Source of the DNA: Minisyncoccota bacterium
Lineage (GTDB): Bacteria; Patescibacteriota; Minisyncoccia; Phycocordibacterales; DATDWN01
Length of the DNA stretch: 64,000 bases
Direction: 5' to 3'
Assembly (NCBI GenBank): GCA_041674105.1
Contig: JBAYWK010000001.1
Location: forward strand, 82,190-146,189
Shown: positions 1 to 64,000 of the stretch, in pieces
Position numbering within the stretch: the first letter of the stretch is position 1
Layout of the letters: every line of letters starts with the position of its first letter
Translations under genes and position numbers: made by a program
Notes under the pieces: generated by a model
What the model was told of the DNA's origin: nothing
Database searches by the model: none
Seen by the model: only the letters and a program-made list of their open reading frames with translations

Positions 1-368
1 ACAATAGCTGAGTTTGATTCTGGAGACCTGATCTCTTTAACATCTAATTTTATTTCACCTTCAGCTGAAAGTTTATTTTTTCGTATAAAAGAATTTATAT
101 CTTCTCTCAATTTTACTACACCGTCACCACTTCTACCGATAATCATTCCAGGACGAGATGTTTCTATTATTATTCTTAGAAACTTTTCTCCTCTTTCCAT
201 TTCAATATTACTTACATAGTTTCCTCTAAGTTTCTTTTCTAGATACCGTCTAAGCAAGACATCACTCTTTAGAAAATCCTTGTATTTACTTTTAACACCA
301 AACCAGCGAGATTTCCAATCTCTTATTATTCCTAGTCTATGTGAATATGGGTGAACTGTATGAGTCAT
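1..368 (-). CDS. rpsC: 30S ribosomal protein S3, N-terminal part. The gene runs off the window start.
   Basis: The minus-strand translation starts MTHTVHPYSHRLGIIRDWKSRWFG...IIGRSGDGV, which is the S3 KH domain. It lies directly downstream of rplV in the canonical order. Confidence 0.85.
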   Translation of the reverse strand, partial: MTHTVHPYSHRLGIIRDWKSRWFGVKSKYKDFLKSDVLLRRYLEKKLRGNYVSNIEMERGEKFLRIIIETSRPGMIIGRSGDGVVKLREDINSFIRKNKLSAEGEIKLDVKEIRSPESNSAI

Positions 369-376
369 AATAATTA

Positions 377-856
377 TTATTTTTTACTTGTTTTAAGTGA
401 ATCCTCAGATTTTGGTGTCACTTTAGGTTTTTTAACTTCTGTTTTTCCTTTTTTGTTTGAAGTTTCCTTTTTTGGCTCTTCTGATTCTTCTTTTGAAACT
501 TTTGTCTTTTTATTCTTTGAAACAACGGGGTCACCCAATTCTATATAGACAAGACTTGTTCTCTTTCTTATAGGGTGAGCACTCCCTCTAGCAGCTGGTA
601 TTCTCCTGTATAGAGTTTTACCTTCATTTACTGTAATAGATTTAACAATAAGATCTTCTGTGGGTATTTCAAGATTTTTTGCATTAGCCACAGCAGATAA
701 AACCAAATTTTTTAAAGGATTTGTAGCTTTTTTAGTCACAAAATCCAATTGGACCAAAATATCAGAAACTCTTTTTCCTCTAATCAAATTAGCTACCAAT
801 CGCATTTTACGAGGTGACTGTCTAAAATTTGAAAGTGTAGCGGATACTTTTGTCAT
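377..856 (-). CDS. rplV: 50S ribosomal protein L22 with a Lys-rich C-terminal tail.
   Basis: The ORF translation has L22 hallmarks (MTKVSATLSNFRQSPRKMRLVANLIRGK...). It sits between rpsS and rpsC. Confidence 0.9.
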   Translation of the reverse strand: MTKVSATLSNFRQSPRKMRLVANLIRGKRVSDILVQLDFVTKKATNPLKNLVLSAVANAKNLEIPTEDLIVKSITVNEGKTLYRRIPAARGSAHPIRKRTSLVYIELGDPVVSKNKKTKVSKEESEEPKKETSNKKGKTEVKKPKVTPKSEDSLKTSKK

Positions 857-865
857 AATAATTTA

Positions 866-1204
866 TTATTTTTTAACAGTGTCTGACTTAGCTGCCTTTG
901 CCGCTGTTATTTCTGCTTCTTTTTTCTTCTGCTCTAACTCCTTTTGCATCTTACCTCCGTGTTTAGTAAATTTCTTTGTAGGAGAAAACTCACCTAGTCT
1001 GTGACCAATCATATCTTCACTTACCAAAACTTCAATGTGACTTTTTCCGTTGTGAACACCAAATTTGAATCCAACCATTTCAGGAGAAATGACACAGGCT
1101 CTTGACCAAGTCTTAATAACCCCAGTTTCTTCTGGTTTTTTTCCTACAATTTTCTTTATTACTCTTTCGTCCACATAAGGACCTTTCTTGGATGATCTTG
1201 TCAT
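866..1204 (-). CDS. rpsS: 30S ribosomal protein S19.
   Basis: [15 protein letters not shown]...GHRLGEF is conserved S19. The start was moved to the internal ATG at 1204; the ORF-finder extension MVFVLKIK is not conserved. Confidence 0.9.
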
Positions 1205-1286
1205 TTTAATTTTCAAAACAAAAACCACATTGTTCGTGGTATGAAGATACCCCAGACAAAAATGTATAAGAGACTAAAACTCTTAT

Positions 1287-1315
1287 GTGAGCCTTATACT
1301 ACACAAAACAGTATT
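1287..1315 (-). promoter_or_regulatory. sigma70-like promoter for rpsS-rplV-rpsC (TTGACA-17-TAGTAT).
   Basis: The minus-strand sequence reads ggTTTGACAttaaatactgttttgtgTAGTATaag, about 85 nt upstream of the rpsS ATG. Confidence 0.5.
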
Positions 1316-1379
1316 TAATGTCAAACCTTTTTTGGTCACTATTCTGACTATCTTATTCCAGCTAAAATAGACAAAAAAA

Positions 1380-1620
1380 GGCCCTACTGCATTGGTTACG
1401 CAATAGGTGCCTTATACCCATACTTTGACATCCGAGGGTTTTACGGACAACTCCGGAGCCTTGACCAGAGATTGACGCTTTTGGATCATTCACATCATAC
1501 TTTTCCCTCCTTTCTTGGAAAAATATTCGCCGGCCACCAGGCCGGTGTAGTCGCCGCCCAGTGCATTAGCGCTCGCGCAATGAAGCCAAGTATTCCCTGT
1601 ATTCTTCCATCGTCTTAAAA
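1380..1620. ncRNA. GC-rich island of about 55% GC inside the 600-bp gap of the S10 operon. It is a candidate structured RNA or leader of unknown class.
   Basis: GC content rises sharply against the 33% background and there are several local hairpins, for example ccctactgcattggttacgcaataggtgcc. No ORF of 60 aa or more is present and no match to RNase P, tmRNA or SRP motifs was recognisable by eye. Confidence 0.3.
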
Positions 1621-1824
1621 TAAAAAACTTGACCCGAAATAACTACCGTCATCTTCTTGTCCTTTCCTGGCAGTCTCCTTTGTTCCTTATTTAGGAGACC
1701 ATTCTACATATACCTTAGCATATTCTTACAAAATTGTCAAATAAATTGTATAAAAATAATTAAAATATACCTGAGTAGAGCCATATTCTAATAAAAACCA
1801 CCCCCTATAGAGTGATTTTTTGTT

Positions 1825-2325
1825 TTACAATCCCCTTTCTTTTCTCCTAGCCCTTAAAGTTCTGTGATCTTCTTCTATTTGATCTCGTATTTCCTCCCAA
1901 GAATCAACTTCATATTTTATTGTATTTTCTTGAGATACTTTCAAATCTTCATTTGTTAAATCATACTGTTCCCATTCATTAGTTTCAGGGTTTAAAGCTT
2001 TTATCCAAGCATGATCAACAGAGTCCAGAGTCTCACCATGTATAAGTTTAACTTTAAAACCCAAAAGACGAAGTGCTTCTGCTGAGATATTTACAATCGC
2101 ACCACAACTTTTCATTCCTTTCTTATATACTTCTTCTGCCGAAGTAAATCTTGATTCTATTATACTTTTTGGCTGGTAAGTAGATGAAAGTGATTTCATG
2201 CGACTGTTTACGCCTTCTTGTATAGCCAACATAATATCCGGCAAGCTTTTATACTTTTCACTTATTTCAGTAGCTAATTCACTTACTGATTCCGGAATAT
2301 ATTTCTCTTCTTTAAACTTTTCCAT
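1825..2325 (-). CDS. Transglutaminase-like (papain-fold) cysteine peptidase domain protein.
   Basis: Cys-His-Asp elements are present: GMKSCGAIVNISAEALRLLGFKV ... DHAWIKA ... QYD. This is typical of the transglutaminase-like superfamily. Confidence 0.5.
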   Translation of the reverse strand: MEKFKEEKYIPESVSELATEISEKYKSLPDIMLAIQEGVNSRMKSLSSTYQPKSIIESRFTSAEEVYKKGMKSCGAIVNISAEALRLLGFKVKLIHGETLDSVDHAWIKALNPETNEWEQYDLTNEDLKVSQENTIKYEVDSWEEIRDQIEEDHRTLRARRKERGL

Positions 2326-2329
2326 ATTT

Positions 2330-2737
2330 TTATCCTTGTTTTATTAATTCAACCAATTTCTCTCTTGCTTCTTCAACAGTTTTCACTACATTTCCAGCTT
2401 TTTTAATAAACTCAATAGACCACTTTGGATTTCTTTCCTCTTTCCAAATTATTATAAGTTTATTACAAGTATCACCTGGATTATTGGTGTTATTTGCCAA
2501 AAAATACCCAATTTCTACCCATGTGGCTTCTGAAGGTGCAACACCAGGATTTGCCACCAAATACTCGCAATCTTTAACAGCTTTCAAATCATCAGGGAAA
2601 AAAGTATCCGGTGAGGCCTGATCAGAATCAAATTCCCAATCATAAATATCACATCCTGGAATATTTTTAAAATTTTCTTTCCAGTTATTTTCATATTCAT
2701 TAGGCTGACCAGCTAGATAAATTTTTATTTTTTCCAT
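2330..2737 (-). CDS. Nucleoside 2-deoxyribosyltransferase-like protein, probably nucleoside salvage.
   Basis: N-terminal KIYLAG and the motif SEATWVEIGYFLA match the IYLAGP / DsGTafELGyA signatures of the NDT family. Confidence 0.55.
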   Translation of the reverse strand: MEKIKIYLAGQPNEYENNWKENFKNIPGCDIYDWEFDSDQASPDTFFPDDLKAVKDCEYLVANPGVAPSEATWVEIGYFLANNTNNPGDTCNKLIIIWKEERNPKWSIEFIKKAGNVVKTVEEAREKLVELIKQG

Positions 2738-2748
2738 ATTATTCTAAT

Positions 2749-3345
2749 TTATTCCTTAGATTTAAGATATACAGTTAAATATTTTTCTTCTAAATTATTT
2801 TTTAATCTTGTTCCTAATGTATCTTTACCTGTTCTAAAGTGTTTACCGTCCTCAACATGAGCTCCACCAACAATAACAAAATATTTGCCCGGATTTTCCT
2901 GATAGTAATTATTAATATTATCAGACATATCCTCGTCCCGTGACTCACCTCTTAAAAAATAATAGCCGTGTTCAGATTTGGTTTTATACTCATCTATAGC
3001 AACCTTAGAAGAATCGATGCAAATAACCGGTTTGCCCAATTCTTTTAGCTTATCTAACATTTTCAAAATACCCCTTATATCTTTACTTTCTTTCTGTGCT
3101 CCCAAAAAATACCTTTCTAGACTTTGATCAATCTCTCCTTTTTCCATATACAAATCTACAGAAGATTGATAGCTTACAGACAATTCTAAAAATAAACCTC
3201 TTATTTGATCTGAATGTTTATCTAAAACACAAATGATTTCTTCATCATGAGTGCCGTGAAAGTTTTCAGCCAAAACAACAATATCTGCTTTTTCAAAATA
3301 ATTTTCTAAAACCTGCTCTTGTTCTATTTTTGGAATTTGTTCCAT
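2749..3345 (-). CDS. EreA/ChaN/Tiki-superfamily-like protein.
   Basis: Two GxxH-type motifs (VVLAENFHGTHDEE and VIVGGAHVEDG) are spaced as in the Tiki/TraB/ChaN fold. The assignment is tentative. Confidence 0.4.
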   Translation of the reverse strand: MEQIPKIEQEQVLENYFEKADIVVLAENFHGTHDEEIICVLDKHSDQIRGLFLELSVSYQSSVDLYMEKGEIDQSLERYFLGAQKESKDIRGILKMLDKLKELGKPVICIDSSKVAIDEYKTKSEHGYYFLRGESRDEDMSDNINNYYQENPGKYFVIVGGAHVEDGKHFRTGKDTLGTRLKNNLEEKYLTVYLKSKE

Positions 3346-3348
3346 AAA

Positions 3349-4014
3349 TTACGGTTTAGATATTTCTATAATAATTTTATTAATATCTGGGAAATACTTT
3401 TCAAATATCTCTGATACTTTTTCTGAATTTTCCGGATCTCTCTGAATCCTCTTACTTTCAGGGAAAAATTTATCGATAATTAAATCCACCAACCTTTCCT
3501 TTACCCAATGTGTTATTTTATACTCTTTTATTAGAGGCTCAATGGTTAAATGTACAATCTCATGGGCTAGAGTAATAGTAAGTACTCTTTTTTGTTCAAT
3601 ATTAAGTTGAACATTATTTGGTAACCCATAACTACCCCCTGTTCCATATTTTGTAACACATACAAAATATTTATCTTGTAGTGGAAGATTTAGTGTTTTT
3701 AAACTTTCAAAAAATTTATCTTTTATTTCATCCCACTCTTTTATTATCAAATCCACTTCTTCTCTATATTTTTCTTGATCAAATTCAGCAGAAACTGCTT
3801 CTAAAATATCTTCCTTTTTTACCTTCTCATCTTTTTCTAATCTTTCTTGTATCAATTTAGGATACTTGGGCTTATAACCATTTTCCTTATACCAATGGTA
3901 TTTTTTAAGTGTACTAAAAACCCTTTCTTTTTCATCTTCTACAGAATAATCAAAAACAACCTCTATTTTTGGTTCAGCTTCTTTGTTATCTTGATTTTCT
4001 ATTAGCTTTTCCAT
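3349..4014 (-). CDS. Hypothetical protein with an HExxH zinc-metallopeptidase-like motif.
   Basis: The ORF is 221 aa and contains TITLAHEIVHLT. No wider family was recognised. Confidence 0.35.
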   Translation of the reverse strand: MEKLIENQDNKEAEPKIEVVFDYSVEDEKERVFSTLKKYHWYKENGYKPKYPKLIQERLEKDEKVKKEDILEAVSAEFDQEKYREEVDLIIKEWDEIKDKFFESLKTLNLPLQDKYFVCVTKYGTGGSYGLPNNVQLNIEQKRVLTITLAHEIVHLTIEPLIKEYKITHWVKERLVDLIIDKFFPESKRIQRDPENSEKVSEIFEKYFPDINKIIIEISKP

Positions 4015-4060
4015 ACATCTAGATTATACCAAAAACAAAACCCCTTGTGGGGGCTTTGTT

Positions 4061-4903
4061 TTATTTTCTCTTACCAACTTTTCTTCTAGAAACGATAAGT
4101 CTGTTTGAATATTTTTTAGGAGTTCTTGTCTTCTGTCCTTTTCCTGTAGGTCGTCCCCATTTAGAAACAGCTCTCCTTCTTCCTCTTCCTTGTCTACCCT
4201 CTCCTCCTCCGTGTGGGTGGTCTACTGGGTTTTGAGCAGTACCTCTAACTGTAGGTCTAATACCTAACCATCTTGATCTTCCGGCCTTTCCAAGATTTAC
4301 AAGCCTGTTTTCATCATTAGAAACTTCTCCGACTGAAGCCCATGCAGTTTCTTTAACCTTTCTGATTTCTGAAGATGGAAGTTTCAGATCAACAAGCCCG
4401 GCATCTTTTGCTACAACCTCTACGAAATTACCAGCTGACCTAGCAAGTTTTGCTCCACCTTTTGGTTTGATCTCTACATTGTAAACAAACGTACCTACTG
4501 TGATATTTTTCAAAGGAAGTCTATTTCCAGCTTTTACTTCAGCTGTTTCTGAGTTTACAAGTTTGTCTCCAACTGAAACACCTTTTGGTAAAAGAACATA
4601 TCTCTTTTCACCATCTCTGTACTGGGCAAGTCCGATGAAACCAGATCTGTTCGGGTCATACTCTACTGATTTTATAGTATAAGGAATATCAATTTTATTA
4701 TATTTAAAATCTACTTCTCTATAAAGTCTTTTGTGTCCACCTCCTTTATGTCTAGTAGTAAGTTTACCAGCATTATTTCTACCAACAGATCTTTTATAAC
4801 CCTTTGTTAGAGATTTTTCTGGTTTGGATTTTGTAAGTAAGCTACTATATCCTATAGTAGTCATATTTCTTCTTGATGGACTTGTTGGTTTATATCTTTT
4901 CAT
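4061..4903 (-). CDS. rplB: 50S ribosomal protein L2.
   Basis: The protein is strongly conserved with L2 (…RNNAGKLTTRHKGGGHKR…, GGGEGR…). Confidence 0.95.
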   Translation of the reverse strand: MKRYKPTSPSRRNMTTIGYSSLLTKSKPEKSLTKGYKRSVGRNNAGKLTTRHKGGGHKRLYREVDFKYNKIDIPYTIKSVEYDPNRSGFIGLAQYRDGEKRYVLLPKGVSVGDKLVNSETAEVKAGNRLPLKNITVGTFVYNVEIKPKGGAKLARSAGNFVEVVAKDAGLVDLKLPSSEIRKVKETAWASVGEVSNDENRLVNLGKAGRSRWLGIRPTVRGTAQNPVDHPHGGGEGRQGRGRRRAVSKWGRPTGKGQKTRTPKKYSNRLIVSRRKVGKRK

Positions 4904-4917
4904 AATATTTCTTTACC

Positions 4918-5202
4918 CTATTTCATTATGTCTATCTTTTCACCCTTTTTTATATAAATATAGGCCTTCTTGTAACCAGAGGAAACTCCTCTTTTACCTC
5001 TAACAATAACCTTTTTTGAAGGTATTGTGACTGTACTAACTTTTAAAGGCTTAACTTTGTACTGGTTTTGAAAAGCTTTTTCTATAAGAGTTTTAGTTGA
5101 GTTTGGAGCTACTTTGAAAACATAGACAGAATTCTCAGAAGAAACTGTGGCTTTCTCTGTAATATGGGGCATTATTAAAATTTTCGATAAGTCTGAATTC
5201 AT
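4918..5202 (-). CDS. rplW: 50S ribosomal protein L23.
   Basis: …IMPHITEKAT… is L23-like and the gene sits between rplD and rplB. Confidence 0.85.
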   Translation of the reverse strand: MNSDLSKILIMPHITEKATVSSENSVYVFKVAPNSTKTLIEKAFQNQYKVKPLKVSTVTIPSKKVIVRGKRGVSSGYKKAYIYIKKGEKIDIMK

Positions 5203-5207
5203 AATAT

Positions 5208-5933
5208 TTATTTAGACAATTTAGTTGATATAGAAGAAAGGCCTTTTTCTGGATTTTCAATAATAATATACTTGTAGTTCAAAATATCTACAGGATTTAT
5301 ATTTCTTATTTCATCAACTTCTACATTACCAAAATTGTTAAAACTTTTTTCAGTTGCCTGATTTTTAGATGAAAGAGAAATGTAAGCTGAGTTCTTTTTC
5401 TTTTTCAAAAGATCATTAAAACCTTTGATTCCAGAAAGAGAAGATAACACTTTACCAGCCTCTTTTGTTTTTGGTTCTGAAAAATTTAGTCCGTCAACAA
5501 AAAGAATCTGTCCTTTTTTATATTTTGCTGAAAGTATAGTATACAAAGCTTTGGCTTTCATTTTCTTGTTAACTTTCTTTGTATAATTTTTGTCGTTTCT
5601 TGGACCATGAGTAACACCTCCACCAACCCATATAGGTGACCTGTTAGAACCGTGTCTAGCTCTACCTGTACCTTTTTGTTTCCAAGGTTTTTTACCTCCC
5701 CCAGCAACTTCTCCTCTAGTTTTTGTATGAGCTATTAGATTTCTAGCTGAAGAAAGCATAGACACTGTTACTTGGTGAACCAAATCAGCATTCCAAGATA
5801 GACCAAAAACGGACCCAGGTAGAGTAATTTTTTTTACTTCTTTTCCAGATTGATTATACAAAGAAGCTTCCATAGAAACAGTTTTTGCTGTTTTTGATTT
5901 AGTTGTATCTTTTTTTATTTCTGTCTTTTCCAT
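5208..5933 (-). CDS. rplD: 50S ribosomal protein L4. An N-terminal extension is possible and the true start may be the internal Met.
   Basis: …KPWKQKGTGRARHGS…GGGVTHGPR… is the L4 core. Confidence 0.85.
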   Translation of the reverse strand: MEKTEIKKDTTKSKTAKTVSMEASLYNQSGKEVKKITLPGSVFGLSWNADLVHQVTVSMLSSARNLIAHTKTRGEVAGGGKKPWKQKGTGRARHGSNRSPIWVGGGVTHGPRNDKNYTKKVNKKMKAKALYTILSAKYKKGQILFVDGLNFSEPKTKEAGKVLSSLSGIKGFNDLLKKKKNSAYISLSSKNQATEKSFNNFGNVEVDEIRNINPVDILNYKYIIIENPEKGLSSISTKLSK

Positions 5934-5943
5934 ATTTTTATAC

Positions 5944-6555
5944 CTAAGCTTTTATTTCTACAACAGTTCCTCTTCTTCCTGCAATAGCCCCTCTTATAAA
6001 GACTTCTTTAGTTTCTGGGTTTATAGATACAATAGTTAAACTTTTTGTTGTTATCCTATCACTACCCATTCTTCCCGCCATTCTTTTTCCTTTTGCTACA
6101 CGACCTCCATCACGACCAGCTCCACCAATAGATCCTGCCTCTCTCTCTGAGTGTTTTTGGCCATGAGAACGAGGTCCTCCATGAAAACCATGCCTTTTAA
6201 CCACACCTTGAAATCCTTTTCCTTTAGAAATAGATGAAATTGTTACCATATCACCTGCTTTTAAAGAAGAAGCATCTATAGTATCACCAATGTTATAAAC
6301 TTTTCCTTCCTCTACTGGAATCTCAAAAAGGTACATATAGCTTCCACCTTTCATCTGACCTTTTAGAGGTTTATTTATGTTTTTTTCTTTTCTTTCTCCA
6401 AAACCAACTTGAATAGCAGAATAACCGTCTTTTTCTACAGTTTTTATCTGAGTAACAACCATATCTCCAGTTTTTACGACTGTAGCTGGGTGAACCACTC
6501 CTGACTCATCAAAAACCTGAGTCATATTCTGTTTTATTCCTAAAATAAATTTCAT
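5944..6555 (-). CDS. rplC: 50S ribosomal protein L3.
   Basis: …GKGFQGVVKRHGFHGGPRSHG… is the L3 signature. Confidence 0.9.
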   Translation of the reverse strand: MKFILGIKQNMTQVFDESGVVHPATVVKTGDMVVTQIKTVEKDGYSAIQVGFGERKEKNINKPLKGQMKGGSYMYLFEIPVEEGKVYNIGDTIDASSLKAGDMVTISSISKGKGFQGVVKRHGFHGGPRSHGQKHSEREAGSIGGAGRDGGRVAKGKRMAGRMGSDRITTKSLTIVSINPETKEVFIRGAIAGRRGTVVEIKA

Positions 6556-6865
6556 AAAAATCTAAGTGACGATTTGCGGACAGTAATGAGAAAGGTATCC
6601 TCAACATTGCCCTTCGCTAGTCACCAAAAAAACTTTTTTGACGATTTGGCTATACTATCAGATATCCTTTTTTAAATCAAGTGGCTATATATACTTACTA
6701 TATAGTTATATAATTAAAAACAACTTTCCGAAGAAAGTTGGTTTATGTGGTGTCAGATGCAAGCATCTGATGAAAGAACAGTTGTAGAAATGTTAGTTTT
6801 AAGTTGTGGAGAGAAGTGACCTAGGTCTCTTCTCAAGAACTCATTACCTTTATTACTACATTTAG

Positions 6866-6896
6866 AGTATAATCCTCTCGGCTTTTATTGTCAAAC
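6866..6896 (-). promoter_or_regulatory. sigma70-like promoter (TTGACA-17-TATACT) that launches a 300-nt structured leader into rplC.
   Basis: The minus strand reads gtgtTTGACAataaaagccgagaggatTATACTctaaatg. The leader from 6556 to 6860 contains several hairpins, for example caactttccgaagaaagttg. Confidence 0.45.
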
Positions 6897-6925
6897 ACTA
6901 ACCTGTGGATAACTTAATATAGCAA

Positions 6926-6953
6926 AAAACTGCCACTGGCAGTTTTTTGAAAG
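6926..6953 (-). terminator. Intrinsic terminator after the 92-aa ORF; it is bidirectional.
   Basis: aaaaaactgccactggcagttttttg is a perfect stem flanked by A and T runs. Confidence 0.6.
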
Positions 6954-6958
6954 AACAA

Positions 6959-7237
6959 TCAATCTGTTTTTACTACATAATAAGTATACTTATCTTTCCA
7001 AATTCTAGCAGATTCTTCGACTACTGGTTTAGCCTCAGGATTTAAAGATGTGACACAATTAACCCACTCCTCCGATGTAGTAATGCCTACCACAATAGCC
7101 CTTTGATCTGGAAATACTCTCTCAAAATGATCCGTGATTCCTTTTATTACCTCCCCTACTTGATGTCTAGGATTCCAAGTTATCTGGTCTCCTGTTTCGT
7201 CTTTAGTATTCCAAGATGCAATAACCAACTGTGACAT
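6959..7237 (-). CDS. Hypothetical 92-aa protein inserted between rpsJ and rplC.
   Basis: The ORF is bracketed by two strong hairpin terminators. No family was recognised. Confidence 0.45.
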   Translation of the reverse strand: MSQLVIASWNTKDETGDQITWNPRHQVGEVIKGITDHFERVFPDQRAIVVGITTSEEWVNCVTSLNPEAKPVVEESARIWKDKYTYYVVKTD

Positions 7238-7264
7238 AAAACCTCCTCAAGAGATACTACCACC

Positions 7265-7304
7265 TACAAATACAAAAACCACCCGAAGGTGGTTTTTGTA
7301 TTTG
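7265..7304 (-). terminator. Intrinsic terminator downstream of rpsJ and repeat A1.
   Basis: acaaatacaaaaaccacccgaaggtggtttttgtatttgt has a GC stem ccacc/ggtgg followed by a T-run on the minus strand. Confidence 0.65.
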
Positions 7305-7305
7305 T

Positions 7306-7380
7306 AAGGATTTTTGTTTGAGTTCAAGGCGCCAAGTTTTGTTTTTGACCAAGGTGTATAAAAATACTCCGCGGGAGAAA
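7306..7380. repeat. Repeat family A, copy 1, lying 3' of rpsJ.
   Basis: It shares ttcaaggcNcNaagttttgttt and a 30-nt identical core gaccaaggtgtataaaaatactccgcggga with copy 2 at 15774..15868. Confidence 0.7.
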
Positions 7381-7425
7381 ACAAAACAAGCAACGCAGAA
7401 ATCGAACAAAAAGACTACAAATAAA

Positions 7426-7824
7426 CTACATTATTTTCACGTCGATATTAACTCCTGACGGTAAATTCAAATTTGTTAGAGATTCCATAATTTTTGGAGT
7501 AGGATTTAGGATATCAATGAGCCTCTTATGAACCCTCATCTCAAATTGCTCTCTAGCATTCTTGAAGACAAAAGAAGATCTGTTTACAGTATATTTCTTT
7601 ATTTCAGTAGGTAATGGGATAGGTCCTAAAACTTTGGCATCGTATCTAAGAGCTGTATCCATTATCTGCTTTACAGAAAGATCCAATATCTTGTATTCAT
7701 AAGCTCTAACTCTAATACGAAGTTTAGATATTACATCTGTTTTAGCAGAAGCTTTAGGTGTAGCTACTTTAGTGCTTGGCTTTTTTGCAGTCTTTTCTTT
7801 TGTTTCCTTTTTTGTTGTTACCAT
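7426..7824 (-). CDS. rpsJ: 30S ribosomal protein S10 with a Lys/Thr-rich N-terminal extension.
   Basis: …[13 protein letters not shown]…GPIPLPT…[15 protein letters not shown] is conserved S10. Confidence 0.85.
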
Positions 7825-7882
7825 TTTATTTTATTAAAACTTCCATAATTTGGATGAAATCAGAAGTGGCAATTTGGAAGCT

Positions 7883-9079
7883 TTAGGCTACGATTTTTGT
7901 TACAACTCCCGCACCCACAGTCTTACCTCCCTCTCTGATGGCGAATTTTGTTTTCTCTTCCAAAGCGACAGGAGCTACTAGCTTCACATTGAATGTAACT
8001 GTGTCTCCTGGCATAACCATTTCAACACCTTCATTCAATGTCACATCTCCTGTAACATCAGTTGTTCTGATGTAGAATTGTGGCTTGTAACCAGAGAAGA
8101 ATGGTGTATGTCTTCCTCCTTCTTCTTTCTTCAAAATATAAACCTCGGCTGTAAATTCTGTATGAGGAGTCACAGATTTTGGTTTAGCTAAAACTTGACC
8201 TCTATGAATGTCTTCTTTTTTAGCACCTCTTAGAAGTATTCCGGCGTTGTCTCCGGCTAGACCCTCTTGAAGAGATTTATTGAACATTTCAATACCTGTA
8301 ACTGTATATTTAGCTGTATCTTTAAGTCCGACACATTCTATTTCTTCACCAACCTTAACAGTACCTCTTTCAATTCTTCCTGTTACTACAGTTCCTCTTC
8401 CTTCAATAGAGAAGATGTCTTCAACTGGCATAAGGAAAGGTTTCTCTACATCTCTCTCAGGAATTGGGAAGTAAGTATCCAAAGCATTAGCAAGTTCTAA
8501 AACTTTTTGTGCCCAAGGATCAGTGTTGTCTGCAGATTCCAAAGCTTTTAGACCAGAACCTCTTATAACAGGAGCCTCTTTTCCATCAAAACCTTGTGCT
8601 GTAAGAAGATCTCTGACCTCCTCCTCAACCAAATCAATAAGGTCATTATCGTCAACCATATCACATTTGTTTAGAAATACTATTATTTTTGGCACACCAA
8701 CTTGTTTTGCCAAAAGAACATGCTCTCGAGTCTGAGGCATCACACCATCTGTAGCTGCAACCACAAGCACAGCACCATCCATCTGAGCGGCACCAGTAAT
8801 CATGTTTTTAATATAATCAGCGTGACCTGGAGCATCCACGTGAGCATAGTGACGTGTTGGTGTCGTATACTCGTTGTGAGACAAAGCAATAGTAATACCC
8901 CTTGCTTTTTCTTCTGGAGCTGAGTCAATAGCATCAACTCCTTTTAGTTTCGCTGAATAACCTTCTCCAGCACGAGCTAATACATTTAACATAGCTGCTG
9001 TTAAAGTAGTCTTTCCGTGGTCTACGTGACCAATTGTTCCCACATTTATGTGTGGTTTTGAACGATCAAAATCTGCCAT
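7883..9079 (-). CDS. tuf: Elongation factor Tu.
   Basis: The gene starts at [25 protein letters not shown]. The ORF-finder N-terminal 42 aa are an upstream read-through and were trimmed to the ATG at 9079. Confidence 0.95.
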
Positions 9080-9204
9080 AAAATTTAATTTAATTAATTT
9101 AATAATTGTAAAAGTATAGCCCTCGAGAACACATGAATATACTCTGACAACTATCACCAATAAAGGTTTCTTATAAATAAGCGCCCAAAGACGCGGTAAC
9201 CACA

Positions 9205-9233
9205 ATATTAGACAAAAAGCAAAAAATAGTCAA
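9205..9233 (-). promoter_or_regulatory. sigma70-like promoter for tuf (TTGACT-17-TAATAT).
   Basis: The minus strand reads tacTTGACTattttttgctttttgtcTAATATtgtgg. Confidence 0.5.
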
Positions 9234-9254
9234 GTAAAAGGCTCTTCTAAAAGA

Positions 9255-9542
9255 CTAAGCTAAAATAACTTCTTTTACTTTTTCTTTTTCTTCTTTTGCT
9301 AAAGAATCAAATGTAGGAATTTTGCCTTTCAAAAAAACTAAAACATCCTGAGGAGTTGTGTTATCTTCATCTAAAAGAAGATCAAACTCATCTTGTTCTT
9401 TTTCAGATAGAATATCTAGAGATCTAACCAAAATTGCTTGATACAATATATGACCAATACGGTCAACCATCTCCACCTGCTTATCGTGGTCGAGAGATCC
9501 CAGTTTCCATTCAGTTATTACTTCTTTTGATAAATTTATCAT
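9255..9542 (-). CDS. Hypothetical 95-aa acidic protein.
   Basis: The ORF is compact and abuts the 1156-aa gene with a 9-bp spacer. No family was recognised. Confidence 0.45.
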   Translation of the reverse strand: MINLSKEVITEWKLGSLDHDKQVEMVDRIGHILYQAILVRSLDILSEKEQDEFDLLLDEDNTTPQDVLVFLKGKIPTFDSLAKEEKEKVKEVILA

Positions 9543-9551
9543 ATTATTTTT

Positions 9552-12500
9552 TTAGTTTTTTAATAAATGACTTATATTTTCAAAAATATTAGTTTTTGAT
9601 GCTTTAAGTGCTCTCTCGTAAACATTATCAGAAGACCACCAAGAGCCTTCCACTCCTTCATCCAATAAAACCTGCGATCCTTTTTCTGTAATTATTCCAC
9701 TAGCAAAATGTTTGCCATTTAAATATAAATCTGTTTTACCAATTTCATTTGAGACATCTGTTACTGTTTGTATAACCCCTCCTTCAAAAGGAAGTTTGGC
9801 CGGTAAATAGCCTACATTTTTATACCCTTCTACCATCTTATCCATTGCTATATTGAATGCTTTTCTAACTTCTGTGTATACTTTACCCTCTTGGAGTTTA
9901 TCAGCTAAAGCCATAGGATATGCTCCTGGTTTAGGGTCTGAGATCTCTTCCGCTATAGCTTGATTATCATAAACTAGAACTTTTTTACCTTCTAAATCAG
10001 CCAAGCCCACAGTGTGGTTGTCTACGACAAGATTATCTAAAGAAGAAAAAGGTTTACCTCCTATTTCTATAATTTTTGTTTTAGTTTCTATATTTTCTGG
10101 AATATTTGAAATATTTTCCTGTGGAACATCTGGTATTTTGACTTTGCCAGAATCCATATCCACATCCATTGGAGCGGTCTTGCCAATGTATTCCCTTGGC
10201 ACAACTTCTCCTTCAGAATTTATTATCTTACCTTCAAATGAAGATACTTGACCTTTTTGTGAATCAAACAAAACATCTTTATTTCCGTTTAGATGCTCGT
10301 AACTTAAATTACCTTTACTATCTAAAGCCAAAGACTCCCCTTTTAGACCCGCCCCACTTAATTTGTGTTCTGGGTCATACATTCCAAACTCCTCAGCAAG
10401 TTTAGTTGATGGAGTTTCTACGAAGTGTTTTAGATTTTCTGGAACTTTGGCTACATTTCCATATTTTTCCAAAATCTTACCCTTCATTTCATCAAAAGTT
10501 TTTATAAAACCTTTTGATGAAAGCTCTACTTCAACAGTTTCTGGCTTTGCCACTTCAGAAATATTTACTTTTGGAGGTACACTCTCGGCTTGAATAGAAG
10601 GTTTTGAAGTTGGCACATTTTCTGCAGAAACTTTGGCTCCTCCCGCACTAATACTTTCAATAGAATGAAGTAAGGCTCCTGAAGCGACACTTGTTCCTAT
10701 ACCTGCACCCACCATAGCACCCGCTTTCCACAATAATTGTCTTTTCTTTTTGTCTTTTTCACTCTCATAAAAATCTCTGGCTTGTTTTTCTTTTTCAGCA
10801 AAATTATCTTCTGATATATCAGTACCATACTTATTTAAAAATCCTTCTTTTAATTTAGTATTATTTTTATCAAATTTATTTTGCAAAGCCCTACCTGCAA
10901 ATTGAGAAGTTGCTGCTCCCGCTGCTGCCCTCGCAACCCTATATCCTCCATAAGCAGCTACCCCAGCTAAAGGAAGTGCACCAAAAGCAAATGCTCCTGC
11001 TGTAACCAAAGTTGAGGATAGAGCTATTCTTGTAGCTGGATGTAATTTTTGCCATTTTTCCAGAGTTTTAGATAAAATTCCCTTCTCCAAAGGAGGCCTG
11101 CCAGATTCCATTACTTTATTGAATTTATCCATCTCTTGCTCTAAGGCTTTAACCAAATCTTCATTAAAAGAATATTCTCTTGTTTCAGCCGTAATAGCGC
11201 CAGTTAAAATAACTTCTTCTTTTTTTAAACCCTTAGCAAACAAATATCTAGATTTCTCTTTTTTTGCTTCTATATATACTCTCTCTAAACCTTTTAGTTC
11301 TTCTGGAATCTCATCTGATTTTGGCATTTGTTTTTCTACACCCAAATCAAACATTGCTTTAGCAAAAACATTTTTCTTCTGCCTGTGTTTATTCAAGAAT
11401 TCTTTCTTAGCAGAAGCATAATCCTCACGAGCTTTATCCAAGTTTATATCTATTTGTTCAGCTTTTTTAAAAAGTTCTTCAAAGTCATCTACTTCTGTTT
11501 TTTTAGAATTTTCCGGAATAAAAGGAGGAGCTATAATAGTTTCAGCTTTTATATCCAAAATTTGAGGTTCTTTTTGTGCAGGTTTTTCCTGCGGAGGTTT
11601 GGGAGATATAACCTCAGTTGGATTAACAGCCGGTATTTCATCTCTAGCACTTTTATCATTAATATCCTCTTTTGGTGTATAAAATTGGCCAACTTTATCT
11701 AAATCAATCTTTTCTTGCTCCTCCTTTGATATATCTACCACAGGGTATACTCCCCTATCATATAAAGGATCAAACTCTCTTGTACTCTCTTTTGTTTCTT
11801 CGTCTATAACAAAAGATCTTCTTGATTCTCTAGTTTCTTCATCGGGTAAGACTGGGATTTCAAATTGAGAAAGTTTGTTCAACTCTTCATTTTCTTTCAA
11901 GCCAGCAAGGTGATACATCAAATCTTTTTGATCGATATCTATTATTTTTAAATTAAAAGCATCATTTATTTCAGATCTAATCTCATTAAAAGATCTGGCA
12001 AAATCAATACCTTTATGTAGAGGAATAATACTCTCGGATTTTGGTAGACTTTTTTCAATATAATCGAAAAGATAGTTTTTTACTTCACCTAAACTCTTTT
12101 CTTTTGATTCTCTTTGATTGTTCAAAATATCAAAGGAAGGCTCTTTTTTTTCTTGCTCCTCCTTTGATATATCTACCACAGGGTATACTCCCCTATCATG
12201 TAAAGGATCAAACTCTCTTGTACTCTCTTTTGTTTCTTCGTCTATAACAAAAGATCTTCTTGATTCTCTAGTTTCTTCATCGGGTAAGACTGGGATTTCA
12301 AATTGTTGTAACTTTTCAGAATTAAACTCCTTTTTTTGTTCTGCGTATTTTTCATTAGACTCTTTTTCAATATCCTTAACTGTTTTTATAAAAGAATTAT
12401 CTAGCTCTGATTCTGACTCCACTTTTTTTACTGTGAATAAGGGTAAGGGGGAGCTCAATTCTTCAACTATTACATAATCACCTGCTATCTTTTTAACAGT

Positions 12501-13022
12501 GTAAACTTTATTGCTTACTGTCCAAACAACTTTGTCTCCTTTATTAAAATCTAATTTTTCTTCTTCAATTTTAGAAATAGGAATCTTCACCCCTTCTTCT
12601 AAAGGCAACCCCAGGATAGACATCATCTCTCTTTTTTGCTCCTTAGACACAAAGTCAGCCGAGAGGCTGTCTATAAACTTCTCTGCCCCTTCCCTATCTT
12701 TGATATACTGAGCATCAAAAACTAAATATTTTTTATAAGGATTTTCTGGCAGTTTTATTTGTAAATAATTTTTTAGTTCCTTTATAGAACCATCATTTAT
12801 CTCATTATTCTCCACTCTGGTATGCTCGGCAAGTGAGTTCATAGAAAGGTGATGAACATCTTCTTCTTCCACAACAAGTTCTATATCTGAAGGATTTTTA
12901 AATTTTGGGCCATCATACATAGTTTCTATTCTTTCAAGAGAATTCTTTTCAGAAGTTTCTTCTGGAGCGAGTTTAATATCTTCTGTTAGTTTATTATCAA
13001 ATTGTGACGAAAACCTAGGCAT
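9552..13022 (-). CDS. Giant 1156-aa hypothetical protein with charged low-complexity stretches, an internal duplicated 55-aa module and Gly/Ala-rich hydrophobic segments. It is inserted between fusA and tuf.
   Basis: A single intact ORF carries QFEIPVLPDEETRESRRSFVIDEETKESTREFDPL[H/Y]DRGVYPVVDISKEEQEK twice. Segments with GxxxG-like pattern (AGAFAFGALPLAGVAAYGG, AGAMVGAGIGTSVASGALL) may be membrane-embedded. Confidence 0.6.
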   Translation of the reverse strand: MPRFSSQFDNKLTEDIKLAPEETSEKNSLERIETMYDGPKFKNPSDIELVVEEEDVHHLSMNSLAEHTRVENNEINDGSIKELKNYLQIKLPENPYKKYLVFDAQYIKDREGAEKFIDSLSADFVSKEQKREMMSILGLPLEEGVKIPISKIEEEKLDFNKGDKVVWTVSNKVYTVKKIAGDYVIVEELSSPLPLFTVKKVESESELDNSFIKTVKDIEKESNEKYAEQKKEFNSEKLQQFEIPVLPDEETRESRRSFVIDEETKESTREFDPLHDRGVYPVVDISKEEQEKKEPSFDILNNQRESKEKSLGEVKNYLFDYIEKSLPKSESIIPLHKGIDFARSFNEIRSEINDAFNLKIIDIDQKDLMYHLAGLKENEELNKLSQFEIPVLPDEETRESRRSFVIDEETKESTREFDPLYDRGVYPVVDISKEEQEKIDLDKVGQFYTPKEDINDKSARDEIPAVNPTEVISPKPPQEKPAQKEPQILDIKAETIIAPPFIPENSKKTEVDDFEELFKKAEQIDINLDKAREDYASAKKEFLNKHRQKKNVFAKAMFDLGVEKQMPKSDEIPEELKGLERVYIEAKKEKSRYLFAKGLKKEEVILTGAITAETREYSFNEDLVKALEQEMDKFNKVMESGRPPLEKGILSKTLEKWQKLHPATRIALSSTLVTAGAFAFGALPLAGVAAYGGYRVARAAAGAATSQFAGRALQNKFDKNNTKLKEGFLNKYGTDISEDNFAEKEKQARDFYESEKDKKKRQLLWKAGAMVGAGIGTSVASGALLHSIESISAGGAKVSAENVPTSKPSIQAESVPPKVNISEVAKPETVEVELSSKGFIKTFDEMKGKILEKYGNVAKVPENLKHFVETPSTKLAEEFGMYDPEHKLSGAGLKGESLALDSKGNLSYEHLNGNKDVLFDSQKGQVSSFEGKIINSEGEVVPREYIGKTAPMDVDMDSGKVKIPDVPQENISNIPENIETKTKIIEIGGKPFSSLDNLVVDNHTVGLADLEGKKVLVYDNQAIAEEISDPKPGAYPMALADKLQEGKVYTEVRKAFNIAMDKMVEGYKNVGYLPAKLPFEGGVIQTVTDVSNEIGKTDLYLNGKHFASGIITEKGSQVLLDEGVEGSWWSSDNVYERALKASKTNIFENISHLLKN
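11712..11877. repeat. Intragenic direct repeat, copy a, about 165 bp.
   Basis: It is almost identical (1 mismatch seen) to 12150..12315 within the same ORF. Confidence 0.8.
12150..12315. repeat. Intragenic direct repeat, copy b, about 165 bp.
   Basis: See copy a at 11712..11877. Confidence 0.8.
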
Positions 13023-13061
13023 ATATACCTAATATAATATCTTCTTTAAACCTATTAAGCA

Positions 13062-13092
13062 ATAAAAAATCTCCACTTTTAGTGGAGATTTT
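13062..13092 (-). terminator. Intrinsic terminator downstream of fusA.
   Basis: aaaaaatctccacttttagtggagatttttt is a hairpin plus T-run. Confidence 0.65.
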
Positions 13093-13098
13093 TTATTA

Positions 13099-15240
13099 TT
13101 AACTTCTAGATTCTATAATCTGTTTTTCAATATTTGGTGGAACCACCTCGTAGTGATCAAAATGCATAGTGACAGACCCTCTTCCCTGAGTCATAGAGCG
13201 AATGTCTGTAGTATATCCAAACATTTCTGATAGAGGAACTTTTGCATGAATAACTCTAAGCTGGCCTCTTTCATCCATACCTTCTATCTGACCTCTCTTT
13301 CCTGAAAGTGAACCTGTTACATCTCCCATAAACTGCTCTGGCATTATAGCCTCTACTTTCATAATAGGTTCTAGAATAACAGGTCTAGCTTTTTTAGCGG
13401 CCTCTTGAAATGCTTGAGAAGCAGCAATCTTGTAAGCAATTTCAGATGAGTCCACATCATGATAAGAACCGAAAGTAAGCTCACAAGAAATATTTACCAT
13501 TTTGTAACCAGCTACAATACCTCTATCCATCGCTTCTTTAACTCCTTTTTCTACAGCAGGTATAAACTCCTGAGGAATAACTCCTCCTTTTATAGAATCT
13601 ATAAACTCAAAGTCATCATAACGACTAACATTTTTGGGTATTTTCGCTCCTTCAGGCAAATCTTCCATTCTCTTTATAGAAAGTTTTACGTGACCATACT
13701 GACCTTTACCTCCAGTTTGTTTAATATATTTATGTTCAGCTTCAGCACTTCCCAAAATAGTTTCTCTGTAAGCTACCTGAGGCTTACCAACATTTGCTTC
13801 CACAGTAAACTCTCTTTTCATTCTATCTATCATAATCTCTAGATGTAGCTCACCCATACCTGAAATGATAGTCTCTCCTGTCTCACTATCAGAAGACACT
13901 CTGAAAGTAGGATCTTCGTCTGAAAGTTTTTTTAGCGCCATACCCATTTTTTCCTGATCGGCTTTTGTTTTTGGTTCTATTCTCAGAGAAACAACTGGTT
14001 CGGCAAACTTAATAGGATCTAGAATGATAGGATTGTTTTCGTCACAGAAAGTGTGGGAAGTTTTTGCATTTTTAAGCCCAACAGCAGCTGCAATCTCTCC
14101 AGCAAAAACTTTTTTTACTTCTTCTCTATCATTAGCTTGAAGTCTGACAATACGTCCAAGTCTTTCTTTTTCTCCTGTGGTTGCATTATATATATATGAA
14201 CCAGACTCTATTGTTCCAGAATAAACTCTAAAGAAAGTAAGCTGACCAACGAAAGGATCTGTCTGTAATTTGAAAGCCAAAGCAGCAAAAGGTTCTGAAT
14301 CAGAAGCTTTTCTTTCTATTTCCTCTCCTGTGACAGGGTCGTGACCTTTTACTGGTGGAATATCTAGAGGAGAAGGAAGATAATCTATAACAGCGTCTAA
14401 TATAAGTTGAACTCCTTTATTTTTCAAAGCTGTTCCTGTAAAAACTGGGAAAAAATTATTTTCTATAGTAGCTTTTCTGATAACTTTCTTCATTGCCTCT
14501 ATCCCTGGTTCTACCCCATCTAAATACGCAGACATCATTTCGTCATCATACTCAACCACCTTCTCAACAAGTTCTGCTCTATATTTTTTGGCATCTTCTA
14601 AATAAGCTTCTGGTATATCTTTTTCCTTAATCTCAACACCCATAGGACCTTCAAAATAATAAGCTTTCATTTTCAAAAGATCTATAACAGCTTCAAAGTT
14701 AGCTTCCTCACCAATAGGAATTTGCATCCTAACTGCATTTTTATTTAATCTTTCCAAAATAGACTGGTAAGATCTTTCAAAAGATCCTCCCGTTCTATCT
14801 AGTTTATTTATAAAACAAAGTCTAGGAACATGATATTTGTCTGCTTGTCTCCAAACTGTTTCTGATTGAGGCTCCACTCCAGCAACACCATCAAATACCA
14901 CAACTCCACCATCCAAAACTTTTAGAGATCTTTCAACCTCTACAGTAAAGTCCACGTGACCCGGTGTATCAATAATATTGAATCTATGTCTCAAAGAAAT
15001 ATCTGCTCCCATATATGTAGGGTTCCAAAAACATGTGATAGCGGCGGCAGTTATGGTGATACCTCTCTCTCTTTCCTGTTCCATCCAGTCTGTCACGGCG
15101 GCTCCATCGTGTACTTCACCAATCTTGTGTGACATACCTGTATAGTACAAAATACGCTCTGAAGTTGTTGTTTTACCGGCATCAATGTGAGCAATGATAC
15201 CAAAGTTTCTAACTCTATCTAATGGATAATCTCTGTTCAT
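13099..15240 (-). CDS. fusA: Elongation factor G.
   Basis: The 713-aa protein starts …[18 protein letters not shown]… and carries the full EF-G domain set. Confidence 0.95.
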
Positions 15241-15402
15241 AAAATTAAGCAGACAAATAATAATAAATAAAAATTCAGCTCAAAAAAGATTTGTTCCGAA
15301 TACCCCACACTATATACTAAAATGTATTTTGGGGCAATATAGTTTTTGACTACGTTATTGACTTCTGGTCAAATCTAAGTAGTCTTTATTTTGGAGGAGT
15401 TT

Positions 15403-15714
15403 ATGACACTAAAAAAAAGTGCACTGTCGGAGTATGGGCATCTGAGCCCGTGGGAGTTTTTTACAAAAGAAAGGCTTTTAAGGCAAACCAGTAATACTAG
15501 AAGTATCGGGCAGATGATAGCACTGCTTGGCACAAACACAGGCAGACTTGGTATAAAACCTTTTTATTTTATTTGTCAGTGCAGAGGTATCTGCACAATA
15601 AAAGATATTATTGATTACATAAAAAAAGGAAAAAATCTTAGTAGTCTTCCGGGGATGGGCAGAAAGACAGCCAAAGTTTTCATGTCTATCCTATACGAGG
15701 AAGGACTTTTATAA
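15403..15714 (+). CDS. Small helix-hairpin-helix protein resembling the RNA polymerase alpha C-terminal domain. It is encoded antisense between rpsG and fusA.
   Basis: A GGAGG Shine-Dalgarno lies 6 nt before the ATG at 15403; the ORF-finder start was a TTG at 15391. The C-terminus SLPGMGRKTAKVFMSILYEEGLL resembles alpha-CTD NLGRKSLEEVK..LEELGL. The gene has its own downstream hairpin terminator. Confidence 0.45.
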   Translation: MTLKKSALSEYGHLSPWEFFTKERLLRQTSNTRSIGQMIALLGTNTGRLGIKPFYFICQCRGICTIKDIIDYIKKGKNLSSLPGMGRKTAKVFMSILYEEGLL

Positions 15715-15721
15715 AGACACC

Positions 15722-15754
15722 AAAAAGGACTGGTTTACCCAGTCCTTTTTTAAT
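15722..15754. terminator. Bidirectional intrinsic terminator.
   Basis: aaaaaggactggtttacccagtcctttttt. It ends the HhH gene on the plus strand and the rpsL-rpsG transcript on the minus strand. Confidence 0.65.
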
Positions 15755-15773
15755 TTCGTTTGTTTTTGTTTTA

Positions 15774-15868
15774 ATTCAAGGCACGAAGTTTTGTTTATTA
15801 GGATTTTTGAAAAATTTCTAGGCTAATATGAGCATTGTGACCAAGGTGTATAAAAATACTCCGCGGGA
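15774..15868. repeat. Repeat family A, copy 2, lying 3' of rpsG.
   Basis: The core is the same as at 7306..7380, with a 40-nt insertion between the two conserved blocks. Confidence 0.7.
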
Positions 15869-15914
15869 ATAAGCGAAGTATTCAACAAAGAAATTTTTCA
15901 AAAAGACAATAGAC

Positions 15915-16385
15915 TTACCAAGCAAGATGAGCAAAAGCCTTATTAGCCTCAGCCATTTTGTGAGTATTTTCTCTCTTCTTTACAGCTTCACCTTCACCTT
16001 TTGAGGCTAGCATTATTTCTTCAGCAAGTTTTTCAGCCATTTCTACTCCTTTTCTTGCTCTAGCAGCATCAACTATCCATTTCATAGAAAGGTAGTTTCT
16101 TCTCTCTGGTCTAACTTCTCGAGGAATTTGGTAATTTGCACCTCCGACTCTTCTAGATCTTACCTCCATAACAGGTCCTGTATTTTTCAAAGCTGTATCA
16201 AAAATCTCCATTACATCCTCTACCTTTGCTTTTTCTTTTAATTTATCAAAAGATTTGTAAACTATTTTTCTAGCAGTTTCTTTTTGACCTCCAATCATTA
16301 CATAGTTAACGAACTTGGAAACTTTGTCCGAGTTGTAGATATGATCTGGTTTTACTATATTTCTATTTGTTACTTTTCTTCGCAT
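15915..16385 (-). CDS. rpsG: 30S ribosomal protein S7.
   Basis: MRRKVTNRNIVKPD… is conserved S7. Confidence 0.95.
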   Translation of the reverse strand: MRRKVTNRNIVKPDHIYNSDKVSKFVNYVMIGGQKETARKIVYKSFDKLKEKAKVEDVMEIFDTALKNTGPVMEVRSRRVGGANYQIPREVRPERRNYLSMKWIVDAARARKGVEMAEKLAEEIMLASKGEGEAVKKRENTHKMAEANKAFAHLAW

Positions 16386-16390
16386 ATATA

Positions 16391-16807
16391 TTATTTAGAA
16401 GCTTTAGCTTTTTTAGTACCGTATTTGCTACGACCTTTTTTTCTTTTATCTACTCCTGTAGCATCAAGCAATCCTCTGACCACTGTATATCTAAGACCGA
16501 CATCTCTTACTTTACCCCCTCTCAAAACTACCACTGAGTGCTCTTGAAGTGTGTGTCCCATTCCTGGAATATAAGCAGTCACTTCATAACCATTGTTTAG
16601 TCTTACTCTAGCGATTTTTCTAATAGCTGAGTTTGGCTTCTTTGGAGTTTTTGTTGTAACTTTTGTACAAACGCCTCTTTTGAAAGGAGATGAATAACGA
16701 ACAGGTCTATTTTTAATACTATTAAAACCACGAGTCAAAGCCACAGAATGTGGCTTTGCTTTTGCTTTACTCCTCTTTCTTTTTATTAACTGATTGATTG
16801 TTGACAT
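16391..16807 (-). CDS. rpsL: 30S ribosomal protein S12.
   Basis: [16 protein letters not shown]…[10 protein letters not shown]… is conserved S12. Confidence 0.95.
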
Positions 16808-16901
16808 TGGACAATACTCTAATATGTTTTAAAAAAAAATGCAAGCTAGTGCTTGCAAATAAAAGGGCTCGCAACCCATAAAAGACTTTAGTAAAATAAA
16901 A

Positions 16902-16928
16902 AACCGGTACTTTATAAGAGTACCGGTT
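16902..16928. terminator. Hairpin terminator-like element.
   Basis: aaccggtactttataagagtaccggtt is a perfect 10-bp stem. Confidence 0.5.
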
Positions 16929-16939
16929 AACTGCTTGCA

Positions 16940-17095
16940 GGATTTTGCCGTACACTCTCTCTCACCTGGTTTTTGTTGAGAGAGTGTTGTGGTCATCTGC
17001 TGACCACTCAAGGATTTGTGGGGGCAGGTAATCCAATCAAAGCCCCCAGGCGCATGCGCGAAAACGGCGACGCCCTTCCTCGATATCTACACTAT
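16940..17095. ncRNA. GC-rich structured segment upstream of rpsL. It is a candidate leader or small RNA of unknown class.
   Basis: Nested hairpins are cactctctctcacc/tgagagagtg, tggtcatctgctgacca and tgggggc…gcccccagg. GC is locally above 50%. Confidence 0.3.
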
Positions 17096-17156
17096 ATCCT
17101 AGCATACTATGAAAAATTTGTCAAATGGAATTTAACGAATACCAAAAAACCTATAT

Positions 17157-17771
17157 TTATAGCCCTGTTCCAGTAATGAAAGAAAATAGAAAATAAACTA
17201 CAGGGATCATAAACTGCCACAGAAAAAATACAAAGAAAAGAAGAACGAAAATACCATTTCTCTCCAAAAAATTTCTTACAGAAACCATATTACGAGGAAG
17301 TAGGGAAAACAAAATTTTTGAACCATCCAAAGGAGGAATGGGGATTAGATTAAAAACAGCCAATATAAGGTTTATAAAAACAATAATAGTAGCGATAAAA
17401 ACAAAACCACTACCTAGAGAAGCCAGTATTCCAAACCTCAGGAGAAGACCAAATACTAAAGCCAGAGATATGTTTGAAAGAGGTCCAGCAAAAGCCACTA
17501 TGGCCTCTCCCCACTTCTGATTTCTTAAATTATAGGGATTGAAAGGTACAGGTTTTGCCCATCCTATTATAAAACCACCGAAAAGATAGGAAATAGTTGG
17601 TAGTATTATAGAACCAAATAAGTCCAAGTGAACTAAAGGGTTTAGAGAAAGTCTACCTTGAAACTTGGCTGTGTTGTCCCCCTGTAAATACGCAGCATAA
17701 CCATGAGAAACCTCATGAATAATAACTGAGAATATGAGTACGGCTATTTGAAATATAAATTGTGTGTCCAT
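17157..17771 (-). CDS. Site-2 protease family (peptidase M50) membrane metalloprotease.
   Basis: HEVSHGY forms the HExxH motif inside a TM helix, and NLIPIPPLDGS is the characteristic LDG motif. Confidence 0.8.
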   Translation of the reverse strand: MDTQFIFQIAVLIFSVIIHEVSHGYAAYLQGDNTAKFQGRLSLNPLVHLDLFGSIILPTISYLFGGFIIGWAKPVPFNPYNLRNQKWGEAIVAFAGPLSNISLALVFGLLLRFGILASLGSGFVFIATIIVFINLILAVFNLIPIPPLDGSKILFSLLPRNMVSVRNFLERNGIFVLLFFVFFLWQFMIPVVYFLFSFITGTGL

Positions 17772-17814
17772 ATTTTTATTAAAACACCTCTTAAAATCTC
17801 TTTCTCAGCAACAT

Positions 17815-17890
17815 AATTTTAGGGCACACCATAAGTCTTGTTAGACTTTGGCTCAATCTCGCGCCGTCGCGCTCCGAAGTCCCTAAAATT
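17815..17890. repeat. Repeat family B, copy 1, a 76-nt element with a 10-bp terminal inverted repeat.
   Basis: aattttaggg…ccctaaaatt encloses an internal hairpin aagtcttgttagactt and a GC core ctcgcgccgtcgcgctccgaag. An inverted copy lies at 24393..24468. Confidence 0.75.
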
Positions 17891-17931
17891 ATAATGAGAG
17901 AGCGGAGTTTTTTAACAAAACCACATCGAGT

Positions 17932-18020
17932 GTATATGTTTTCTGAAACATTGCGAGCGCGACGGCACGAACACGAGGAATTTTTCAGTAGAAAAATATC
18001 CGTTTTCAGAAAACATATAC
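17932..18020. repeat. 17-bp perfect inverted repeat in the rpmB 5' region that encloses a B-like GC core.
   Basis: gtatatgttttctgaaa … tttcagaaaacatatac. The 55-nt loop contains gagcgcgacggcacga, related to the family-B core. Confidence 0.6.
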
Positions 18021-18121
18021 CGAGATGGGGATTTTGTTATATTAAAAAGCTAAGACGGTTTGAAAATATAAGTACAAAATTGTTTGCTTTTTATAACACT
18101 TATGGTAACATACTTATCACT

Positions 18122-18364
18122 ATGGCAAAAACATGTCCAATAACAAATAAGGGGTCAAAAATGGGAGGTGGCTACTCGAACAGAACTCGTGCCACTCAAT
18201 TTAACCCTACAGGAATGAAAAGAAAATATCCAAATCTTCAAAAAAAGAAGATTTTTATACCTGAGCTAAACAAAAGTATCTCTCTTGAACTTTCTACAAA
18301 AGCGATCAAGACAATCCAAAAAAACGGAGCCTACGCCACACTAAAAAAAGCAAAACTAATTTAA
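18122..18364 (+). CDS. rpmB: 50S ribosomal protein L28.
   Basis: MAKTCPITNKGSKMGGGYSNRTRATQFNPTGMKRKYPNLQKKK… is L28-like. The ORF-finder ORF from 17894 fuses a non-coding leader onto it. Confidence 0.85.
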   Translation: MAKTCPITNKGSKMGGGYSNRTRATQFNPTGMKRKYPNLQKKKIFIPELNKSISLELSTKAIKTIQKNGAYATLKKAKLI

Positions 18365-18402
18365 AAAAATAACCGACAGAAATATCTGTCGGTTATTTTT
18401 TT
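18363..18402. terminator. Bidirectional intrinsic terminator between rpmB and the convergent MBL-domain gene.
   Basis: aaaaaataaccgacagaaatatctgtcggttattttttt. Confidence 0.65.
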
Positions 18403-18521
18403 AATTGTTTATAAATAGTAGAAAACAAAAACTCCCAATCCTTTACACATATATTATAGCAAATCTGAACACATTTGTCAAATAAAACATTGCATTTTCT
18501 ATATTAAGGTTAGAAATAAGC

Positions 18522-19394
18522 TTACTTTACCAAACGCAAATTATTACCATCAGAAATGAAAGTTATGGTTCCTAATTCATAAGTAGCCAGTATTTCTGTC
18601 TTATATTTTTCCAAAATATCCAACACTTCTTTATGTGGATGCCCATATCTACTATTTTTTTCTGCTGAAATAATCGTATACTCTGGAGAAACAGCTGATA
18701 CAAACAAATCCGAAGAACTTGTCCTAGATCCATGATGTCCGGCTTTTAAAATATCACTGTCTAGACCTCCCTTGTCTAAAGAAATAAGATAATTTTCAAT
18801 ACTCTGTGGAGAATCACCTGTCAGCATTACAGAAGTATTTCCATACACAAGCTTGGAAACAATAGAACCATCATTTGAATTTAAACCTGAAATATCTCTG
18901 TCCGGAAAAAGAATCTCTATATATGCCCCTCCACCGATATCTACTATCTGACCTCTTCTAGCTAAAACTTTTGGAATTTTTTTGTCAGCGATCTTCTTTT
19001 CCAAAAAAGTGTACGATTGTGTTTCGGAAGATGCACCTGCCTCAATGACAACCTTTACACTATATTTGTCGAGTAATGAAGCAAACCCTTCATAGTGGTC
19101 TTTGTCTGGGTGGGTAATAATAATGGCGTCCAAACTCCTATCATACCAAGGTATTTGTTTTGATATTTCTCTCATTATAAATTTATTTGGACCTCCATCT
19201 ATTACAACCTGAACACCTGTTGGAGATTCTATAAAAATGGAATCTCCTTGTTCTACATTCAAAAAAGACACAGTTAAAAACCCTTCTCTGTTTTCATTTA
19301 CGGCTACATACCAAAGAAAAAAGCTGATAAAAACTAAAAAAATAAGTAAATACCATTTTAGGCCACGAAATATTTGGAGGGTTCTATCTTTCAT
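18522..19394 (-). CDS. comEC: ComEC/Rec2-type metallo-beta-lactamase domain protein, encoded as a stand-alone C-terminal module.
   Basis: An N-terminal TM anchor is followed by HPDKDH … GHHGS MBL motifs typical of the ComEC C-terminal domain. Confidence 0.7.
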   Translation of the reverse strand: MKDRTLQIFRGLKWYLLIFLVFISFFLWYVAVNENREGFLTVSFLNVEQGDSIFIESPTGVQVVIDGGPNKFIMREISKQIPWYDRSLDAIIITHPDKDHYEGFASLLDKYSVKVVIEAGASSETQSYTFLEKKIADKKIPKVLARRGQIVDIGGGAYIEILFPDRDISGLNSNDGSIVSKLVYGNTSVMLTGDSPQSIENYLISLDKGGLDSDILKAGHHGSRTSSSDLFVSAVSPEYTIISAEKNSRYGHPHKEVLDILEKYKTEILATYELGTITFISDGNNLRLVK

Positions 19395-19460
19395 ATGTTA
19401 TATTATATAGACAATTTATCATTTAGATAAGACTGTATTACAAGTTTAACCTAAAAAAAT

Positions 19461-20051
19461 ATGAAGAAATTTGAAGAAAAAAAATTTAATATAGGAGAAT
19501 TGAAAGGATTTTCAGTTAAATCCATTGAGGAACATTTGAAACTTTATGCCGGATATGTAAAACATTCAAACCTTATACTAGAAAAAATAGAAGAAATGAA
19601 AGAAGATTCTGAGAAAAACGCCTACGCTCTAGCCGAAGTAATGAGAAGATTTGGATTTGAATACAATGGAATGAGAAATCACGAAATTTATTTTGATTCT
19701 CTTTCTGGTGGAGCCTCTGCCATTTCAGACGGTGAATTGAAAAAACAAATAGAAAAAGATTTTGGTTCGTTTGATGGATGGCTTGCATCTTTAAAATCAA
19801 TCGCAGCGACTCGTGGTGTAGGATGGGCAATGCTTTACTTTGATAGAAAAGATAAAAGACTTCTAAATACTTGGGTGGACGAGCAACATATAGGACAGCT
19901 CCAAGACTGTACACTCATACTTGGACTTGATATGTGGGAACACTCTTTTGTTTATGACTATCAACCAAGCGGAAAGAAACAATACATTGAAGACTTCTTT
20001 GAAAACCTAAATTGGTCAAAAGTAGAAGAGAATTTCAAAAATGCGAAATAA
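19461..20051 (+). CDS. sodA: Fe/Mn superoxide dismutase family protein. Its N-terminal His motif is divergent.
   Basis: The C-terminus is GWAMLYFD…LILGLDMWEHSFVYDYQ…NLNWSKVEE, i.e. the D-x-WEH metal-ligand block. The N-terminal HHxKHH is replaced by EEHLKLY. Confidence 0.65.
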   Translation: MKKFEEKKFNIGELKGFSVKSIEEHLKLYAGYVKHSNLILEKIEEMKEDSEKNAYALAEVMRRFGFEYNGMRNHEIYFDSLSGGASAISDGELKKQIEKDFGSFDGWLASLKSIAATRGVGWAMLYFDRKDKRLLNTWVDEQHIGQLQDCTLILGLDMWEHSFVYDYQPSGKKQYIEDFFENLNWSKVEENFKNAK

Positions 20052-20076
20052 AATTTAAAAAATAAATGACTAGCTC

Positions 20077-21546
20077 CTAAGTGGAGCTAGTTTTTTTAAT
20101 CCACCAGAAAATTATTCCGTAAATTAAAAATACTATAATCGGAGAAAATGATGGGATAGTGATGGAGCCAAAAGGAACTTTGTCTGCTACTTGCACAATA
20201 AATAATTGATACTTTAAAAGCAAAAAGGTTAAAACTCCCGGAATAAAAGCAATGTAGATTGATATAAATCCTAAGATACCAGTTATAAACCCTAAAAGCA
20301 TTGTTAGAGGAATAAAGGCTAGAATAAAAAGATTGGCCGGCAGAGAAACAAAAGAAAGTGTCCCTATGGAATACAGTATATATGGTAAGACAAAAATCTG
20401 AGCTGATACTGTAGAAGAAACTATTTCTCGCATTCCAAATCTCTCTGTCACAAATGAAAACTTTTTAGACAAAATGGGTGAAAGAAAAATAAGTCCTGAT
20501 GTGGCTAAGACAGAAAGCTTGAAGGACGGATCAAAAGCTAAAATGAGAGGGTTCCATAAAATCATAAAGACCACTGTGGCAAAAAGGACTTTGGCCGTGT
20601 TATGTTCTCTGTTTGTTTTTTCCAAAAATAATACTAAAAGAATCATTACTCCAGCCCTGACAGCCGAAGTTCCCGCCCCAGAAAGAATAATAAAAAGAAT
20701 TATCCCAAAAACTCCAGACAAAAGAGATATTTGTCTAGGTAAAAAATAAAGTGAAGACATTATACTTTTTGCCACTATGGCAATATTGTAACCAGATAAA
20801 ACAACTATATGAGAAACTCCAACTCTATTAAATTTATCAAGTAAATCTTTTCCTAGAGATCTTTTTGCACCAAGCAAAAGCCCACCCAAAAGAGAGCTCT
20901 CTGGTTCTGGTATAACTTTTTCTATTGAAGCGGTAAACAAAGATTTAATTTTAAAGAGATTTCTTTTTAGAAAATCACCGTTTTGACTTGAAATAAGTTT
21001 TGCTTGTGTAAACGGTGCTGTATACCATATACCTTTTGACCTGAGATAGCCTGGGTAATTAAAAATTCTTCCTTCGTTGCCTTCAAAACTTTCTACCTCT
21101 TCCAGATTTAAAGACAGAGATAATTTATCACCATATTTATACTCTGGATAAATAGAAACTACAGCTATTATTTTTTCATTTACTGTCGTGGTAGCTACCC
21201 CATCAAAAACTGAACTTAGTCTCACCGTAAGTCTGGTGCTATTCTCCCGAACATCTGGCTCGTCTGCTACAATACCTTCGGCTACTATTTTTCTATCTAA
21301 AAAAGAACTAAGCTCGGATTGTTTATAGACTCCAGAAAAGTAAATTCGGGTTAGGCCTAAAATAAATCCGGAAATAAATAAAATAAGACATATAAGAAAA
21401 ACTGAAATATCTTTTGGAGCAAAAATTCTGTAAACAAGAATTAAAAAAATTAAAACAAAAAGCGCAAGCATTGAGCTTGCACCTATCCATATATAGGAAC
21501 CAAAGGAGACCCCTAAAATAAATCCTATTGTTATTGAAAAAATCAT
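20077..21546 (-). CDS. comEC: ComEC/Rec2 competence-channel membrane domain protein, the N-terminal module.
   Basis: The protein has many TM segments and …GVSHIVVLSGYNIAIV… is the competence-domain signature. Confidence 0.7.
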   Translation of the reverse strand: MIFSITIGFILGVSFGSYIWIGASSMLALFVLIFLILVYRIFAPKDISVFLICLILFISGFILGLTRIYFSGVYKQSELSSFLDRKIVAEGIVADEPDVRENSTRLTVRLSSVFDGVATTTVNEKIIAVVSIYPEYKYGDKLSLSLNLEEVESFEGNEGRIFNYPGYLRSKGIWYTAPFTQAKLISSQNGDFLKRNLFKIKSLFTASIEKVIPEPESSLLGGLLLGAKRSLGKDLLDKFNRVGVSHIVVLSGYNIAIVAKSIMSSLYFLPRQISLLSGVFGIILFIILSGAGTSAVRAGVMILLVLFLEKTNREHNTAKVLFATVVFMILWNPLILAFDPSFKLSVLATSGLIFLSPILSKKFSFVTERFGMREIVSSTVSAQIFVLPYILYSIGTLSFVSLPANLFILAFIPLTMLLGFITGILGFISIYIAFIPGVLTFLLLKYQLFIVQVADKVPFGSITIPSFSPIIVFLIYGIIFWWIKKTSST

Positions 21547-22229
21547 AAACTCAATTCACTAAATTCTTTTATTATATTCTCCTCATCTTCTGGCGAAGAA
21601 GTTTTTTTAAATTTTGCTTTTGATTTTCCAGAAACCCTTCTTTTACACTCATCCCAAGTTTTGTGAATCTGAATATTTCCATCCAGCATACTGACATAAG
21701 AATAGGCTTTGGATTTACTTTTTTTCTTTATTCCTTCTTTTTTTATATCAATGGTCAAATTTATTCCATATCTTTCACGCGATCCTTTATACAAAACGGC
21801 CGGACTACCGTCAGCAAAAGAAGTTGCGATAACATCACACCTTTCATTTGGAGCTATACCTGAGTGTCCTTTTAAAAGTTGCCAATCTATAATTCTTTTA
21901 TTTATCAAGACAAGCATTTTTTCCCATAAATCACGATTTAAAACATCTTCTTTTTGAGAAGTCTTCCAATCATTTCTCTGCCAACCGTAAACCCACCTTG
22001 TACTCCCCGAAAGGACATACAGAGAATCTGTATATATAGTCATCTCTCTTTCTCTCCGTGATAGAGAGCTCAGAGCTTCTATAACGGCAGTAAGTTCCAT
22101 ACGGTTATTTGTGGTGTTATCTTCTCTACCACCGAGTTCGGTAACCATATCATCTGTGGCTACTATACTACCCCATCCACCTCTACCCGGATTTCCTCTA
22201 GAAGATCCATCTGTAAATATTGTAATCAT
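21543..22229 (-). CDS. rnhA: Ribonuclease HI with a C-terminal hybrid-binding (HBD / RNase H1 N-terminal-like) domain.
   Basis: The catalytic core is IFTDGSSRGNPG…MEL…YTDS…KGHSG…NERCD. The C-terminus AYSYVSMLDGNIQIHKTWDECKRRVSGKSKAKFKK matches the HBD consensus fYaV..G…tW.EC…V.g…A.FKKF. The gene overlaps the comEC start by 4 bp. Confidence 0.8.
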   Translation of the reverse strand: MITIFTDGSSRGNPGRGGWGSIVATDDMVTELGGREDNTTNNRMELTAVIEALSSLSRREREMTIYTDSLYVLSGSTRWVYGWQRNDWKTSQKEDVLNRDLWEKMLVLINKRIIDWQLLKGHSGIAPNERCDVIATSFADGSPAVLYKGSRERYGINLTIDIKKEGIKKKSKSKAYSYVSMLDGNIQIHKTWDECKRRVSGKSKAKFKKTSSPEDEENIIKEFSELSL

Positions 22230-22246
22230 AAAATTATTATAACAAA

Positions 22247-23959
22247 TTAATATATGTCTACGATGCGAAGTCTTAATTCTGGAAAATTTCTAAAAACAGA
22301 TTTCTCCAAAGTAGCCACTAAGTTTATTTTTAAACCTTTCTCTAATTTTTTTTCAAAACTATCTGGACCTTGAAAAAAAGCTATGGCTATGACATCTTTA
22401 TTGTCTGATTTTTTAAATTTAATTTCTAAATGATTTTTTTCTTTACCAAATTGTTTCACATCAAATATTTCTATGTTTTCCAAAAGAAACTGTGGCTTAG
22501 GATTTTCAAAACCAAAAGGAGAAAATTTTTCTATGTTTTTGTATGTTTTCCAATTTATATCTTCCAAAAATATTTTTCTATCAATTGAAATTTCTTCTTC
22601 ATCATTATTTTCCTCTAGAAGGACAAAAGCTTCATTTAGTCTATCTTCTAGTGTATGAATCTTTTCGACATTAACCGAGAAACCCCCAGCTCCCTTGTGA
22701 CCGCCAAAGTCTATAAAAACATCTTTTACCTTTTCCATAAGAGAAACAATATTTATTTTTCCTCCTGAGCGACAAGATCCTTTTATAATAGAATCTCCAT
22801 TTACCCCTTCTCTACCCCAAATAAAGACTGGTCTTCCATGCTCATCTGAGAAACTGTTTGCAACAAGACCCAAAAGAGATGGTTTCCATTCTGGATTTCC
22901 CAAAACTAAAACATGTTTCATATCCTCATTTCTATTTTCTATTTTTTTCTTTATCTCTTTTATCATTGATGCCACAAGTCCTTTTCTTTCATTATTTTTT
23001 TCATCCAAATGTTTTGCATATACACCAGCCTCCACTTCATCTGTGGTAGATAAAAGCTTGAAAGCATCCGAAGGTATACCCATGCGGCTTGCTGCATTTA
23101 TTCTAGGGGTCACCATAAAAGCAATATCATCTTCTGTAATGGTTGTTTGATTTATTTTTACAAGAGAAAGTAATTTTAAAAGTCCCGGTCTTTTAGATTT
23201 TCTAAAAACCTTTAATCCATAAAAAGCCAACACTCTATTTTCCCCCAAAAGAGGAACCATGTCAGACAGGGTCGCTAGTCCAACCATATCCAAAAACCAT
23301 TTTTCATAACCTTCTGGAAAATCTATTTTTGGATGTTTTGCTAAAGCCTGAACAACTTTGAAAATAACCCCTGACCCACACAACATTTTTTCTGGATAAA
23401 GACAGCCTTTTTGTTTTGGATTTATGATAGCAAAAGCTTTAGGAATTTTTTCTCCCGGTAAATGATGATCTGTAATAATAACATCTATTCCAATACTTTC
23501 TGCATGGTCTATTTCTTTGTCATCTGTTATTCCGCAATCTATAGTTACCAAAAGTTTCACATTTTTAGAAACCAAATAATCTAGGGCTTCGTTGTTTAAA
23601 CCAAACCCCTCTTCATTGCGAAGAGGAATATAAGAAATTATATTTGGATAATTTATTTTTTTAAAAAAATCACTGAACACAACAGAACCTGGAATTCCAT
23701 CTGCATCATAATCTCCATAAATAGCAATTGTTTCATTTTTTTCTATAGCATCAACAATCCTACCCACAGCCTTCTCCATATCTTTCAAAAGAAAAGGGTT
23801 ATGAATATCTTCTTCATAATTTGGATTTAAAAATTTTTCTGCGGTCTCAAAATCTTTAATGCCTCTAGAATATAATAGCTCTTGAACTAAGGGTTCATAC
23901 GCCTTCAGATTTTCAGCAACTTTTTTTGGGACAGCTTTCCGAATAGCATATTTTTTCAT
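22247..23959 (-). CDS. recJ: Single-stranded-DNA-specific exonuclease RecJ (DHH/DHHA1).
   Basis: IAIYGDYDADGI … TIDCGITD … ITDHHLPGE are DHH motifs. Confidence 0.85.
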   Translation of the reverse strand: MKKYAIRKAVPKKVAENLKAYEPLVQELLYSRGIKDFETAEKFLNPNYEEDIHNPFLLKDMEKAVGRIVDAIEKNETIAIYGDYDADGIPGSVVFSDFFKKINYPNIISYIPLRNEEGFGLNNEALDYLVSKNVKLLVTIDCGITDDKEIDHAESIGIDVIITDHHLPGEKIPKAFAIINPKQKGCLYPEKMLCGSGVIFKVVQALAKHPKIDFPEGYEKWFLDMVGLATLSDMVPLLGENRVLAFYGLKVFRKSKRPGLLKLLSLVKINQTTITEDDIAFMVTPRINAASRMGIPSDAFKLLSTTDEVEAGVYAKHLDEKNNERKGLVASMIKEIKKKIENRNEDMKHVLVLGNPEWKPSLLGLVANSFSDEHGRPVFIWGREGVNGDSIIKGSCRSGGKINIVSLMEKVKDVFIDFGGHKGAGGFSVNVEKIHTLEDRLNEAFVLLEENNDEEEISIDRKIFLEDINWKTYKNIEKFSPFGFENPKPQFLLENIEIFDVKQFGKEKNHLEIKFKKSDNKDVIAIAFFQGPDSFEKKLEKGLKINLVATLEKSVFRNFPELRLRIVDIY

Positions 23960-24004
23960 AAGGTCTATTTTAGCACAAATCTAATATGTTATAATTTAAT
24001 AATT

Positions 24005-24364
24005 ATGAAAGATTGTATATTTTGCAAAATTGTTTCAGGAGAAATTCCATCTTATAAAGTTTATGAGGATGAAAATTTTTTGGCCTTTTTAGATATTCAC
24101 CCTCAATCCCCCAGTCATGTTCAGGTCATACCAAAAGAACACTATAGGTGGGTTTGGGATGTGCCAAATGCTGGAGAATATTTTGAGGTTGTAAAAAAAA
24201 TAGCAAAGGCACAAATGAAAGCTTTTCAAACAGATTGGATACTTTCAAAAATAGTTGGTGATGAAGTGGAGCATGCCCATATCTGGGTTTTTCCAAACTC
24301 AGAAGTTTCTGGAGACAAAATGAACTTTGAAGAAAACAAAAATAAAATTATTGAGAGTTTGTAG
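24005..24364 (+). CDS. HIT-family (histidine triad) hydrolase.
   Basis: CIFCKIVSGEIPS … VEHAHIWVFP is the HxHxHxx motif. Confidence 0.8.
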   Translation: MKDCIFCKIVSGEIPSYKVYEDENFLAFLDIHPQSPSHVQVIPKEHYRWVWDVPNAGEYFEVVKKIAKAQMKAFQTDWILSKIVGDEVEHAHIWVFPNSEVSGDKMNFEENKNKIIESL

Positions 24365-24392
24365 TTATATAAAAACTTCATTGAGTCATTAC

Positions 24393-24468
24393 AATTTTGG
24401 AGACTTCGGAGCGCGACGGCGCGAGATTGAGCCAAAGTCTAGCAAGACTTATGGCGTGCTCCAAAATT
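24393..24468. repeat. Repeat family B, copy 2, inverted relative to copy 1 and lying between the convergent HIT and pgk genes.
   Basis: Its reverse complement aligns with 17815..17890 over about 76 nt. The TIR is aattttggag…ctccaaaatt, carrying compensatory substitutions relative to copy 1. Confidence 0.75.
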
Positions 24469-24495
24469 GTGATGAGGAGAAAGAAGTTTTTATGA

Positions 24496-25620
24496 CTACC
24501 TCTCCAACGCTTCCATACCCGGTAAAGTTTCATTGACTAGAAAATCAAGCATAGCTCCACCTCCGGTTGAAACAAAAGTAAATTTATCTGAAAGTTCCAA
24601 TTTATTTATAGAAGCAACAGTATCTCCTCCGCCCACTATTGTCTCCCCAGAACAATTTGAAATTATTTCTGCAAACTGTTCTGTTTTATCTGAAAAACCT
24701 ATCTCATAATTTCCAACTGGACCATTCCAAATGATAGTTTGTGCTGTAGCAATGATGTTTTTTAATTGCTCCAATGTCTCTATACCAGCATCCACTATAG
24801 TTTCATTTTTTTCTACTTCGTTTGATTTTTTAAAAGAAACTTCACCTTTTTCATTTGTAACAGTGACATCTACAGGAACAACTAGTTTCTTATTTTGTAA
24901 TTTTTCTTTTATACCAAACTCTCCTTCTGATACAAGTGATTTACCTATTTCAAAGCCCATCTCTTTATATATATTGTGAGCCAAAGCTCCACATACAAAA
25001 ACTGTATCTGCTTTTTCTAAATATTTTTCTATCAAAGGTATCTTTGTATCAAATTTTGCTCCACCTAAAATAAATACAAAGGGTTTCTTCGGATTAAATG
25101 CTTTGGATAAGTTTTCTATTTCTTGTTTTAAAAGAATTCCGCCAAAATGTGGCAAAAATTCCGGAACAGAAACAATAGATGCATGCTTTCTGTGACTGAC
25201 AGCAAAAGCATCATTTACATAAATGTCAGCCATTTGAGCAAGTTTTTTAGCAAAATCTTTATCATTTTCTTTTTCGCCAGGATTTATCCTAAGATTCTCA
25301 AAAAGAAGAACTCCACCATTTTCCATTTTTGTGATCTTTGCTATAGCTTCTGGAGTAAAATAACTTTCTGAAAAATCCAAAGGTAAAAACCCATTCAAAT
25401 ATTTCCACATCGGTAAAAGTGTTTTTGAATCTTTGCCTTCACAATGAGAAATTATTATAGTTTTTGCTTTTCTAGCTCTCAAAAAATCCAGTGTTTCTAT
25501 AACTCTTTCTAGTCTATAAGTATCTTTAACCTGCCCTTCTATAACAGGAACATTCAGATCAAGTCTTAATAAAATTATCTTTCCCTCTAAATCTTTTTCG
25601 TCTACTATGTATTTAATCAT
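24496..25620 (-). CDS. pgk: Phosphoglycerate kinase.
   Basis: Conserved throughout; the C-terminal …GGGDTVASINKLELSDKFTFVSTGGGAMLDFL is diagnostic. Confidence 0.95.
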   Translation of the reverse strand: MIKYIVDEKDLEGKIILLRLDLNVPVIEGQVKDTYRLERVIETLDFLRARKAKTIIISHCEGKDSKTLLPMWKYLNGFLPLDFSESYFTPEAIAKITKMENGGVLLFENLRINPGEKENDKDFAKKLAQMADIYVNDAFAVSHRKHASIVSVPEFLPHFGGILLKQEIENLSKAFNPKKPFVFILGGAKFDTKIPLIEKYLEKADTVFVCGALAHNIYKEMGFEIGKSLVSEGEFGIKEKLQNKKLVVPVDVTVTNEKGEVSFKKSNEVEKNETIVDAGIETLEQLKNIIATAQTIIWNGPVGNYEIGFSDKTEQFAEIISNCSGETIVGGGDTVASINKLELSDKFTFVSTGGGAMLDFLVNETLPGMEALER

Positions 25621-25623
25621 AGG

Positions 25624-26394
25624 CTATATAGTTTCTATATCTTTTATAAGTTCTACAAAATTTTTATAATTCAAACTTTCTCTACCTATTAAAAGTCCAT
25701 GAACAAAACCATCCACTATAATAGATTTTGCATTTTCTAATGTGACAGACCCACCATAAAGAATCTTTATATCATCACCAAGTATTCCATATATTTCTCT
25801 TAATATTTTTCTTATAAAAATAGACATCTCGTGTATATCTTGAGAACTCATAGCTTCTTTACCTCCAATAGCCCAAACAGGCTCATAAGCAATAATTATA
25901 TTGTCTATATTTTTCTTTGAAACATCTTTCAAAGATAGAGTTATTTGTTTTTTTATAAAAGAAAGATATTCACCTTGAGCATCTCTAGAATTTTCACCTA
26001 TACATATTATTACTTTAAGTCCGGAATTTATTGAGCTTATAACTTTTTTATTGACCATTTCATCCGTATCTCCCAGTTTCCTTTTCTCTGAATGTCCTAA
26101 AATCGTATAACTTACACCAAACTGCTTCACCTGAATTGGACTTATTTGTCCTGTAAAAGAACCTACTGATTCATAAAAAATATCTTGAGCTCCAAGACTT
26201 ATTTGTTTATTAGATATATTTTTTAATGCATCTAGATAAACAAAAGGAGGGCAGATAACAACTTCTGTTCTTTTTACTCTTAAAACACCTCTTTTAACAG
26301 AACTTGCAATCTTTTTAGCCTCAGAAACTGTTACTGGATTCATTTTCCAGTTGCCCACAATCAGATTTTTTATCCTTTTTTTCATATTTATCAA
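25624..26394 (-). CDS. tpiA: Triosephosphate isomerase.
   Basis: VGNWKMN, ILGHSEKR and IAYEPVWAIG are all present. Confidence 0.9.
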   Translation of the reverse strand: MINMKKRIKNLIVGNWKMNPVTVSEAKKIASSVKRGVLRVKRTEVVICPPFVYLDALKNISNKQISLGAQDIFYESVGSFTGQISPIQVKQFGVSYTILGHSEKRKLGDTDEMVNKKVISSINSGLKVIICIGENSRDAQGEYLSFIKKQITLSLKDVSKKNIDNIIIAYEPVWAIGGKEAMSSQDIHEMSIFIRKILREIYGILGDDIKILYGGSVTLENAKSIIVDGFVHGLLIGRESLNYKNFVELIKDIETI

Positions 26395-26582
26395 TTATAC
26401 CAGACAATTGGCCAAATCAACTTACTCAACAAAACCTATATCTCGGTATATTTTAATAAAAACCTTCAGATTTGTATGAAATCCGACGTGAGAGTTTTAT
26501 AATTTGAAGAGCTTTATTTAAATAAAGTGATGAAAATTCTAAAACTTGGAGCGAGGAGTTCGCCAAATCTGAAGGTTTTTGC

Positions 26583-28043
26583 CTACCGAACCTCTTCCCA
26601 AGATATAATCTCATACTGATCCGAGGTTAAAGGAAAACTTGGAGGAGGACCGTACAAGAGGTTTGCGTCATATATAATCTCCCTTATGTCATAACCTGTA
26701 CCATCTGTATAAGAAAAACCATACCTTCCGTTACTTGCTATCATCCCATATAAAGTTATTGAATTTCTTGTATAACCAGTACCACAAGCTGAATTATAAT
26801 AATGCCTACCGACCCTGCCATTTTGAGCAACTAAAGCGGCGTCAATCCTTAAATCTGTATCGCTTTTTAATCCAACATTTATATTTCCTTGAGATATAAG
26901 AGATAGAACATCTCTGCCGTCATAATATGTATAAAGTAAATCATCATTTACAATAATAGCCGGTCTATTGTTTACATTATCTGGGAACCTTCCCGCTGCT
27001 ATTGTTAACCTCTTATTTTGTATTATACCATCTACCCATAAATCATCTTCAACAAAAACCACCCCATTTGCAGGCATAGAATAATTGGCTACAAAAGTCT
27101 GCCCATTGCTTCTTATACTCCAAATGCCCCAATCATCTTGACTATAACTACAGGATCCTGAAACATTTTCTAATCTTGTCACCTTATATACATCAAAAGT
27201 TCCATTTGTTTTTAAAACTATATGGTAACCAAGTGACCCTGAACTAGATATATACTTGCCATTCGACTGAGCTTTAGTTTTCATTTGAGAAATGTCCGTC
27301 GTAAGACCAACAAAATCTACAGCAGGTACAGGAAAAATCCTGCCGGCCACAAATATACCGGATCTACTTGGAACAGAATTTGGAGGAGCTTCAGCCGAGC
27401 GGAAATTATCATTTGTCCCTGTTTGAGGGGGAGGATTGATGTGGGTATGAACAGCAAACTCCTCTCCTCCAGTATGGTCAGGATCATCTGCAGTTGTCTT
27501 GCTACTAGATACAACATTGTAAGCTATCCCATCAAAACGAATACCTCCATTTGAGTGAATAGGTCCATAGACTTCGGTACCTTCTCCAAAACGCATGTAA
27601 TCATTAGCAACTACGGCATATTTTGCTAAAGATGGTATAGCCATCCTAACAACAATAGAGCGGTGTACAGAAGGATCCGAATCAACTTTACCCGTAGATT
27701 TTATAGTTACTATAGTAAAACCTTCTGGCGGAGGGGTTACTTCTAAAGTAAAAGTCCCTATCTTTGTACCATTTTTATCAAAAAAATCGTGAATATAAGG
27801 ACCAGGAAGTCCTGTTCCGTCTTTATAATCACTAGGAGAATGAGCCAAGTGCCATCTATAATAATCAATACCAGCTTCGGCTATTTGGAGAGCTTGCTCC
27901 CTTTTAGATGAAAGTCTGGAAGCTTTTATATTTACAGAAGCCCAACTTATGAGAGCTCCTATCATTATTATGGATATTGTTCCAAAAATAAGAGCTTGAA
28001 TTAAGAAACTTCCCTTATTTTTTTTAAAAGAATTGCTTTTCAT
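26583..28043 (-). CDS. PilX-like large minor or pseudopilin, type IV pilus.
   Basis: An N-terminal hydrophobic pilin-like helix QALIFGTISIIMIGALISW is followed by the AEAG motif of the PilX N-terminal family. Confidence 0.5.
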   Translation of the reverse strand: MKSNSFKKNKGSFLIQALIFGTISIIMIGALISWASVNIKASRLSSKREQALQIAEAGIDYYRWHLAHSPSDYKDGTGLPGPYIHDFFDKNGTKIGTFTLEVTPPPEGFTIVTIKSTGKVDSDPSVHRSIVVRMAIPSLAKYAVVANDYMRFGEGTEVYGPIHSNGGIRFDGIAYNVVSSSKTTADDPDHTGGEEFAVHTHINPPPQTGTNDNFRSAEAPPNSVPSRSGIFVAGRIFPVPAVDFVGLTTDISQMKTKAQSNGKYISSSGSLGYHIVLKTNGTFDVYKVTRLENVSGSCSYSQDDWGIWSIRSNGQTFVANYSMPANGVVFVEDDLWVDGIIQNKRLTIAAGRFPDNVNNRPAIIVNDDLLYTYYDGRDVLSLISQGNINVGLKSDTDLRIDAALVAQNGRVGRHYYNSACGTGYTRNSITLYGMIASNGRYGFSYTDGTGYDIREIIYDANLLYGPPPSFPLTSDQYEIISWEEVR

Positions 28044-28048
28044 TTTAT

Positions 28049-28681
28049 TTATAAATTGTTTTTAAGATTTCTTAAATTCACTTGAGAAGTTCCTATCATT
28101 TCTCCGGGAGGCATATTTGGATCTTTATCTATTATAACAGTAACTTTGACCAATCTTATGTCTGTAATAGGAACAGGTTGCGACAGTGGGACCGAATTTC
28201 CATTGTAAAACTCTGAATAATACTGAAATATGGGTAAGGTAGAACTAGAAACTATATCTGACACTAGTGTGGATACCTTTTCATTTGAAACTGAGTAAAC
28301 CAAAGGGTTACCCGAAGGAGTTATCACTCCTTTTTTTAATTTTCCATTACTCAAAAAATATCTGACTCTCTCTTTCAGTCCTGTACCATAGAGGTCGCTA
28401 TAAAAAATAATTTCTGATGTGCCTGCGACTCCTATCGGATAACCGCCAACACTTGAGGTCTCTGCTTTTCTAAGTTCAGAAACCATAATTTTTGTAACAT
28501 GCCTTAAATCTAATTGGGCAGATAAGTTATTATGCAAATTAGTGTTTAATCTAAAGATATCTCTCTGAAAAGTGGTTACTGTAACAGTCAGAATACTTAT
28601 AATAAAAATACTTATCAAAAGCTCTATTAGAGTAAACCCTTTATTTATTTGTTTATTATTTTTTATAAAATTTATAAACAT
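28049..28681 (-). CDS. Type IV pilin-like protein with a prepilin N-terminal methylation motif.
   Basis: GFTLIELLISIFIISIL is a class III signal. Confidence 0.6.
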   Translation of the reverse strand: MFINFIKNNKQINKGFTLIELLISIFIISILTVTVTTFQRDIFRLNTNLHNNLSAQLDLRHVTKIMVSELRKAETSSVGGYPIGVAGTSEIIFYSDLYGTGLKERVRYFLSNGKLKKGVITPSGNPLVYSVSNEKVSTLVSDIVSSSTLPIFQYYSEFYNGNSVPLSQPVPITDIRLVKVTVIIDKDPNMPPGEMIGTSQVNLRNLKNNL

Positions 28682-28685
28682 TATT

Positions 28686-30485
28686 TTAATTTGGAATTAA
28701 CACTACTGTCTGACTTTGCCAATTATTTGAAATATCTACAGAAACATCTTGTGACTCATAGCCCACCTTAGAAAGAGATAGGGTATATCCCCCACTTGGA
28801 AGTGATGAAAAATATACTTGACCAGGAGGAGTACAAGAAGAAGTAAAAGTAAAAGCTATATCGGATATATTTGGTGTTGTCGCAATAGAAGATGAAAATA
28901 AACTTATTTTATATCTCAAATATCGTGAATTTGAATGAGATGAATGTAAGTTTTTATCCAAAGAAGTGTAATAACTACTTCCTGTACCGTCTGGGCCAAT
29001 AAAATTCCAAGTTCCACCGTCATTATTTGTGGCTATCTGAACACGGATAGGTTCTGGGTCACTTGGATTGTTCACTGGTTGACCTGTTGGGTTCCAATAC
29101 AAATTATTTAGATTACTAGAAACCCCCAAATCAAAAGAAGAAGAAGTGATTTCTCCATTAAGAACATATTCTCCAAATATTTTTTTCAAAGTAATATCTC
29201 CAGCAGGATTATTGACCTCTAAATTACCATCTGATAACAAATATCTTGTTAAATCCGTAGAGGTAGCTTGGCCTGAACCGGAAGACCAATCTGTCTGCAC
29301 TTTAAAACCTTGTCCTGTTATTTTTGATTCATCAAATCCGGTTTTAGATAATCTGACAGAAACATCAGAGAGAGGTAAGCCAGTAACGCTATCTTTGACG
29401 ATCACTAAAAGAGTTTTTGGATCTTTTGGTTCAACTATTAAGCTAAGATCCGTAGTGCTATTTGGTTCTATGAGCAAAGGAGCTATTGGGTTATACCCTA
29501 TCAGGTCATAGTTACTATCATTTAGTAATATAGAATATGTATCCCATTCTATATTATTTAAACTGTTCAAACCGCTAGAGTTTGTTTGTCCATTATAAGA
29601 ATATTTGATTATATCTGGAGAAGTCCCGATAAGTTTTGAACCCAAAACACTAAAACCAACGTTAGAAACATCTGAACAAGTATTTGTTTTTGAATAAACA
29701 TTTATCGTGCTCAAACGATCTATAACAAAACTAACCTGAGTAACTTGCCCGACCAATACGGTTGCATATGGTTTTGTAGGATTTGGGTTGGGTATGCTAG
29801 TAGGGTAAGTTTTGTCTGTAGAATAACCGGCTTTTGTGACTGTCACTTCATAAGCTTCAGCTCCAGGAGGAGCATCAACAATCTGCAACAAACCTTGATT
29901 ATTTGTAACATCATCTATAGAAATTGGAGGATTTATAAGATTGTTCTCAATATGAACCAAAGCTCCTTGTATAGGATTGCCGTAAGCATCAAAAACTTTA
30001 ATAAACAAAGCTCCGTTTGTAGATGCTGTCTCTAAATTTTTTGGCGAAACCCTTGTCGTCACAGCAATTGGAGTAAAGTTTTTACATAAAGAACAATCTA
30101 CCTCAATTTCCACAAGTTTATAATCTGCTGGAGAAAGATCATTTGGACTTCCCCCAAATGTACCATCAAAAGGATCGTCAACATTTCTAACTGTGGTCAA
30201 AACAGAAAAATTATAATCTCCTCTTTTTAAATTTTGACTATAGGTCAAAATCCCAGTTGGAATACTCCCACTTACTCCAACATCTGAATAAGATAAATTT
30301 CTTATTATTTCAAATTGTTCATTTACTAAATCTGTAGCTACTATCTTTGCCTCACTAGCCCTCACAACATCAAAAATAGAAATGTAGCTACTATAAACAG
30401 AAACAATGATTACCAGAAAAACAGCTACACCGACAATAAGTTCAACTAAAGTAAATCCTTTTTTGTTTTTTGGTAATCTAATCAT
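28686..30485 (-). CDS. Large type IV minor pilin (599 aa) with a prepilin N-terminal motif.
   Basis: KGFTLVELIVGVAVFLVII is followed by a Ser/Thr/Asn-rich extracellular region. Confidence 0.6.
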   Translation of the reverse strand: MIRLPKNKKGFTLVELIVGVAVFLVIIVSVYSSYISIFDVVRASEAKIVATDLVNEQFEIIRNLSYSDVGVSGSIPTGILTYSQNLKRGDYNFSVLTTVRNVDDPFDGTFGGSPNDLSPADYKLVEIEVDCSLCKNFTPIAVTTRVSPKNLETASTNGALFIKVFDAYGNPIQGALVHIENNLINPPISIDDVTNNQGLLQIVDAPPGAEAYEVTVTKAGYSTDKTYPTSIPNPNPTKPYATVLVGQVTQVSFVIDRLSTINVYSKTNTCSDVSNVGFSVLGSKLIGTSPDIIKYSYNGQTNSSGLNSLNNIEWDTYSILLNDSNYDLIGYNPIAPLLIEPNSTTDLSLIVEPKDPKTLLVIVKDSVTGLPLSDVSVRLSKTGFDESKITGQGFKVQTDWSSGSGQATSTDLTRYLLSDGNLEVNNPAGDITLKKIFGEYVLNGEITSSSFDLGVSSNLNNLYWNPTGQPVNNPSDPEPIRVQIATNNDGGTWNFIGPDGTGSSYYTSLDKNLHSSHSNSRYLRYKISLFSSSIATTPNISDIAFTFTSSCTPPGQVYFSSLPSGGYTLSLSKVGYESQDVSVDISNNWQSQTVVLIPN

Positions 30486-30514
30486 AATTAAAATCTGAAA
30501 CCAAAATATAAAAA

Positions 30515-31729
30515 CTACAGAGCATCTGCAAGAGAGTAAGTTGGAGCAAGCATTGATATAGCAAAAATACCCACGGCAGTTCCTATGACGATCATAAGTA
30601 AAGGCTCTATAACTGATGAAAGATCTTTTGTTTTTTGATCTACTTCTTCTTCATAAAAAGTAGCTACTCCTAAAAGCATTTCTCCTATCTTTCCAGTTTC
30701 CTCACCCACAGAAACCATTTCACCAACAAACAACGGGTACAAATTATCGTGAGAAAGAAATATATTGGAAATCTGTTCTCCTTTTTCTATAGCGGTTTCT
30801 ATTTCTGTCAAAACATTTTTATAATAAGAGTTTTGAATAACCTCTTTTGTAACCCCTATAGCAACAACAATATCTACTCCAGAAGAAATCAATGATGATA
30901 AAGTCCTAGCCGTACGAGCAGAATTCATTTGCTTTACCATCTCACCTATTATTGGAATACGTAGAGAGACTGTATCCAACATTATTTTCCCCATATTTGT
31001 TCTAAACCACAGAACTAGACCCACGATTAAAGCTAAAGTGCCCAATATGACAAAAAGAAAATAACCTTTGAGAAAATTACTAATCATAATAATTATTCTG
31101 GTAGACAAAGGTAGCTCAACACCAAGACCTGTAAAAGTCTCAGTCAAAGTAGGCACCATATAAACCATCATAAGCACAGCTATGACAATCATAAGTGAAA
31201 ATATAACAGCTGGATACATCATAGCTCCCTTAATTTTTTTAGTTAAAAGATATGTCTTCTCCATCTGCATACTGATATTTTTCAAAGCCAAAGAAAGATT
31301 TCCCGACTCTTCTCCAGCACTTACCATAGAAACAAATAATGTAGAGAAAATTTTTGGATGTCTAGACATTGAATCACTCAGAGTGTTTCCTTTACTTAAA
31401 GAATCCTGAAGATCGGCCAGAGTCTTTTTTAATGTTCCTTTTTTAGCTTGTCTTTCCATAATAGAAAGACCTCTAGTTATTGGAAGTCCTGCATCTATCA
31501 TTTGACTTAAATTTCTAGCAAAAACTATTTTATCGTGCATCTTAACAGAACTAAACAAAGAGATTTCCATTCTAAAAGAGAAAGCTTTTTTAGAGACTTC
31601 TCTGACAGAAACAACTCTGTCTCCCCTATCTTTTATCAACTCATAAACTTCATACTTATTACCAAACTCAACAGTATCCTCTACTGTGTTTCCTTCTTCA
31701 TCTATAGATTTGTAATAAAATAATGCCAT
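30515..31729 (-). CDS. pilC: Type IV pilus assembly platform protein PilC (GspF family).
   Basis: Two T2SF-like repeats with three TM segments in the canonical layout. Confidence 0.85.
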   Translation of the reverse strand: MALFYYKSIDEEGNTVEDTVEFGNKYEVYELIKDRGDRVVSVREVSKKAFSFRMEISLFSSVKMHDKIVFARNLSQMIDAGLPITRGLSIMERQAKKGTLKKTLADLQDSLSKGNTLSDSMSRHPKIFSTLFVSMVSAGEESGNLSLALKNISMQMEKTYLLTKKIKGAMMYPAVIFSLMIVIAVLMMVYMVPTLTETFTGLGVELPLSTRIIIMISNFLKGYFLFVILGTLALIVGLVLWFRTNMGKIMLDTVSLRIPIIGEMVKQMNSARTARTLSSLISSGVDIVVAIGVTKEVIQNSYYKNVLTEIETAIEKGEQISNIFLSHDNLYPLFVGEMVSVGEETGKIGEMLLGVATFYEEEVDQKTKDLSSVIEPLLMIVIGTAVGIFAISMLAPTYSLADAL

Positions 31730-31734
31730 AAAAA

Positions 31735-33489
31735 TTATTCTGATATAACACGCAAGACTTCTTCTATTGTTGTAACTCCTTGAACAGCTTTAAATATACC
31801 GTCCTCTAGCATTGTCAACATACCTTCTGACTCTGCCTGCTTTTGAATATCATCGGAAGTACCATTCTTTATAATTATTTCTTTTATTGCTGGAGAAACT
31901 TTTAAAACTTCATGAATTCCAATTCTACTCAAATACCATTCTTCAGCTGGGACATTTTTCTTTGGCCTCCAAAAATAAACATCTGCCCATTTATCAGATT
32001 TATTTATTATTTTTTCTTCTTTTAAGACATCTAATATTTTGTCTAGGTTAACAGATTTACCCAAAGTTTTTATTTCTGATTCTGTTAACTGGTATTTTTC
32101 TTTTTGATCAGAGAGTCTTCTTATAAGTCTCTGGGCAATAATTATATTTATTGTAGAAACAAGCAAGAAAGGCTCGACCTTCATATCCATAAGTCTTGGT
32201 ATAGCTCCAGCCGCAGAGTTTGTGTGCAGAGTTGAAAGAACTACGTGACCAGTAAGAGAAGCGTTCACAGCAAGAGAGGCTGTCTCATTATCTCGAATCT
32301 CACCGACCATAATAATATCTGGGTCTTGTCTAACTAAAGTCCTCATACCGTTAGCAAATGTAAAATTAATATCTGGTCTAACTTGAGTTTGATTTATTCT
32401 TTTCATCTGATACTCAACAGGATCCTCTATTGTAGAAATGTTTACATCTGGAGTATTTAAAATATCCAAAATAGTATATAAAGTTGTAGTTTTTCCAGAG
32501 CCAGTTGGACCTGTAGTCAAAATCATACCCGTAGTAGATTTTAGAGATTTATGTATCCTCTCCAAACCTTCACCATGAAAACCAAGCCCCTCTAAAGTAA
32601 AGCCTGACACGGTTTCCCTAAGGAGTCTCATAACAGTTTTTTCTCCATAATAAGTCGGTAGTGTAGAAACACGAAAAGAAACTTTTTCCCCATTCATATC
32701 TATTTTAAAACGACCATCTTGTGGAAGTCTTTTTTCATCCAACTTTAAACTAGATAGGACTTTTATTCTGGCTGTAATACTAGAAGAAACATTTTTGGGT
32801 AAAATCATAGCATCGTGGAGTATTCCATCTATTCTATATCTAACCAAAAGTTCATTCTCTTGTGGCTCTATATGAATATCAGACGCATCTTGTAAAATTG
32901 CGTGTTTCAAAAGAGTATCTACAATACGAACAACAGGGACATCATCTGCCCTCTTCTTGAGATCTTGTTCTGAAACATCTTCCTCGGAATTTTCATCTGG
33001 AATACTTTTTAGAGAAATAACATCCTTTTGTATCAACTCCCCAAACTCAGCTTTCAAACTTTTCTGATACTGCAAAAGAACATTCTTCATTGACTCACTA
33101 TCTGTCAGTCTGGGAAGAATTTTTAGACCAACTTTTTTCTTTACAAAATCAATAGCAGTCAAATCCTCTGTATCAAGCATAGCGACCTCTAGAGAAGAGT
33201 CTGTTTTTTTGAAAGCCACGATATTGTGATTTCTAGCAATTGGCTCAGGAATAAGAGATAAAACCTCGAAAGGAATCTTTTCTAATTTTAAATCAACAAA
33301 AGGAATACCCAAAATATAAGCTTGCATTCTCCTTAAATCATTTTCAGTAAGTTTCCCGTCATTTACCAAAAGCTTCCCAATACTCTCTCCAGAATCTTTA
33401 TGTTTTTTTTCGGCATCCAAAACATCGGCTCTTGAAACAAGGCCTGAATCTAAAATAAAATCTTTTAATTGTGATTCTTCAATGTGCAT
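31735..33489 (-). CDS. pilB: Type IV pilus assembly ATPase PilB (GspE family).
   Basis: An N-terminal GSPII_E_N domain is followed by a Walker A GPTGSGKTTTLY and a His box. Confidence 0.9.
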   Translation of the reverse strand: MHIEESQLKDFILDSGLVSRADVLDAEKKHKDSGESIGKLLVNDGKLTENDLRRMQAYILGIPFVDLKLEKIPFEVLSLIPEPIARNHNIVAFKKTDSSLEVAMLDTEDLTAIDFVKKKVGLKILPRLTDSESMKNVLLQYQKSLKAEFGELIQKDVISLKSIPDENSEEDVSEQDLKKRADDVPVVRIVDTLLKHAILQDASDIHIEPQENELLVRYRIDGILHDAMILPKNVSSSITARIKVLSSLKLDEKRLPQDGRFKIDMNGEKVSFRVSTLPTYYGEKTVMRLLRETVSGFTLEGLGFHGEGLERIHKSLKSTTGMILTTGPTGSGKTTTLYTILDILNTPDVNISTIEDPVEYQMKRINQTQVRPDINFTFANGMRTLVRQDPDIIMVGEIRDNETASLAVNASLTGHVVLSTLHTNSAAGAIPRLMDMKVEPFLLVSTINIIIAQRLIRRLSDQKEKYQLTESEIKTLGKSVNLDKILDVLKEEKIINKSDKWADVYFWRPKKNVPAEEWYLSRIGIHEVLKVSPAIKEIIIKNGTSDDIQKQAESEGMLTMLEDGIFKAVQGVTTIEEVLRVISE

Positions 33490-33644
33490 GGTGCTTTCAG
33501 ATTTTAAGTTTTTTCATCGTCCTCGATTTTTATAAAAAACTAAAATCTTATATTATGTAATCTTGTTTTTATTATATCAAAAAAACAAAAACTAAACTTA
33601 AATAATGTGTATAAATTAATAACTTTCTAAAAAAATTATGTGAT

Positions 33645-33673
33645 TTGACAAAATTGTCCTGATTTGATAATAT
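33645..33673 (+). promoter_or_regulatory. sigma70-like promoter for nusA (TTGACA-17-TAATAT).
   Basis: tgatTTGACAaaattgtcctgatttgaTAATATatac. A small hairpin plus T-run (cgcccaacggcgggctaatttttt) lies in the leader. Confidence 0.5.
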
Positions 33674-33783
33674 ATACAGGTATTTGATATGAAGTTCGCC
33701 CAACGGCGGGCTAATTTTTTACCAAAAATTAGGATTCGATAAAAATTAGAAAGCGTTAGTTAAAAGTCTGCAACAAAAATATT

Positions 33784-34932
33784 ATGTCTGATTTAAAAGT
33801 AATAAACTCTGTGTTGACCCAACTTGAAGAAGAAAGGGGCATACCACAAGAAAAAATAATAGAAGCAATAGAAATGGCTCTAGCCACTGCCTATAAAAAA
33901 GAGTATGGCAAAAAAGGTCAGATTGTTAGGGCTAAATTTGACCTAAATACAGGAAAAACTGAAATGTTTCAGGTTAAAATTGTAGTAGATGAATCTACTG
34001 TAGTAATAGACCCTGAAGATGATGTTGAAATACCGGAAGATAAAACTATCTATAACCCAGAACACCACATAATGATTGTGGATGCTAGAAGAATAAAAAA
34101 GGATGTTGAGCTAGGTGAAGAAATGATTTTTCCACTAGAACCTTATGATGATTATGGAAGAATTGCTGCTCAAACAGCAAAACAAGTAATTATGCAAAAA
34201 ATAAGAGAGGCTGAGAAAGTTTCTGTCTTAGGTGAATACGGAAAAAAAGAAGGTGAAATTGTTTCCGGAACAGTCCAAAGAATAGAAAGAGGTAATATTT
34301 TCGTTGATATGGGCCGTGCCACAGGTATACTCCCCTACGAAGAACAAATACCAGGTGAAAGATTTGGTCAAGGAGAAAGAATAAGAGCTTATCTTTATAA
34401 AGTTGAAGAAAATATAAAAGGAATATTCCTTAGACTTTCTAGATCTCACCCTAAATTCCTAGAGAAACTCTTTGAAACAGAGTCTCCTGAAATAGCCAAC
34501 GGAACTGTGGTTATAAAATCTATCGCTAGAGAAGCAGGTAGTAGAACAAAAGTAGCTGTTTACTCAGAAGACGAACATATTGATCCTGTTGGATCTATGG
34601 TTGGCCAAAGAGGAGTCAGGGTAGCTACAGTAATGAGCGAAATAGGTGGAGAAAAAATAGACATCATAGAATGGTCAGAAGATCCTAAAAAATTCATAGA
34701 AGATGCTCTTTCTCCTGCAAAAATACTATCTGTTGAACTAGATGAGGTTGAAAAACAAGCTCATATAGAGGTTTCAGAAGACCAGCAATCTTTAGCTATT
34801 GGTAAAGGAGGTCAGAATGTCCGCCTAGCAGCCAAATTAACTGGTTGGAAGATAGATATAAAATCTTTAGCGTCAGAGATAAAAGATAAAGAAGAAAAAA
34901 AAGATTATTCCACTGAAGATTCAGACGAATAA
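33784..34932 (+). CDS. nusA: Transcription termination/antitermination factor NusA.
   Basis: An N-terminal NusA domain is followed by S1 and two KH domains (…IGKGGQNVRLAAKLTGWKIDI…). Confidence 0.9.
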   Translation: MSDLKVINSVLTQLEEERGIPQEKIIEAIEMALATAYKKEYGKKGQIVRAKFDLNTGKTEMFQVKIVVDESTVVIDPEDDVEIPEDKTIYNPEHHIMIVDARRIKKDVELGEEMIFPLEPYDDYGRIAAQTAKQVIMQKIREAEKVSVLGEYGKKEGEIVSGTVQRIERGNIFVDMGRATGILPYEEQIPGERFGQGERIRAYLYKVEENIKGIFLRLSRSHPKFLEKLFETESPEIANGTVVIKSIAREAGSRTKVAVYSEDEHIDPVGSMVGQRGVRVATVMSEIGGEKIDIIEWSEDPKKFIEDALSPAKILSVELDEVEKQAHIEVSEDQQSLAIGKGGQNVRLAAKLTGWKIDIKSLASEIKDKEEKKDYSTEDSDE

Positions 34933-34983
34933 TATACTTTTCGATAAATAATTTGTATACTAAGTGAACTAACATTAAAAAAT

Positions 34984-35496
34984 ATGAATTTACTAAAAGA
35001 TATACCTGCTGGAACAGTGGATGAAATGAATGTCATAGTAGAAATACGAAAAGGTTCTCATAATAAATATGAAATAGACAAACAAACTGGCCTAATCGCT
35101 CTAGACAGGGTTTATCACACCACCCAAGATACACCTTTTGATTATGGTTTTGTTCCTCAAACACTATGGGAAGACGGCGACCCCTTGGATGTCATAATCC
35201 TAACAACCTACCCATTAGATATTGGAATATTAGTAAAGGTTCGTCCAGTTGGACTAATGGATATGATAGATTCTGGAGAAGGAGATGCAAAAATAATAGC
35301 AGTGCCTGTATCTGATCCAAGATGGAATGATACAAAAGACCTAAGTGACATAAATAAACATATATTAAAAGAAATGGAGCATTATTTTACAACTTACAAA
35401 ATGCTTCAAGGCAAAGAGGTCATCATAAAAGGATTTGAAAACAAAGAGTCTGCTAAAAAAGCCTTTGAAAAAGCTATTCTTGCCTACAAGAGCTAA
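34984..35496 (+). CDS. ppa: Inorganic pyrophosphatase (family I).
   Basis: …EIRKGSHNKYEIDKQTG…DGDPLDV… are present. Confidence 0.9.
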   Translation: MNLLKDIPAGTVDEMNVIVEIRKGSHNKYEIDKQTGLIALDRVYHTTQDTPFDYGFVPQTLWEDGDPLDVIILTTYPLDIGILVKVRPVGLMDMIDSGEGDAKIIAVPVSDPRWNDTKDLSDINKHILKEMEHYFTTYKMLQGKEVIIKGFENKESAKKAFEKAILAYKS

Positions 35497-35596
35497 ATAA
35501 ACTAAGAGGAAAAGAATACAAAAAACCCGTAAAGCATCTTTTGCTTGCGGGTTTTTAGGTGTATAATGTATATATTAACAGGTAAGCACGAAAATA

Positions 35597-36283
35597 ATGA
35601 AAATAATAATATCTTATGCATTAATTTCTTCTTTCATACTGTTTGGGTATGCCGGTTTTACCTATGCACAAGCGGATGTGACAGTTCAAACACAAACAGA
35701 AGTTAAAGATGGAGAAGAATTGAAATTTAGGAATGAATCCAGTGGTAGTGCATCTGTCAAAGCAAGGGCAGAACAAGAGAGAAAAGACCGACTAGAGCAG
35801 AAAAAAGCTGATTTTGCTGAGAACCAACAAGAAAGAAAAACTGAAAATCAAGAAAAAAAGGATGAAGTGAAAAAAGATAAAGTGGAGAGTAGAGAAACTT
35901 TAATAAAATTGAGAATGGAAAGTCATTTAAAACTTATAGTAGCTAGGTTTGAAGCCACAATAGAAAGACTTGGAAATATTATAGGAAGAGTTGAAAGTCG
36001 TATAAATAAAATGAAAGAAAATGGAGAAAATACAGAAAAAGCTGAAGCTTCTATTGTAGTGGCGAAAGAAAACCTACAGGAAGCAAAAGATTCTTTGGTA
36101 ATATTTAAAAATTCTGTAAATGCTGAAATAGGAACTCCAGCAGAAACACCTCTTGGAACAAAAATCTCTGAAATGAAAAAGCTCACAGAAGAAACAAAAA
36201 ATTATCTGAGAGAAAGCCACCAAGCAACGGTTCAGGCAGTAATTTATCTAAAGGCATCATCTACAGTAGAAACAACAAATTAA
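35597..36283 (+). CDS. Secreted coiled-coil hypothetical protein.
   Basis: A signal peptide MKIIISYALISSFILFGYAGFTYAQA is followed by a charged heptad-rich sequence. Confidence 0.45.
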   Translation: MKIIISYALISSFILFGYAGFTYAQADVTVQTQTEVKDGEELKFRNESSGSASVKARAEQERKDRLEQKKADFAENQQERKTENQEKKDEVKKDKVESRETLIKLRMESHLKLIVARFEATIERLGNIIGRVESRINKMKENGENTEKAEASIVVAKENLQEAKDSLVIFKNSVNAEIGTPAETPLGTKISEMKKLTEETKNYLRESHQATVQAVIYLKASSTVETTN

Positions 36284-36305
36284 TCATATAAGTAATAAAA
36301 ATATT

Positions 36306-36593
36306 ATGGAAGAAAACAAATCATCTATAGGGTCTATAATAGGAACAATCATAATAATCGCTTTGATTATTTTGGGAGGTTTGTATTTCTGGGGTAAAAA
36401 AATAGAAAACTCAAGAAATGCACAAGAACTAACATCAGAAGATGTAATGACTGACGAAGAAATAGCTGCTGAGTCAGACTCAATAAAACAAACAAACTCT
36501 TCTGACAGTATTCAATCTATAGAAACAGACCTGTCAGCAACGAATATAGATAATATTGATGCTGAACTAAATAGCCAAGCAGAACTACAATAA
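36306..36593 (+). CDS. Small single-pass membrane hypothetical protein with an acidic tail.
   Basis: The TM helix is IGSIIGTIIIIALIILGGLYFW. Confidence 0.4.
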   Translation: MEENKSSIGSIIGTIIIIALIILGGLYFWGKKIENSRNAQELTSEDVMTDEEIAAESDSIKQTNSSDSIQSIETDLSATNIDNIDAELNSQAELQ

Positions 36594-36708
36594 TCTTAGT
36601 TACAGAAAAAAAGCAAAAAACACTCGTCATGAGTGTTTTTTGTTATACTTGCAAACAAACGGTCATTATTATAAAGTGAGCAAGTATTTAGACTTAGAAT
36701 ATAAAATT

Positions 36709-37782
36709 ATGTCACAAAGAAACTATACCAATATAAAATTAAATCCCCTACCAGAAAGAGAACTTGAAATTGTCGGATCTATTACTCTTGAAAAAATGAA
36801 CTCTGCCAGAGAAGAAGCTTTGAAAAAAATAGCCTCTAGCGTAGAAATAGATGGTTTTAGAAAAGGAAATGCCCCTATATCTGTGGTAGCTCAAAAAGTC
36901 GGTGAAATGAAAATACTAGAAGAAGCAGCTGAATCTGCTCTAAATGATGAATACCCTAAAATACTAGAGGAAAACAACATAGATGCAATAGGTAGACCAG
37001 AAATAACCATCACAAAAATAGCTCCTCAAAATCCACTGGAATTTAAAATAAAAACTGCCTTGATGCCTGAAATAAAACTGCCTGACTACAAAAAAATATC
37101 AAAAGAAGAATCAAACAAAAAACTAGAAAAAGTGGAAGTTTCAAATTTTGAAGTAGACGATATGATTTTAAATATCAGAAAAAATGTTTATCACCAAATG
37201 CTCCATCAAAATGAAGGTTTACATGAGCACGACCACAGCCACGGAGAAATAAAAGAGGAAGACCTACCAGAAATGAACAGTGATTTCCTAAAAATGATTG
37301 GTGATTTTAAAGATGTAGAAGATTTAAAAGTAAAAGTTAAAGAAAGTCTGGTCCAAGAAAAAGAACTGAAAGAAAAAGATAAGAAAAGAATAAATCTTCT
37401 TGAAAACATAATTGAAAAAGCAACTATAGAGATGCCGAAAATAATTATAGAAGGAGAATTGGATAAAATGATGGCTCAATTTAAAGATGACTTAGCTGGA
37501 TCCAATATCCTCCTAGAAGAATACCTGAAACAAATAAAGAAAACTGAAGAAGATTTAAGATCTGAGTGGAAAGAAACTGCTGTAAAAAGAGCAAAATCCC
37601 AAATAGTCTTAAACACAATCGCTAAAGAACAAGGTATAAAACCAGAAGAGGAAGATATAAAAAAAGAAATGGAACATATACTTTCTCACCACAAAGATGC
37701 AGAAAGATTTCGTGTCAGAATGTATGTAGAGACATTTATGACCAACGAGCTTGTGTTTAAATTTTTGGAGGAAGGAAAATAA
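36709..37782 (+). CDS. tig: Trigger factor lacking the central FKBP/PPIase domain.
   Basis: The ribosome-binding N-domain GFRKGNAP is joined directly to a C-terminal chaperone arm. The start was moved to the ATG at 36709 (MSQRNYT…). Confidence 0.75.
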   Translation: MSQRNYTNIKLNPLPERELEIVGSITLEKMNSAREEALKKIASSVEIDGFRKGNAPISVVAQKVGEMKILEEAAESALNDEYPKILEENNIDAIGRPEITITKIAPQNPLEFKIKTALMPEIKLPDYKKISKEESNKKLEKVEVSNFEVDDMILNIRKNVYHQMLHQNEGLHEHDHSHGEIKEEDLPEMNSDFLKMIGDFKDVEDLKVKVKESLVQEKELKEKDKKRINLLENIIEKATIEMPKIIIEGELDKMMAQFKDDLAGSNILLEEYLKQIKKTEEDLRSEWKETAVKRAKSQIVLNTIAKEQGIKPEEEDIKKEMEHILSHHKDAERFRVRMYVETFMTNELVFKFLEEGK

Positions 37783-37783
37783 T

Positions 37784-38491
37784 TTACCTCCCCAAAAGAA
37801 ACAAAGTAGCTACAGCCACGCTAGCAGTCTCTCCCCTTAGAACAAGAGATCCAAGAGAAAATATTTCTATTTTTTTATCCTTAAACATTTTTATTTCTTC
37901 TTCAGAAAATCCTCCTTCAGGACCAACAAAAATAAGAAAAGATCCTTCTCTATCTATAACTTCCCTATCGAGTAGCAAACCTTCAGGATGAAGGGCGATT
38001 ACATTTTGAAAATCAGACAAAAAAGAACTGTCTAAAAAATCTTTTAGATTCATAGGCTCGTTTACCATAGGTACATCACCCCTTCCAGATTGTTCAGAAG
38101 CTTCAAGAGCTATTTTTTTCGCTCTAGCAATATTTAAATTTTTCTTCTCACTTCTTTCAGAAATGATAGGTTGTATGAAAGAAACACCAAGTTCTGTAGC
38201 TTTTTGTATGACGAGTTCTATGTTCTCTTTTTTCAGAAGTGAAATAGCTAATCCGACACATCTAGAAATTTTTGGAGTTTTCTTTTTTGAAACAATAGTC
38301 AGGGTCGCGCCCAAATTCCTTAGACTAGAAATAAAAGCTAGATAATCATAACCAGAGCCATTAAAAACAACCACCTGACTACCGACGTTGTATCGAAAGA
38401 CATTTTTCCATTGATGGACAAGGTCTTTGTCGGTAATATCAACAGTTTCTCCTTCTATTTGTTTATCTATGTAAAACCTATGTAATCTCAT
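37784..38491 (-). CDS. rsmE: 16S rRNA (uracil1498-N3)-methyltransferase RsmE.
   Basis: MRLHRFYID… PUA-like N-terminus followed by a SPOUT domain. Confidence 0.8.
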   Translation of the reverse strand: MRLHRFYIDKQIEGETVDITDKDLVHQWKNVFRYNVGSQVVVFNGSGYDYLAFISSLRNLGATLTIVSKKKTPKISRCVGLAISLLKKENIELVIQKATELGVSFIQPIISERSEKKNLNIARAKKIALEASEQSGRGDVPMVNEPMNLKDFLDSSFLSDFQNVIALHPEGLLLDREVIDREGSFLIFVGPEGGFSEEEIKMFKDKKIEIFSLGSLVLRGETASVAVATLFLLGR

Positions 38492-38536
38492 TAAAAATAG
38501 CTTACGTCAAATAAAGATAAAAGAAAAGCCTGAGGT

Positions 38537-38562
38537 GTGACAACCTCAGGCATAATACAAGG
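38537..38562 (-). terminator. Intrinsic terminator on the minus strand, just upstream of the rsmE start.
   Basis: gcctgaggtgtgacaacctcaggc is a 9-bp perfect stem, followed on the minus strand by ttttcttttatc. Confidence 0.6.
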
Positions 38563-38860
38563 AGTATAACAACTCCGAGTTATAGAAAATAGAAGGACCT
38601 TGATCTCTAGAGATGCCCGTTGCCGTTTATCTGAGGAGATACCTTCCTCCTTCCCCCTCCTAGGTGATTTGCTCCCGAGTCACCCATTCCTTCAGAGCGG
38701 TGACTGTGGCACTCGTTTCCTTTATTGTAGATACTCAAAATGACGTTGCACCCAGGACGCCTACACCTCCTTCCTTCTTTTTGAGTAATACAAGCACCCT
38801 TCTTCGAAAAAAGCTCAGGTCTTACTGACATTGTTTTCCTTTCCTTCTAAACTATAAACC
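38563..38860 (-). ncRNA. Candidate structured non-coding RNA of about 300 nt, class undetermined.
   Basis: The GC-enriched segment carries nested hairpins (gggcatctctagagatc, gggtgactcgggagcaaatcacc), ends at a strong minus-strand terminator, and has no conserved ORF. The 74-aa ORF at 38607..38831 is Cys/Arg-rich and is probably spurious. Confidence 0.35.
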
Positions 38861-38978
38861 TTTTTAAAATTTATTGTCAAATATAAAATTGCCTAAAATG
38901 TTTTTTCTGTTATACTCATATAATAGTTAACAAGTAAACAATTGATTAAATTTTAACAAAATAACAAATAATAAAGAC

Positions 38979-39551
38979 ATGTTGATACCTACAGTAATAG
39001 AAAAATCACAATTTGGGGAGAGAGCATATGACATATTCTCTCGCCTACTTCGTGAAAATATAATTTTCCTAGATGGACCAATAGACGACCACACAGCAAA
39101 CCTAGTAATAGCTCAGCTTTTATTCCTACAATCAGAAGATCCTAAAAAAGATATTTCTTTTTATGTAAACTCTCCAGGAGGATCTGTTTCTGCTGGACTA
39201 GCTATAGTAGACACAATGAACCACATAAAAAATGATGTTTCTACTGTTTGTGTAGGAATTGCTGCTTCTATGGGAGCTATCATACTTTCTGCTGGTAAAA
39301 AAGGAAAAAGGTTTGCGTTGCCAAATGCTGAAGTAATGATCCACCAACCTCTACTTAGGGGTCTTGAGGGACAAGCTTCAGATATTGAGATATCTGCTAG
39401 AAATATAATAAAAACTAGAGAAAATTTATACAAAATGCTCTCAAAAAATACAGGTCAGACTCTTTCAAAAATAGAAAAAGATGCAGACAGAGACTTCTTT
39501 ATGTCAGCCGAAGAATCCAAAAAATACGGAATTATAGACAAGATACTTTAG
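38979..39551 (+). CDS. clpP: ATP-dependent Clp protease proteolytic subunit.
   Basis: …[18 protein letters not shown]…[13 protein letters not shown]…[10 protein letters not shown]… carries the Ser-His-Asp triad context. Confidence 0.95.
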
Positions 39552-39728
39552 TTGTAGTATAGTCTAAGTATTATTGATTTTAATTTTATAACTGACAGTT
39601 TTAGTTTTTACCGATATTACCGACCAATCTAGAAACCACCGTAAGACAGAAACAAACCAAGATTCAATTTTTGATATAAACCGATAAGTTTTTAGACAAA
39701 ATCCGAAACGGGCAGTTATTACGAACAT

Positions 39729-41258
39729 ATGTCATTAAATATAGTAATGCTCTTTGTGGGTATTGCGATAGCAGCCGGTATTATACTAGGATATTATCTC
39801 CGTATACTTATCTCTCTGTCTCGCAAAGGCTCAATGGAGCTTAGGATAAAACAGATGGAGCTCCTTGCTAAAGACAAAGAGCAGACCATCATAGAAGAAG
39901 CTGAGAAGAAAGCCGAGGAAATAATAAAAGAGGCTAGAGGCGAAATAAAAGAAAAAGAGGAAAAGAATAAGAAAACAGAAGAAAGACTCATCAAAAAAGA
40001 GGAGCTTTTAGACCATAGACAAACAGATATAGACAAAGAGGTTGATGAAATAAAAAAGAGAATAGAAGAAATAAAAACCATTAGAGAGCATGCTGATAAA
40101 CTAGAAAAACAAAAACAAGAAGAACTACATAAGATTGGAAAACTGTCATCTGAAGAAGCCAAAGAAGAAATCTTTAAAATAGTGGAAAAGGAATCCGAGG
40201 AAAATATTATGACCAGAATGAAAAAACTGGAACTTTTGGGAGAAGAAACTTTGGAGCAAAAAGCTAAATCTATACTAGCTACATCTATTCAAAGACTGGC
40301 AAACTCTGTAACTTCAGATATGATGACTTCCCATGTTGCAATAGCTAGTGATGAGATAAAAGGTAAGGTTATAGGAAAAGAAGGTAGAAATATAAAAGCT
40401 TTTGAGAGAGCCACTGGTGTAGAGGTTATTGTAGACGATACACCCGGATCTATTACAATTTCATCTTTTGACCCTGTCCGTAGACAAATAGCTAAAGTAG
40501 CTCTAGAAAAACTCATCGCCGACGGTAGAATACAACCAGCTAAAATAGAAGAGATTGTTCAAAAAGCAGAAGACGATATAAACAAAATTATAAAAGAAAA
40601 AGGAGAACAAGCCGTCTATGAGACTGGTGTTTTGGGTCTAGACCCAAAAATAGTTTCTATTTTGGGAAGACTTCATTTTAGGACAAGCTACGGACAAAAC
40701 GTCTTGGCCCACTCTATAGAAATGAGTCACTTAGCCGGAATGATAGCTGAAGAGATTGGTGCAAATGTTATGGTGGCAAAAGCTGGAGCCCTAGTCCACG
40801 ATATAGGAAAAGCTGTTGACCATGAGGTTTCCGGTACTCATGTAGAAATTGGAAGAAGGATCCTCCAAAAATTTGGTGCAGATGAAGCTATTATAAAAGC
40901 AATGCAATCTCACCACGAAGAATACCCTTATGAAACAATAGAATCTATTATTGTTCAGACTGCCGACGCTATATCTGGAGGCCGTCCAGGAGCTAGAAGA
41001 GACAGTATAGAAAACTACCTAAAAAGATTATCCGACTTAGAAGCCGTAGCTAGCTCGTTTTCAGGTGTAGAAAAAGCTTATGCTCTACAAGCAGGTAGAG
41101 AAATAAGGATATTTGTTAACCCAGGAGAGATTTCTGATCTTGAATCAAAGAAAATGGCCAGAGATATTGCTATCAGAATTGAAAAAGAACTAAAATATCC
41201 GGGTGAAATAAAAGTCTTGGTTATCAGAGAATCTAGAATCATAGAATTTGCACGATAA
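39729..41258 (+). CDS. rny: Ribonuclease Y.
   Basis: An N-terminal TM helix is followed by a coiled coil, a KH domain (GKEGRNIKAFE) and an HD domain (HSIEMSHLAG…VHDIGKA). Confidence 0.9.
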   Translation: MSLNIVMLFVGIAIAAGIILGYYLRILISLSRKGSMELRIKQMELLAKDKEQTIIEEAEKKAEEIIKEARGEIKEKEEKNKKTEERLIKKEELLDHRQTDIDKEVDEIKKRIEEIKTIREHADKLEKQKQEELHKIGKLSSEEAKEEIFKIVEKESEENIMTRMKKLELLGEETLEQKAKSILATSIQRLANSVTSDMMTSHVAIASDEIKGKVIGKEGRNIKAFERATGVEVIVDDTPGSITISSFDPVRRQIAKVALEKLIADGRIQPAKIEEIVQKAEDDINKIIKEKGEQAVYETGVLGLDPKIVSILGRLHFRTSYGQNVLAHSIEMSHLAGMIAEEIGANVMVAKAGALVHDIGKAVDHEVSGTHVEIGRRILQKFGADEAIIKAMQSHHEEYPYETIESIIVQTADAISGGRPGARRDSIENYLKRLSDLEAVASSFSGVEKAYALQAGREIRIFVNPGEISDLESKKMARDIAIRIEKELKYPGEIKVLVIRESRIIEFAR

Positions 41259-41370
41259 AAGATACAACTAGTCAATATATTGCTTTAAAGAACCCTTGGT
41301 ATATAATACTTTAATAGTAGATAGTTATTAGTCGATGGGTTATTAATCAATTTTTAAAACAATTTTCACC

Positions 41371-41643
41371 ATGAATAAAGCATCAATTGTAGAAGCGGTC
41401 CACGCAAAACTTGGAGGAACAAAAGTTTCTGCAGAAGAAGTAGTAGATTTAGTTATAGATTCTATTATTTCTACCCTTAAAAAAGGAGGAGAAGTTTCAA
41501 TTGCAGGACTTGGTATATTTTCAACAAAACTAAGAGCCGCAAGACAAGCTAGAAACCCTAGAACAGGTGAGACTATTTCAGTCCCATCTATGAAGGTTCC
41601 AAAATTTAGAGCAGCTAAAGGTCTAAAAGATGCTGTAAAATAA
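41371..41643 (+). CDS. hup: DNA-binding protein HU.
   Basis: MNKASIVEAVHAKLG…GFGTF…RNPRTGE… is conserved HU. Confidence 0.9.
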   Translation: MNKASIVEAVHAKLGGTKVSAEEVVDLVIDSIISTLKKGGEVSIAGLGIFSTKLRAARQARNPRTGETISVPSMKVPKFRAAKGLKDAVK

Positions 41644-41677
41644 GAATTTTAGACATTTGAGTACAAACAACTTAAAA

Positions 41678-41702
41678 ACCCCGATAGGGGTTTTTAAGTT
41701 GG
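41678..41702. terminator. Intrinsic terminator after hup.
   Basis: aaaaaccccgataggggttttt. Confidence 0.7.
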
Positions 41703-41721
41703 GTAGAGTTTTTAATATAAC

Positions 41722-42204
41722 TTAAAATTTATTTATCTCTTCTTTAGTAAGATTAATTGTGATTGGTGTAGTTTTTTTATTTATTCCTTCCATATTCTTA
41801 CATGTCACGATAACTATAAGAGCACCAAATGAAATTATTACAAGAGAACTAAGTGTTTTGTACTGTACATCTTTATCTTTAATCACTTCCCAAATAGATA
41901 GTACACCCAACAAAGCAAGAATCGAAACAGAAACTATCAGTAAAAAAACTGTTACTTTACGAATTTCGGTCCATACAGGACTGGGTTTTTCTTCAATATC
42001 ACTACTGTTTTTATAACTATTGATAATATGGTCACCTGCCGCTATGATTATCATTGACACAATAGCAAGTAAACCTAATGTTTTAAATGATTTCCATATT
42101 ACATCTTCACCAAATACATCCCAAACTCCCATAATTGATATTAATGATAAAACTGCTACTGCAAATATAAAGAAGTAGGCAGACGCACTTTTTATTGATT
42201 TCAT
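41722..42204 (-). CDS. Hypothetical membrane protein with 4-5 TM segments.
   Basis: Hydrophobic segments are present; no family was recognised. Confidence 0.45.
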   Translation of the reverse strand: MKSIKSASAYFFIFAVAVLSLISIMGVWDVFGEDVIWKSFKTLGLLAIVSMIIIAAGDHIINSYKNSSDIEEKPSPVWTEIRKVTVFLLIVSVSILALLGVLSIWEVIKDKDVQYKTLSSLVIISFGALIVIVTCKNMEGINKKTTPITINLTKEEINKF

Positions 42205-42246
42205 GGGTTTATTATAAACAACTATATTTATAAAGTCTATTGGTCG

Positions 42247-42867
42247 TTATCCACTTGATTTAGGGTGCGACTTAGAGAGGATGTTAGAACTGTATTTTTG
42301 AACAATTACAAAAGTTGTAAAATTTTGAGTGTCGTCTTGTAAATTTTTAGCCATAATTTCTAGTCCGTAATTTTCTGCTAATATTTCTGGGCCAATGACA
42401 GCTATGTCGTCTCCCAGCTTATCTTTTGATAGCTCCTCCGCAATTTTTGCATGATCAATCATCTCACCTGTTCCTATTATTTTTTCTAAGTCTGGAAATA
42501 ATTTTTGAATATTTAATTTACACTGTTTAAATCCTTGAGGATGAGCCATTATCTTTTTAATATCACTGTTTCCAGCTTTCTTTTTTCTCATGAGAAAATG
42601 AGCGATGGGAAATCTATACCAATCAGTAATTTCAAATTTATATTTACCAAGTTCTGCCGCTGTTTCTTCCACCAACCCACCTAAAGTATTATAAATTCCA
42701 AACTGTCCTAAATCTATCTCCCTATTTTCAAGAGATGATAAGACATTTTTGGTTGTATGTAAAAACTGAATTTCAAAATCATTTAGATTGTGTTCATTTG
42801 CATATTTAAGCCAACCTTGATGGTTAAAACTACCTTTCCCTCCCTGTATACCAACTTTTTTATTCAT
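42247..42867 (-). CDS. Prephenate dehydratase (PDT) domain protein without an ACT domain.
   Basis: …MAHPQGFKQCKLNIQKLFP… and AVIGPEILAENYGLEIMAKNLQDDTQNFTTFVIV match PDT motifs. Confidence 0.6.
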   Translation of the reverse strand: MNKKVGIQGGKGSFNHQGWLKYANEHNLNDFEIQFLHTTKNVLSSLENREIDLGQFGIYNTLGGLVEETAAELGKYKFEITDWYRFPIAHFLMRKKKAGNSDIKKIMAHPQGFKQCKLNIQKLFPDLEKIIGTGEMIDHAKIAEELSKDKLGDDIAVIGPEILAENYGLEIMAKNLQDDTQNFTTFVIVQKYSSNILSKSHPKSSG

Positions 42868-42978
42868 ACTAAAATCTTACCATGGTTCTTAGATCCCGTC
42901 CGGATAAAAATAAAGTTATAATTATGACTCTATCTTTTTCGATGCGTGAGATATTGAATGAAATTGGAACCGAGTCTA

Positions 42979-43596
42979 TTAATGTAACCTGTCAACCTCC
43001 CAAACCCTGCCAAAAATACTCCATCGTTCTAATATTTCTTTTTTACTTAATTTCATAAAATATCTATTATCTTCAGTCATCCTTTCATAATTTAAATGAG
43101 GAACCTTGTGAGTATCAAAAACATACAGATTATCTTCGTCATATCCATACACAAACATCACGTGATCCAATAAGCCAAAAAATCCTAGGGATATGTCTAT
43201 TCCTGTAGCAGATCCATTTTCAATATTATGTTCAATTATTTTGATAGCATTATCGTAAGTCATCCTAGAAAACAATATGGATTCAAAAAAATCAAAAAAA
43301 TCATTTATCATGTGACTATTTATCTTCAGAACTAGATCATTTTCTTTTAAAAACCCAGGAAGCTTATAGAATTGTAACTGAGTCCACGCTAAAAATGCCG
43401 GCAAAGAAAAACCAAACGAATTAGATCTTTCTATTTCCACTATACTGCAATCTATAGGGTTAAATTTTCTAGGTAGATAGTAATTAAGAGCGTAATACAT
43501 AAAATCTCTACCGCATTTATTTTTAACAGTAGCACCATTGATTTTTTCTCTTTGGACAAAACCAGTACTATTTATTTCAACAGGTAAAGAAATCAT
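42979..43596 (-). CDS. Papain-fold (C39-like / BtrH-like) cysteine peptidase domain hypothetical protein.
   Basis: Cys (KCGRDFMYYALNYY), His (LDHVMFVYGYDED) and Asp are spaced as in Peptidase_C39-like domains. The assignment is tentative. Confidence 0.35.
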   Translation of the reverse strand: MISLPVEINSTGFVQREKINGATVKNKCGRDFMYYALNYYLPRKFNPIDCSIVEIERSNSFGFSLPAFLAWTQLQFYKLPGFLKENDLVLKINSHMINDFFDFFESILFSRMTYDNAIKIIEHNIENGSATGIDISLGFFGLLDHVMFVYGYDEDNLYVFDTHKVPHLNYERMTEDNRYFMKLSKKEILERWSIFGRVWEVDRLH

Positions 43597-43637
43597 TATT
43601 AAATTATATCAAAAACAGATTCTAACTAGTACGTTTT

Positions 43638-43657
43638 TGTGCGGGTAGGGAGAATCG
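43638..43657. repeat. 20-bp direct duplicate of the 3' end of tRNA-Gly (att-like core).
   Basis: tgtgcgggtagggagaatcg is identical to the 3' terminus of the tRNA-Gly genes at 43826 and 48155. It lies 168 bp from the intact tRNA-Gly(UCC). Confidence 0.75.
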
Positions 43658-43825
43658 GTCAGGAATAATTTTGATTCCGTCGAATCAAAATTTTCACGAC
43701 CCTGACTCGCGACCCATCGTGCTCGATGGGTACCCCGCTCCGTCTTTCGATTCTCTACGCAAAGCCATACTATGGCTTTGCTCTAACCGCATAAGCGAAA
43801 AGCGCCCTAAGGTGCCTTTCGTCTG

Positions 43826-43896
43826 TGCGGGTAGGGAGAATCGAACTCCCGTATACTGCTTGGAAGGCAGTCATTCTACCACTAAACTATACCCGC
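43826..43896 (-). tRNA. tRNA-Gly (anticodon UCC).
   Basis: A 71-nt cloverleaf GCGGGUAUAGUUUAGUGGUAGAAUGACUGCCUUCCAAGCAGUAUACGGGAGUUCGAUUCUCCCUACCCGCA has a 7-bp acceptor and the T-loop GUUCGAUUC. Confidence 0.85.
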
Positions 43897-43945
43897 AAAT
43901 TTAAAACATAGTTAATATATCAAAAAAAACCGTCCTCTGCAATTT

Positions 43946-44130
43946 AGAGCCTATCTCCAATCTCGCATCAGAATAAAATGCCAAAATTTTCAGGCAAAAA
44001 TCAAACTGGAAGCCGAAGTGTATTGATATACAATAAGGATGAAGTGAAGGTTTTTGACGGAAATTTTGCTATTTTAACTAATGAGCTATATTCTTAGCTC
44101 TTTTTTGTGTCGAGATTGGAGATAGGCTCT
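43946..44130. repeat. 20-bp perfect inverted repeat pair enclosing about 145 bp that contain a 39-codon ORF and a hairpin terminator.
   Basis: agagcctatctccaatctcg (43946-43965) pairs with cgagattggagataggctct (44111-44130). The inner ORF at 43978..44097 encodes MPKFSGKNQTGSRSVLIYNKDEVKVFDGNFAILTNELYS. The hairpin gagctatattcttagctc is followed by a T-run. Confidence 0.6.
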
Positions 44131-44150
44131 ATGATGATATAATACTAAAT

Positions 44151-45302
44151 ATGTTAACTAATCTTATAAAAATTAGTTTATTTTTTTCTCTAGCTATACT
44201 TGTATGGTTTATATATCCTAGAGAAGTAAATAAAAACCTACCTGTAGTAGGAGAAGAATTGAAGATAGAATTCCCCGAAGAAACCTTTGATACAGACACA
44301 GTTTTAGAAGAAAAAGTTAAAACTGAAAACCAAACAAAAGAAGAAAATAAAGCTAAACCTACTGTAGAAAAAATTGAAGTAGTGTCGAAAAAAACTTCGT
44401 CAGATAACCAAAATCCAGTAAACTCAGAACAACCAAAAAATACCAACTCAACAAAAGAGTCGGGAGATTTTGTAGAATTGAATGAGAAATCCAGAAAATC
44501 AATCGTAAATATCTTGTGTAAAACAAATGGAAATGACCTTTCTACTATTACAGGCACAGGAGTTATCATAGATCCTCGTGGAATAATCCTTACAAATGCT
44601 CATATAGGACAATACTTCCTTTTGAAAGATTTTAAATTCAAAAACTTTGTAGAATGTACTATTCGCACAGGAGAACCTGCTTATCCAAAATACGAAGCTG
44701 AGCTAGTATATATTTCTCCAGAATGGGTAGAGGCAAACAAATCAATACTAACGGAAGAAAATCCTAAAGGCACAGGCGAATATGATTTTGCTTTTCTTAG
44801 AATAACCAAGGCTATAGATGGAACCGTACTACCTTCATTTGATTATATAAAACCTGACACAAGAGAAATAATAGATGAAGGAGAACCTGTCTTACTAGCC
44901 TCCTACCCTGCCGGATTCCTTGGAAGTATTTCTGTTATCCAAGGACTATACATAACCAGTGCAGTCACAACTGTTCAAAAAATATTTACATTTAAAGAGA
45001 CAACTATTGATTTACTTTCAGTTGGAGGAACTGTTTTGTCACAAAAAGGATCTTCAGGTGGAGCCGTAATAGACCGATACGGTAAACTTATTGGTCTAAT
45101 TTCTACAAGTTCAGATGGAGACACCACAAGTGAAAGAGACCTACGAGCTATCACAATGACTCATATAAACAGAAGTTTAAAAGAGTCTTTTGGTGGTTTA
45201 AACTCTTTCCTTGGTCTAAATATGGAAACTACAGCAGACATTTTCAAAAAAACACTCTTCCCTTCCCTTTCACAACTTATAATAAATGAATTGAAAAAAT
45301 AA
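44151..45302 (+). CDS. Trypsin-like (S1/HtrA-like) secreted serine protease without PDZ domains.
   Basis: A signal anchor is followed by His (ILTNAHI), Asp (DFAFLRI) and Ser (GSSGGAV) catalytic motifs. Confidence 0.75.
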   Translation: MLTNLIKISLFFSLAILVWFIYPREVNKNLPVVGEELKIEFPEETFDTDTVLEEKVKTENQTKEENKAKPTVEKIEVVSKKTSSDNQNPVNSEQPKNTNSTKESGDFVELNEKSRKSIVNILCKTNGNDLSTITGTGVIIDPRGIILTNAHIGQYFLLKDFKFKNFVECTIRTGEPAYPKYEAELVYISPEWVEANKSILTEENPKGTGEYDFAFLRITKAIDGTVLPSFDYIKPDTREIIDEGEPVLLASYPAGFLGSISVIQGLYITSAVTTVQKIFTFKETTIDLLSVGGTVLSQKGSSGGAVIDRYGKLIGLISTSSDGDTTSERDLRAITMTHINRSLKESFGGLNSFLGLNMETTADIFKKTLFPSLSQLIINELKK

Positions 45303-45377
45303 TTAGACTTCTTTAAAAAATAGATAAAATTGTGCTAGTTAGAGAAATTTTTAACGACAGAGATATATGGTAATTGT

Positions 45378-45505
45378 GAAAAACTTAACAGTTTGGATGA
45401 AGTCCTAGGCGGATAAGAAAAATAATTTGAGCCTGCCTTGGATGCGCAGGCTCAAATTATTTTTTGAAATCCAACAACGGAATTCGCCAAACTGTTAAGT
45501 TTTTA
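45378..45505. repeat. Repeat family C, copy 1, a 127-nt element with an 18-bp terminal inverted repeat and an inner 12-bp palindrome.
   Basis: gaaaaacttaacagtttgg…ccaaactgttaagttttt. The inner palindrome is atttgagcctgc-cttggat-gcaggctcaaat. The 3' edge overlaps the stop codon of the minus-strand RNHCP gene. Confidence 0.8.
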
Positions 45506-45811
45506 TTTAAAATTTTTACCATTCTCAGAACTTATCTGAACTATCATCTGAAAATTATCCTCTTTAACAGCCTTATTTGGCTTCTCTAGACCACATTTAG
45601 TGCATTTGTGTATGATTGTGTACTCTTTACCTTTTTTCTCAATTCTGATGGGTTCCATCATACCAAAACAAACAGACTCTCTGTCCCCTGGGTCAATGTC
45701 TACATGTTTAGACCAAAGACAATTTGGACAATGGTTTGTATAACCTGTACCTAAAACCTCGGTTCCGCACTTCTCGCAAACAAAATTTTCTTTTGTACGT
45801 TTGAAAGTCAT
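45503..45811 (-). CDS. RNHCP-domain zinc-ribbon protein.
   Basis: CEKCGTEV…TNHCPNCLWSKHVD…CTKCG. Confidence 0.6.
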   Translation of the reverse strand: MTFKRTKENFVCEKCGTEVLGTGYTNHCPNCLWSKHVDIDPGDRESVCFGMMEPIRIEKKGKEYTIIHKCTKCGLEKPNKAVKEDNFQMIVQISSENGKNFK

Positions 45812-45839
45812 ACTAGTTTTTATATAAATATCAAAAATA

Positions 45840-46946
45840 TTATTCTTTTCTGCTCCACTTCATTTTATCAGAAGCCTTAAACATTTCCGAATCATTCTCA
45901 CCTTCTACAAGTTCATATATTTTAAAAGAATCTGAGTTTACTTCACTTATAATAGAATTATACTCTTCAGGGTCTATATATAGATTGTCCTCAGTGTCTA
46001 TGTATGGATTATAAATATCATCCAAGTATCTTTTCACATAATCTAAGTGGTTTACCCCATAAATAAAAGCTATTTTTCTGTGCCCTCCCATAGATAATTC
46101 TTGAATTGACCTAGCTAATTTTAAATCTCTAGCTCTCTCAGTCATCATACCTTTACGAAAATTAACATTTTCTTCTTCTACTTTTTCCATTGTTGTCTGT
46201 GGAGGAGATTCAGTCAATTTATCAGCTGATACAGCTACGGCAAGCCCTGTTACAGATAAAAACATTCCTTCCAAAAAAGATCTTCGGCTAATTGGTTCTT
46301 TAAAATCTTTAATGAACTTAGCTACTCCAGATAGAGTCAATGCTATAGACCCTGTATACAACCCTAATTTTTTTAAATTTGCTATTTTTTGATCATTTTC
46401 TTCTGCCATTTTAGAAAAGAAATAATCATCTTGTAATATACCTTCGGTATTCTTACTCCATCTTATATCAGCTGTTGCCATCTCCTTTCCATACTTAGCG
46501 GCCAAGAGTTCTACTTCATGATGAAAAACCCCCATATTAGAAACTCTTTCATATTTTAGATACATTTGTCTGAGTTGTTCTAGATTATAATTTTCATTAT
46601 ATTTTGATCTAATTTTTTTTAACTCTTCAATTTGTCCTTTACTATAAACACCTTGAGCTTCTGGAGCAAATTCATTTATGATGATATCACTATTTTTAAT
46701 AGATTCTTCTATTTTATCTCTAAAATAAAGAAATGTTTCTGGTACATGACTTACACCGATAGCCACAATTTCTGTTTCATTAAATTTCCAATTTTCAATT
46801 TTAAAACTAGCTTCAATTTCTTCTTGTGTGTATAGAGGATTTTCTTTAATTTCGTTATCAAACTCAATAGAATGTTGACTTACTTTTTCAAAGATATTTT
46901 CTTTGTTCTCATTACTATCATTAAATTGTTCAAATTTAATTTGCAT
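45840..46946 (-). CDS. TraB/PrgY/GumN (Tiki superfamily) family protein with central TM helices.
   Basis: IVAIGVSHVPETF and GGHRKIAFIYGVNHLDYV resemble the GTxH / GxxH motifs of the TraB family. Confidence 0.5.
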   Translation of the reverse strand: MQIKFEQFNDSNENKENIFEKVSQHSIEFDNEIKENPLYTQEEIEASFKIENWKFNETEIVAIGVSHVPETFLYFRDKIEESIKNSDIIINEFAPEAQGVYSKGQIEELKKIRSKYNENYNLEQLRQMYLKYERVSNMGVFHHEVELLAAKYGKEMATADIRWSKNTEGILQDDYFFSKMAEENDQKIANLKKLGLYTGSIALTLSGVAKFIKDFKEPISRRSFLEGMFLSVTGLAVAVSADKLTESPPQTTMEKVEEENVNFRKGMMTERARDLKLARSIQELSMGGHRKIAFIYGVNHLDYVKRYLDDIYNPYIDTEDNLYIDPEEYNSIISEVNSDSFKIYELVEGENDSEMFKASDKMKWSRKE

Positions 46947-47001
46947 GCTTATATTTTAGCAAATTCCTTCAATTGCGCATTATTTTCTTAATTTTCATCT
47001 T

Positions 47002-47050
47002 GTCGGGGCGCCGAGAATCGAACTCGGGCCACATCCCTTCGGGCCACAGA
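47002..47050 (-). repeat. Partial duplicate of the 3' half of tRNA-Pro (variable region, T-arm and acceptor 3' strand).
   Basis: On the minus strand the sequence is …GUGGCCCGAGUUCGAUUCUCGGCGCCCCGAC. It differs from the intact tRNA-Pro by 1-2 nt. Confidence 0.7.
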
Positions 47051-47084
47051 AACATAATATGTTTCTGGAATTATTTGAAACTAG

Positions 47085-47157
47085 GTCGGGGTGCCGAGAA
47101 TCGAACTCGGGCCGCATGTTCCCAAAACATGAATACTACCTCTATACTACACCCCGA
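47085..47157 (-). tRNA. tRNA-Pro (anticodon UGG).
   Basis: CGGGGUGUAGUAUAGAGGUAGUAUUCAUGUUUUGGGAACAUGCGGCCCGAGUUCGAUUCUCGGCACCCCGA. The anticodon loop is UUUGGGA. Confidence 0.85.
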
Positions 47158-47185
47158 CGCAATTTCAAATAATTCCCCAAAAATG

Positions 47186-47210
47186 CATACTACCTCTATA
47201 CTACACCCCG
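47186..47210 (-). repeat. Partial duplicate of the 5' half of tRNA-Pro (acceptor 5' strand, D-arm and anticodon 5' stem-loop).
   Basis: On the minus strand the sequence is CGGGGUGUAGUAUAGAGGUAGUAUGCAUUUUUGGGG…. Confidence 0.7.
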
Positions 47211-47253
47211 AATATAACAATTAGAAGTCTACCATAAATAATATAAATAACAA

Positions 47254-47664
47254 TTACAAGATAATATCTTCTAACATATCTATATCTAAAAGGTTTTTTT
47301 CTTTATCCAAATAGACAGTAATCACATCAAACTGCCAATCTGTTTCATCTGAAACATCTTTTTCTAGTAAATAAGACTGGATTATTCTACTCAGTCTTTG
47401 TAGTTTCCAAGGATGAATATTGTCTTCAGGCCTATATTCATCCTTATTATTCAAATACCCTATTTCACGGGAAACAGTTTTAACTTCAATAAAATGAATA
47501 ACCTCCCCTTTTTTGACAATAATATCTATCTCTCCCCATTTTTTATAATAGTTTCTTTCTATCACTTTGAAACCTTTGTCCTTTATAAATTTACAAGCAA
47601 GATCCTCTCCTTTTACACCTACAATCTGTCTATCTGTTGGATTTTTAATATCCTTGTTATACAT
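47254..47664 (-). CDS. YraN-family (UPF0102) PD-(D/E)xK endonuclease-like protein.
   Basis: …VGVKGEDLACKFIKDKGFKVIERNYY…GEIDIIVKKGEVIHFIEVKT…. Confidence 0.75.
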   Translation of the reverse strand: MYNKDIKNPTDRQIVGVKGEDLACKFIKDKGFKVIERNYYKKWGEIDIIVKKGEVIHFIEVKTVSREIGYLNNKDEYRPEDNIHPWKLQRLSRIIQSYLLEKDVSDETDWQFDVITVYLDKEKNLLDIDMLEDIIL

Positions 47665-47906
47665 GAAACTATTTGTTTAGGTTTAACTTACCCTAAAGTA
47701 TAGCAAATCAAGCCAGGAATTGGCCATTAAGTTTCATGTATAACACTTTAGAGTTTTCACGTGAAACACTTATGTATTTCATTAAAAAAGGACACTAAGA
47801 AAGGCTGTCTGTTTTTGATAAAGCTATATTCAAAGCCATATAATGTTTAATAGACTTAGCGCTTCTCTTATAAGTCTTAAAACTCAAGATCTTGTCCTTA
47901 ATACAC

Positions 47907-47927
47907 ATTTCCACAGGGTTATCCACA
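47907..47927 (+). promoter_or_regulatory. Tandem DnaA-box-like sites (TTTCCACA next to a perfect TTATCCACA) in a 450-bp AT-rich non-coding region.
   Basis: acacatttccacagggTTATCCACAtatatatgg. Other perfect TTATCCACA sites lie at 6904-6912, 50363-50371 and 62968-62976, all intergenic. Confidence 0.35.
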
Positions 47928-48154
47928 TATATATGGTAATATGTTGCATAATACTAGTTCTCGAGATTACGAGATTTGACTAAAACAAAGGTTTTTTTAA
48001 AGAGATTAGGAAATAAGAGATAAATTATAATATAAGATTATAAAGGACATTTGAGTAAGGAGAACCGAAGCTAAGATAATTTCCTCGACGTCTAAGGGAG
48101 AATGAGTCACAAAAGTATAGTCTTAAAATGATTCGCGTTTTAATCCTTATTTTG

Positions 48155-48225
48155 TGCGGGTAGGGAGAATCGAACTCCCGTCTCATCCTTGGCAAGGATG
48201 TGTTCTACCACTAAACCATACCCGC
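48155..48225 (-). tRNA. tRNA-Gly (anticodon GCC).
   Basis: GCGGGUAUGGUUUAGUGGUAGAACACAUCCUUGCCAAGGAUGAGACGGGAGUUCGAUUCUCCCUACCCGCA. Confidence 0.85.
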
Positions 48226-48412
48226 GAACTTGATTATTATACACGAGCAAAAAATAAAAACAAAATTGGAAGATCTTGTGGTCACAAGTAATTTTGGTTC
48301 CGTATAACCAAAATTCTTTCGACCCCACTTCGCCTGTTTTTCTGGTTAAAAACATGGCTCCGGCCGGCACAAGTATCAAAAAACATGGAGCAGTCCATAT
48401 TTTTCTGTCTTG

Positions 48413-48484
48413 TGCCCCCGCCAGGAATTGAACCCAGATCAACGGTTCCGAAGACCGCTACTTTATCCGTTAAGCTACGGGGGC
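48413..48484 (-). tRNA. tRNA-Arg (anticodon UCG).
   Basis: GCCCCCGUAGCUUAACGGAUAAAGUAGCGGUCUUCGGAACCGUUGAUCUGGGUUCAAUUCCUGGCGGGGGCA. Confidence 0.85.
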
Positions 48485-48569
48485 AATACTAATATCATAT
48501 ATGTTTTCAAACTGGTTTACTAGTAGTAGCTTTATAAAATATAGCTAAAATGATAGTATTATTTTTGAT

Positions 48570-50042
48570 ATGAATAAGAATTTCAACATACCAAAAGAGG
48601 TTTCATATGTAACAGAAGAGCTAGAAAAGGCTGGTTTTGAGGCTTTTCTGGTAGGTGGGTGTGTTAGAGACCTTATCTTAGGTAAAAAACCTAAAGACTG
48701 GGATGTTACAACAAACGCAACCCCCGAAGAAATTTCTCCGATATTTAAAGATACTTTTTATGAAAATGACTTTGGAACTGTTGGTATAGTGAATGAAGAT
48801 GTAGATGACCCTAGTCTAAAAGTTATAGAAGTAACTCCTTACAGGGTAGAATCAGGTTATTCAGATAATAGACATCCTGACAAAGTTAGTTTTAGCCAAA
48901 ATATAGAGGATGATCTACAAAGAAGGGACTTCACAATGAACGCTCTTGCATATTCTGTCCTTGATAAAAAACTTGTTGACCTTTATAAAGGACAGGATGA
49001 TATAAAGGACAAAATAATAAGAACGGTAGGGAAGCCGGAGGAAAGATTTAAAGAAGACGGCCTTAGAATACTCAGGGCTGTTAGATTTCAATCTGAGCTA
49101 GGATTTGAAATAGAAAAAGAAACAGAAAAAGCTATTCTAGAGAATTCTAATTTACTAAAGAACATATCTAAAGAGAGAATAGGGGAGGAATTTACAAAAA
49201 TTATTATGTCAAACTCTCCTATGCTAGGAATCTCTAAAATGAAGAGTTTGGGTATACTAGAGTATGTCGTACCTGAATTATTAGAATCTATTGGTGTAGA
49301 GCAAAATAAGGCCCATTCATACGATGTCTGGGAGCATCTACTTAGATCTGTTCAACATTCTGCCGATAAAAAATACCCTTTGGAAATAAGGTTGTCTGCC
49401 TTGTTTCATGATATATCCAAACCTCACAGTAGGAGATGGGGTAAGGAACAAAGCCAATGGACTTTCTACGGACATGAGGTCATTGGTTCACGTGTAACAA
49501 AAAAGATACTAGAAAGATTAAAATATCCAAAGAAAGTAATAGATAAAGTATCTAAGATGGTTAGATGGCATATGTTTTTCTCTGATACTGAGCAAATAAC
49601 CCTTTCTGCTGTGAGGAGAATGATTGTTAATGTCGGTAGGGAGAATATATGGGACCTGATGGATCTAAGGATATGTGACCGAATAGGAACAGGTAGACCC
49701 AAAGAAGACCCTTACAGATTGAGAAAATACCATTCTATGATAGAAGAAGCCCTTAGAGATCCTATATCTGTTGGAATGTTAAAAATAGATGGAAAAAGAA
49801 TAATGGATGTTACACATGTAACACCCGGACCTAAAATAGGGTATATGCTGCACGCTCTACTAGAAGAAGTTCTAGACGACCCAACAAAAAATACAGAGGA
49901 TTATCTTGAAAATAGAACACTGGAGCTTATAAATATGAGTGAAACTGATCTTAGAAAGCTTGGTGAGGAAGGTAAAAAGACCAGAGAAGAGTTGGATGAG
50001 GAGGAGATAAAGGAAATACGCAAGAAACACTGGGTTAAATAA
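48570..50042 (+). CDS. cca: CCA-adding enzyme / poly(A) polymerase-family tRNA nucleotidyltransferase with an HD domain.
   Basis: The head domain is FLVGGCVRDLILGKKPKDWDVTT and the HD motif is LFHDISKP. Confidence 0.85.
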   Translation: MNKNFNIPKEVSYVTEELEKAGFEAFLVGGCVRDLILGKKPKDWDVTTNATPEEISPIFKDTFYENDFGTVGIVNEDVDDPSLKVIEVTPYRVESGYSDNRHPDKVSFSQNIEDDLQRRDFTMNALAYSVLDKKLVDLYKGQDDIKDKIIRTVGKPEERFKEDGLRILRAVRFQSELGFEIEKETEKAILENSNLLKNISKERIGEEFTKIIMSNSPMLGISKMKSLGILEYVVPELLESIGVEQNKAHSYDVWEHLLRSVQHSADKKYPLEIRLSALFHDISKPHSRRWGKEQSQWTFYGHEVIGSRVTKKILERLKYPKKVIDKVSKMVRWHMFFSDTEQITLSAVRRMIVNVGRENIWDLMDLRICDRIGTGRPKEDPYRLRKYHSMIEEALRDPISVGMLKIDGKRIMDVTHVTPGPKIGYMLHALLEEVLDDPTKNTEDYLENRTLELINMSETDLRKLGEEGKKTREELDEEEIKEIRKKHWVK

Positions 50043-50411
50043 TAAAAAAAACCGCTCAATCATGAGCGAAGTTTAGGGATCGCAATGATTAGAGACGGTT
50101 TGGGTAAAAGTATTACTCAGTAAGATATTAGTACGGATACAATATCGCAAAAATTAAAAATAGTAGATAAAAATGAGGATATTTTGATCTTCTATACCAA
50201 TAAAAACCAAATAATCTTTTAAGTAGAGGCCCTGCAGAGCCAAAAGTACACTATACACTATGCTTTTTAAAGAACAAATATCATTTTTGTCCGGGGTTTA
50301 TCGGACATCAATGAAGATCTGAGGTTATTATAGCAACCATAAAAGACTAGTAAAGGACTACCTTGTGGATAACTGTCTTATATAAAAAATATATAGGACA
50401 TTTAATGTCTT

Positions 50412-51215
50412 TTATATATTCAGATTTATATTTAACTCAACAGGACAGTGATCAGATCCCATGACTTTAGGTAAAATATTCGAACTTTTTATTTTTTTCA
50501 ATAGTTTTTTGCTAGTAAAAAAATAATCTATTCTCCAACCAACATTCCTTGCTCTAGCATTGGCCCAATGTGTCCACCAAGTATAGTGACCATTACCTTT
50601 TGTAAATAATCTGAAAGTGTCTGTAAAACCATTCTCTATTATTTTATCTATTCCAAGCCGTTCTTCTTTTGTAAAACCATGCTCTTCTTCATTTTGTTTT
50701 GGGTTTGCTAAATCATCTTCTGTATGTGCAACATTTAAATCACCACAAAAAATTACAGGCTTACTTTTTTCAAGATTATTTACATATTCTAGAAAAGCCG
50801 GATCCCATTTTTTGTGTCTCAAAGAAAGTCTGCTCAAATCGCCTTTGGAGTTTGGGGTATAGACAGTCACTAAATAAAACCCAGAATACTCAGCTGTCAA
50901 AACCCTTCCTTCTTTGTTTGGATCTCCGTACTGATCCTTTTCAATTTTATATTTTTTAACTATGTCTTCTGGAAAATTGGATGAAACTGAAATAGGTTTT
51001 TTCTTACTGAAAATAGCCGTGCCACTATATCCCGCCTTGTCCGCTGAGTTCCAATATTCTTCATAATCTTTCAAATCAACTTCATTTTGATCCTGCTTGG
51101 CTTTGGTTTCTTGGAGACATATTATGTCTGGGTCTATTTCTTTGAGAAAGGGGACGAAGAGTCCTTTTTTATTAACTGCTCTTATTCCATTTACGTTCCA
51201 AGAAATTATTTTCAT
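50412..51215 (-). CDS. xth: Exodeoxyribonuclease III (AP endonuclease).
   Basis: MKIISWNVNGIRA…DIICLQETK…SDHCPV. Confidence 0.9.
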   Translation of the reverse strand: MKIISWNVNGIRAVNKKGLFVPFLKEIDPDIICLQETKAKQDQNEVDLKDYEEYWNSADKAGYSGTAIFSKKKPISVSSNFPEDIVKKYKIEKDQYGDPNKEGRVLTAEYSGFYLVTVYTPNSKGDLSRLSLRHKKWDPAFLEYVNNLEKSKPVIFCGDLNVAHTEDDLANPKQNEEEHGFTKEERLGIDKIIENGFTDTFRLFTKGNGHYTWWTHWANARARNVGWRIDYFFTSKKLLKKIKSSNILPKVMGSDHCPVELNINLNI

Positions 51216-51251
51216 TTTTTTATATTATCACAATTATTCTGCTTAATTGTT

Positions 51252-52184
51252 TTATTCTCCCTTACTATGAAACTTTTTATGAATATCCTTTAAATGCTTA
51301 TCTGTAACATGAGTGTATATCTGTGTTGTTCCAATATTAGCATGACCCAAAAGGGCTTGGACGGAGCGGAGGTCTGCGCCGTTGGATAAAAGGTCTGTGG
51401 CAAAAAGATGTCGCATCATATGGGGAGTAACTTTTTTTGATATTCCAGCCTTTATTGCCAATTGTTTTACTATTCTTTCTACTGATCTCTTTGTCAAACC
51501 CATATCTTCTCCCTTTCTAGAAATCTTTTTTGGAGAATTTAGAGAAACTTTTATAAATAAAGCATCGTCCATATCTTTTCTTTTTGATAAATAATCTTTT
51601 AGGACTCTTTTTGCTTTGTCAGAAATGAAAACAACACGAACCTTTCCACCTTTTCCACGAATAGATATTTCATCGGAGTGAAGATCTATATCTCTAGGTA
51701 AGGCACACAGCTCAGAGACACGAAGTCCTGTTGAAAAAAGAAGCTCCAGTATAGCTCTATCTCTGAAATTCTTTAAATCATTTCCAGAAGGAGAAGAGAG
51801 TAGCCTTTTGAGCTCTGTATCGGTTATCAAATCCAAGGATCTTTCGGAGACTTTTGCCAGCTCAATCCTCTCGGCTGGTAAAGTTTTGACTTCCTGCCTA
51901 GCCATATATTTTAGAAACGCTCTGAGAGCTATCAAATAATAGTTTTGAGTCTTTCTGCTGAGTGTTTCATTTAGTTTTCCTAAATTTTTTAAAGGCTGTC
52001 TGTTTAGCCAAAGACGAAACTCTCTGACGGAGGTATCAGTGATATCAGAAGGGGAGTCTTTCTTTAAGTAATCCAGGAAACGAGTCAAATATCTATCGTA
52101 GTTTTCAACAGTTTTAACAGAACGACCTCTTTCTATTTCTATATATTCGAGAAATTGTTGTTTTAATTGTTTAAGAGAAGCCAT
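51252..52184 (-). CDS. Tyrosine recombinase XerC/XerD-like.
   Basis: The C-terminal catalytic motifs are …HMMRHLFATDLLSNGADLRSVQALLGHANIGTTQIYTHV. The start was trimmed to the MASLKQ Met. Confidence 0.85.
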   Translation of the reverse strand: MASLKQLKQQFLEYIEIERGRSVKTVENYDRYLTRFLDYLKKDSPSDITDTSVREFRLWLNRQPLKNLGKLNETLSRKTQNYYLIALRAFLKYMARQEVKTLPAERIELAKVSERSLDLITDTELKRLLSSPSGNDLKNFRDRAILELLFSTGLRVSELCALPRDIDLHSDEISIRGKGGKVRVVFISDKAKRVLKDYLSKRKDMDDALFIKVSLNSPKKISRKGEDMGLTKRSVERIVKQLAIKAGISKKVTPHMMRHLFATDLLSNGADLRSVQALLGHANIGTTQIYTHVTDKHLKDIHKKFHSKGE

Positions 52185-52293
52185 ATTACTAAAAGTATAC
52201 CACAAAACCGTGTCGCACAATATTTTTGATCTCAAAAGAAGCTTTTTTAATAGATATTGCAAAAAATAGTCATTTATGCTATTCTCTACAGAC

Positions 52294-52560
52294 ATGCTTG
52301 CAAAAACAAAGAAATCAAGAATAATCAAGGAAGTACAGGTTCATGACACCGATACTGGCTCTCCTGAGGTTCAAATAGCTATTCTAAATAAGCGCATAGA
52401 CGAGCTTGCTTCTCATTTAAAGAAAAATAACAAAGATAACCACTCAAGAAGAGGTTTACTCCAAATGGTGGCTGATAGAAAGACTCATATGAAGTATCTA
52501 GAAAAGAAAAATCCAAAAAGATACAGTGCTCTTGTAAAAAAGCTAGGTTTGAAGAAATAG
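52294..52560 (+). CDS. rpsO: 30S ribosomal protein S15.
   Basis: MLAKTKKSRIIKEVQVHDTDTGSPEVQIAILNKRIDELASHLKKN…. Confidence 0.9.
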   Translation: MLAKTKKSRIIKEVQVHDTDTGSPEVQIAILNKRIDELASHLKKNNKDNHSRRGLLQMVADRKTHMKYLEKKNPKRYSALVKKLGLKK

Positions 52561-52673
52561 ATTTCAAAAAACAGGCCGAAAAGCTTGTTTTTTGTTTTAA
52601 GAGGCATAAAGAGGTACTATTAACATATAATTTTTAGTAAATTAAAACTTATTTTATTATTAAATAAAACATT

Positions 52674-53216
52674 ATGGCAGTAATTAAACACAAAAACCAA
52701 AGGGTTGGAATTTTTATAGATACACAAAACCTTTATCACACAGCTAGACATATATATGGAGCAAAAGTTAATTTTGACCAAGTTGTCAAAGATACTCTGG
52801 CTGGTAGATTTTTAATACGAGCAATTGCTTATGTTATAACCACAGAAAGTGGTGAAGAAAAAAGTTTCTTTGAAGCTTTAGGTAAAGCTGGTATAGAAAC
52901 TAAAACAAAAAACTTACAAATATTCTCAGGTGGAGCTAAAAAAGCGGATTGGGATGTTGGTCTAGCGGTAGATGCTATAAAAATGGCTCCGAAACTAGAC
53001 GCTATAATACTGGTAACAGGAGACGGAGATTTTGTTCCTCTTGTAGAATACTTAAAGATAAATGAAGGTTGCCAAGTAGAAGTAGTTTCTTTCGGCAGAT
53101 CTTCATCAGCTAAACTTATAGAGGTTTGTGATGATTTTATAGATTTAGATAAAAACGCAAAGAAATACCTAATGAACCAACCTAGGAGAGGTAAAAAAGA
53201 GGAGGCTACTAAATAA
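52674..53216 (+). CDS. NYN-domain (LabA-like) putative ribonuclease.
   Basis: …VGIFIDTQNLY…ILVTGDGDFVPLVEY… matches NYN motifs. Confidence 0.7.
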   Translation: MAVIKHKNQRVGIFIDTQNLYHTARHIYGAKVNFDQVVKDTLAGRFLIRAIAYVITTESGEEKSFFEALGKAGIETKTKNLQIFSGGAKKADWDVGLAVDAIKMAPKLDAIILVTGDGDFVPLVEYLKINEGCQVEVVSFGRSSSAKLIEVCDDFIDLDKNAKKYLMNQPRRGKKEEATK

Positions 53217-53311
53217 TAGATTGGTAAAAACTAAAAACTGACAGGCAAAGTCAGTTTTTAGTTGGTTTAAATAAATTTAATTTGATAAAATAAAGAATAA
53301 GCTCCTTTATT

Positions 53312-54205
53312 ATGGAAAAAGAAAAAGTAGAAAATCTAAATGATAATATATCGAAAACAGCTCCTCCTGTTTATTCTAAACAAAAACTTAAAGCCCTGAG
53401 AACATACCAAGGAGATATGCAAGAACTTATCTCTGAAACAAATGCTTCTGTCGCGACCATTGCTATAGCAGAACAAAAAAGGAAAGTCGAGAAGAATTTT
53501 AAAGAAGAAGTCCAAAAATATGAAGTTAAAAACAAATTTCTGGTTGTTTTAGGTATCACTTTGTTTATATTAGGAATAATAACAATAGGAACTGTTTATT
53601 TCTTTCAATCAAGAGGAACCGAGGTGGTATCTGAAACGGATAAGACAATCGTCGCTTTCTCTGAAAAGAAACCTATCATTACAAATACAAGACAAAGTGT
53701 TGTTTCCGAAATAGGAACTCAAATAAAAGACTGGGATATGCCGGCAAATTCTGTTTTATTTTTAGATTTTACAGACTCTATGGAAAATATAATTCCATCT
53801 AACGTAGAAAAGACCATCCCTCTAATCGGACCAACTATTCCACCAAATCTTCTAAGAAGTTTAAAAAATGATTATATGGTGGGAATATACTCTTTTGACA
53901 AGAATGTTCCTTTTATAATTCTAAAATCCAATGATTTTGGGATAAGTTTTTCAGGAATGCTTAAATGGGAAGAAACTATTTTGAAAGATTTAGATTTTAT
54001 GTTTAATCTAGAAGGGGATACTTCCGAATACACTTTCCAAGATGAGTCTTTTAAAAATAAAGACCTCCGAATAGTGAAGAATAAAGAAAGGCAAACTGTA
54101 TTTCTTTATTCATTTTTAGATAGGGAAACAATCCTTATCACCTCTAACGAAGACGCTTTCAACGCCCTACTTGGAAAATATGTAAACAGTAAAATGGTAC
54201 GCTAA
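53312..54205 (+). CDS. Membrane-anchored hypothetical protein.
   Basis: A single TM helix KFLVVLGITLFILGIITIGTVYFF is present. No family was recognised. Confidence 0.45.
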   Translation: MEKEKVENLNDNISKTAPPVYSKQKLKALRTYQGDMQELISETNASVATIAIAEQKRKVEKNFKEEVQKYEVKNKFLVVLGITLFILGIITIGTVYFFQSRGTEVVSETDKTIVAFSEKKPIITNTRQSVVSEIGTQIKDWDMPANSVLFLDFTDSMENIIPSNVEKTIPLIGPTIPPNLLRSLKNDYMVGIYSFDKNVPFIILKSNDFGISFSGMLKWEETILKDLDFMFNLEGDTSEYTFQDESFKNKDLRIVKNKERQTVFLYSFLDRETILITSNEDAFNALLGKYVNSKMVR

Positions 54206-54247
54206 AAATTGATTGATTTACTATATATTTGGTGGTAAAATTGGGGT

Positions 54248-54610
54248 ATGGAACTAGATGTAAAACATTTTAAAGAGCTTTTAGAAAAAGAAAAAACAAC
54301 TTTAGAAAAAGAACTTAAAACCGTAGGGAGAAGAAACCCAGATAATCCTACTGATTGGGAAGCTACTGAGCCGGATATGGGTTCAACAGGAGCAGATATG
54401 AACGAAGTCGCTGATTCAATGGAAGAATTCGGAAACAATAAAGGAATTCTAGACCAACTTGAAGCGAGACTATGGGAAGTAAACAAAGCCCTAAAGAAAA
54501 TAGAAGAGGGAACATATGGAATATGTGAGGTATCTGGAGAACAAATAGAACTAGATAGACTAGAAGCAAATCCTGCTGCGGCGACAAACAAGGCTCATAT
54601 GAATGACTAA
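54248..54610 (+). CDS. DksA/TraR-like protein lacking the Cys4 zinc finger.
   Basis: A coiled-coil N-terminus is followed by a C-terminal GTYGICEVSGEQIELDRLEANPAA that resembles the DksA C-terminal region, with only one Cys. Confidence 0.45.
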   Translation: MELDVKHFKELLEKEKTTLEKELKTVGRRNPDNPTDWEATEPDMGSTGADMNEVADSMEEFGNNKGILDQLEARLWEVNKALKKIEEGTYGICEVSGEQIELDRLEANPAAATNKAHMND

Positions 54611-54618
54611 ACAAAAAT

Positions 54619-56181
54619 ATGAGCGTCTCAAAAGTGTACAGTAGCCAGACAAGTTTCCTAGACGCTCAAATAATTGATATTGAAGTAGATCTTTCAAAAG
54701 GTCTACATTCTTTTTCTATTGTTGGCTTAGCAAATAAATCTGTAGATGAATCAAAAGACAGGGTTTCTGCTTCAATAAAAAATTCTGGCTTTAAATCTCC
54801 AAAAAATAAAAATCAAAAAATAGTAGTATCCCTAGCTCCGGCTGACATAAAAAAGGAAGGGCCTCTTTTTGACTTGCCTATAGCTATTGCTTATCTTATT
54901 GCCTCCGGAGATATTAAAGCAGATACTCAAAAAAGGCTTTTTGTAGGAGAATTGTCTTTAGATGGAAAGTTAAGAAAAATAAAAGGAGCTCTGCCCATTA
55001 CCAAGAAAGCAAAATCTTCTGGTTTTACAGAAATCTTTCTACCGAAAGAAAATGCTGATTAAGCTTCTACTATAAAAGGTATTAAAATATACGGAGCCGA
55101 TAATCTTTCAGAGGTTTTGGGGCACATAAATGAAACAAAAGATGATGCAGAAAATGAAATAATACCAAAATTTACCATAGAACCTCATATTAAAAATAAA
55201 GATTTAGAAAAAACGAGGGAAATAGATATAGATTTTTCTGACGTAAAAGGACAAGAATCTGCCAAAAGAGGACTAGAAATAGCTGCAGCTGGTGGACACA
55301 ACATAATAATGTATGGACCTCCTGGAACAGGAAAGACTATGCTTGCTCGTGCCTTTACACATCTTTTACCCCCTCTTTCTTTTGACGATATGTTGGAAGT
55401 GACTTCTATCTATTCTATAGGAGGCGAGCTTCAAGATAGCCTGGTAAAACATCCACCTTTTAGATCTCCACATCACACAGCTTCTTATGTTTCGTTGGTA
55501 GGAGGAGGGAGTAATTTGAAACCCGGAGAAGTTACATTGGCTCATAAAGGGGTGTTATTTTTAGATGAACTACCAGAATTTGATACAAAAGTTTTGGAAA
55601 CTTTAAGGCAACCTTTGGAAGATAGGTTTGTGACTATTTCAAGAGCAAAAGGAAGTGTAAAATACCCAGCAGACTTTATTTTGATTGCCACAATGAATCC
55701 TTGCTCTTGTGGAAATTATGGAATAAAAGGAAAAGAATGTACTTGCTCAGCGGTCCAATTGGAAAGATACAAAAGAAAACTCTCTGGACCTATCGTTGAT
55801 CGTATAGATATGTGGGTAGAAGTTTCCTTAATAGAACACGAAAAATTAACAGACCCTAGAAACAAACACACTGAAACAAAGATAATAAAAGATAGAGTTT
55901 TAAAAGCCAGAGAAGGACAACAAAAAAGACATAGTAAAATTGGTATAAAAAGCAGGACAAATGCTGAATTATCTTCAAAAGAGTTAATTGAGCATATAAA
56001 ACTCTCAGATAATATAAAAAATATTTTAAATGAATCAGCTAAAAAACTAGACCTGTCTGCCAGGGTCTACCATCGCATAATAAAAATAGCTAGAACAATA
56101 GCCGACTTGGACGAAAGCGACGAAGTAAAAGAAAGTCATATTTTAGAAGCTATACAATACAGACCAAAGAAGTATTTGTAG
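54619..56181 (+). pseudogene. comM: Mg-chelatase-like AAA+ protein YifB/ComM interrupted by a single in-frame TAA at 55060-55062.
   Basis: The N-terminal Lon-like segment (54619..55062) and the AAA+ segment (55117..56181) are in the same frame. Translating through the TAA gives …LPKENAD*ASTIKGIKIYGADNLSEVLGHINE…, which is continuous with the ComM family. Confidence 0.7.
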
Positions 56182-56183
56182 TA

Positions 56184-56678
56184 CTAAAAATCTTTTAGAG
56201 TTTTGATAATATTTTCAACCTCTTCATAACCAGGTAAAAAACTGTAGTTGTATCTAGGAGCAGTAGCAAAAACATAATTTTCATTTTCTCCTCTTTTCGT
56301 TGGGCCAATAGGCGCTGCTGTAGGATATGTTGCAAAATTATTTGACTCCCATTCGCTCCACCTCGCTTTAGTAAATATCTGAATTGGTATATCCATTGTG
56401 GGATTTTCTTCTGTCCAATTTGGATTACGCAACACAACCTCAAAACCTGTGCCTTTACCAGAGCCTTCTGTTATTGGGCCGGATGTAGCTGTGTAACCTT
56501 CCCATGATTTAGTAAGGTATAAAGTAAAACCAAACTCTTCATTTTTATAAATTAAATTATTATTTACTATTTCTTTTTGCCTGTTGTCTTTTGAATTATT
56601 TTTGTTTTGATATAAGCAAAAACCCAAAGAAAAAATGGTTGCAAGAATTAATATGACTAATAGTATTGTTTTTTTCAT
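56184..56678 (-). CDS. Putative secreted protein or lipoprotein, hypothetical.
   Basis: A signal peptide with the lipobox-like LGFC is present. Confidence 0.45.
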   Translation of the reverse strand: MKKTILLVILILATIFSLGFCLYQNKNNSKDNRQKEIVNNNLIYKNEEFGFTLYLTKSWEGYTATSGPITEGSGKGTGFEVVLRNPNWTEENPTMDIPIQIFTKARWSEWESNNFATYPTAAPIGPTKRGENENYVFATAPRYNYSFLPGYEEVENIIKTLKDF

Positions 56679-56735
56679 AATTTTTTGAATTATTAAATTT
56701 ATAATCTTTAGGATTTTTGTTTCAGTTCGAAGTAC

Positions 56736-56862
56736 GAAAAACTTAACAATTTGGATGAAGTCCTAGGCGGATAAGAAAAATGATTTGAGCCTGCCTTGGA
56801 TGCGCAGGTGAAAATTATTTTTTGAAATCCAACAACGGAATTCGCCAAACTGTTAAGTTTTT
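56736..56862. repeat. Repeat family C, copy 2.
   Basis: About 93% identical to 45378..45505. The 3' edge again overlaps the stop codon of a minus-strand gene, the M23 peptidase. Confidence 0.8.
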
Positions 56863-56864
56863 AT

Positions 56865-57878
56865 TTAGAAGGGGTTTTTTCCTCCTCTAACCTCAAAGTG
56901 CAAATGTATTCCAGTAGATTTTCCTGTACTACCCATATATCCAATAGTATCACCTTGGCTTACTTTTTGACCAACGCTTATTGCTGTATTATTTAAGTGG
57001 CCGTACAAAGTCTGAGTTCCATTTGAATGCTTAATAACGATATAAGAACCATAACCCCCATTCCATCCTGAGTTTTTTGAAATAATGACTTCTCCGTCTG
57101 CCGCGGCCATAATCTTGGCATTCAAATAAGAAGCTAGATCTACTCCATTATGACCATGTATTCCCTGAGTCCTTACTCCTCCAACTATAGGTCTTATAAA
57201 ATAACCTGATACAGAAACACTCCCAGATGAAGTTTTAGTATAAAAGCTTGAAGAAGATGTTGTGGTTTTAGTACTTACAGCCAATATTTCACCATCTGGT
57301 ATAAAAATCTTATCCCCAATAGCTATTTTTGAATCTTTTGCTAGATTATTATATTGAAGTATTTCTTCTAGATCACCACTATATTTTTTGGCAATACCTT
57401 GCAAAGTGTCTCCGGACTTAACGGTATGATTTATACCTGATATAGGTAGTATAACAAGCTCTTGTCCAGGGGATATTTGGGTTCCCTTAAGATCGTTTGC
57501 CCAAATAATTGTATTCGTATTTACATTAAAAATCTTAGCTATATCTGAAAGCTTATCTCCTTCACGAACAACATAAACACTAATCTGTCCGTTGTTATAA
57601 ACATATTCTTTACTATCGTAGGGTGTATGAGCTTCTAAAAAAAGAGATGACTCATCTATTATAGAAACGGTTTCTGAAGTAGAAGAAGCTAAAGGTGCTA
57701 CCGCTGCCTGCAAAAGAGCCATATTTTGAGAGTTTGGGTTATTTGTTTCCAAGGCAGAAACATTTGAAGAAAATAAATCTTTTACTACAGAAAAAAAACC
57801 CGCTTCCACAGAAAGAGGTACTATTGCGGATAAGGCAAATATAGAGAAAAACGCAAATCGTGCCTTTATGTTCACCAA
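56865..57878 (-). CDS. Peptidase M23 family protein with two LysM domains.
   Basis: The LysM domains are YVVREGDKLSDIAKIF and HTVKSGDTLQGIAKKY. The M23 motifs are HNGVDLA and GSTGKSTGIHLHFEV. It has a TTG or GTG start. Confidence 0.8.
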   Translation of the reverse strand: MVNIKARFAFFSIFALSAIVPLSVEAGFFSVVKDLFSSNVSALETNNPNSQNMALLQAAVAPLASSTSETVSIIDESSLFLEAHTPYDSKEYVYNNGQISVYVVREGDKLSDIAKIFNVNTNTIIWANDLKGTQISPGQELVILPISGINHTVKSGDTLQGIAKKYSGDLEEILQYNNLAKDSKIAIGDKIFIPDGEILAVSTKTTTSSSSFYTKTSSGSVSVSGYFIRPIVGGVRTQGIHGHNGVDLASYLNAKIMAAADGEVIISKNSGWNGGYGSYIVIKHSNGTQTLYGHLNNTAISVGQKVSQGDTIGYMGSTGKSTGIHLHFEVRGGKNPF

Positions 57879-58129
57879 ATGATTGCTTAATCCCTTCTCG
57901 GCCTTAGTTAGACCTTGAATGTTTTTCAGACCGTCGCAAGGATTTGGATCCTTTTTATTTTCTAAAATAAGTTAAAAATTAAACAATATTCTGAATTTCA
58001 GTATATTTATAGCCATATATACTATAAACTAAAACCTTATCTGTACAGGATACATTATATAGATATTTATATATAAATCAACAAGCAATCCACAGCGAAG
58101 GGAAAATATCCGTATGATATACTTGACCA

Positions 58130-60067
58130 GTGGAATATCTAAAATCTCTAAATAATGAACAAAAAGAGGCCGTCCTTTCCACCGAAGGACCTGTTTGTAT
58201 AGTTGCCGGAGCAGGAGCTGGTAAAACCAAAACTGTAACTTACAGAATATTCCACCTTATAAAAAAAGGTGTCCTTCCAGAAAATATACTAGCCATAACT
58301 TTCACAAATAAAGCAGCTAAAGAAATGAAAGAGAGGGTTTTTTCTTTGATGAAAGAAAATAACTTGAACCTGAATACAAAACCTCATATAAGTACCTTCC
58401 ACTCGCTGGGAGTATCAATAATAAGACAAAACCATAACGCCCTAAATGTATCTAAAAACTTTACTATTTTTGATAAAACAGACCAAAAGAAAGCCGTAAA
58501 AGACGCTTGTGTAAGCATTGGTCTAGAACCAAAAGAGTATGTGGACAAAATTTCTCACATAATCTCAAACGAAAAAAATAATGGGAATGATTTGTCTTCA
58601 TATCTAGAGAAAACATCTTCAGACTATTTAAGTGAAGCTACAAAAAATGTGTGGACACTGTATGAAAAGGTTCTTCAAAAAGAAAAAGCTTTGGACTTTG
58701 ATGATTTACTTTTAAAAATAGTTCATTTATTTAAAAGAAACGAGGATATACTAGAAAAATATCAAAATTTCTATAAATATATCCATGTAGACGAGTACCA
58801 AGATACAAATAAGATTCAAAATGAGATAGTTGAACTGCTTGCTAGAAAGCTAAGAAATCTATGTATTGTTGGAGATACAGACCAAAATATATATAGCTGG
58901 AGAGGAGCTCAAATAAAAAATATGCTCCATTTTGAAAGAAAATATCCAGAGGTAAAAACTTTTTTTCTAGAACAAAACTATAGATCAACCAAAAAAATAC
59001 TCCTGGTCGCCAATAAAATTATTGAAAAAAATAGCTTTAGAATACCAAAAAAACTTTTCACAGAAAATGAAGACGGTGGAAATATAGGCTTATTTCAGGC
59101 CAGAAATGAAACAGATGAAGCTCATTTTATAGCCCTCAAATCTTTGGATTTGATAAATAACGGAGTTTCACCAAACCAAATAGCCGTACTTTATAGAGCA
59201 AACTTTCAATCTAGAGCTTTGGAAGAAGCTTGCATTGGCTACAATGTTCCTTATCAAATGATTGGAACAAAATTCTTTGAAAGAAAAGAAATTAAAGATG
59301 TTTTTGCTTATATAAAAGCATCTATTTTAGGGGAAACAACAAGTGATTTTGTCAGAGCTATTTCTGTTCCACCTAGAGGAATAGGAAAGACTACTATCCA
59401 CAAAATATTAAACAACGAAGAAGGGGCATTGCCTCCTTCCACCAAAATAAAAATAAAACAATTTAGAGAACTCCTTTCTGAATTTCAAAAAACTTTAACT
59501 ACCCAAAAACCAAGTGAAGCAATAAAATTTATAATAACCCAATCTGGTTTAGATAAAATGTACGATACGAAAAAAGAAGAGGATATGGAAAGATTGGAAA
59601 ACATTATGGAGCTCGTCTCTCTAGCTACCCATTATGACGAAATGCCTCCAGAAGATGCTATAAACCAATTTTTAACAGATGGAGCTCTTGTTTCAGACCA
59701 AGACAACATAGATGAAACCAAAGAGGGAATACACCTAATGACTGTTCATGCCTCAAAAGGTTTAGAGTTTGATTATGTTTTTGTCTGCGGTCTAGAAGCC
59801 GACCTATTTCCTCATAATAGATTTAACGAATCCAAAAAATCAGGAGAAGATTCTGAAGAAGAGAGAAGACTTTTCTATGTAGCTGTAACCAGAACGAAGA
59901 AGAAACTCTTTTTGACCTTTGCCCAAACTAGAACTATTTTTGGAACAACCCAAATAAATGCTCCATCAGAATTTCTAGAAGACATACCAGAAGAATATAC
60001 AGAAAAGGAAAGCTATGGCTCACAGCCCCTAAAAAGTCATAAAGTTCTATATAGTATTGACTTTTAA
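58130..60067 (+). CDS. pcrA: UvrD/PcrA-family ATP-dependent DNA helicase (GTG start).
   Basis: Walker A is VAGAGAGKTKT and helicase motifs I-VI are present. Confidence 0.85.
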   Translation: MEYLKSLNNEQKEAVLSTEGPVCIVAGAGAGKTKTVTYRIFHLIKKGVLPENILAITFTNKAAKEMKERVFSLMKENNLNLNTKPHISTFHSLGVSIIRQNHNALNVSKNFTIFDKTDQKKAVKDACVSIGLEPKEYVDKISHIISNEKNNGNDLSSYLEKTSSDYLSEATKNVWTLYEKVLQKEKALDFDDLLLKIVHLFKRNEDILEKYQNFYKYIHVDEYQDTNKIQNEIVELLARKLRNLCIVGDTDQNIYSWRGAQIKNMLHFERKYPEVKTFFLEQNYRSTKKILLVANKIIEKNSFRIPKKLFTENEDGGNIGLFQARNETDEAHFIALKSLDLINNGVSPNQIAVLYRANFQSRALEEACIGYNVPYQMIGTKFFERKEIKDVFAYIKASILGETTSDFVRAISVPPRGIGKTTIHKILNNEEGALPPSTKIKIKQFRELLSEFQKTLTTQKPSEAIKFIITQSGLDKMYDTKKEEDMERLENIMELVSLATHYDEMPPEDAINQFLTDGALVSDQDNIDETKEGIHLMTVHASKGLEFDYVFVCGLEADLFPHNRFNESKKSGEDSEEERRLFYVAVTRTKKKLFLTFAQTRTIFGTTQINAPSEFLEDIPEEYTEKESYGSQPLKSHKVLYSIDF

Positions 60068-60093
60068 CTATTTAAATGGTTTTATAGTTTAAT

Positions 60094-60873
60094 ATGCTTC
60101 CTAAAAAATCTCTTGGACAGAACTTTTTAATATCACCTTACCCTGTGTCAGACATTATAAAAACCTCTAACATAAAAAAGGGTGATGTTGTACTAGAAAT
60201 AGGGCCGGGTAAAGGTATTTTGACCTCATCTTTACTCCTAGCTGGAGCAGTTGTCTTCTGTGTAGAAAAAGACCGAGAGCTCATACCTTTTTTAAAAGAA
60301 AAGTTTAAAAAAGAAATAAAACAAAAAAGACTAAATATTTTGGAAGGAGATATCCTTTTGTTTGATATAGAAAAGACCTTGAAAGAGGACTACAAACTCA
60401 TAGCAAATATTCCATACTACATAACAGGGCAAATTATTCGTAAGTTTTTGGAAACAAAAAATAAACCAAAAGATATTGTTTTACTTGTTCAAAAAGAAGT
60501 AGCTGAAAGAATTGTGGCAAAAGATAAAAAAGAAAGTCTTTTGTCTATAAGTGTAAAATTTTATGGAAAACCTTTTTACATAAGGACTGTCTCCAAGGGT
60601 TCTTTTTTACCAAAACCAAAAGTTGATTCTGCTATTTTGCATATAAAAGATATTGATTCTAGCAAATCGAAAGATCTCGATAGTGAAAAGTTTTTTGAAA
60701 TTTTACACTTAGGCTTTGCTCATAAAAGAAAACAGCTCCTACCAAATTTGGCAAGAGTGTTTTCAAAAGAGAAGGCTTTGCAAGCTTTTTCCGAAATAAA
60801 TCTAAATCCTAAAACTAGACCGGAAAATCTTTTATTGGAAGATTGGATAAACCTATCTCGTAAACTAGTCTAA
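60094..60873 (+). CDS. rsmA: 16S rRNA (adenine1518/1519-N6)-dimethyltransferase KsgA/RsmA.
   Basis: SLGQNFLISPY…VLEIGPGKGILT. Confidence 0.9.
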   Translation: MLPKKSLGQNFLISPYPVSDIIKTSNIKKGDVVLEIGPGKGILTSSLLLAGAVVFCVEKDRELIPFLKEKFKKEIKQKRLNILEGDILLFDIEKTLKEDYKLIANIPYYITGQIIRKFLETKNKPKDIVLLVQKEVAERIVAKDKKESLLSISVKFYGKPFYIRTVSKGSFLPKPKVDSAILHIKDIDSSKSKDLDSEKFFEILHLGFAHKRKQLLPNLARVFSKEKALQAFSEINLNPKTRPENLLLEDWINLSRKLV

Positions 60874-60875
60874 TA

Positions 60876-62900
60876 CTATTTCAGTTGATTTAATTGTTCT
60901 TGAAGAAGACTAACTTGTGACAAAAGTACTGTTATTTGACTCTGAATATCCTGAACTTGCTTTGCAGTTAGAGCAACTTTTTGTGTAGAACCAGTGGTAC
61001 TTGTTTGAGTAGTTCCTGTAGAAGTTATAGTGACACCTTCAGATTTCTTTATAGTATTTACATTACTCATAAAGCTTTCTGGGCTGTTGTATCCACTATT
61101 AACAGCATACCCATAATATTTTCCTACTTCTTCGCTGTTTCTGTTTATAAACAGGAATCTGGCAAACTCGTCTTCACATCTCATAAAGCGTTGGGCCATA
61201 CCCCAGGTGTAAGCATTTCCATAGAAAGAAGCTGGATTATAAGCTCTTATATCTTTGAGATCTGTTGCTTCTCCGGGCTGTGCAGTGAGTGATACTCCAA
61301 GTAAACTCAAAACTTTCTCATGTCCAACTTTTGAAATTTTTTGATCTGTAAGAATCCAAGTGTCTCCTTTCTTCAAAAGAAGATTGTCTTCTGAATTTAT
61401 CCCTGATGTTTTCTCATATGGATTAAACCCAATATTTCCAAAATATATAGGAGTAGGAGCAGTAGCTACACCTCCGACATATGTTACTTCTGGACTATCG
61501 TACCAAAAACCTCTGTAATACTCACCTTGACTCGCAGATCTCAAGACACTTCCCAAATAAAACTTTGAGTCCTGTTGAGTTACACCAGTTGGAGATGTCC
61601 ACAAAGCACAAGATGTTGAATACGCTGGAACCTTGCTAGCTAATGGTTTTTCAAAAACTAGAGGTGTATACACTTGAGGAGTAAAAACAACTCCTGTACT
61701 GCCTGTATTTACACTTGTAGAACCTGTATTTGTGGTGCTTGTACACTTGGAATTCATGTAGTCTCTAGTGCTTTTGCCAAAATAACCAGTGCCTTGTGTC
61801 AAATTAACTGGTGTCAGTATTTGAGAAGTATACTTCTCTTGATATGCCACTACTCCAGCAAAAACTGTTTGATCGAATGAATTACTTTGAGAAGATAGGA
61901 GTCCTTCTGCAACAAGTCTGGCTGTCAGGTTTGTAACATCTAGACCTGTACTGCCAAGCTTTAAATCTGAGTTGAAAACATAACAAGCTGAATTTGTACC
62001 AGAAGAAGCACTTGTACCACCTGTAGTTGTTTGTGTACCAGTATTTGTATTCAAACCAATACTACCTATTGAACCCATTGACTTGTTGAAGTCATCAAAC
62101 AGAGAATCTACCAGTTTTCTGGCTAGATTTACAGGAGTATCTGAACCGACAGATGAGTTTGTAGTACTACTTCCGCCAGTAGAACCCGTGTTTGTTATCG
62201 GCTGTGTTGTAGGTGTTTGAGATGTTGAAGTTTGGCAAGAAGAATTTTCTACATTTTTCTTTATTTCATCAAGTGGCATATTTAAGTTAACGGTGCCGTC
62301 AATGCCTAATCTATAGGTCATCATATAACGTATAGTATTTAATCCTCCATAACATTCAAATTTTGGATTCCATAGATTTTCAAAAGCGTATTTGGCTATA
62401 TCGTCTCTACCAATCAAGAACCAATCTGCAAAAGCTTCAAGTGTGACAGCGGTATTATTGTTTCGCCCGTCATATAGTGTCCACGATCCGGGAGGAACAT
62501 TTCTTCCTGAATTTGAACCGCAAATTACATTTGTCACTCTTCCTGCAGCAATTTCTTGGAGAGGGCAACTTCCAGGGGTATTGTATATTTTAACATTTAG
62601 ACCTAGGAGTTCGGCTATTTTTCTACCACCAAAATCACTTAACCATCTGTTGTTTATAGTCCATTTTTGACCATTATCAACATTTGTCCCAGCCCAAGTG
62701 TCAAAAGGATCAGCCCCAAAGGAACCCCATCCATTTGGCATAGCAGCAGAAACACTTCCATCTGCATTTATGATTGGGTTACCCCAAACATAAGGTGTAC
62801 CTGTAAAGTTTGTAGCTGGATTAGACTGAGCCGAAGCGAAACTAAATACTCCGCAAAAAACAAAAATTGATAAAACTAACCTGTATAATATTTTTTTCAT
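60876..62900 (-). CDS. Secreted 674-aa protein with Thr/Ser/Gly-rich linkers, a PG_binding_1-like domain and a C-terminal coiled coil.
   Basis: A signal peptide is present. LGSTGLDVTNLTARLVAEGLL…FDQTVFAGVVAYQEKY resembles the putative peptidoglycan-binding domain. Confidence 0.5.
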   Translation of the reverse strand: MKKILYRLVLSIFVFCGVFSFASAQSNPATNFTGTPYVWGNPIINADGSVSAAMPNGWGSFGADPFDTWAGTNVDNGQKWTINNRWLSDFGGRKIAELLGLNVKIYNTPGSCPLQEIAAGRVTNVICGSNSGRNVPPGSWTLYDGRNNNTAVTLEAFADWFLIGRDDIAKYAFENLWNPKFECYGGLNTIRYMMTYRLGIDGTVNLNMPLDEIKKNVENSSCQTSTSQTPTTQPITNTGSTGGSSTTNSSVGSDTPVNLARKLVDSLFDDFNKSMGSIGSIGLNTNTGTQTTTGGTSASSGTNSACYVFNSDLKLGSTGLDVTNLTARLVAEGLLSSQSNSFDQTVFAGVVAYQEKYTSQILTPVNLTQGTGYFGKSTRDYMNSKCTSTTNTGSTSVNTGSTGVVFTPQVYTPLVFEKPLASKVPAYSTSCALWTSPTGVTQQDSKFYLGSVLRSASQGEYYRGFWYDSPEVTYVGGVATAPTPIYFGNIGFNPYEKTSGINSEDNLLLKKGDTWILTDQKISKVGHEKVLSLLGVSLTAQPGEATDLKDIRAYNPASFYGNAYTWGMAQRFMRCEDEFARFLFINRNSEEVGKYYGYAVNSGYNSPESFMSNVNTIKKSEGVTITSTGTTQTSTTGSTQKVALTAKQVQDIQSQITVLLSQVSLLQEQLNQLK

Positions 62901-62981
62901 AAAATTTAATTTAACAACCTGTTATGCACAGAATTATAACATTTTAATATTATTAAATATGTTATAATTATCCACATATTC

Positions 62982-63920
62982 ATGAAGGCTCCGACTCAAA
63001 AAACTATTTTTATACTCATTATTTGTTTAGCTTCTGTTTTTGCGGTGTGGATATTTAGTAAACAGACTAAAAAAATTGCCGAAAAGAACACAACTCTATC
63101 CGTTATTGAAACTCCTAAAAAAATAGATTCTGCTGATTCTGACGAGGATGACTTAGAAGATTGGATGGAAACCTTACTTGGAACAGACCCCCAAAACAAA
63201 GATACGGATGGAGATGGAACAGAAGATGGAAAAGAAGTCAGAGAGGGAAGAGATCCTAGAATAAAAGGGCCAAATGATAAAAATCCGTATATAATGAATA
63301 ATCTAGTAGCCCCAAGTAAAGCTACAACAACCAAAACAAGCCAAGATGATACACTGACAGATGAAGTTTCTAAAGATCTTTTAGGTAGATATATGCTACT
63401 TAAACAATCCGGAGGACAAATAAGTTCTGACCAAGCAGGTCAAATAGCTGAACTGAGTTTAGACAACCCAGACAACCAAATAAAAGGAGTTATTTACATA
63501 TCAAGTGACCTAAATATCACTAAAAATACTGACAAAGCAACAGCAGGAGCATACGAAAAAGCTTTTGAAGACAGCGTGAGTAGAAATTTCACAGGAAAAG
63601 TCGGCAGAGAACTGCTCATTTTGGAAGACTCTTTAAAACTTGAGGATGAGGAGGAAATAAAAAAACTTGACCCTATAATAGTTTATTATGAGAATTTTAT
63701 AAAAGAAATGACAAAGATTTCTGTCCCAATAGATGCTGTTGGTCTACATTTAGAAAGCATAAATAACGCAAGTCTAATGTTAGAACACATAAAAGCTATG
63801 CGTAAAATATATGAAGACCCTATTAGAGCTTTTATCGCCACTTCAACATACGGAGATGTCTTTGAAAACATAACTATTTCTGTCCAGAAACTTGACAAGT
63901 ATTTTGATTCGAAAAAATAA
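62982..63920 (+). CDS. Membrane-anchored hypothetical protein with a DxDxDG calcium-binding-like motif.
   Basis: A TM anchor is followed by DTDGDGTEDGKE. Confidence 0.45.
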   Translation: MKAPTQKTIFILIICLASVFAVWIFSKQTKKIAEKNTTLSVIETPKKIDSADSDEDDLEDWMETLLGTDPQNKDTDGDGTEDGKEVREGRDPRIKGPNDKNPYIMNNLVAPSKATTTKTSQDDTLTDEVSKDLLGRYMLLKQSGGQISSDQAGQIAELSLDNPDNQIKGVIYISSDLNITKNTDKATAGAYEKAFEDSVSRNFTGKVGRELLILEDSLKLEDEEEIKKLDPIIVYYENFIKEMTKISVPIDAVGLHLESINNASLMLEHIKAMRKIYEDPIRAFIATSTYGDVFENITISVQKLDKYFDSKK

Positions 63921-64000
63921 AACTTTTCAACACAGTTGGCTAGCTTTTAAAAGACATAGTGTTATATAATTGACCTATATAATACTATGTCTTTTTACAA

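Follow-up and report, generated by a model that had tools for sequence, protein, structure and literature searches.

What is the palindromic sequence that stands at the 3' ends of two unrelated genes in this stretch of chromosome, and how did it come to be there? The earlier note drew attention to the two copies and raised two possible answers, a mobile repeat of the MITE or REP type and a large transcription terminator or mRNA stabiliser. The window, the 64-kb stretch of DNA analysed here, is bacterial chromosome with a GC content of 33–35%. It carries ribosomal protein operons, the genes for EF-Tu and EF-G, a type IV pilus-like operon, PGK/TIM and NusA, as well as genes for RNase Y, a XerC/D-like recombinase, PcrA/UvrD and ComM. 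The closest named proteins come from MAGs of Parcubacteria, Zambryskibacteria and Minisyncoccia, and the host belongs to a clade of Zambryskibacteria-like Parcubacteria (CPR).

The first copy (copy A) lies between two convergent genes, which encode a trypsin-like peptidase on the plus strand and an RNHCP-domain protein on the minus strand. The second (copy B) is located between two minus-strand genes, encoding a LysM/M23 peptidase and a 164-aa protein. The coordinates of these features, and of a third, more diverged member of the family (C3), are collected in Table 1. The 75-nt spacer next to copy A shows no similarity to any other part of the window or to the DNA of relatives, and is absent from the related assembly L060. 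The 57-nt stretch beside copy B is also not part of the repeat and has no significant homologue except for a short AAAATCCTAAAG motif.

Table 1. Members of the palindromic family in the window, their parts and the neighbouring genes (positions are those of the window).
Feature	Position	Strand	Remarks
486-aa gene, end of type IV pilus/T2SS-like operon	26583..28043	-	Stop abuts C3
C3, third diverged member	26458..26580	-	2 nt after the TAG stop of the 486-aa gene, same orientation
Trypsin-like peptidase gene	44151..45302	+	Pfam PF13365; convergent with RNHCP
Unique 75-nt spacer, not repeat	45303..45377		Between copy A and the stop of the trypsin-like gene
Copy A, palindromic repeat (family C)	45378..45512	-	Block common to copy B; hairpin proper 45379-45504
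Copy A outer arm AAAAACTTAACAGTTTGG	45379..45396		18 nt; perfect complement of 45487-45504; plus strand starts with an A5 tract
Copy A inner terminator-like hairpin	45418..45464		19-bp stem AAAAATAATTTGAGCCTGC / GCAGGCTCAAATTATTTTT, 9-nt loop 45437-45445; from sequence, fold and perfect-stem scan
Copy A outer arm CCAAACTGTTAAGTTTTT	45487..45504		T5 at the end; final 2 nt within the RNHCP stop codon
RNHCP-domain gene	45503..45811	-	Pfam PF12647, E 3e-29; stop TAA at 45505-45503
164-aa gene downstream of copy B	56184..56678	-	In L057 starts 15 nt after the M23 stop
Copy B	56736..56870	-	Hairpin 56737-56862; outer arms 56737-56754 and 56845-56862
LysM/M23 peptidase gene	56865..57878	-	Probable start 57809; assigned by Pfam; stop TAA 56867-56865

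Two repeats are present where the earlier note placed them, but their identity is 96% rather than about 93%, with 6 differences across 135 nt. In the window, the 22- and 24-nt pieces of the repeat occur only in copies A and B, where no match is expected by chance and none was found in 100 shuffled sequences. The 18-bp terminal inverted repeat AAAAACTTAACAGTTTGG described before is perfect in copy A and retained at 17/18 positions in copy B; with up to three mismatches allowed, it has four matches in the window, one per arm per copy, against 0.39 expected. Both HMM and CM scores place copy A on the minus strand (E 4e-30, versus 2e-6 for the plus strand).

Each copy folds end to end, in agreement with the earlier proposal, and does so far beyond chance, none of 200 shuffled sequences folding as well. 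The minimum free energy is -64 kcal/mol for copy A (z -12.5) and -50 kcal/mol for copy B (z -7.9), and the opposite strands of both copies fold almost equally. The architecture differs from the double hairpin previously described: each copy is one nested imperfect hairpin running from end to end, not two hairpins side by side, with an 18-bp outer stem followed by a middle part of short helices and internal loops. Likewise, the reported 12-bp inner palindrome is in copy A a 19-bp stem, formed by 45418-45436 with 45446-45464. This stem is perfect and has the GC core GAGCCTGC, and in copy B it is broken by a CTC>TGA change; two point changes further weaken the pairing of copy B. Since the differences that break pairing relative to a perfect hairpin are all in copy B, copy A looks like the unmutated state. 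The T-runs said to flank the element are found on both strands of both copies.

An assembly artefact can be ruled out, because the same sequence is present in three independent assemblies, namely the window, the ENA assembly L054 and the Logan assembly of SRR6484325. L054 is 99.98% identical over 17.8 kb and its copy B is identical, and the ends of the element are found on three Logan contigs. These contigs break off after 44 or 33 nt of the element. We considered a high copy number as the cause of the breaks and rejected it, as k=31 and the two known copies explain them fully. Hairpins of this kind break short-read assemblies, as seen from the Logan contigs that end in them, and could be mis-annotated as gene ends or small ORFs.

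The position of the copies relative to the stop codons had led to the proposal that the element itself supplies the TAA stops of the two genes. Orthologues that have no element contradict this, as they keep the same C-termini and stop positions (L060 and L057). The RNHCP orthologue P0121, 88% identical, has the same ...NGKNFK end without the element (...NGKNFK-TAA in L060), and in L060–L062 the stops of RNHCP and of the convergent peptidase gene are only 1 nt apart and the element is missing. The M23 orthologues of L057 (88% amino acid identity), L058 (78%) and L059 (77%) end in NPF-TAA as in the window, so that all four M23 proteins compared share this end, with or without the element; in L057 only 15 nt, and no element, separate the M23 stop from the next gene. 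The TAA stops of RNHCP and M23 are thus native. In addition, the position of the TAA in relation to the repeat differs between the two genes: the RNHCP stop (TTA, 45503-45505) shares 2 nt with the end of the outer arm, and the M23 stop (TTA, 56865-56867) is 2 nt outside the arm of copy B. The TTYTAAAT that adjoins the arm belongs to the native genes, as coding and stop sequence, and its similarity at sites A and B is fortuitous.

The two copies are not alone. A third member is found in the window, and related genomes contain further members with structural covariation. Members in relatives were located via the neighbouring proteins, and the third member by a long-hairpin scan that was agnostic of the family. 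C3 scores an nhmmer E of 1.4e-24 and 121 CM bits, folds with a z of -8.75 and is ~61-62% identical to copies A and B, with which it shares the arm motifs AAAAACCTTCAGATTTGGCGAACTCC ... GGATTTCATACAAATCTGAAGGTTTTT. The ends of the family follow the pattern AAAAACYYTC...AAATTTGG. In total, three members are found in the 64-kb window and at least five independent sites across six related assemblies, comprising the window and five relatives. Each unit forms one uninterrupted hairpin of ~125 nt, in which homology extends ~30 nt into the arms and the centre varies; the genes that it follows are unrelated to each other. All copies begin 0–3 nt after the upstream stop, though the intergenic regions measure 177–276 nt. 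The GGCGAAYTCC arm is nearest the stop in every copy, giving the same orientation at 5/5 sites; by chance, such a shared orientation is expected in 1 case in 16.

Comparison with relatives reveals filled, empty and truncated states of these sites. At the M23 site, L058 and L059 have diverged hairpins of the same architecture in the same place, and the flanking motif AAAATCCTAAAGATTA, common to the window and L059, argues for orthology. At the site of the 486-aa gene, a full copy and an isolated right arm are present in L065, a left arm that leads into another hairpin core in L064, and the left half only in L063, apparently because sequence between GTTTTAAAAT microrepeats was deleted. Here, the outgroup L066 (73% amino acid identity) has a plain 11-bp terminator, AAAAACCCTCA-GTTA-TGAGGGTTTTT, 2 nt after the stop, whose stem is identical to the outer stem of the L064 and L065 copies. 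In L070 (GCA_034680565.1), the RNHCP site contains a 73-nt unrelated spacer; one member follows directly after the rny stop (nhmmer E 6e-14, 104 CM bits) and another the stop of a 92-aa gene (54 CM bits). Among the closest relatives, an empty or truncated state is seen at three sites.

This pattern of presence and absence agrees with the earlier suggestion of a MITE- or REP-like element, but no target-site duplication was found at the copies and no cognate transposase in the window, and a classical MITE is not supported. As a classical MITE, the family would move by non-autonomous cut-and-paste, its 18-bp terminal repeats being recognised by a transposase encoded elsewhere, with gene ends as tolerated insertion points. 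Such an origin, which we consider unlikely, would account for the perfect terminal inverted repeats, for two near-identical dispersed copies, for the empty sites in close relatives together with the occupation of other sites in other genomes, and for the occurrence of other hairpin families of this genome in a divergent promoter region (17791-18040). It is opposed by the lack of target-site duplications, which were found neither flanking A, B, C3 or the copies of L058, L059, L065 and L070, nor by comparison of the filled and empty states of site A. Furthermore, Pfam recognises no transposase among 56 window ORFs, which include every distinct window ORF of 120 aa or longer apart from four whose identity came from orthologous loci, and no RAYT (Y1 transposase) in the 64-kb window. 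The copies are palindromic over their whole length and not at the ends alone, and 5/5 sites abut a stop codon in one orientation.

Public sequence collections do not point to a wider distribution of the element. The terminal 18-mer gave 18 single matches in 185,579 genomes and 34 in JGI metagenomes, a chance level that also speaks against a MITE; the similarity is confined to 18–24 nt around the seed, so that the matches can be ascribed to chance and a near-identical form of the element is not in those collections. Exact scans with an interior 22-mer and 20-mer gave no match in viral contigs or JGI metagenomes, and BLAST found no match to the element in phage and plasmid collections. No Rfam family reached its gathering threshold, only tRNAs passing in the window; the best local hit, to miRNA-precursor-like hairpins, scored 25 bits against a cut-off of 249 bits, and permissive E-values were of no help.

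The divergence of the copies tells more about their history. Copy B and its counterpart in L059 are 70% identical (73% for the DNA of the M23 gene), and C3 and its counterpart in L065 73% (79% for the DNA of the gene). The copies are vertically inherited, diverge about as fast as the neighbouring genes and are occasionally lost or truncated. Given that A and B are 96% identical and orthologous copies only ~70–73%, A and B are recent paralogues or recent copies of a third copy. Duplication involved the entire hairpin, together with the outer stem typical of the M23 site. Spread probably occurs via rare DNA-level copying of the whole hairpin, without target-site duplication. The similarity of ~10 nt of native sequence (TTYTAAATAA) at the left junctions of A and B leaves room for an origin by microhomology or template switching.

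That same junction similarity, the terminator-like ends of the hairpins and the deletion between microrepeats in L063 would also be compatible with a family that is not mobile at all, in which ordinary terminators have lengthened in place into long palindromes and the identity of A and B results from ectopic gene conversion. We regard this as very improbable. Arm sequence deep inside the hairpin is common to five unrelated sites (nhmmer E 1e-14 to 1e-30), which argues for common descent and not for independent growth, and the relatives have nothing at site A that could be converted.

The location of the copies suggests a function. The copies start 0–3 nt past the stops, and what was seen as insertion exactly at stop codons is better described as occupation of the slot in which ordinary terminators abut stops in these compact genomes; in L066, ordinary terminators start 1–2 nt after the stops. 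Ordinary terminators visible in the window have a symmetric A5-stem-T5 hairpin form, for example AAAAACCACCC-GAAG-GGTGGTTTTT near 7270-7300, AAAAAGGACTGG...CCAGTCCTTTTT at 15722-15750 and AAAAACCCC-GATA-GGGGTTTTT near 41680. Comparable AAAAAY...RTTTTT ends are present in 6/7 aligned members of the family, the exception being the copy after rny in L070. Copies A, B and C3 and those of L058, L059 and L065 have a T5 run behind the hairpin on either strand, and the rny copy of L070 has no T-run. These ends, the plain terminator in L066 and the inner hairpin of copy A together indicate that the elements occupy the terminator slot.

Based on these sequence features, a role as terminator or 3' hairpin is most likely. 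The elements would terminate transcription in both directions in a Rho-independent manner, or protect the 3' end of the upstream gene as hairpins. Both convergent genes would be served by the element at site A, and the element at site B would separate the M23 gene from the 164-aa gene, which abuts M23 in L057. Several observations speak against such a role, or at least against a simple form of it. AT-rich sequence makes up the outer stem, and the hairpin as a whole, at ~55 bp, is far longer than a typical intrinsic terminator. A short GC-rich stem (~5–14 bp) with a small loop is found only in the inner hairpin of copy A (45418-45464), and a terminator consensus scan did not flag the family-C hairpin. 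The missing T-run of the L070 rny copy, the damaged inner stem of copy B and the unconserved centre across members point the same way.

The outer stems raise the possibility of a different mode of spread, in which a mobile core, AAATTTGGCGAAYTCC ... GGAYTTCATCCAAATT, inserts into or converts the loop of A5-stem-T5 terminators, so that the former terminator persists as the outer stem and termination is retained. In L066 the 11-bp stem AAAAACCCTCA/TGAGGGTTTTT stands alone, and in L064 and L065 an identical stem encloses the core. A core of a second hairpin family, D, is found inside a similar stem, AAAAACTTC/GAAGTTTTT, at 24369-24493 and also inside the left arm of family C in L064, and orthologues share site-specific signatures of the outer stem. 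Nevertheless, copy A has the outer stem of copy B, so the one recent event that is visible moved the whole hairpin; the empty site A of L060 has no terminator to nest in; and the state of L066 could equally result from a central deletion of a long palindrome. Nesting of a mobile core is improbable in our assessment. A broader proposal, which we put forward only as doubtful, builds on family C, on the nesting of the D core within a C arm in L064 and on the L066 terminator: in this CPR clade several hairpin families without transposase would home to and nest in terminators after stop codons, enlarging the hairpin but preserving termination, and a templated process at the DNA level, not selection on RNA, would keep their arms complementary. 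If true, such nesting families would spread by parasitising terminators, in bacteria whose genomes are among the smallest.

Family D comprises hairpins at 24369-24493 and 17791-17920 of the window, at 8340-8395 in L064 and at 10362-10545 in L070. Its core is asymmetric, with two small hairpins (CGCGCCGTCGCGC and AAGTCT..AGACTT), and its outer stems differ by compensatory changes. One D copy is located 2 nt after the PGK stop, inside the AAAAACTTC/GAAGTTTTT stem, and another in the divergent promoter region of the M50-peptidase and L28 genes, which are only 31 nt apart in L066. A third long hairpin, E (TATATGTTTTCTGAAA...TTTCAGAAAACATATA, 17911-18040, -45 kcal/mol), adjoins the latter D copy upstream of L28, and an E-like arm is observed after the PGK stop in L063 (11540-11572), at the end of the contig.

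To characterise the structural conservation of family C, we used a plain MAFFT alignment of seven members, for which RNAalifold predicts 40 pairs. The paired cells amount to 88.6%, compared with 71.3% after shuffling of the 3' partners, and to at most 55% when the partners are slid by 1–3 columns. Changes on both sides are seen in 24/40 pairs, against 12.1 in shuffled alignments, and 0/500 shuffles reach 24. The pairs are almost all Watson–Crick, and the mismatches comprise 6 G-U and 7 A-C, the latter being G-U on the other strand. As there is no excess of G-U over A-C, the complementarity is kept symmetrically, and these counts do not point to a constraint at the RNA level. The symmetric pairing fits a constraint on both strands, be it as bidirectional terminator or as DNA hairpin, and fits a family that need not be read as RNA from one particular strand. 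It could also reflect templated quasipalindrome correction, in which compensatory changes arise without selection.

These data bear on a further reading, that the hairpins are selected RNA structures of 3' UTRs, such as RNase III processing or stability elements or sRNA precursors, and not a DNA repeat with a terminator role. The perfect 18–19-bp duplexes of the family come close to the length required of RNase III substrates, and the strong covariation and the single orientation relative to the upstream gene at 5/5 sites also favour this reading. The lack of a G-U bias on either strand (6 versus 7), the unconserved centre of the hairpin, the unrelated host genes and the absence of an Rfam match make such a structure distinctly unlikely. 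Overall, we favour, with roughly even confidence, a lineage-specific and occasionally duplicating family of ~125-nt palindromes in the terminator slot, with a putative function as terminator or 3' hairpin and spread by rare DNA-level copying of whole hairpins.

Several other structured sequences are found in the window. A 187-nt element at 43945-44131, with perfect 21-bp terminal inverted repeats (TAGAGCCTATCTCCAATCTCG) and an MFE of -76 kcal/mol, lies between tRNA-Gly(TCC) and the trypsin-like gene; its sequence is unrelated to family C. Nearby, at 43616-43850, the end of tRNA-Gly is partially duplicated (TGTGCGGGTAGGGAGAATCG at ~43637 and again at 43824). The stretch enclosed by these duplicates folds with -49 to -64 kcal/mol per 130 nt and has no Rfam match, and L070 has a comparable structured region beside tRNA-Gly (2650-3466). 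tRNA-Pro (47084-47156; region 46988-47211) has inverted repeats of up to 35 nt at its two ends (47059-47093 with 47150-47184), and partial copies of the tRNA end are located at 46988-47036 and 47173-47211. This arrangement looks like the scar of an integration or duplication, and L060 has similar inverted repeats at the same tRNA-Pro place.

A 73-nt repeat (GACCAAGGTGTATAAAAATACTCCGCGGGA..., 79% identical) is present at 7343-7415, after the S10 stop, and at 15835-15907, after the S7 stop, where it forms part of a ~100-nt hairpin (15804-15904) with a weak family-C CM hit of 46 bits. The motif GAACTSAAACAAAAATCCTWA / AAAATCCTAAAG is observed beside hairpins or terminators and upstream of the next gene at 56698-56728, at 7295-7325 and at 4172-4187 in L059, as well as after the hairpin in L063 and L065, and may be a promoter or other signal. 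The window also contains unusual reading frames. Four ORFs (166, 135, 198 and 221 aa; 1825-4014) without a Pfam match separate the genes for L2 and S19, which are normally adjacent in the S10 operon, and a 1156-aa ORF without a Pfam domain (9552-13022) is situated between the EF-G and EF-Tu genes. The latter contains two 158-nt segments, 11710-11867 and 12148-12305, that are 99% identical and 438 nt apart.

The genomes of Parcubacteria and other CPR bacteria are very small, and repeats and mobile DNA are generally held to be scarce in them. Our literature search yielded no account of palindromic repeat families in these bacteria, nor of how their terminators are built. The present family indicates that these compact genomes, too, keep and occasionally copy 125-nt hairpins at gene ends, and its natural filled, empty and half sites, together with the covariation, can be used to study the evolution of terminators and palindromic repeats. 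The principle is not new, as REP, ERIC, Correia and RUP sequences are already gene-end palindromes that affect termination or mRNA stability. The interest of the family is therefore moderate and chiefly concerns CPR genome biology and terminator evolution.

Among known systems, ERIC (IRU) sequences are imperfect palindromes of ~127 bp in transcribed intergenic regions of Enterobacteria. Family C resembles them in its near-equal size, in being an imperfect palindrome over its whole length and in its 3' untranslated or intergenic location by stop codons; its 126-nt hairpin follows the stops in regions that are predicted to be transcribed. Low to moderate copy number, presence or absence between related genomes and the lack of an own transposase are further points in common. 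In contrast to ERIC, family C is found in Parcubacteria, has A5/T5 terminator-like ends and takes one direction relative to the upstream gene, and blastn gave no match in 5,426 complete E. coli genomes.

With the REP/REPIN sequences associated with RAYT (IS200/IS605-like Y1) transposases, family C shares intergenic hairpins at the 3' ends of genes and the lack of target-site duplication. REP sequences can serve in termination or stabilisation, and their REPIN doublets fold into long hairpins. REP units, however, measure 20–40 nt, whereas those of family C are ~125 nt long, have no GTAG-type head motif and appear to be low in copy number. PATE elements derived from IS200/IS605 insert 3' of a fixed tetra- or pentanucleotide and have subterminal hairpins at each end. 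We rejected this class for family C, in which the 5' flanks differ (TAAAT, TAGGC, TAGTAG and TAA) and one hairpin runs from end to end.

The Correia elements of Neisseria, the pneumococcal RUP and other MITEs are similar to family C in their length of 100–160 bp, their terminal inverted repeats and the existence of filled and empty sites; as hairpins in mRNA, they can terminate transcription or be cut by RNase III. Unlike family C, for which neither was found in the sequences searched, they make target-site duplications (e.g., TA) and have an identifiable parent IS. Bidirectional Rho-independent terminators share with family C the succession of A-tract, hairpin and T-tract right after the stop codon, but their GC-rich stem is usually 5–14 bp long, compared with ~55 bp, internal loops and homologous arms at several loci in family C. 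Family C has no sequence in common with ERIC/IRU, REP/REPIN, Correia or RUP; judged by analogy in size, shape, position and non-coding nature, its closest counterparts are ERIC/IRU, REP/REPIN and small MITEs.

Follow-up and report, generated by a model that had tools for sequence, protein, structure and literature searches.

The locus described here most probably holds one working tRNA-Pro(UGG) gene, and the two tRNA halves on either side of it are best read as non-functional remains of a second copy, a scar of rearrangement to which we assign a probability of roughly 0.75. It lies within a 64,000-nt stretch of DNA (hereafter the window) from a Candidatus Paceibacterota metagenome-assembled genome. 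Genes around the locus are bacterial, as are other features of the host, including a class II CCA-adding enzyme, YraN, and a bacterial-type tRNA-Pro with C1-G72. The second copy would have been split cleanly between nucleotides 39 and 40 by a 137-nt segment made of an intact tRNA between inverted-repeat spacers, and nothing would join the outer halves. Their GGG anticodon most likely drifted after the copy had died, since the decayed remnant at a related locus of the same clade (L001) still reads TGG at the anticodon.

On the minus strand the order runs from the 5' half through spacer s1, tRNA-Pro(UGG), spacer s2, a hairpin, and a partial repeat to the 3' half (Table 1). The original prediction had this nested anatomy right, and all of its parts were found on that strand. 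Its elements stand as well, with some boundaries refined: the interval given for the 3' half, 47050-47002, extends over the partial repeat and into the end of the hairpin. The outer 5' half spans the acceptor strand, the D-arm, the 5' strand of the anticodon stem, and the loop UUGGGGA. Nucleotides 1-25 of this half match the inner tRNA exactly, whereas G at 26, T at 30, and G at 34 are differences from it. GGAA, the first four bases of the left arm GGAATTATTTGAAATTG, is also nucleotides 36-39 of this half. The motif TGTGGCCCGA occurs twice, at 47048-47039 and again at 47033-47024 where the 3' half begins, and the partial repeat GTGGCCCGAAG looks like rearrangement debris. The outer downstream flank is marked by the remnant of a metallo-beta-lactamase-fold gene that is intact after the tRNA locus in L008, L011, and L014.

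Table 1 Features of the tRNA-Pro locus, in minus-strand order.
Feature	Position	Strand	Basis
Promoter-like block, TTGTTA + 16 nt + TAGACT	47226..47253	(-)	kept across syntenic loci
Outer 5' half of tRNA-Pro, standard positions 1-38, anticodon GGG	47174..47210	(-)	sequence and ARAGORN intron mode
Left inverted-repeat arm, GGAATTATTTGAAATTG (= GGAAUUAUUUGAAAUUG)	47160..47176	(-)	
Spacer s1, 17 nt, ATTATTTGAAATTGCGT	47157-47173	(-)	read from sequence
Inner intact tRNA-Pro(UGG)	47086..47156	(-)	ARAGORN 47084-47156; Rfam RF00005, 61.2 bits
Spacer s2	47067-47085	(-)	
Right inverted-repeat arm, TAGTTTCAAATAATTCC (= UAGUUUCAAAUAAUUCC)	47067..47083	(-)	
Perfect 8-bp hairpin, AGAAACAT-ATT-ATGTTTCT; 9 bp with flanking C/G pair	47048..47066	(-)	
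11-nt partial repeat, GTGGCCCGAAG	47037..47047	(-)	
Outer 3' half of tRNA-Pro: GGATG (3' strand of anticodon stem), variable region, T-arm, 3' acceptor strand, A73	47003..47036	(-)	
First 18 nt of metallo-beta-lactamase-fold gene, remnant, ATGAAAATTAAGAAAATA	46981..46998	(-)	alignment and gene calls

An assembly artefact is ruled out by an independent Logan assembly (L025, from SRR6484325) that carries the same locus at every base, and by the same architecture in L008, L018, and L020. A match to the Rfam family SpF41 scored 35.9 bits, under its threshold of 52; it overlaps the tRNA and was set aside. The plus strand bears a terminator-like match at 47047-47067, with no gene upstream of that match.

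The outer halves can form a cloverleaf, and we agree with the earlier description of the locus as highly non-standard. Their acceptor strands, predicted to be complementary with one G-U pair, form seven of seven pairs in the window with a single U6-G67 wobble. When an intron was forced, ARAGORN called a 72-nt tRNA-Pro(GGG) with an intervening sequence of 137 nt; the intron-mode scan that had been proposed as a check yields a callable gene. ARAGORN places the junction after nucleotide 38, and a position after nucleotide 39 fits equally well; a joined product would run from ...UUGGGGA(A) to (G)GAUGUGGCCC. The determinants of prolyl-tRNA synthetase are G35, G36, G72, and A73, with G72 a determinant for the bacterial enzyme. 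All four are present in the window, as are U33 and G37, leaving the halves flawless. Three stem differences between the outer and inner copies keep pairing (U30-G40 for G30-C40, U6-G67 for U6-A67), and no tRNA nucleotide is lost or duplicated at the junction. A fold of the whole 221-nt region (z = -5.2) pairs the outer acceptor strands as well as the spacers. Among proline codons in the window, CCU is the commonest and CCU plus CCC make up 51%, so a tRNA with a GGG anticodon would be useful to the organism.

These properties would fit a single transcript that gave rise to two tRNAs, with RNase P and a 3' nuclease freeing tRNA-Pro(UGG) and the halves, clamped by the spacer helix and by their own acceptor and anticodon stems, being trimmed and ligated, for example by an RtcB-type ligase, into tRNA-Pro(GGG). 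Such a gene would be the bacterial counterpart of the Nanoarchaeum split tRNAs. We regard this as very improbable. The junction falls after nucleotide 38 or 39, neither at 37/38 nor inside the loop, and we know of no bacterial enzyme that cuts at these junctions. No bulge-helix-bulge motif (two 3-nt bulges around a 4-bp helix) can be drawn at them, and the start of the putative intron, AUUAUUUG, has no 4-nt complement near its end, GUGGCCCGAAG. Moreover, 30 nt including the hairpin separate the 3' junction from the spacer helix. An archaeal-type intron was rejected on the missing bulge-helix-bulge and the bacterial host. It is therefore very unlikely that this lineage has a protein-dependent splicing or split-tRNA pathway in which a tRNA serves as the 'intron'; a weaker form of the idea would be a new kind of self-complementing insertion that disrupts and replaces a tRNA-Pro and spreads between species by recombination via the split halves. 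Nor is the gene a permuted tRNA, as had been suggested, since the coding strand carries the 5' half before the 3' half.

Eleven syntenic loci of relatives speak against a functional split or intron tRNA. The inner tRNA is 100% identical in the 11 loci with a complete copy (L001-3, L008, L011, L013, L014, and L016-L019), and the parts of it present in L015 and L020 are identical too. Both outer halves occur in only 2 of 13 ingroup loci, the window and L008. The 3' half of L008 differs at positions 44, 47, 67, and 72, where A72 produces a C1·A72 mismatch and removes G72, and its partial repeat has diverged to GTGACCCTAATG. The 3' half thus shows 4 differences in 34 nt between these two loci, against 3 in 12 for the adjacent repeat, which is not a significant contrast (Fisher p = 0.36). 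It is still cloverleaf-compatible in two lineages in which neighbouring sequence has diverged by ~22%.

The remaining ingroup loci lose and mutate the halves freely, which together with the lack of a group I match or bulge-helix-bulge speaks against the predicted transcript joining them. In L018 the 3' half was lost in a 674-bp deletion that starts 3 nt past the hairpin (after GTG), and the 5' half carries a U33 to G change. Seven loci retain a 5' half only, in states from nearly intact to heavily decayed. L017, L016, L019, and L001-3 have a 5' half and no 3' half, with one substitution in L017, 6-7 each in L016 and L019, and many in L001-3; the substitutions in this set include a non-compensated C11·A24. 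The 3' half is absent in all beta alleles. No compensatory stem change conserving an outer tRNA-Pro(GGG) was found; changes in the 5' halves of L016, L019, and L001 have no compensating partner. Four loci (L013, L011, L014, and L015) have a plain single tRNA-Pro(UGG) that directly adjoins, on both sides, the flanks bordering the outer halves elsewhere. No relative contains a tandem tRNA-Pro array; in place of the simple tandem pair named in the original prediction as an ancestral state that would explain the locus by deletion, relatives have just one tRNA-Pro between the outer flanks. The fallback offered there, a duplication and inversion scar of a second tRNA-Pro, holds as far as the duplication goes, and an inversion is not needed.

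Nucleotide identities of YraN group the loci into clade A (the window, L001, and L013), clade B (six loci, 95-99.5%), and clade C. Species-level clade B contains nested, 5'-half-only, and 3'-deleted alleles, and clade A contains nested, 5'-half-only, and simple alleles. Directly downstream, gene content is hypervariable, the slot holding a TraB-like, MBL-fold, or abhydrolase gene or none. The locus is a polymorphic hot spot at which nested alleles, nested alleles without the 3' half, alleles with a 5' half only, and plain alleles coexist within and between close species. These types appear to interconvert by deletion between direct repeats and by homologous recombination in which the outer halves and conserved flanks would act as homology arms. 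Distant homologues of a downstream 368-aa protein (L004-L007) are not syntenic with tRNA-Pro, and pattern matches in L009, L010, and L012 are chance hits inside a protein-coding gene of Bacteroidota.

The complementarity of the spacers, also part of the original prediction, is confirmed and is far stronger than in shuffled sequences. The arms GGAAUUAUUUGAAAUUG and UAGUUUCAAAUAAUUCC form 17 bp (14 exact pairs, one further A-U, and two G-U), and the leader-trailer duplex reaches -19.4 kcal/mol compared with -6.7 +/- 2.5 for shuffles, none of 500 being as good. Pairing of s1 with s2 continues the inner tRNA's acceptor stem, giving a helix of ~26 bp in all. The other three tRNAs of the window have no comparable leader-trailer pairing. 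Across the alleles compared, alpha alleles keep 26 bp with one mismatch and beta alleles retain 13 + 8 bp, the former being degraded in proximal s1 and the latter in distal s2. Reading the allele sequences directly, we found no compensatory change in the spacer helix. Combining s1 of beta with s2 of alpha gives a near-perfect 21-nt palindrome, and the repeat was therefore once perfect and is now decaying. Such a palindrome suggests an origin by template switching or by capture of a foreign fragment, and a microhomology-mediated join is suggested by GGAA, which the anticodon loop has in common with the beginning of the left arm.

Transcription of the inner gene probably starts outside the scar. 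A promoter-like block begins immediately after the YraN stop codon and is kept in all syntenic loci and in the outgroup (L021-24), where tRNA-Pro is inverted together with it. It agrees with the consensus at 8 of 12 positions, one short of the scanner threshold of 9, and is presumed to be the promoter of the whole tRNA-Pro transcript. Because s1 is only 17 nt long, and a scan of it found no promoter-like site, the inner tRNA must be read through the 5' half from this upstream block. With a start at the conserved block just 5' of the outer 5' half, the dead half and s1 would become a 5' leader of ~55-65 nt, and s2, the hairpin, and the dead 3' half would form the trailer. The ~26 bp helix would then have to open or be cut before RNase P and 3' trimming could free the tRNA, with RNase III as the obvious candidate by analogy with rRNA processing stalks.

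Such a helix could itself be what selection maintains. The leader-trailer helix and hairpin would in that case be kept for maturation or stability of tRNA-Pro(UGG) as an RNase III stalk, with the halves incidental. The pairing is strong and unique to this tRNA among those of the window, alpha and beta alleles both keep a substantial part of it, and within clade B the final ~30 nt of the leader have changed less than the portion of the 5' half that holds the acceptor strand and D-arm. However, the simple alleles L011, L013, and L014 have an identical tRNA and no helix, the arms decay independently of each other with no compensation, and a leader that is paired as far as position -1 is an obstacle to RNase P, not an aid. 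Selection of this kind appears unlikely to us, although it is compatible with dead halves around one working gene, to which it would add selection on the spacers.

The 170 nt from the 5' half to the hairpin are 100% identical between the window, in clade A, and L008 and L020, in clade B, the hairpin being the last element of the block identical to L008. Elsewhere the window and L008/L020 share 76% identity in YraN, 78-84% in aligned surroundings, and 90-94% in the best-conserved other tRNA regions; against these rates, identity of the 97 block bases outside the inner tRNA has a P of ~4e-3 to 3e-11. Constraint does not explain this, because the 5' half tolerates mutations within clade B. A purely neutral scar does not predict this pattern. 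We attribute the identity to recent recombination between the lineages; selection on the precursor is a less likely cause. At the 3' junction, the partial repeat and 3' half of the window differ from those of L008 as much as background sequence does, from which it follows that nesting is old in both lineages and that exchange was confined to the core of the allele.

The shared block also raises the possibility that s1, the tRNA, s2, and the hairpin form a small selfish insertion into the anticodon arm of tRNA-Pro, tolerated since it supplies a replacement tRNA, and spread either actively, with a trans-acting transposase or homing enzyme, or passively, through DNA uptake and recombination via the tRNA halves. 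Identity across clades, mutational tolerance of the 5' half, patchy distribution on the YraN tree, a clean insertion with terminal inverted repeats, and the hypervariable slot downstream all fit such a cassette. It is nevertheless doubtful to an even greater degree than a selected processing stalk, for no target-site duplication is present, the locus encodes no transposase, homing endonuclease, or integrase, and a scan of viral contigs gave no match. The 64-kb window contains no further close copy of a repeat arm (two unrelated sites have three mismatches), and a tRNA-derived 26-mer queried against 185,579 GTDB species representatives returned one further genome, with the same locus and the same arms. 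Given background divergence at the 3' junction, ordinary homologous recombination suffices.

Several established classes were considered and rejected. A MITE has the inverted repeats (17 bp) in its favour, but the boundaries, ...TTTTTGG/GGAATT... and ...AATTCC/AGAAAC, show no target duplication, and close copies are lacking. An IS200/IS605-type element might account for a hairpin located 11-12 nt away from the right junction; both a matching hairpin at the left end and a TnpA are missing. Integrase-mediated att duplication does not fit, with 50 nt and no open reading frame between the inner tRNA and the 3' half and with the 5' half duplicated as well, an outcome foreign to this mechanism; the nearest tyrosine recombinase reading frame (51252-52328) is 4 kb off, past other genes. 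Simple tandem duplication with a 54-nt repeat needs s1 to equal tRNA nucleotides 38-54 (ACATGCGGCCCGAGTTC), and the actual s1 is ATTATTTGAAATTGCGT. A three-copy array with hairpin spacers that collapsed by two deletions is a minor possibility for the origin, since the deletions must meet at nucleotides 39/40 by chance; such a collapse would account for the complementary spacers and the GGAA shared at the left junction. Finally, a group I intron was dismissed: cmscan of 43000-50000 found no Rfam group I match at E <= 10, its hits within the locus being the tRNA and chance matches below threshold, and both size and position are wrong.

Taken as a scar, the locus is mainly a caution and a curiosity. 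The tRNA-Pro(GGG) called here by intron-aware finders is probably a false gene, and false calls of this type would inflate tRNA complements and completeness estimates of CPR genomes. The locus also offers a small natural example of allele turnover in a tRNA gene, with nested, half-deleted, and restored forms in one population, and its unchanged allele core across genomes that are ~76-84% identical bears on cross-species recombination in Patescibacteria. Were the outer tRNA matured after all, bacteria would have their first example of a split or protein-spliced tRNA, which the comparative data make unlikely.

The split tRNAs of Nanoarchaeum equitans and Caldivirga, and archaeal bulge-helix-bulge introns, resemble this locus in that the sequence right after the 5' half can pair with the leader of the 3' half, which would let the halves assemble through a helix between them. 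In contrast to those systems, the host here is a bacterium, the halves lie 137 nt apart on one strand instead of at separate loci, with no bulge-helix-bulge, and even members of a single species-level clade do not all keep the arrangement. Known bacterial tRNA introns, including those of Patescibacteria, are group I introns inside the anticodon loop, and 333 of them surveyed measure 184-894 nt (PMC13011429). Group IA introns of Patescibacteria at position 35/36 are similar to our case in interrupting the anticodon arm, in clean insertion with no target duplication, and in having intron-less alleles (PMC13011429). Unlike bacterial group I introns, the insert here is 137 nt long, gives no covariance match, follows nucleotide 38 or 39, and is more than half tRNA. 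rRNA processing stalks share a long flanking helix that encloses the mature RNA in the primary transcript; here, however, a single tRNA is enclosed, the helix is absent in relatives with an identical tRNA and shows no covariation, and cleavage by RNase III is inferred. Integration hot spots also leave tRNA scars, whereas the window has neither an integrated element nor an integrase between the repeats. The closest parallel is with tRNA fragments and pseudo-tRNAs found beside intact genes, which show the same partial copies, hypervariable neighbours, and decaying fragments next to an invariant intact gene. Compared with such remnants, the Paceibacterota locus is distinguished by two exactly complementary parts of one gene (nucleotides 1-39 and 40-73) and by the intact copy between them, set 17 and 50 nt from the halves within an inverted repeat of 17-21 nt.

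An intact tRNA-Pro(UGG) gene lies in the intergenic gap (46947-47253) between YraN-family and TraB/GumN-like genes of this Candidatus Paceibacterota (CPR/Patescibacteria) MAG (window G+C ~33%), nested between two halves of a second tRNA-Pro. The original prediction described this anatomy correctly; it is far beyond chance, and an independent Logan assembly (L025, SRR6484325) reproduces the locus exactly. Repeat arms overlapping the two spacers (GGAATTATTTGAAATTG and TAGTTTCAAATAATTCC) provide 17 bp of pairing, and the inner tRNA's acceptor stem extends this to a ~26-bp helix with one C·C mismatch. The leader-trailer duplex was computed at -19.4 kcal/mol; shuffling the trailer gave -6.7 +/- 2.5, with none of 500 shuffles doing as well, and comparable pairing was not found at the window's other three tRNAs. 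With an intron forced, ARAGORN built a 72-nt tRNA-Pro(GGG) from the outer halves around an intervening sequence of 137 nt, and the halves joined in silico were likewise called tRNA-Pro(GGG). A break between nt 39 and 40 reconstructs this tRNA equally well as ARAGORN's junction; clean insertion at either point loses or duplicates no tRNA nucleotides.

Positions of features at the tRNA-Pro locus and of neighboring elements (window coordinates unless another locus is named)
Feature	Position	Strand	Remarks
YraN-family gene	47254-47664	minus	
Promoter-like block	47253-47226	minus	TTGTTA-16 nt-TAGACT
Outer 5' tRNA half	47210-47174	minus	acceptor strand, D-arm, anticodon stem 5' strand, loop UUGGGGA
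Spacer s1	47173-47157	minus	ATTATTTGAAATTGCGT
Intact tRNA-Pro(UGG)	47156-47086	minus	ARAGORN; Rfam 61.2 bits
Spacer s2	47085-47067	minus	CCTAGTTTCAAATAATTCC
Perfect hairpin	47066-47048	minus	8 bp
Partial repeat of 3'-half start	47047-47037	minus	11 nt
Outer 3' half	47036-47003	minus	
First 18 nt of MBL-fold gene	46998-46981	minus	gene intact at same position in relatives
TraB/GumN-like gene	45840-46946	minus	368 aa
83-aa ORF	46973-47224	plus	rejected as gene; merely antisense of tRNA copies
Long nested inverted repeat	45303-45510		outer arms AAAAACTTAACAGTTTGG ... CCAAACTGTTAAGTTTTT; enclosed arms GAGCCTGC...GCAGGCTC
Hairpin element, ~130 nt	17909-18038		near-perfect; -46 kcal/mol
Hairpin element, L008	2974-3179		
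Hairpin element, L018	1583-1634		
Hairpin element, L013	2037-2065		
Region with inverted tRNA-Pro(UGG), upstream block and G+C-rich stretch, L021-L024	~3430-3760		

Syntenic loci from related genomes (L-numbers) were gathered through homologues of both flanking proteins and two pattern scans, and YraN nucleotide identity set four groups: clade A (the window, L001-3 at 87.6% and L013 at 84.8%), clade B (six loci, 95-99.5% mutually identical and ~76% identical to the window), clade C (L011, L014 and L015; 82-83% to clade B) and an outgroup (L021-24; 64% amino-acid identity). The inner tRNA-Pro(UGG) is invariant across all ingroup loci, and everything around it varies. Both halves are present in the full alpha allele (window and L008), the 3' half of L008 differing at positions 44, 47, 67 and 72, where A72 creates a C1·A72 mismatch; G72 is lost in one of the two retained 3' halves. 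L018 is an alpha allele without the 3' half: compared with L008 it has lost 674 bp, beginning 3 nt past the hairpin, and its 5' half carries U33 to G; L020 is also alpha, its contig stopping within the inner tRNA. In the beta allele the tRNA is flanked by altered forms of s1 (…GAAAACTAGGT) and s2 (CCTAGAGTTTAAATA…); a 5' half is present, and hairpin and 3' half are absent. The beta 5' half has a single substitution (C1 to T) in L017 and 6-7 of them in L016 and L019, where C11·A24 is left uncompensated; in L001-3 it is heavily decayed. The simple allele (L013, L011, L014, L015) has one tRNA-Pro(UGG), whose flanks on both sides align with those of the outer halves in nested alleles. Clade A holds full alpha, beta and simple alleles, and the species-level clade B holds full alpha, alpha without the 3' half, and beta. 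Twelve ingroup loci have sequence reaching the position of the 3' half, and 10 of them lack it; the 5' half survives, and decays, in loci lacking its partner.

The outgroup has one tRNA-Pro(UGG) of differing sequence on the opposite strand, inverted relative to YraN together with the conserved upstream block. Between the tRNA promoter region and the RNHCP gene there is a ~150-nt G+C-rich structured stretch, starting AACCGCCAGCACGACTTATCGTGACTGGCGGTT, which no Rfam family matches at its gathering threshold. Close relatives differ in the gene that separates tRNA-Pro from the conserved RNHCP-domain gene: TraB/GumN-like in the window and L001, MBL-fold in L008, L011 and L014, abhydrolase in L016, L017 and L019 (in L013 a truncated N-terminal remnant with no gene called), and none in L018. 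The ~130-nt hairpin element adjoins the RNHCP gene in L008, L018 and L013 and lies ~27 kb away in the window, with 84-90% conservation between window and L008 despite the different placement. It reached no Rfam family threshold (mir-5615, 23.9 vs 82 bits, is presumably chance) and could be an sRNA or a palindromic element that changes location. The trypsin-like and RNHCP genes converge on the inverted repeat at 45303-45510, which probably terminates transcription in both directions and differs from the L008 sequence at the equivalent position.

A functional intron-containing or permuted tRNA, as originally proposed, is unsupported. Rfam group I models gave no match to the intervening sequence even at E <= 10, the order of the halves excludes a permuted gene, and across relatives the halves behave as dispensable sequence. 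For archaeal-type splicing no bulge-helix-bulge could be drawn; the spacer helix and the 3' junction are 30 nt apart, hairpin included. The arms decay in proximal s1 in alpha alleles and in distal s2 in beta alleles, and combining beta s1 with alpha s2 would restore a near-perfect 21-nt palindrome, the signature, as we read it, of a once-perfect repeat whose arms erode independently and without compensation. The GGG anticodon is probably drift, since the decayed clade-A remnant in L001 has TGG there. Proline codons in all long open frames of the window number 252 CCU, 232 CCA, 41 CCG and 36 CCC, so half of them require either a tRNA with a GGG anticodon or a UGG tRNA that reads all four codons. 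Because CCU is the commonest and the window's halves are flawless, a slight chance persists that the outer tRNA is genuinely matured in this lineage, which we consider very improbable; assembly of a tRNA by splicing or from a split gene is unlikely. In the best-supported reading, to which we assign a probability of about 75%, a functional tRNA-Pro(UGG) is nested in a sister copy that was disrupted and whose halves are dead, and the locus is polymorphic and recombining.

The fallback in the original prediction, a duplication and inversion scar of a second tRNA-Pro, comes close to this reading, although no inversion is needed. We favor a single insertion of an inverted-repeat-flanked tRNA copy into a resident copy, because the halves are exactly complementary and abut the simple-allele flanks. 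Two independent deletions in a tandem array could also leave two halves, but they would have to coincide at nt 39/40 by chance. For the single insertion, the left arm starts with GGAA, also tRNA nt 36-39, which hints at a microhomology-mediated join, and the perfect hairpin and once-perfect palindrome suggest template switching. Deletion between direct repeats (5' repeat, 25 nt identical and 34/37 overall; 3' repeat, ~30 nt) could convert nested to simple alleles, and recombination with a nested donor, the halves serving as homology arms, could do the reverse.

Window and L008 share 170 identical nt covering the 5' half and s1 (54/54), the entire inner tRNA, and s2 plus hairpin to TTTCTGTG. 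Identity falls to 36/46 directly past this block, and the 46 nt directly upstream contain three substitutions and one indel. Identity is 76-84% in the flanking genes and 90-94% in those other tRNA regions that are conserved best. With the inner tRNA set aside, 97 bases remain, and the chance that none of them changed lies between 3e-11 and 4e-3, according to which background rate is used. Selection is a poor explanation because substitutions in the 5' half are plainly tolerated in clade B. Recent inter-clade exchange of the allele core by homologous recombination would explain the identity best. The 3'-side junction region has diverged at the background rate, so the nested structure is old in both lineages and the core alone would have been exchanged. 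No active mobility machinery is evident: we found no target duplication at the insertion, no nearby transposase, endonuclease or integrase, no further close copy within the 64-kb window and no match in a viral contig scan. A pattern scan of 185,579 GTDB species representatives recovered the sequence in the L008 genome only, at the same locus.

The inner tRNA-Pro(UGG) is most likely the sole working gene at the locus. Its transcript most likely begins before the outer 5' half, since no promoter-like site was found within the 17-nt s1 and the upstream block is kept in all alleles and accompanies the tRNA in its inverted outgroup position. The 5' half would then act as leader only, with s2, hairpin and 3' half as trailer. 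Release of the tRNA would require the 26-bp stalk to be opened or cut, for which the natural route would be RNase III first, then RNase P and 3' trimming. The stalk is dispensable because L011 and L013 have an identical tRNA and no stalk.

Introns described in bacterial tRNAs are self-splicing and nearly all group I; those of Patescibacteria belong to subgroup IA, often at position 35/36, and the 333 bacterial cases span 184-894 nt, always inside the anticodon loop (PMC13011429). Here, by contrast, the intervening sequence is 137 nt, follows nt 38 or 39, and is more than half tRNA. Variable tRNA loci that carry remnants of tRNA genes are known, and the nested arrangement is a variant of that kind.
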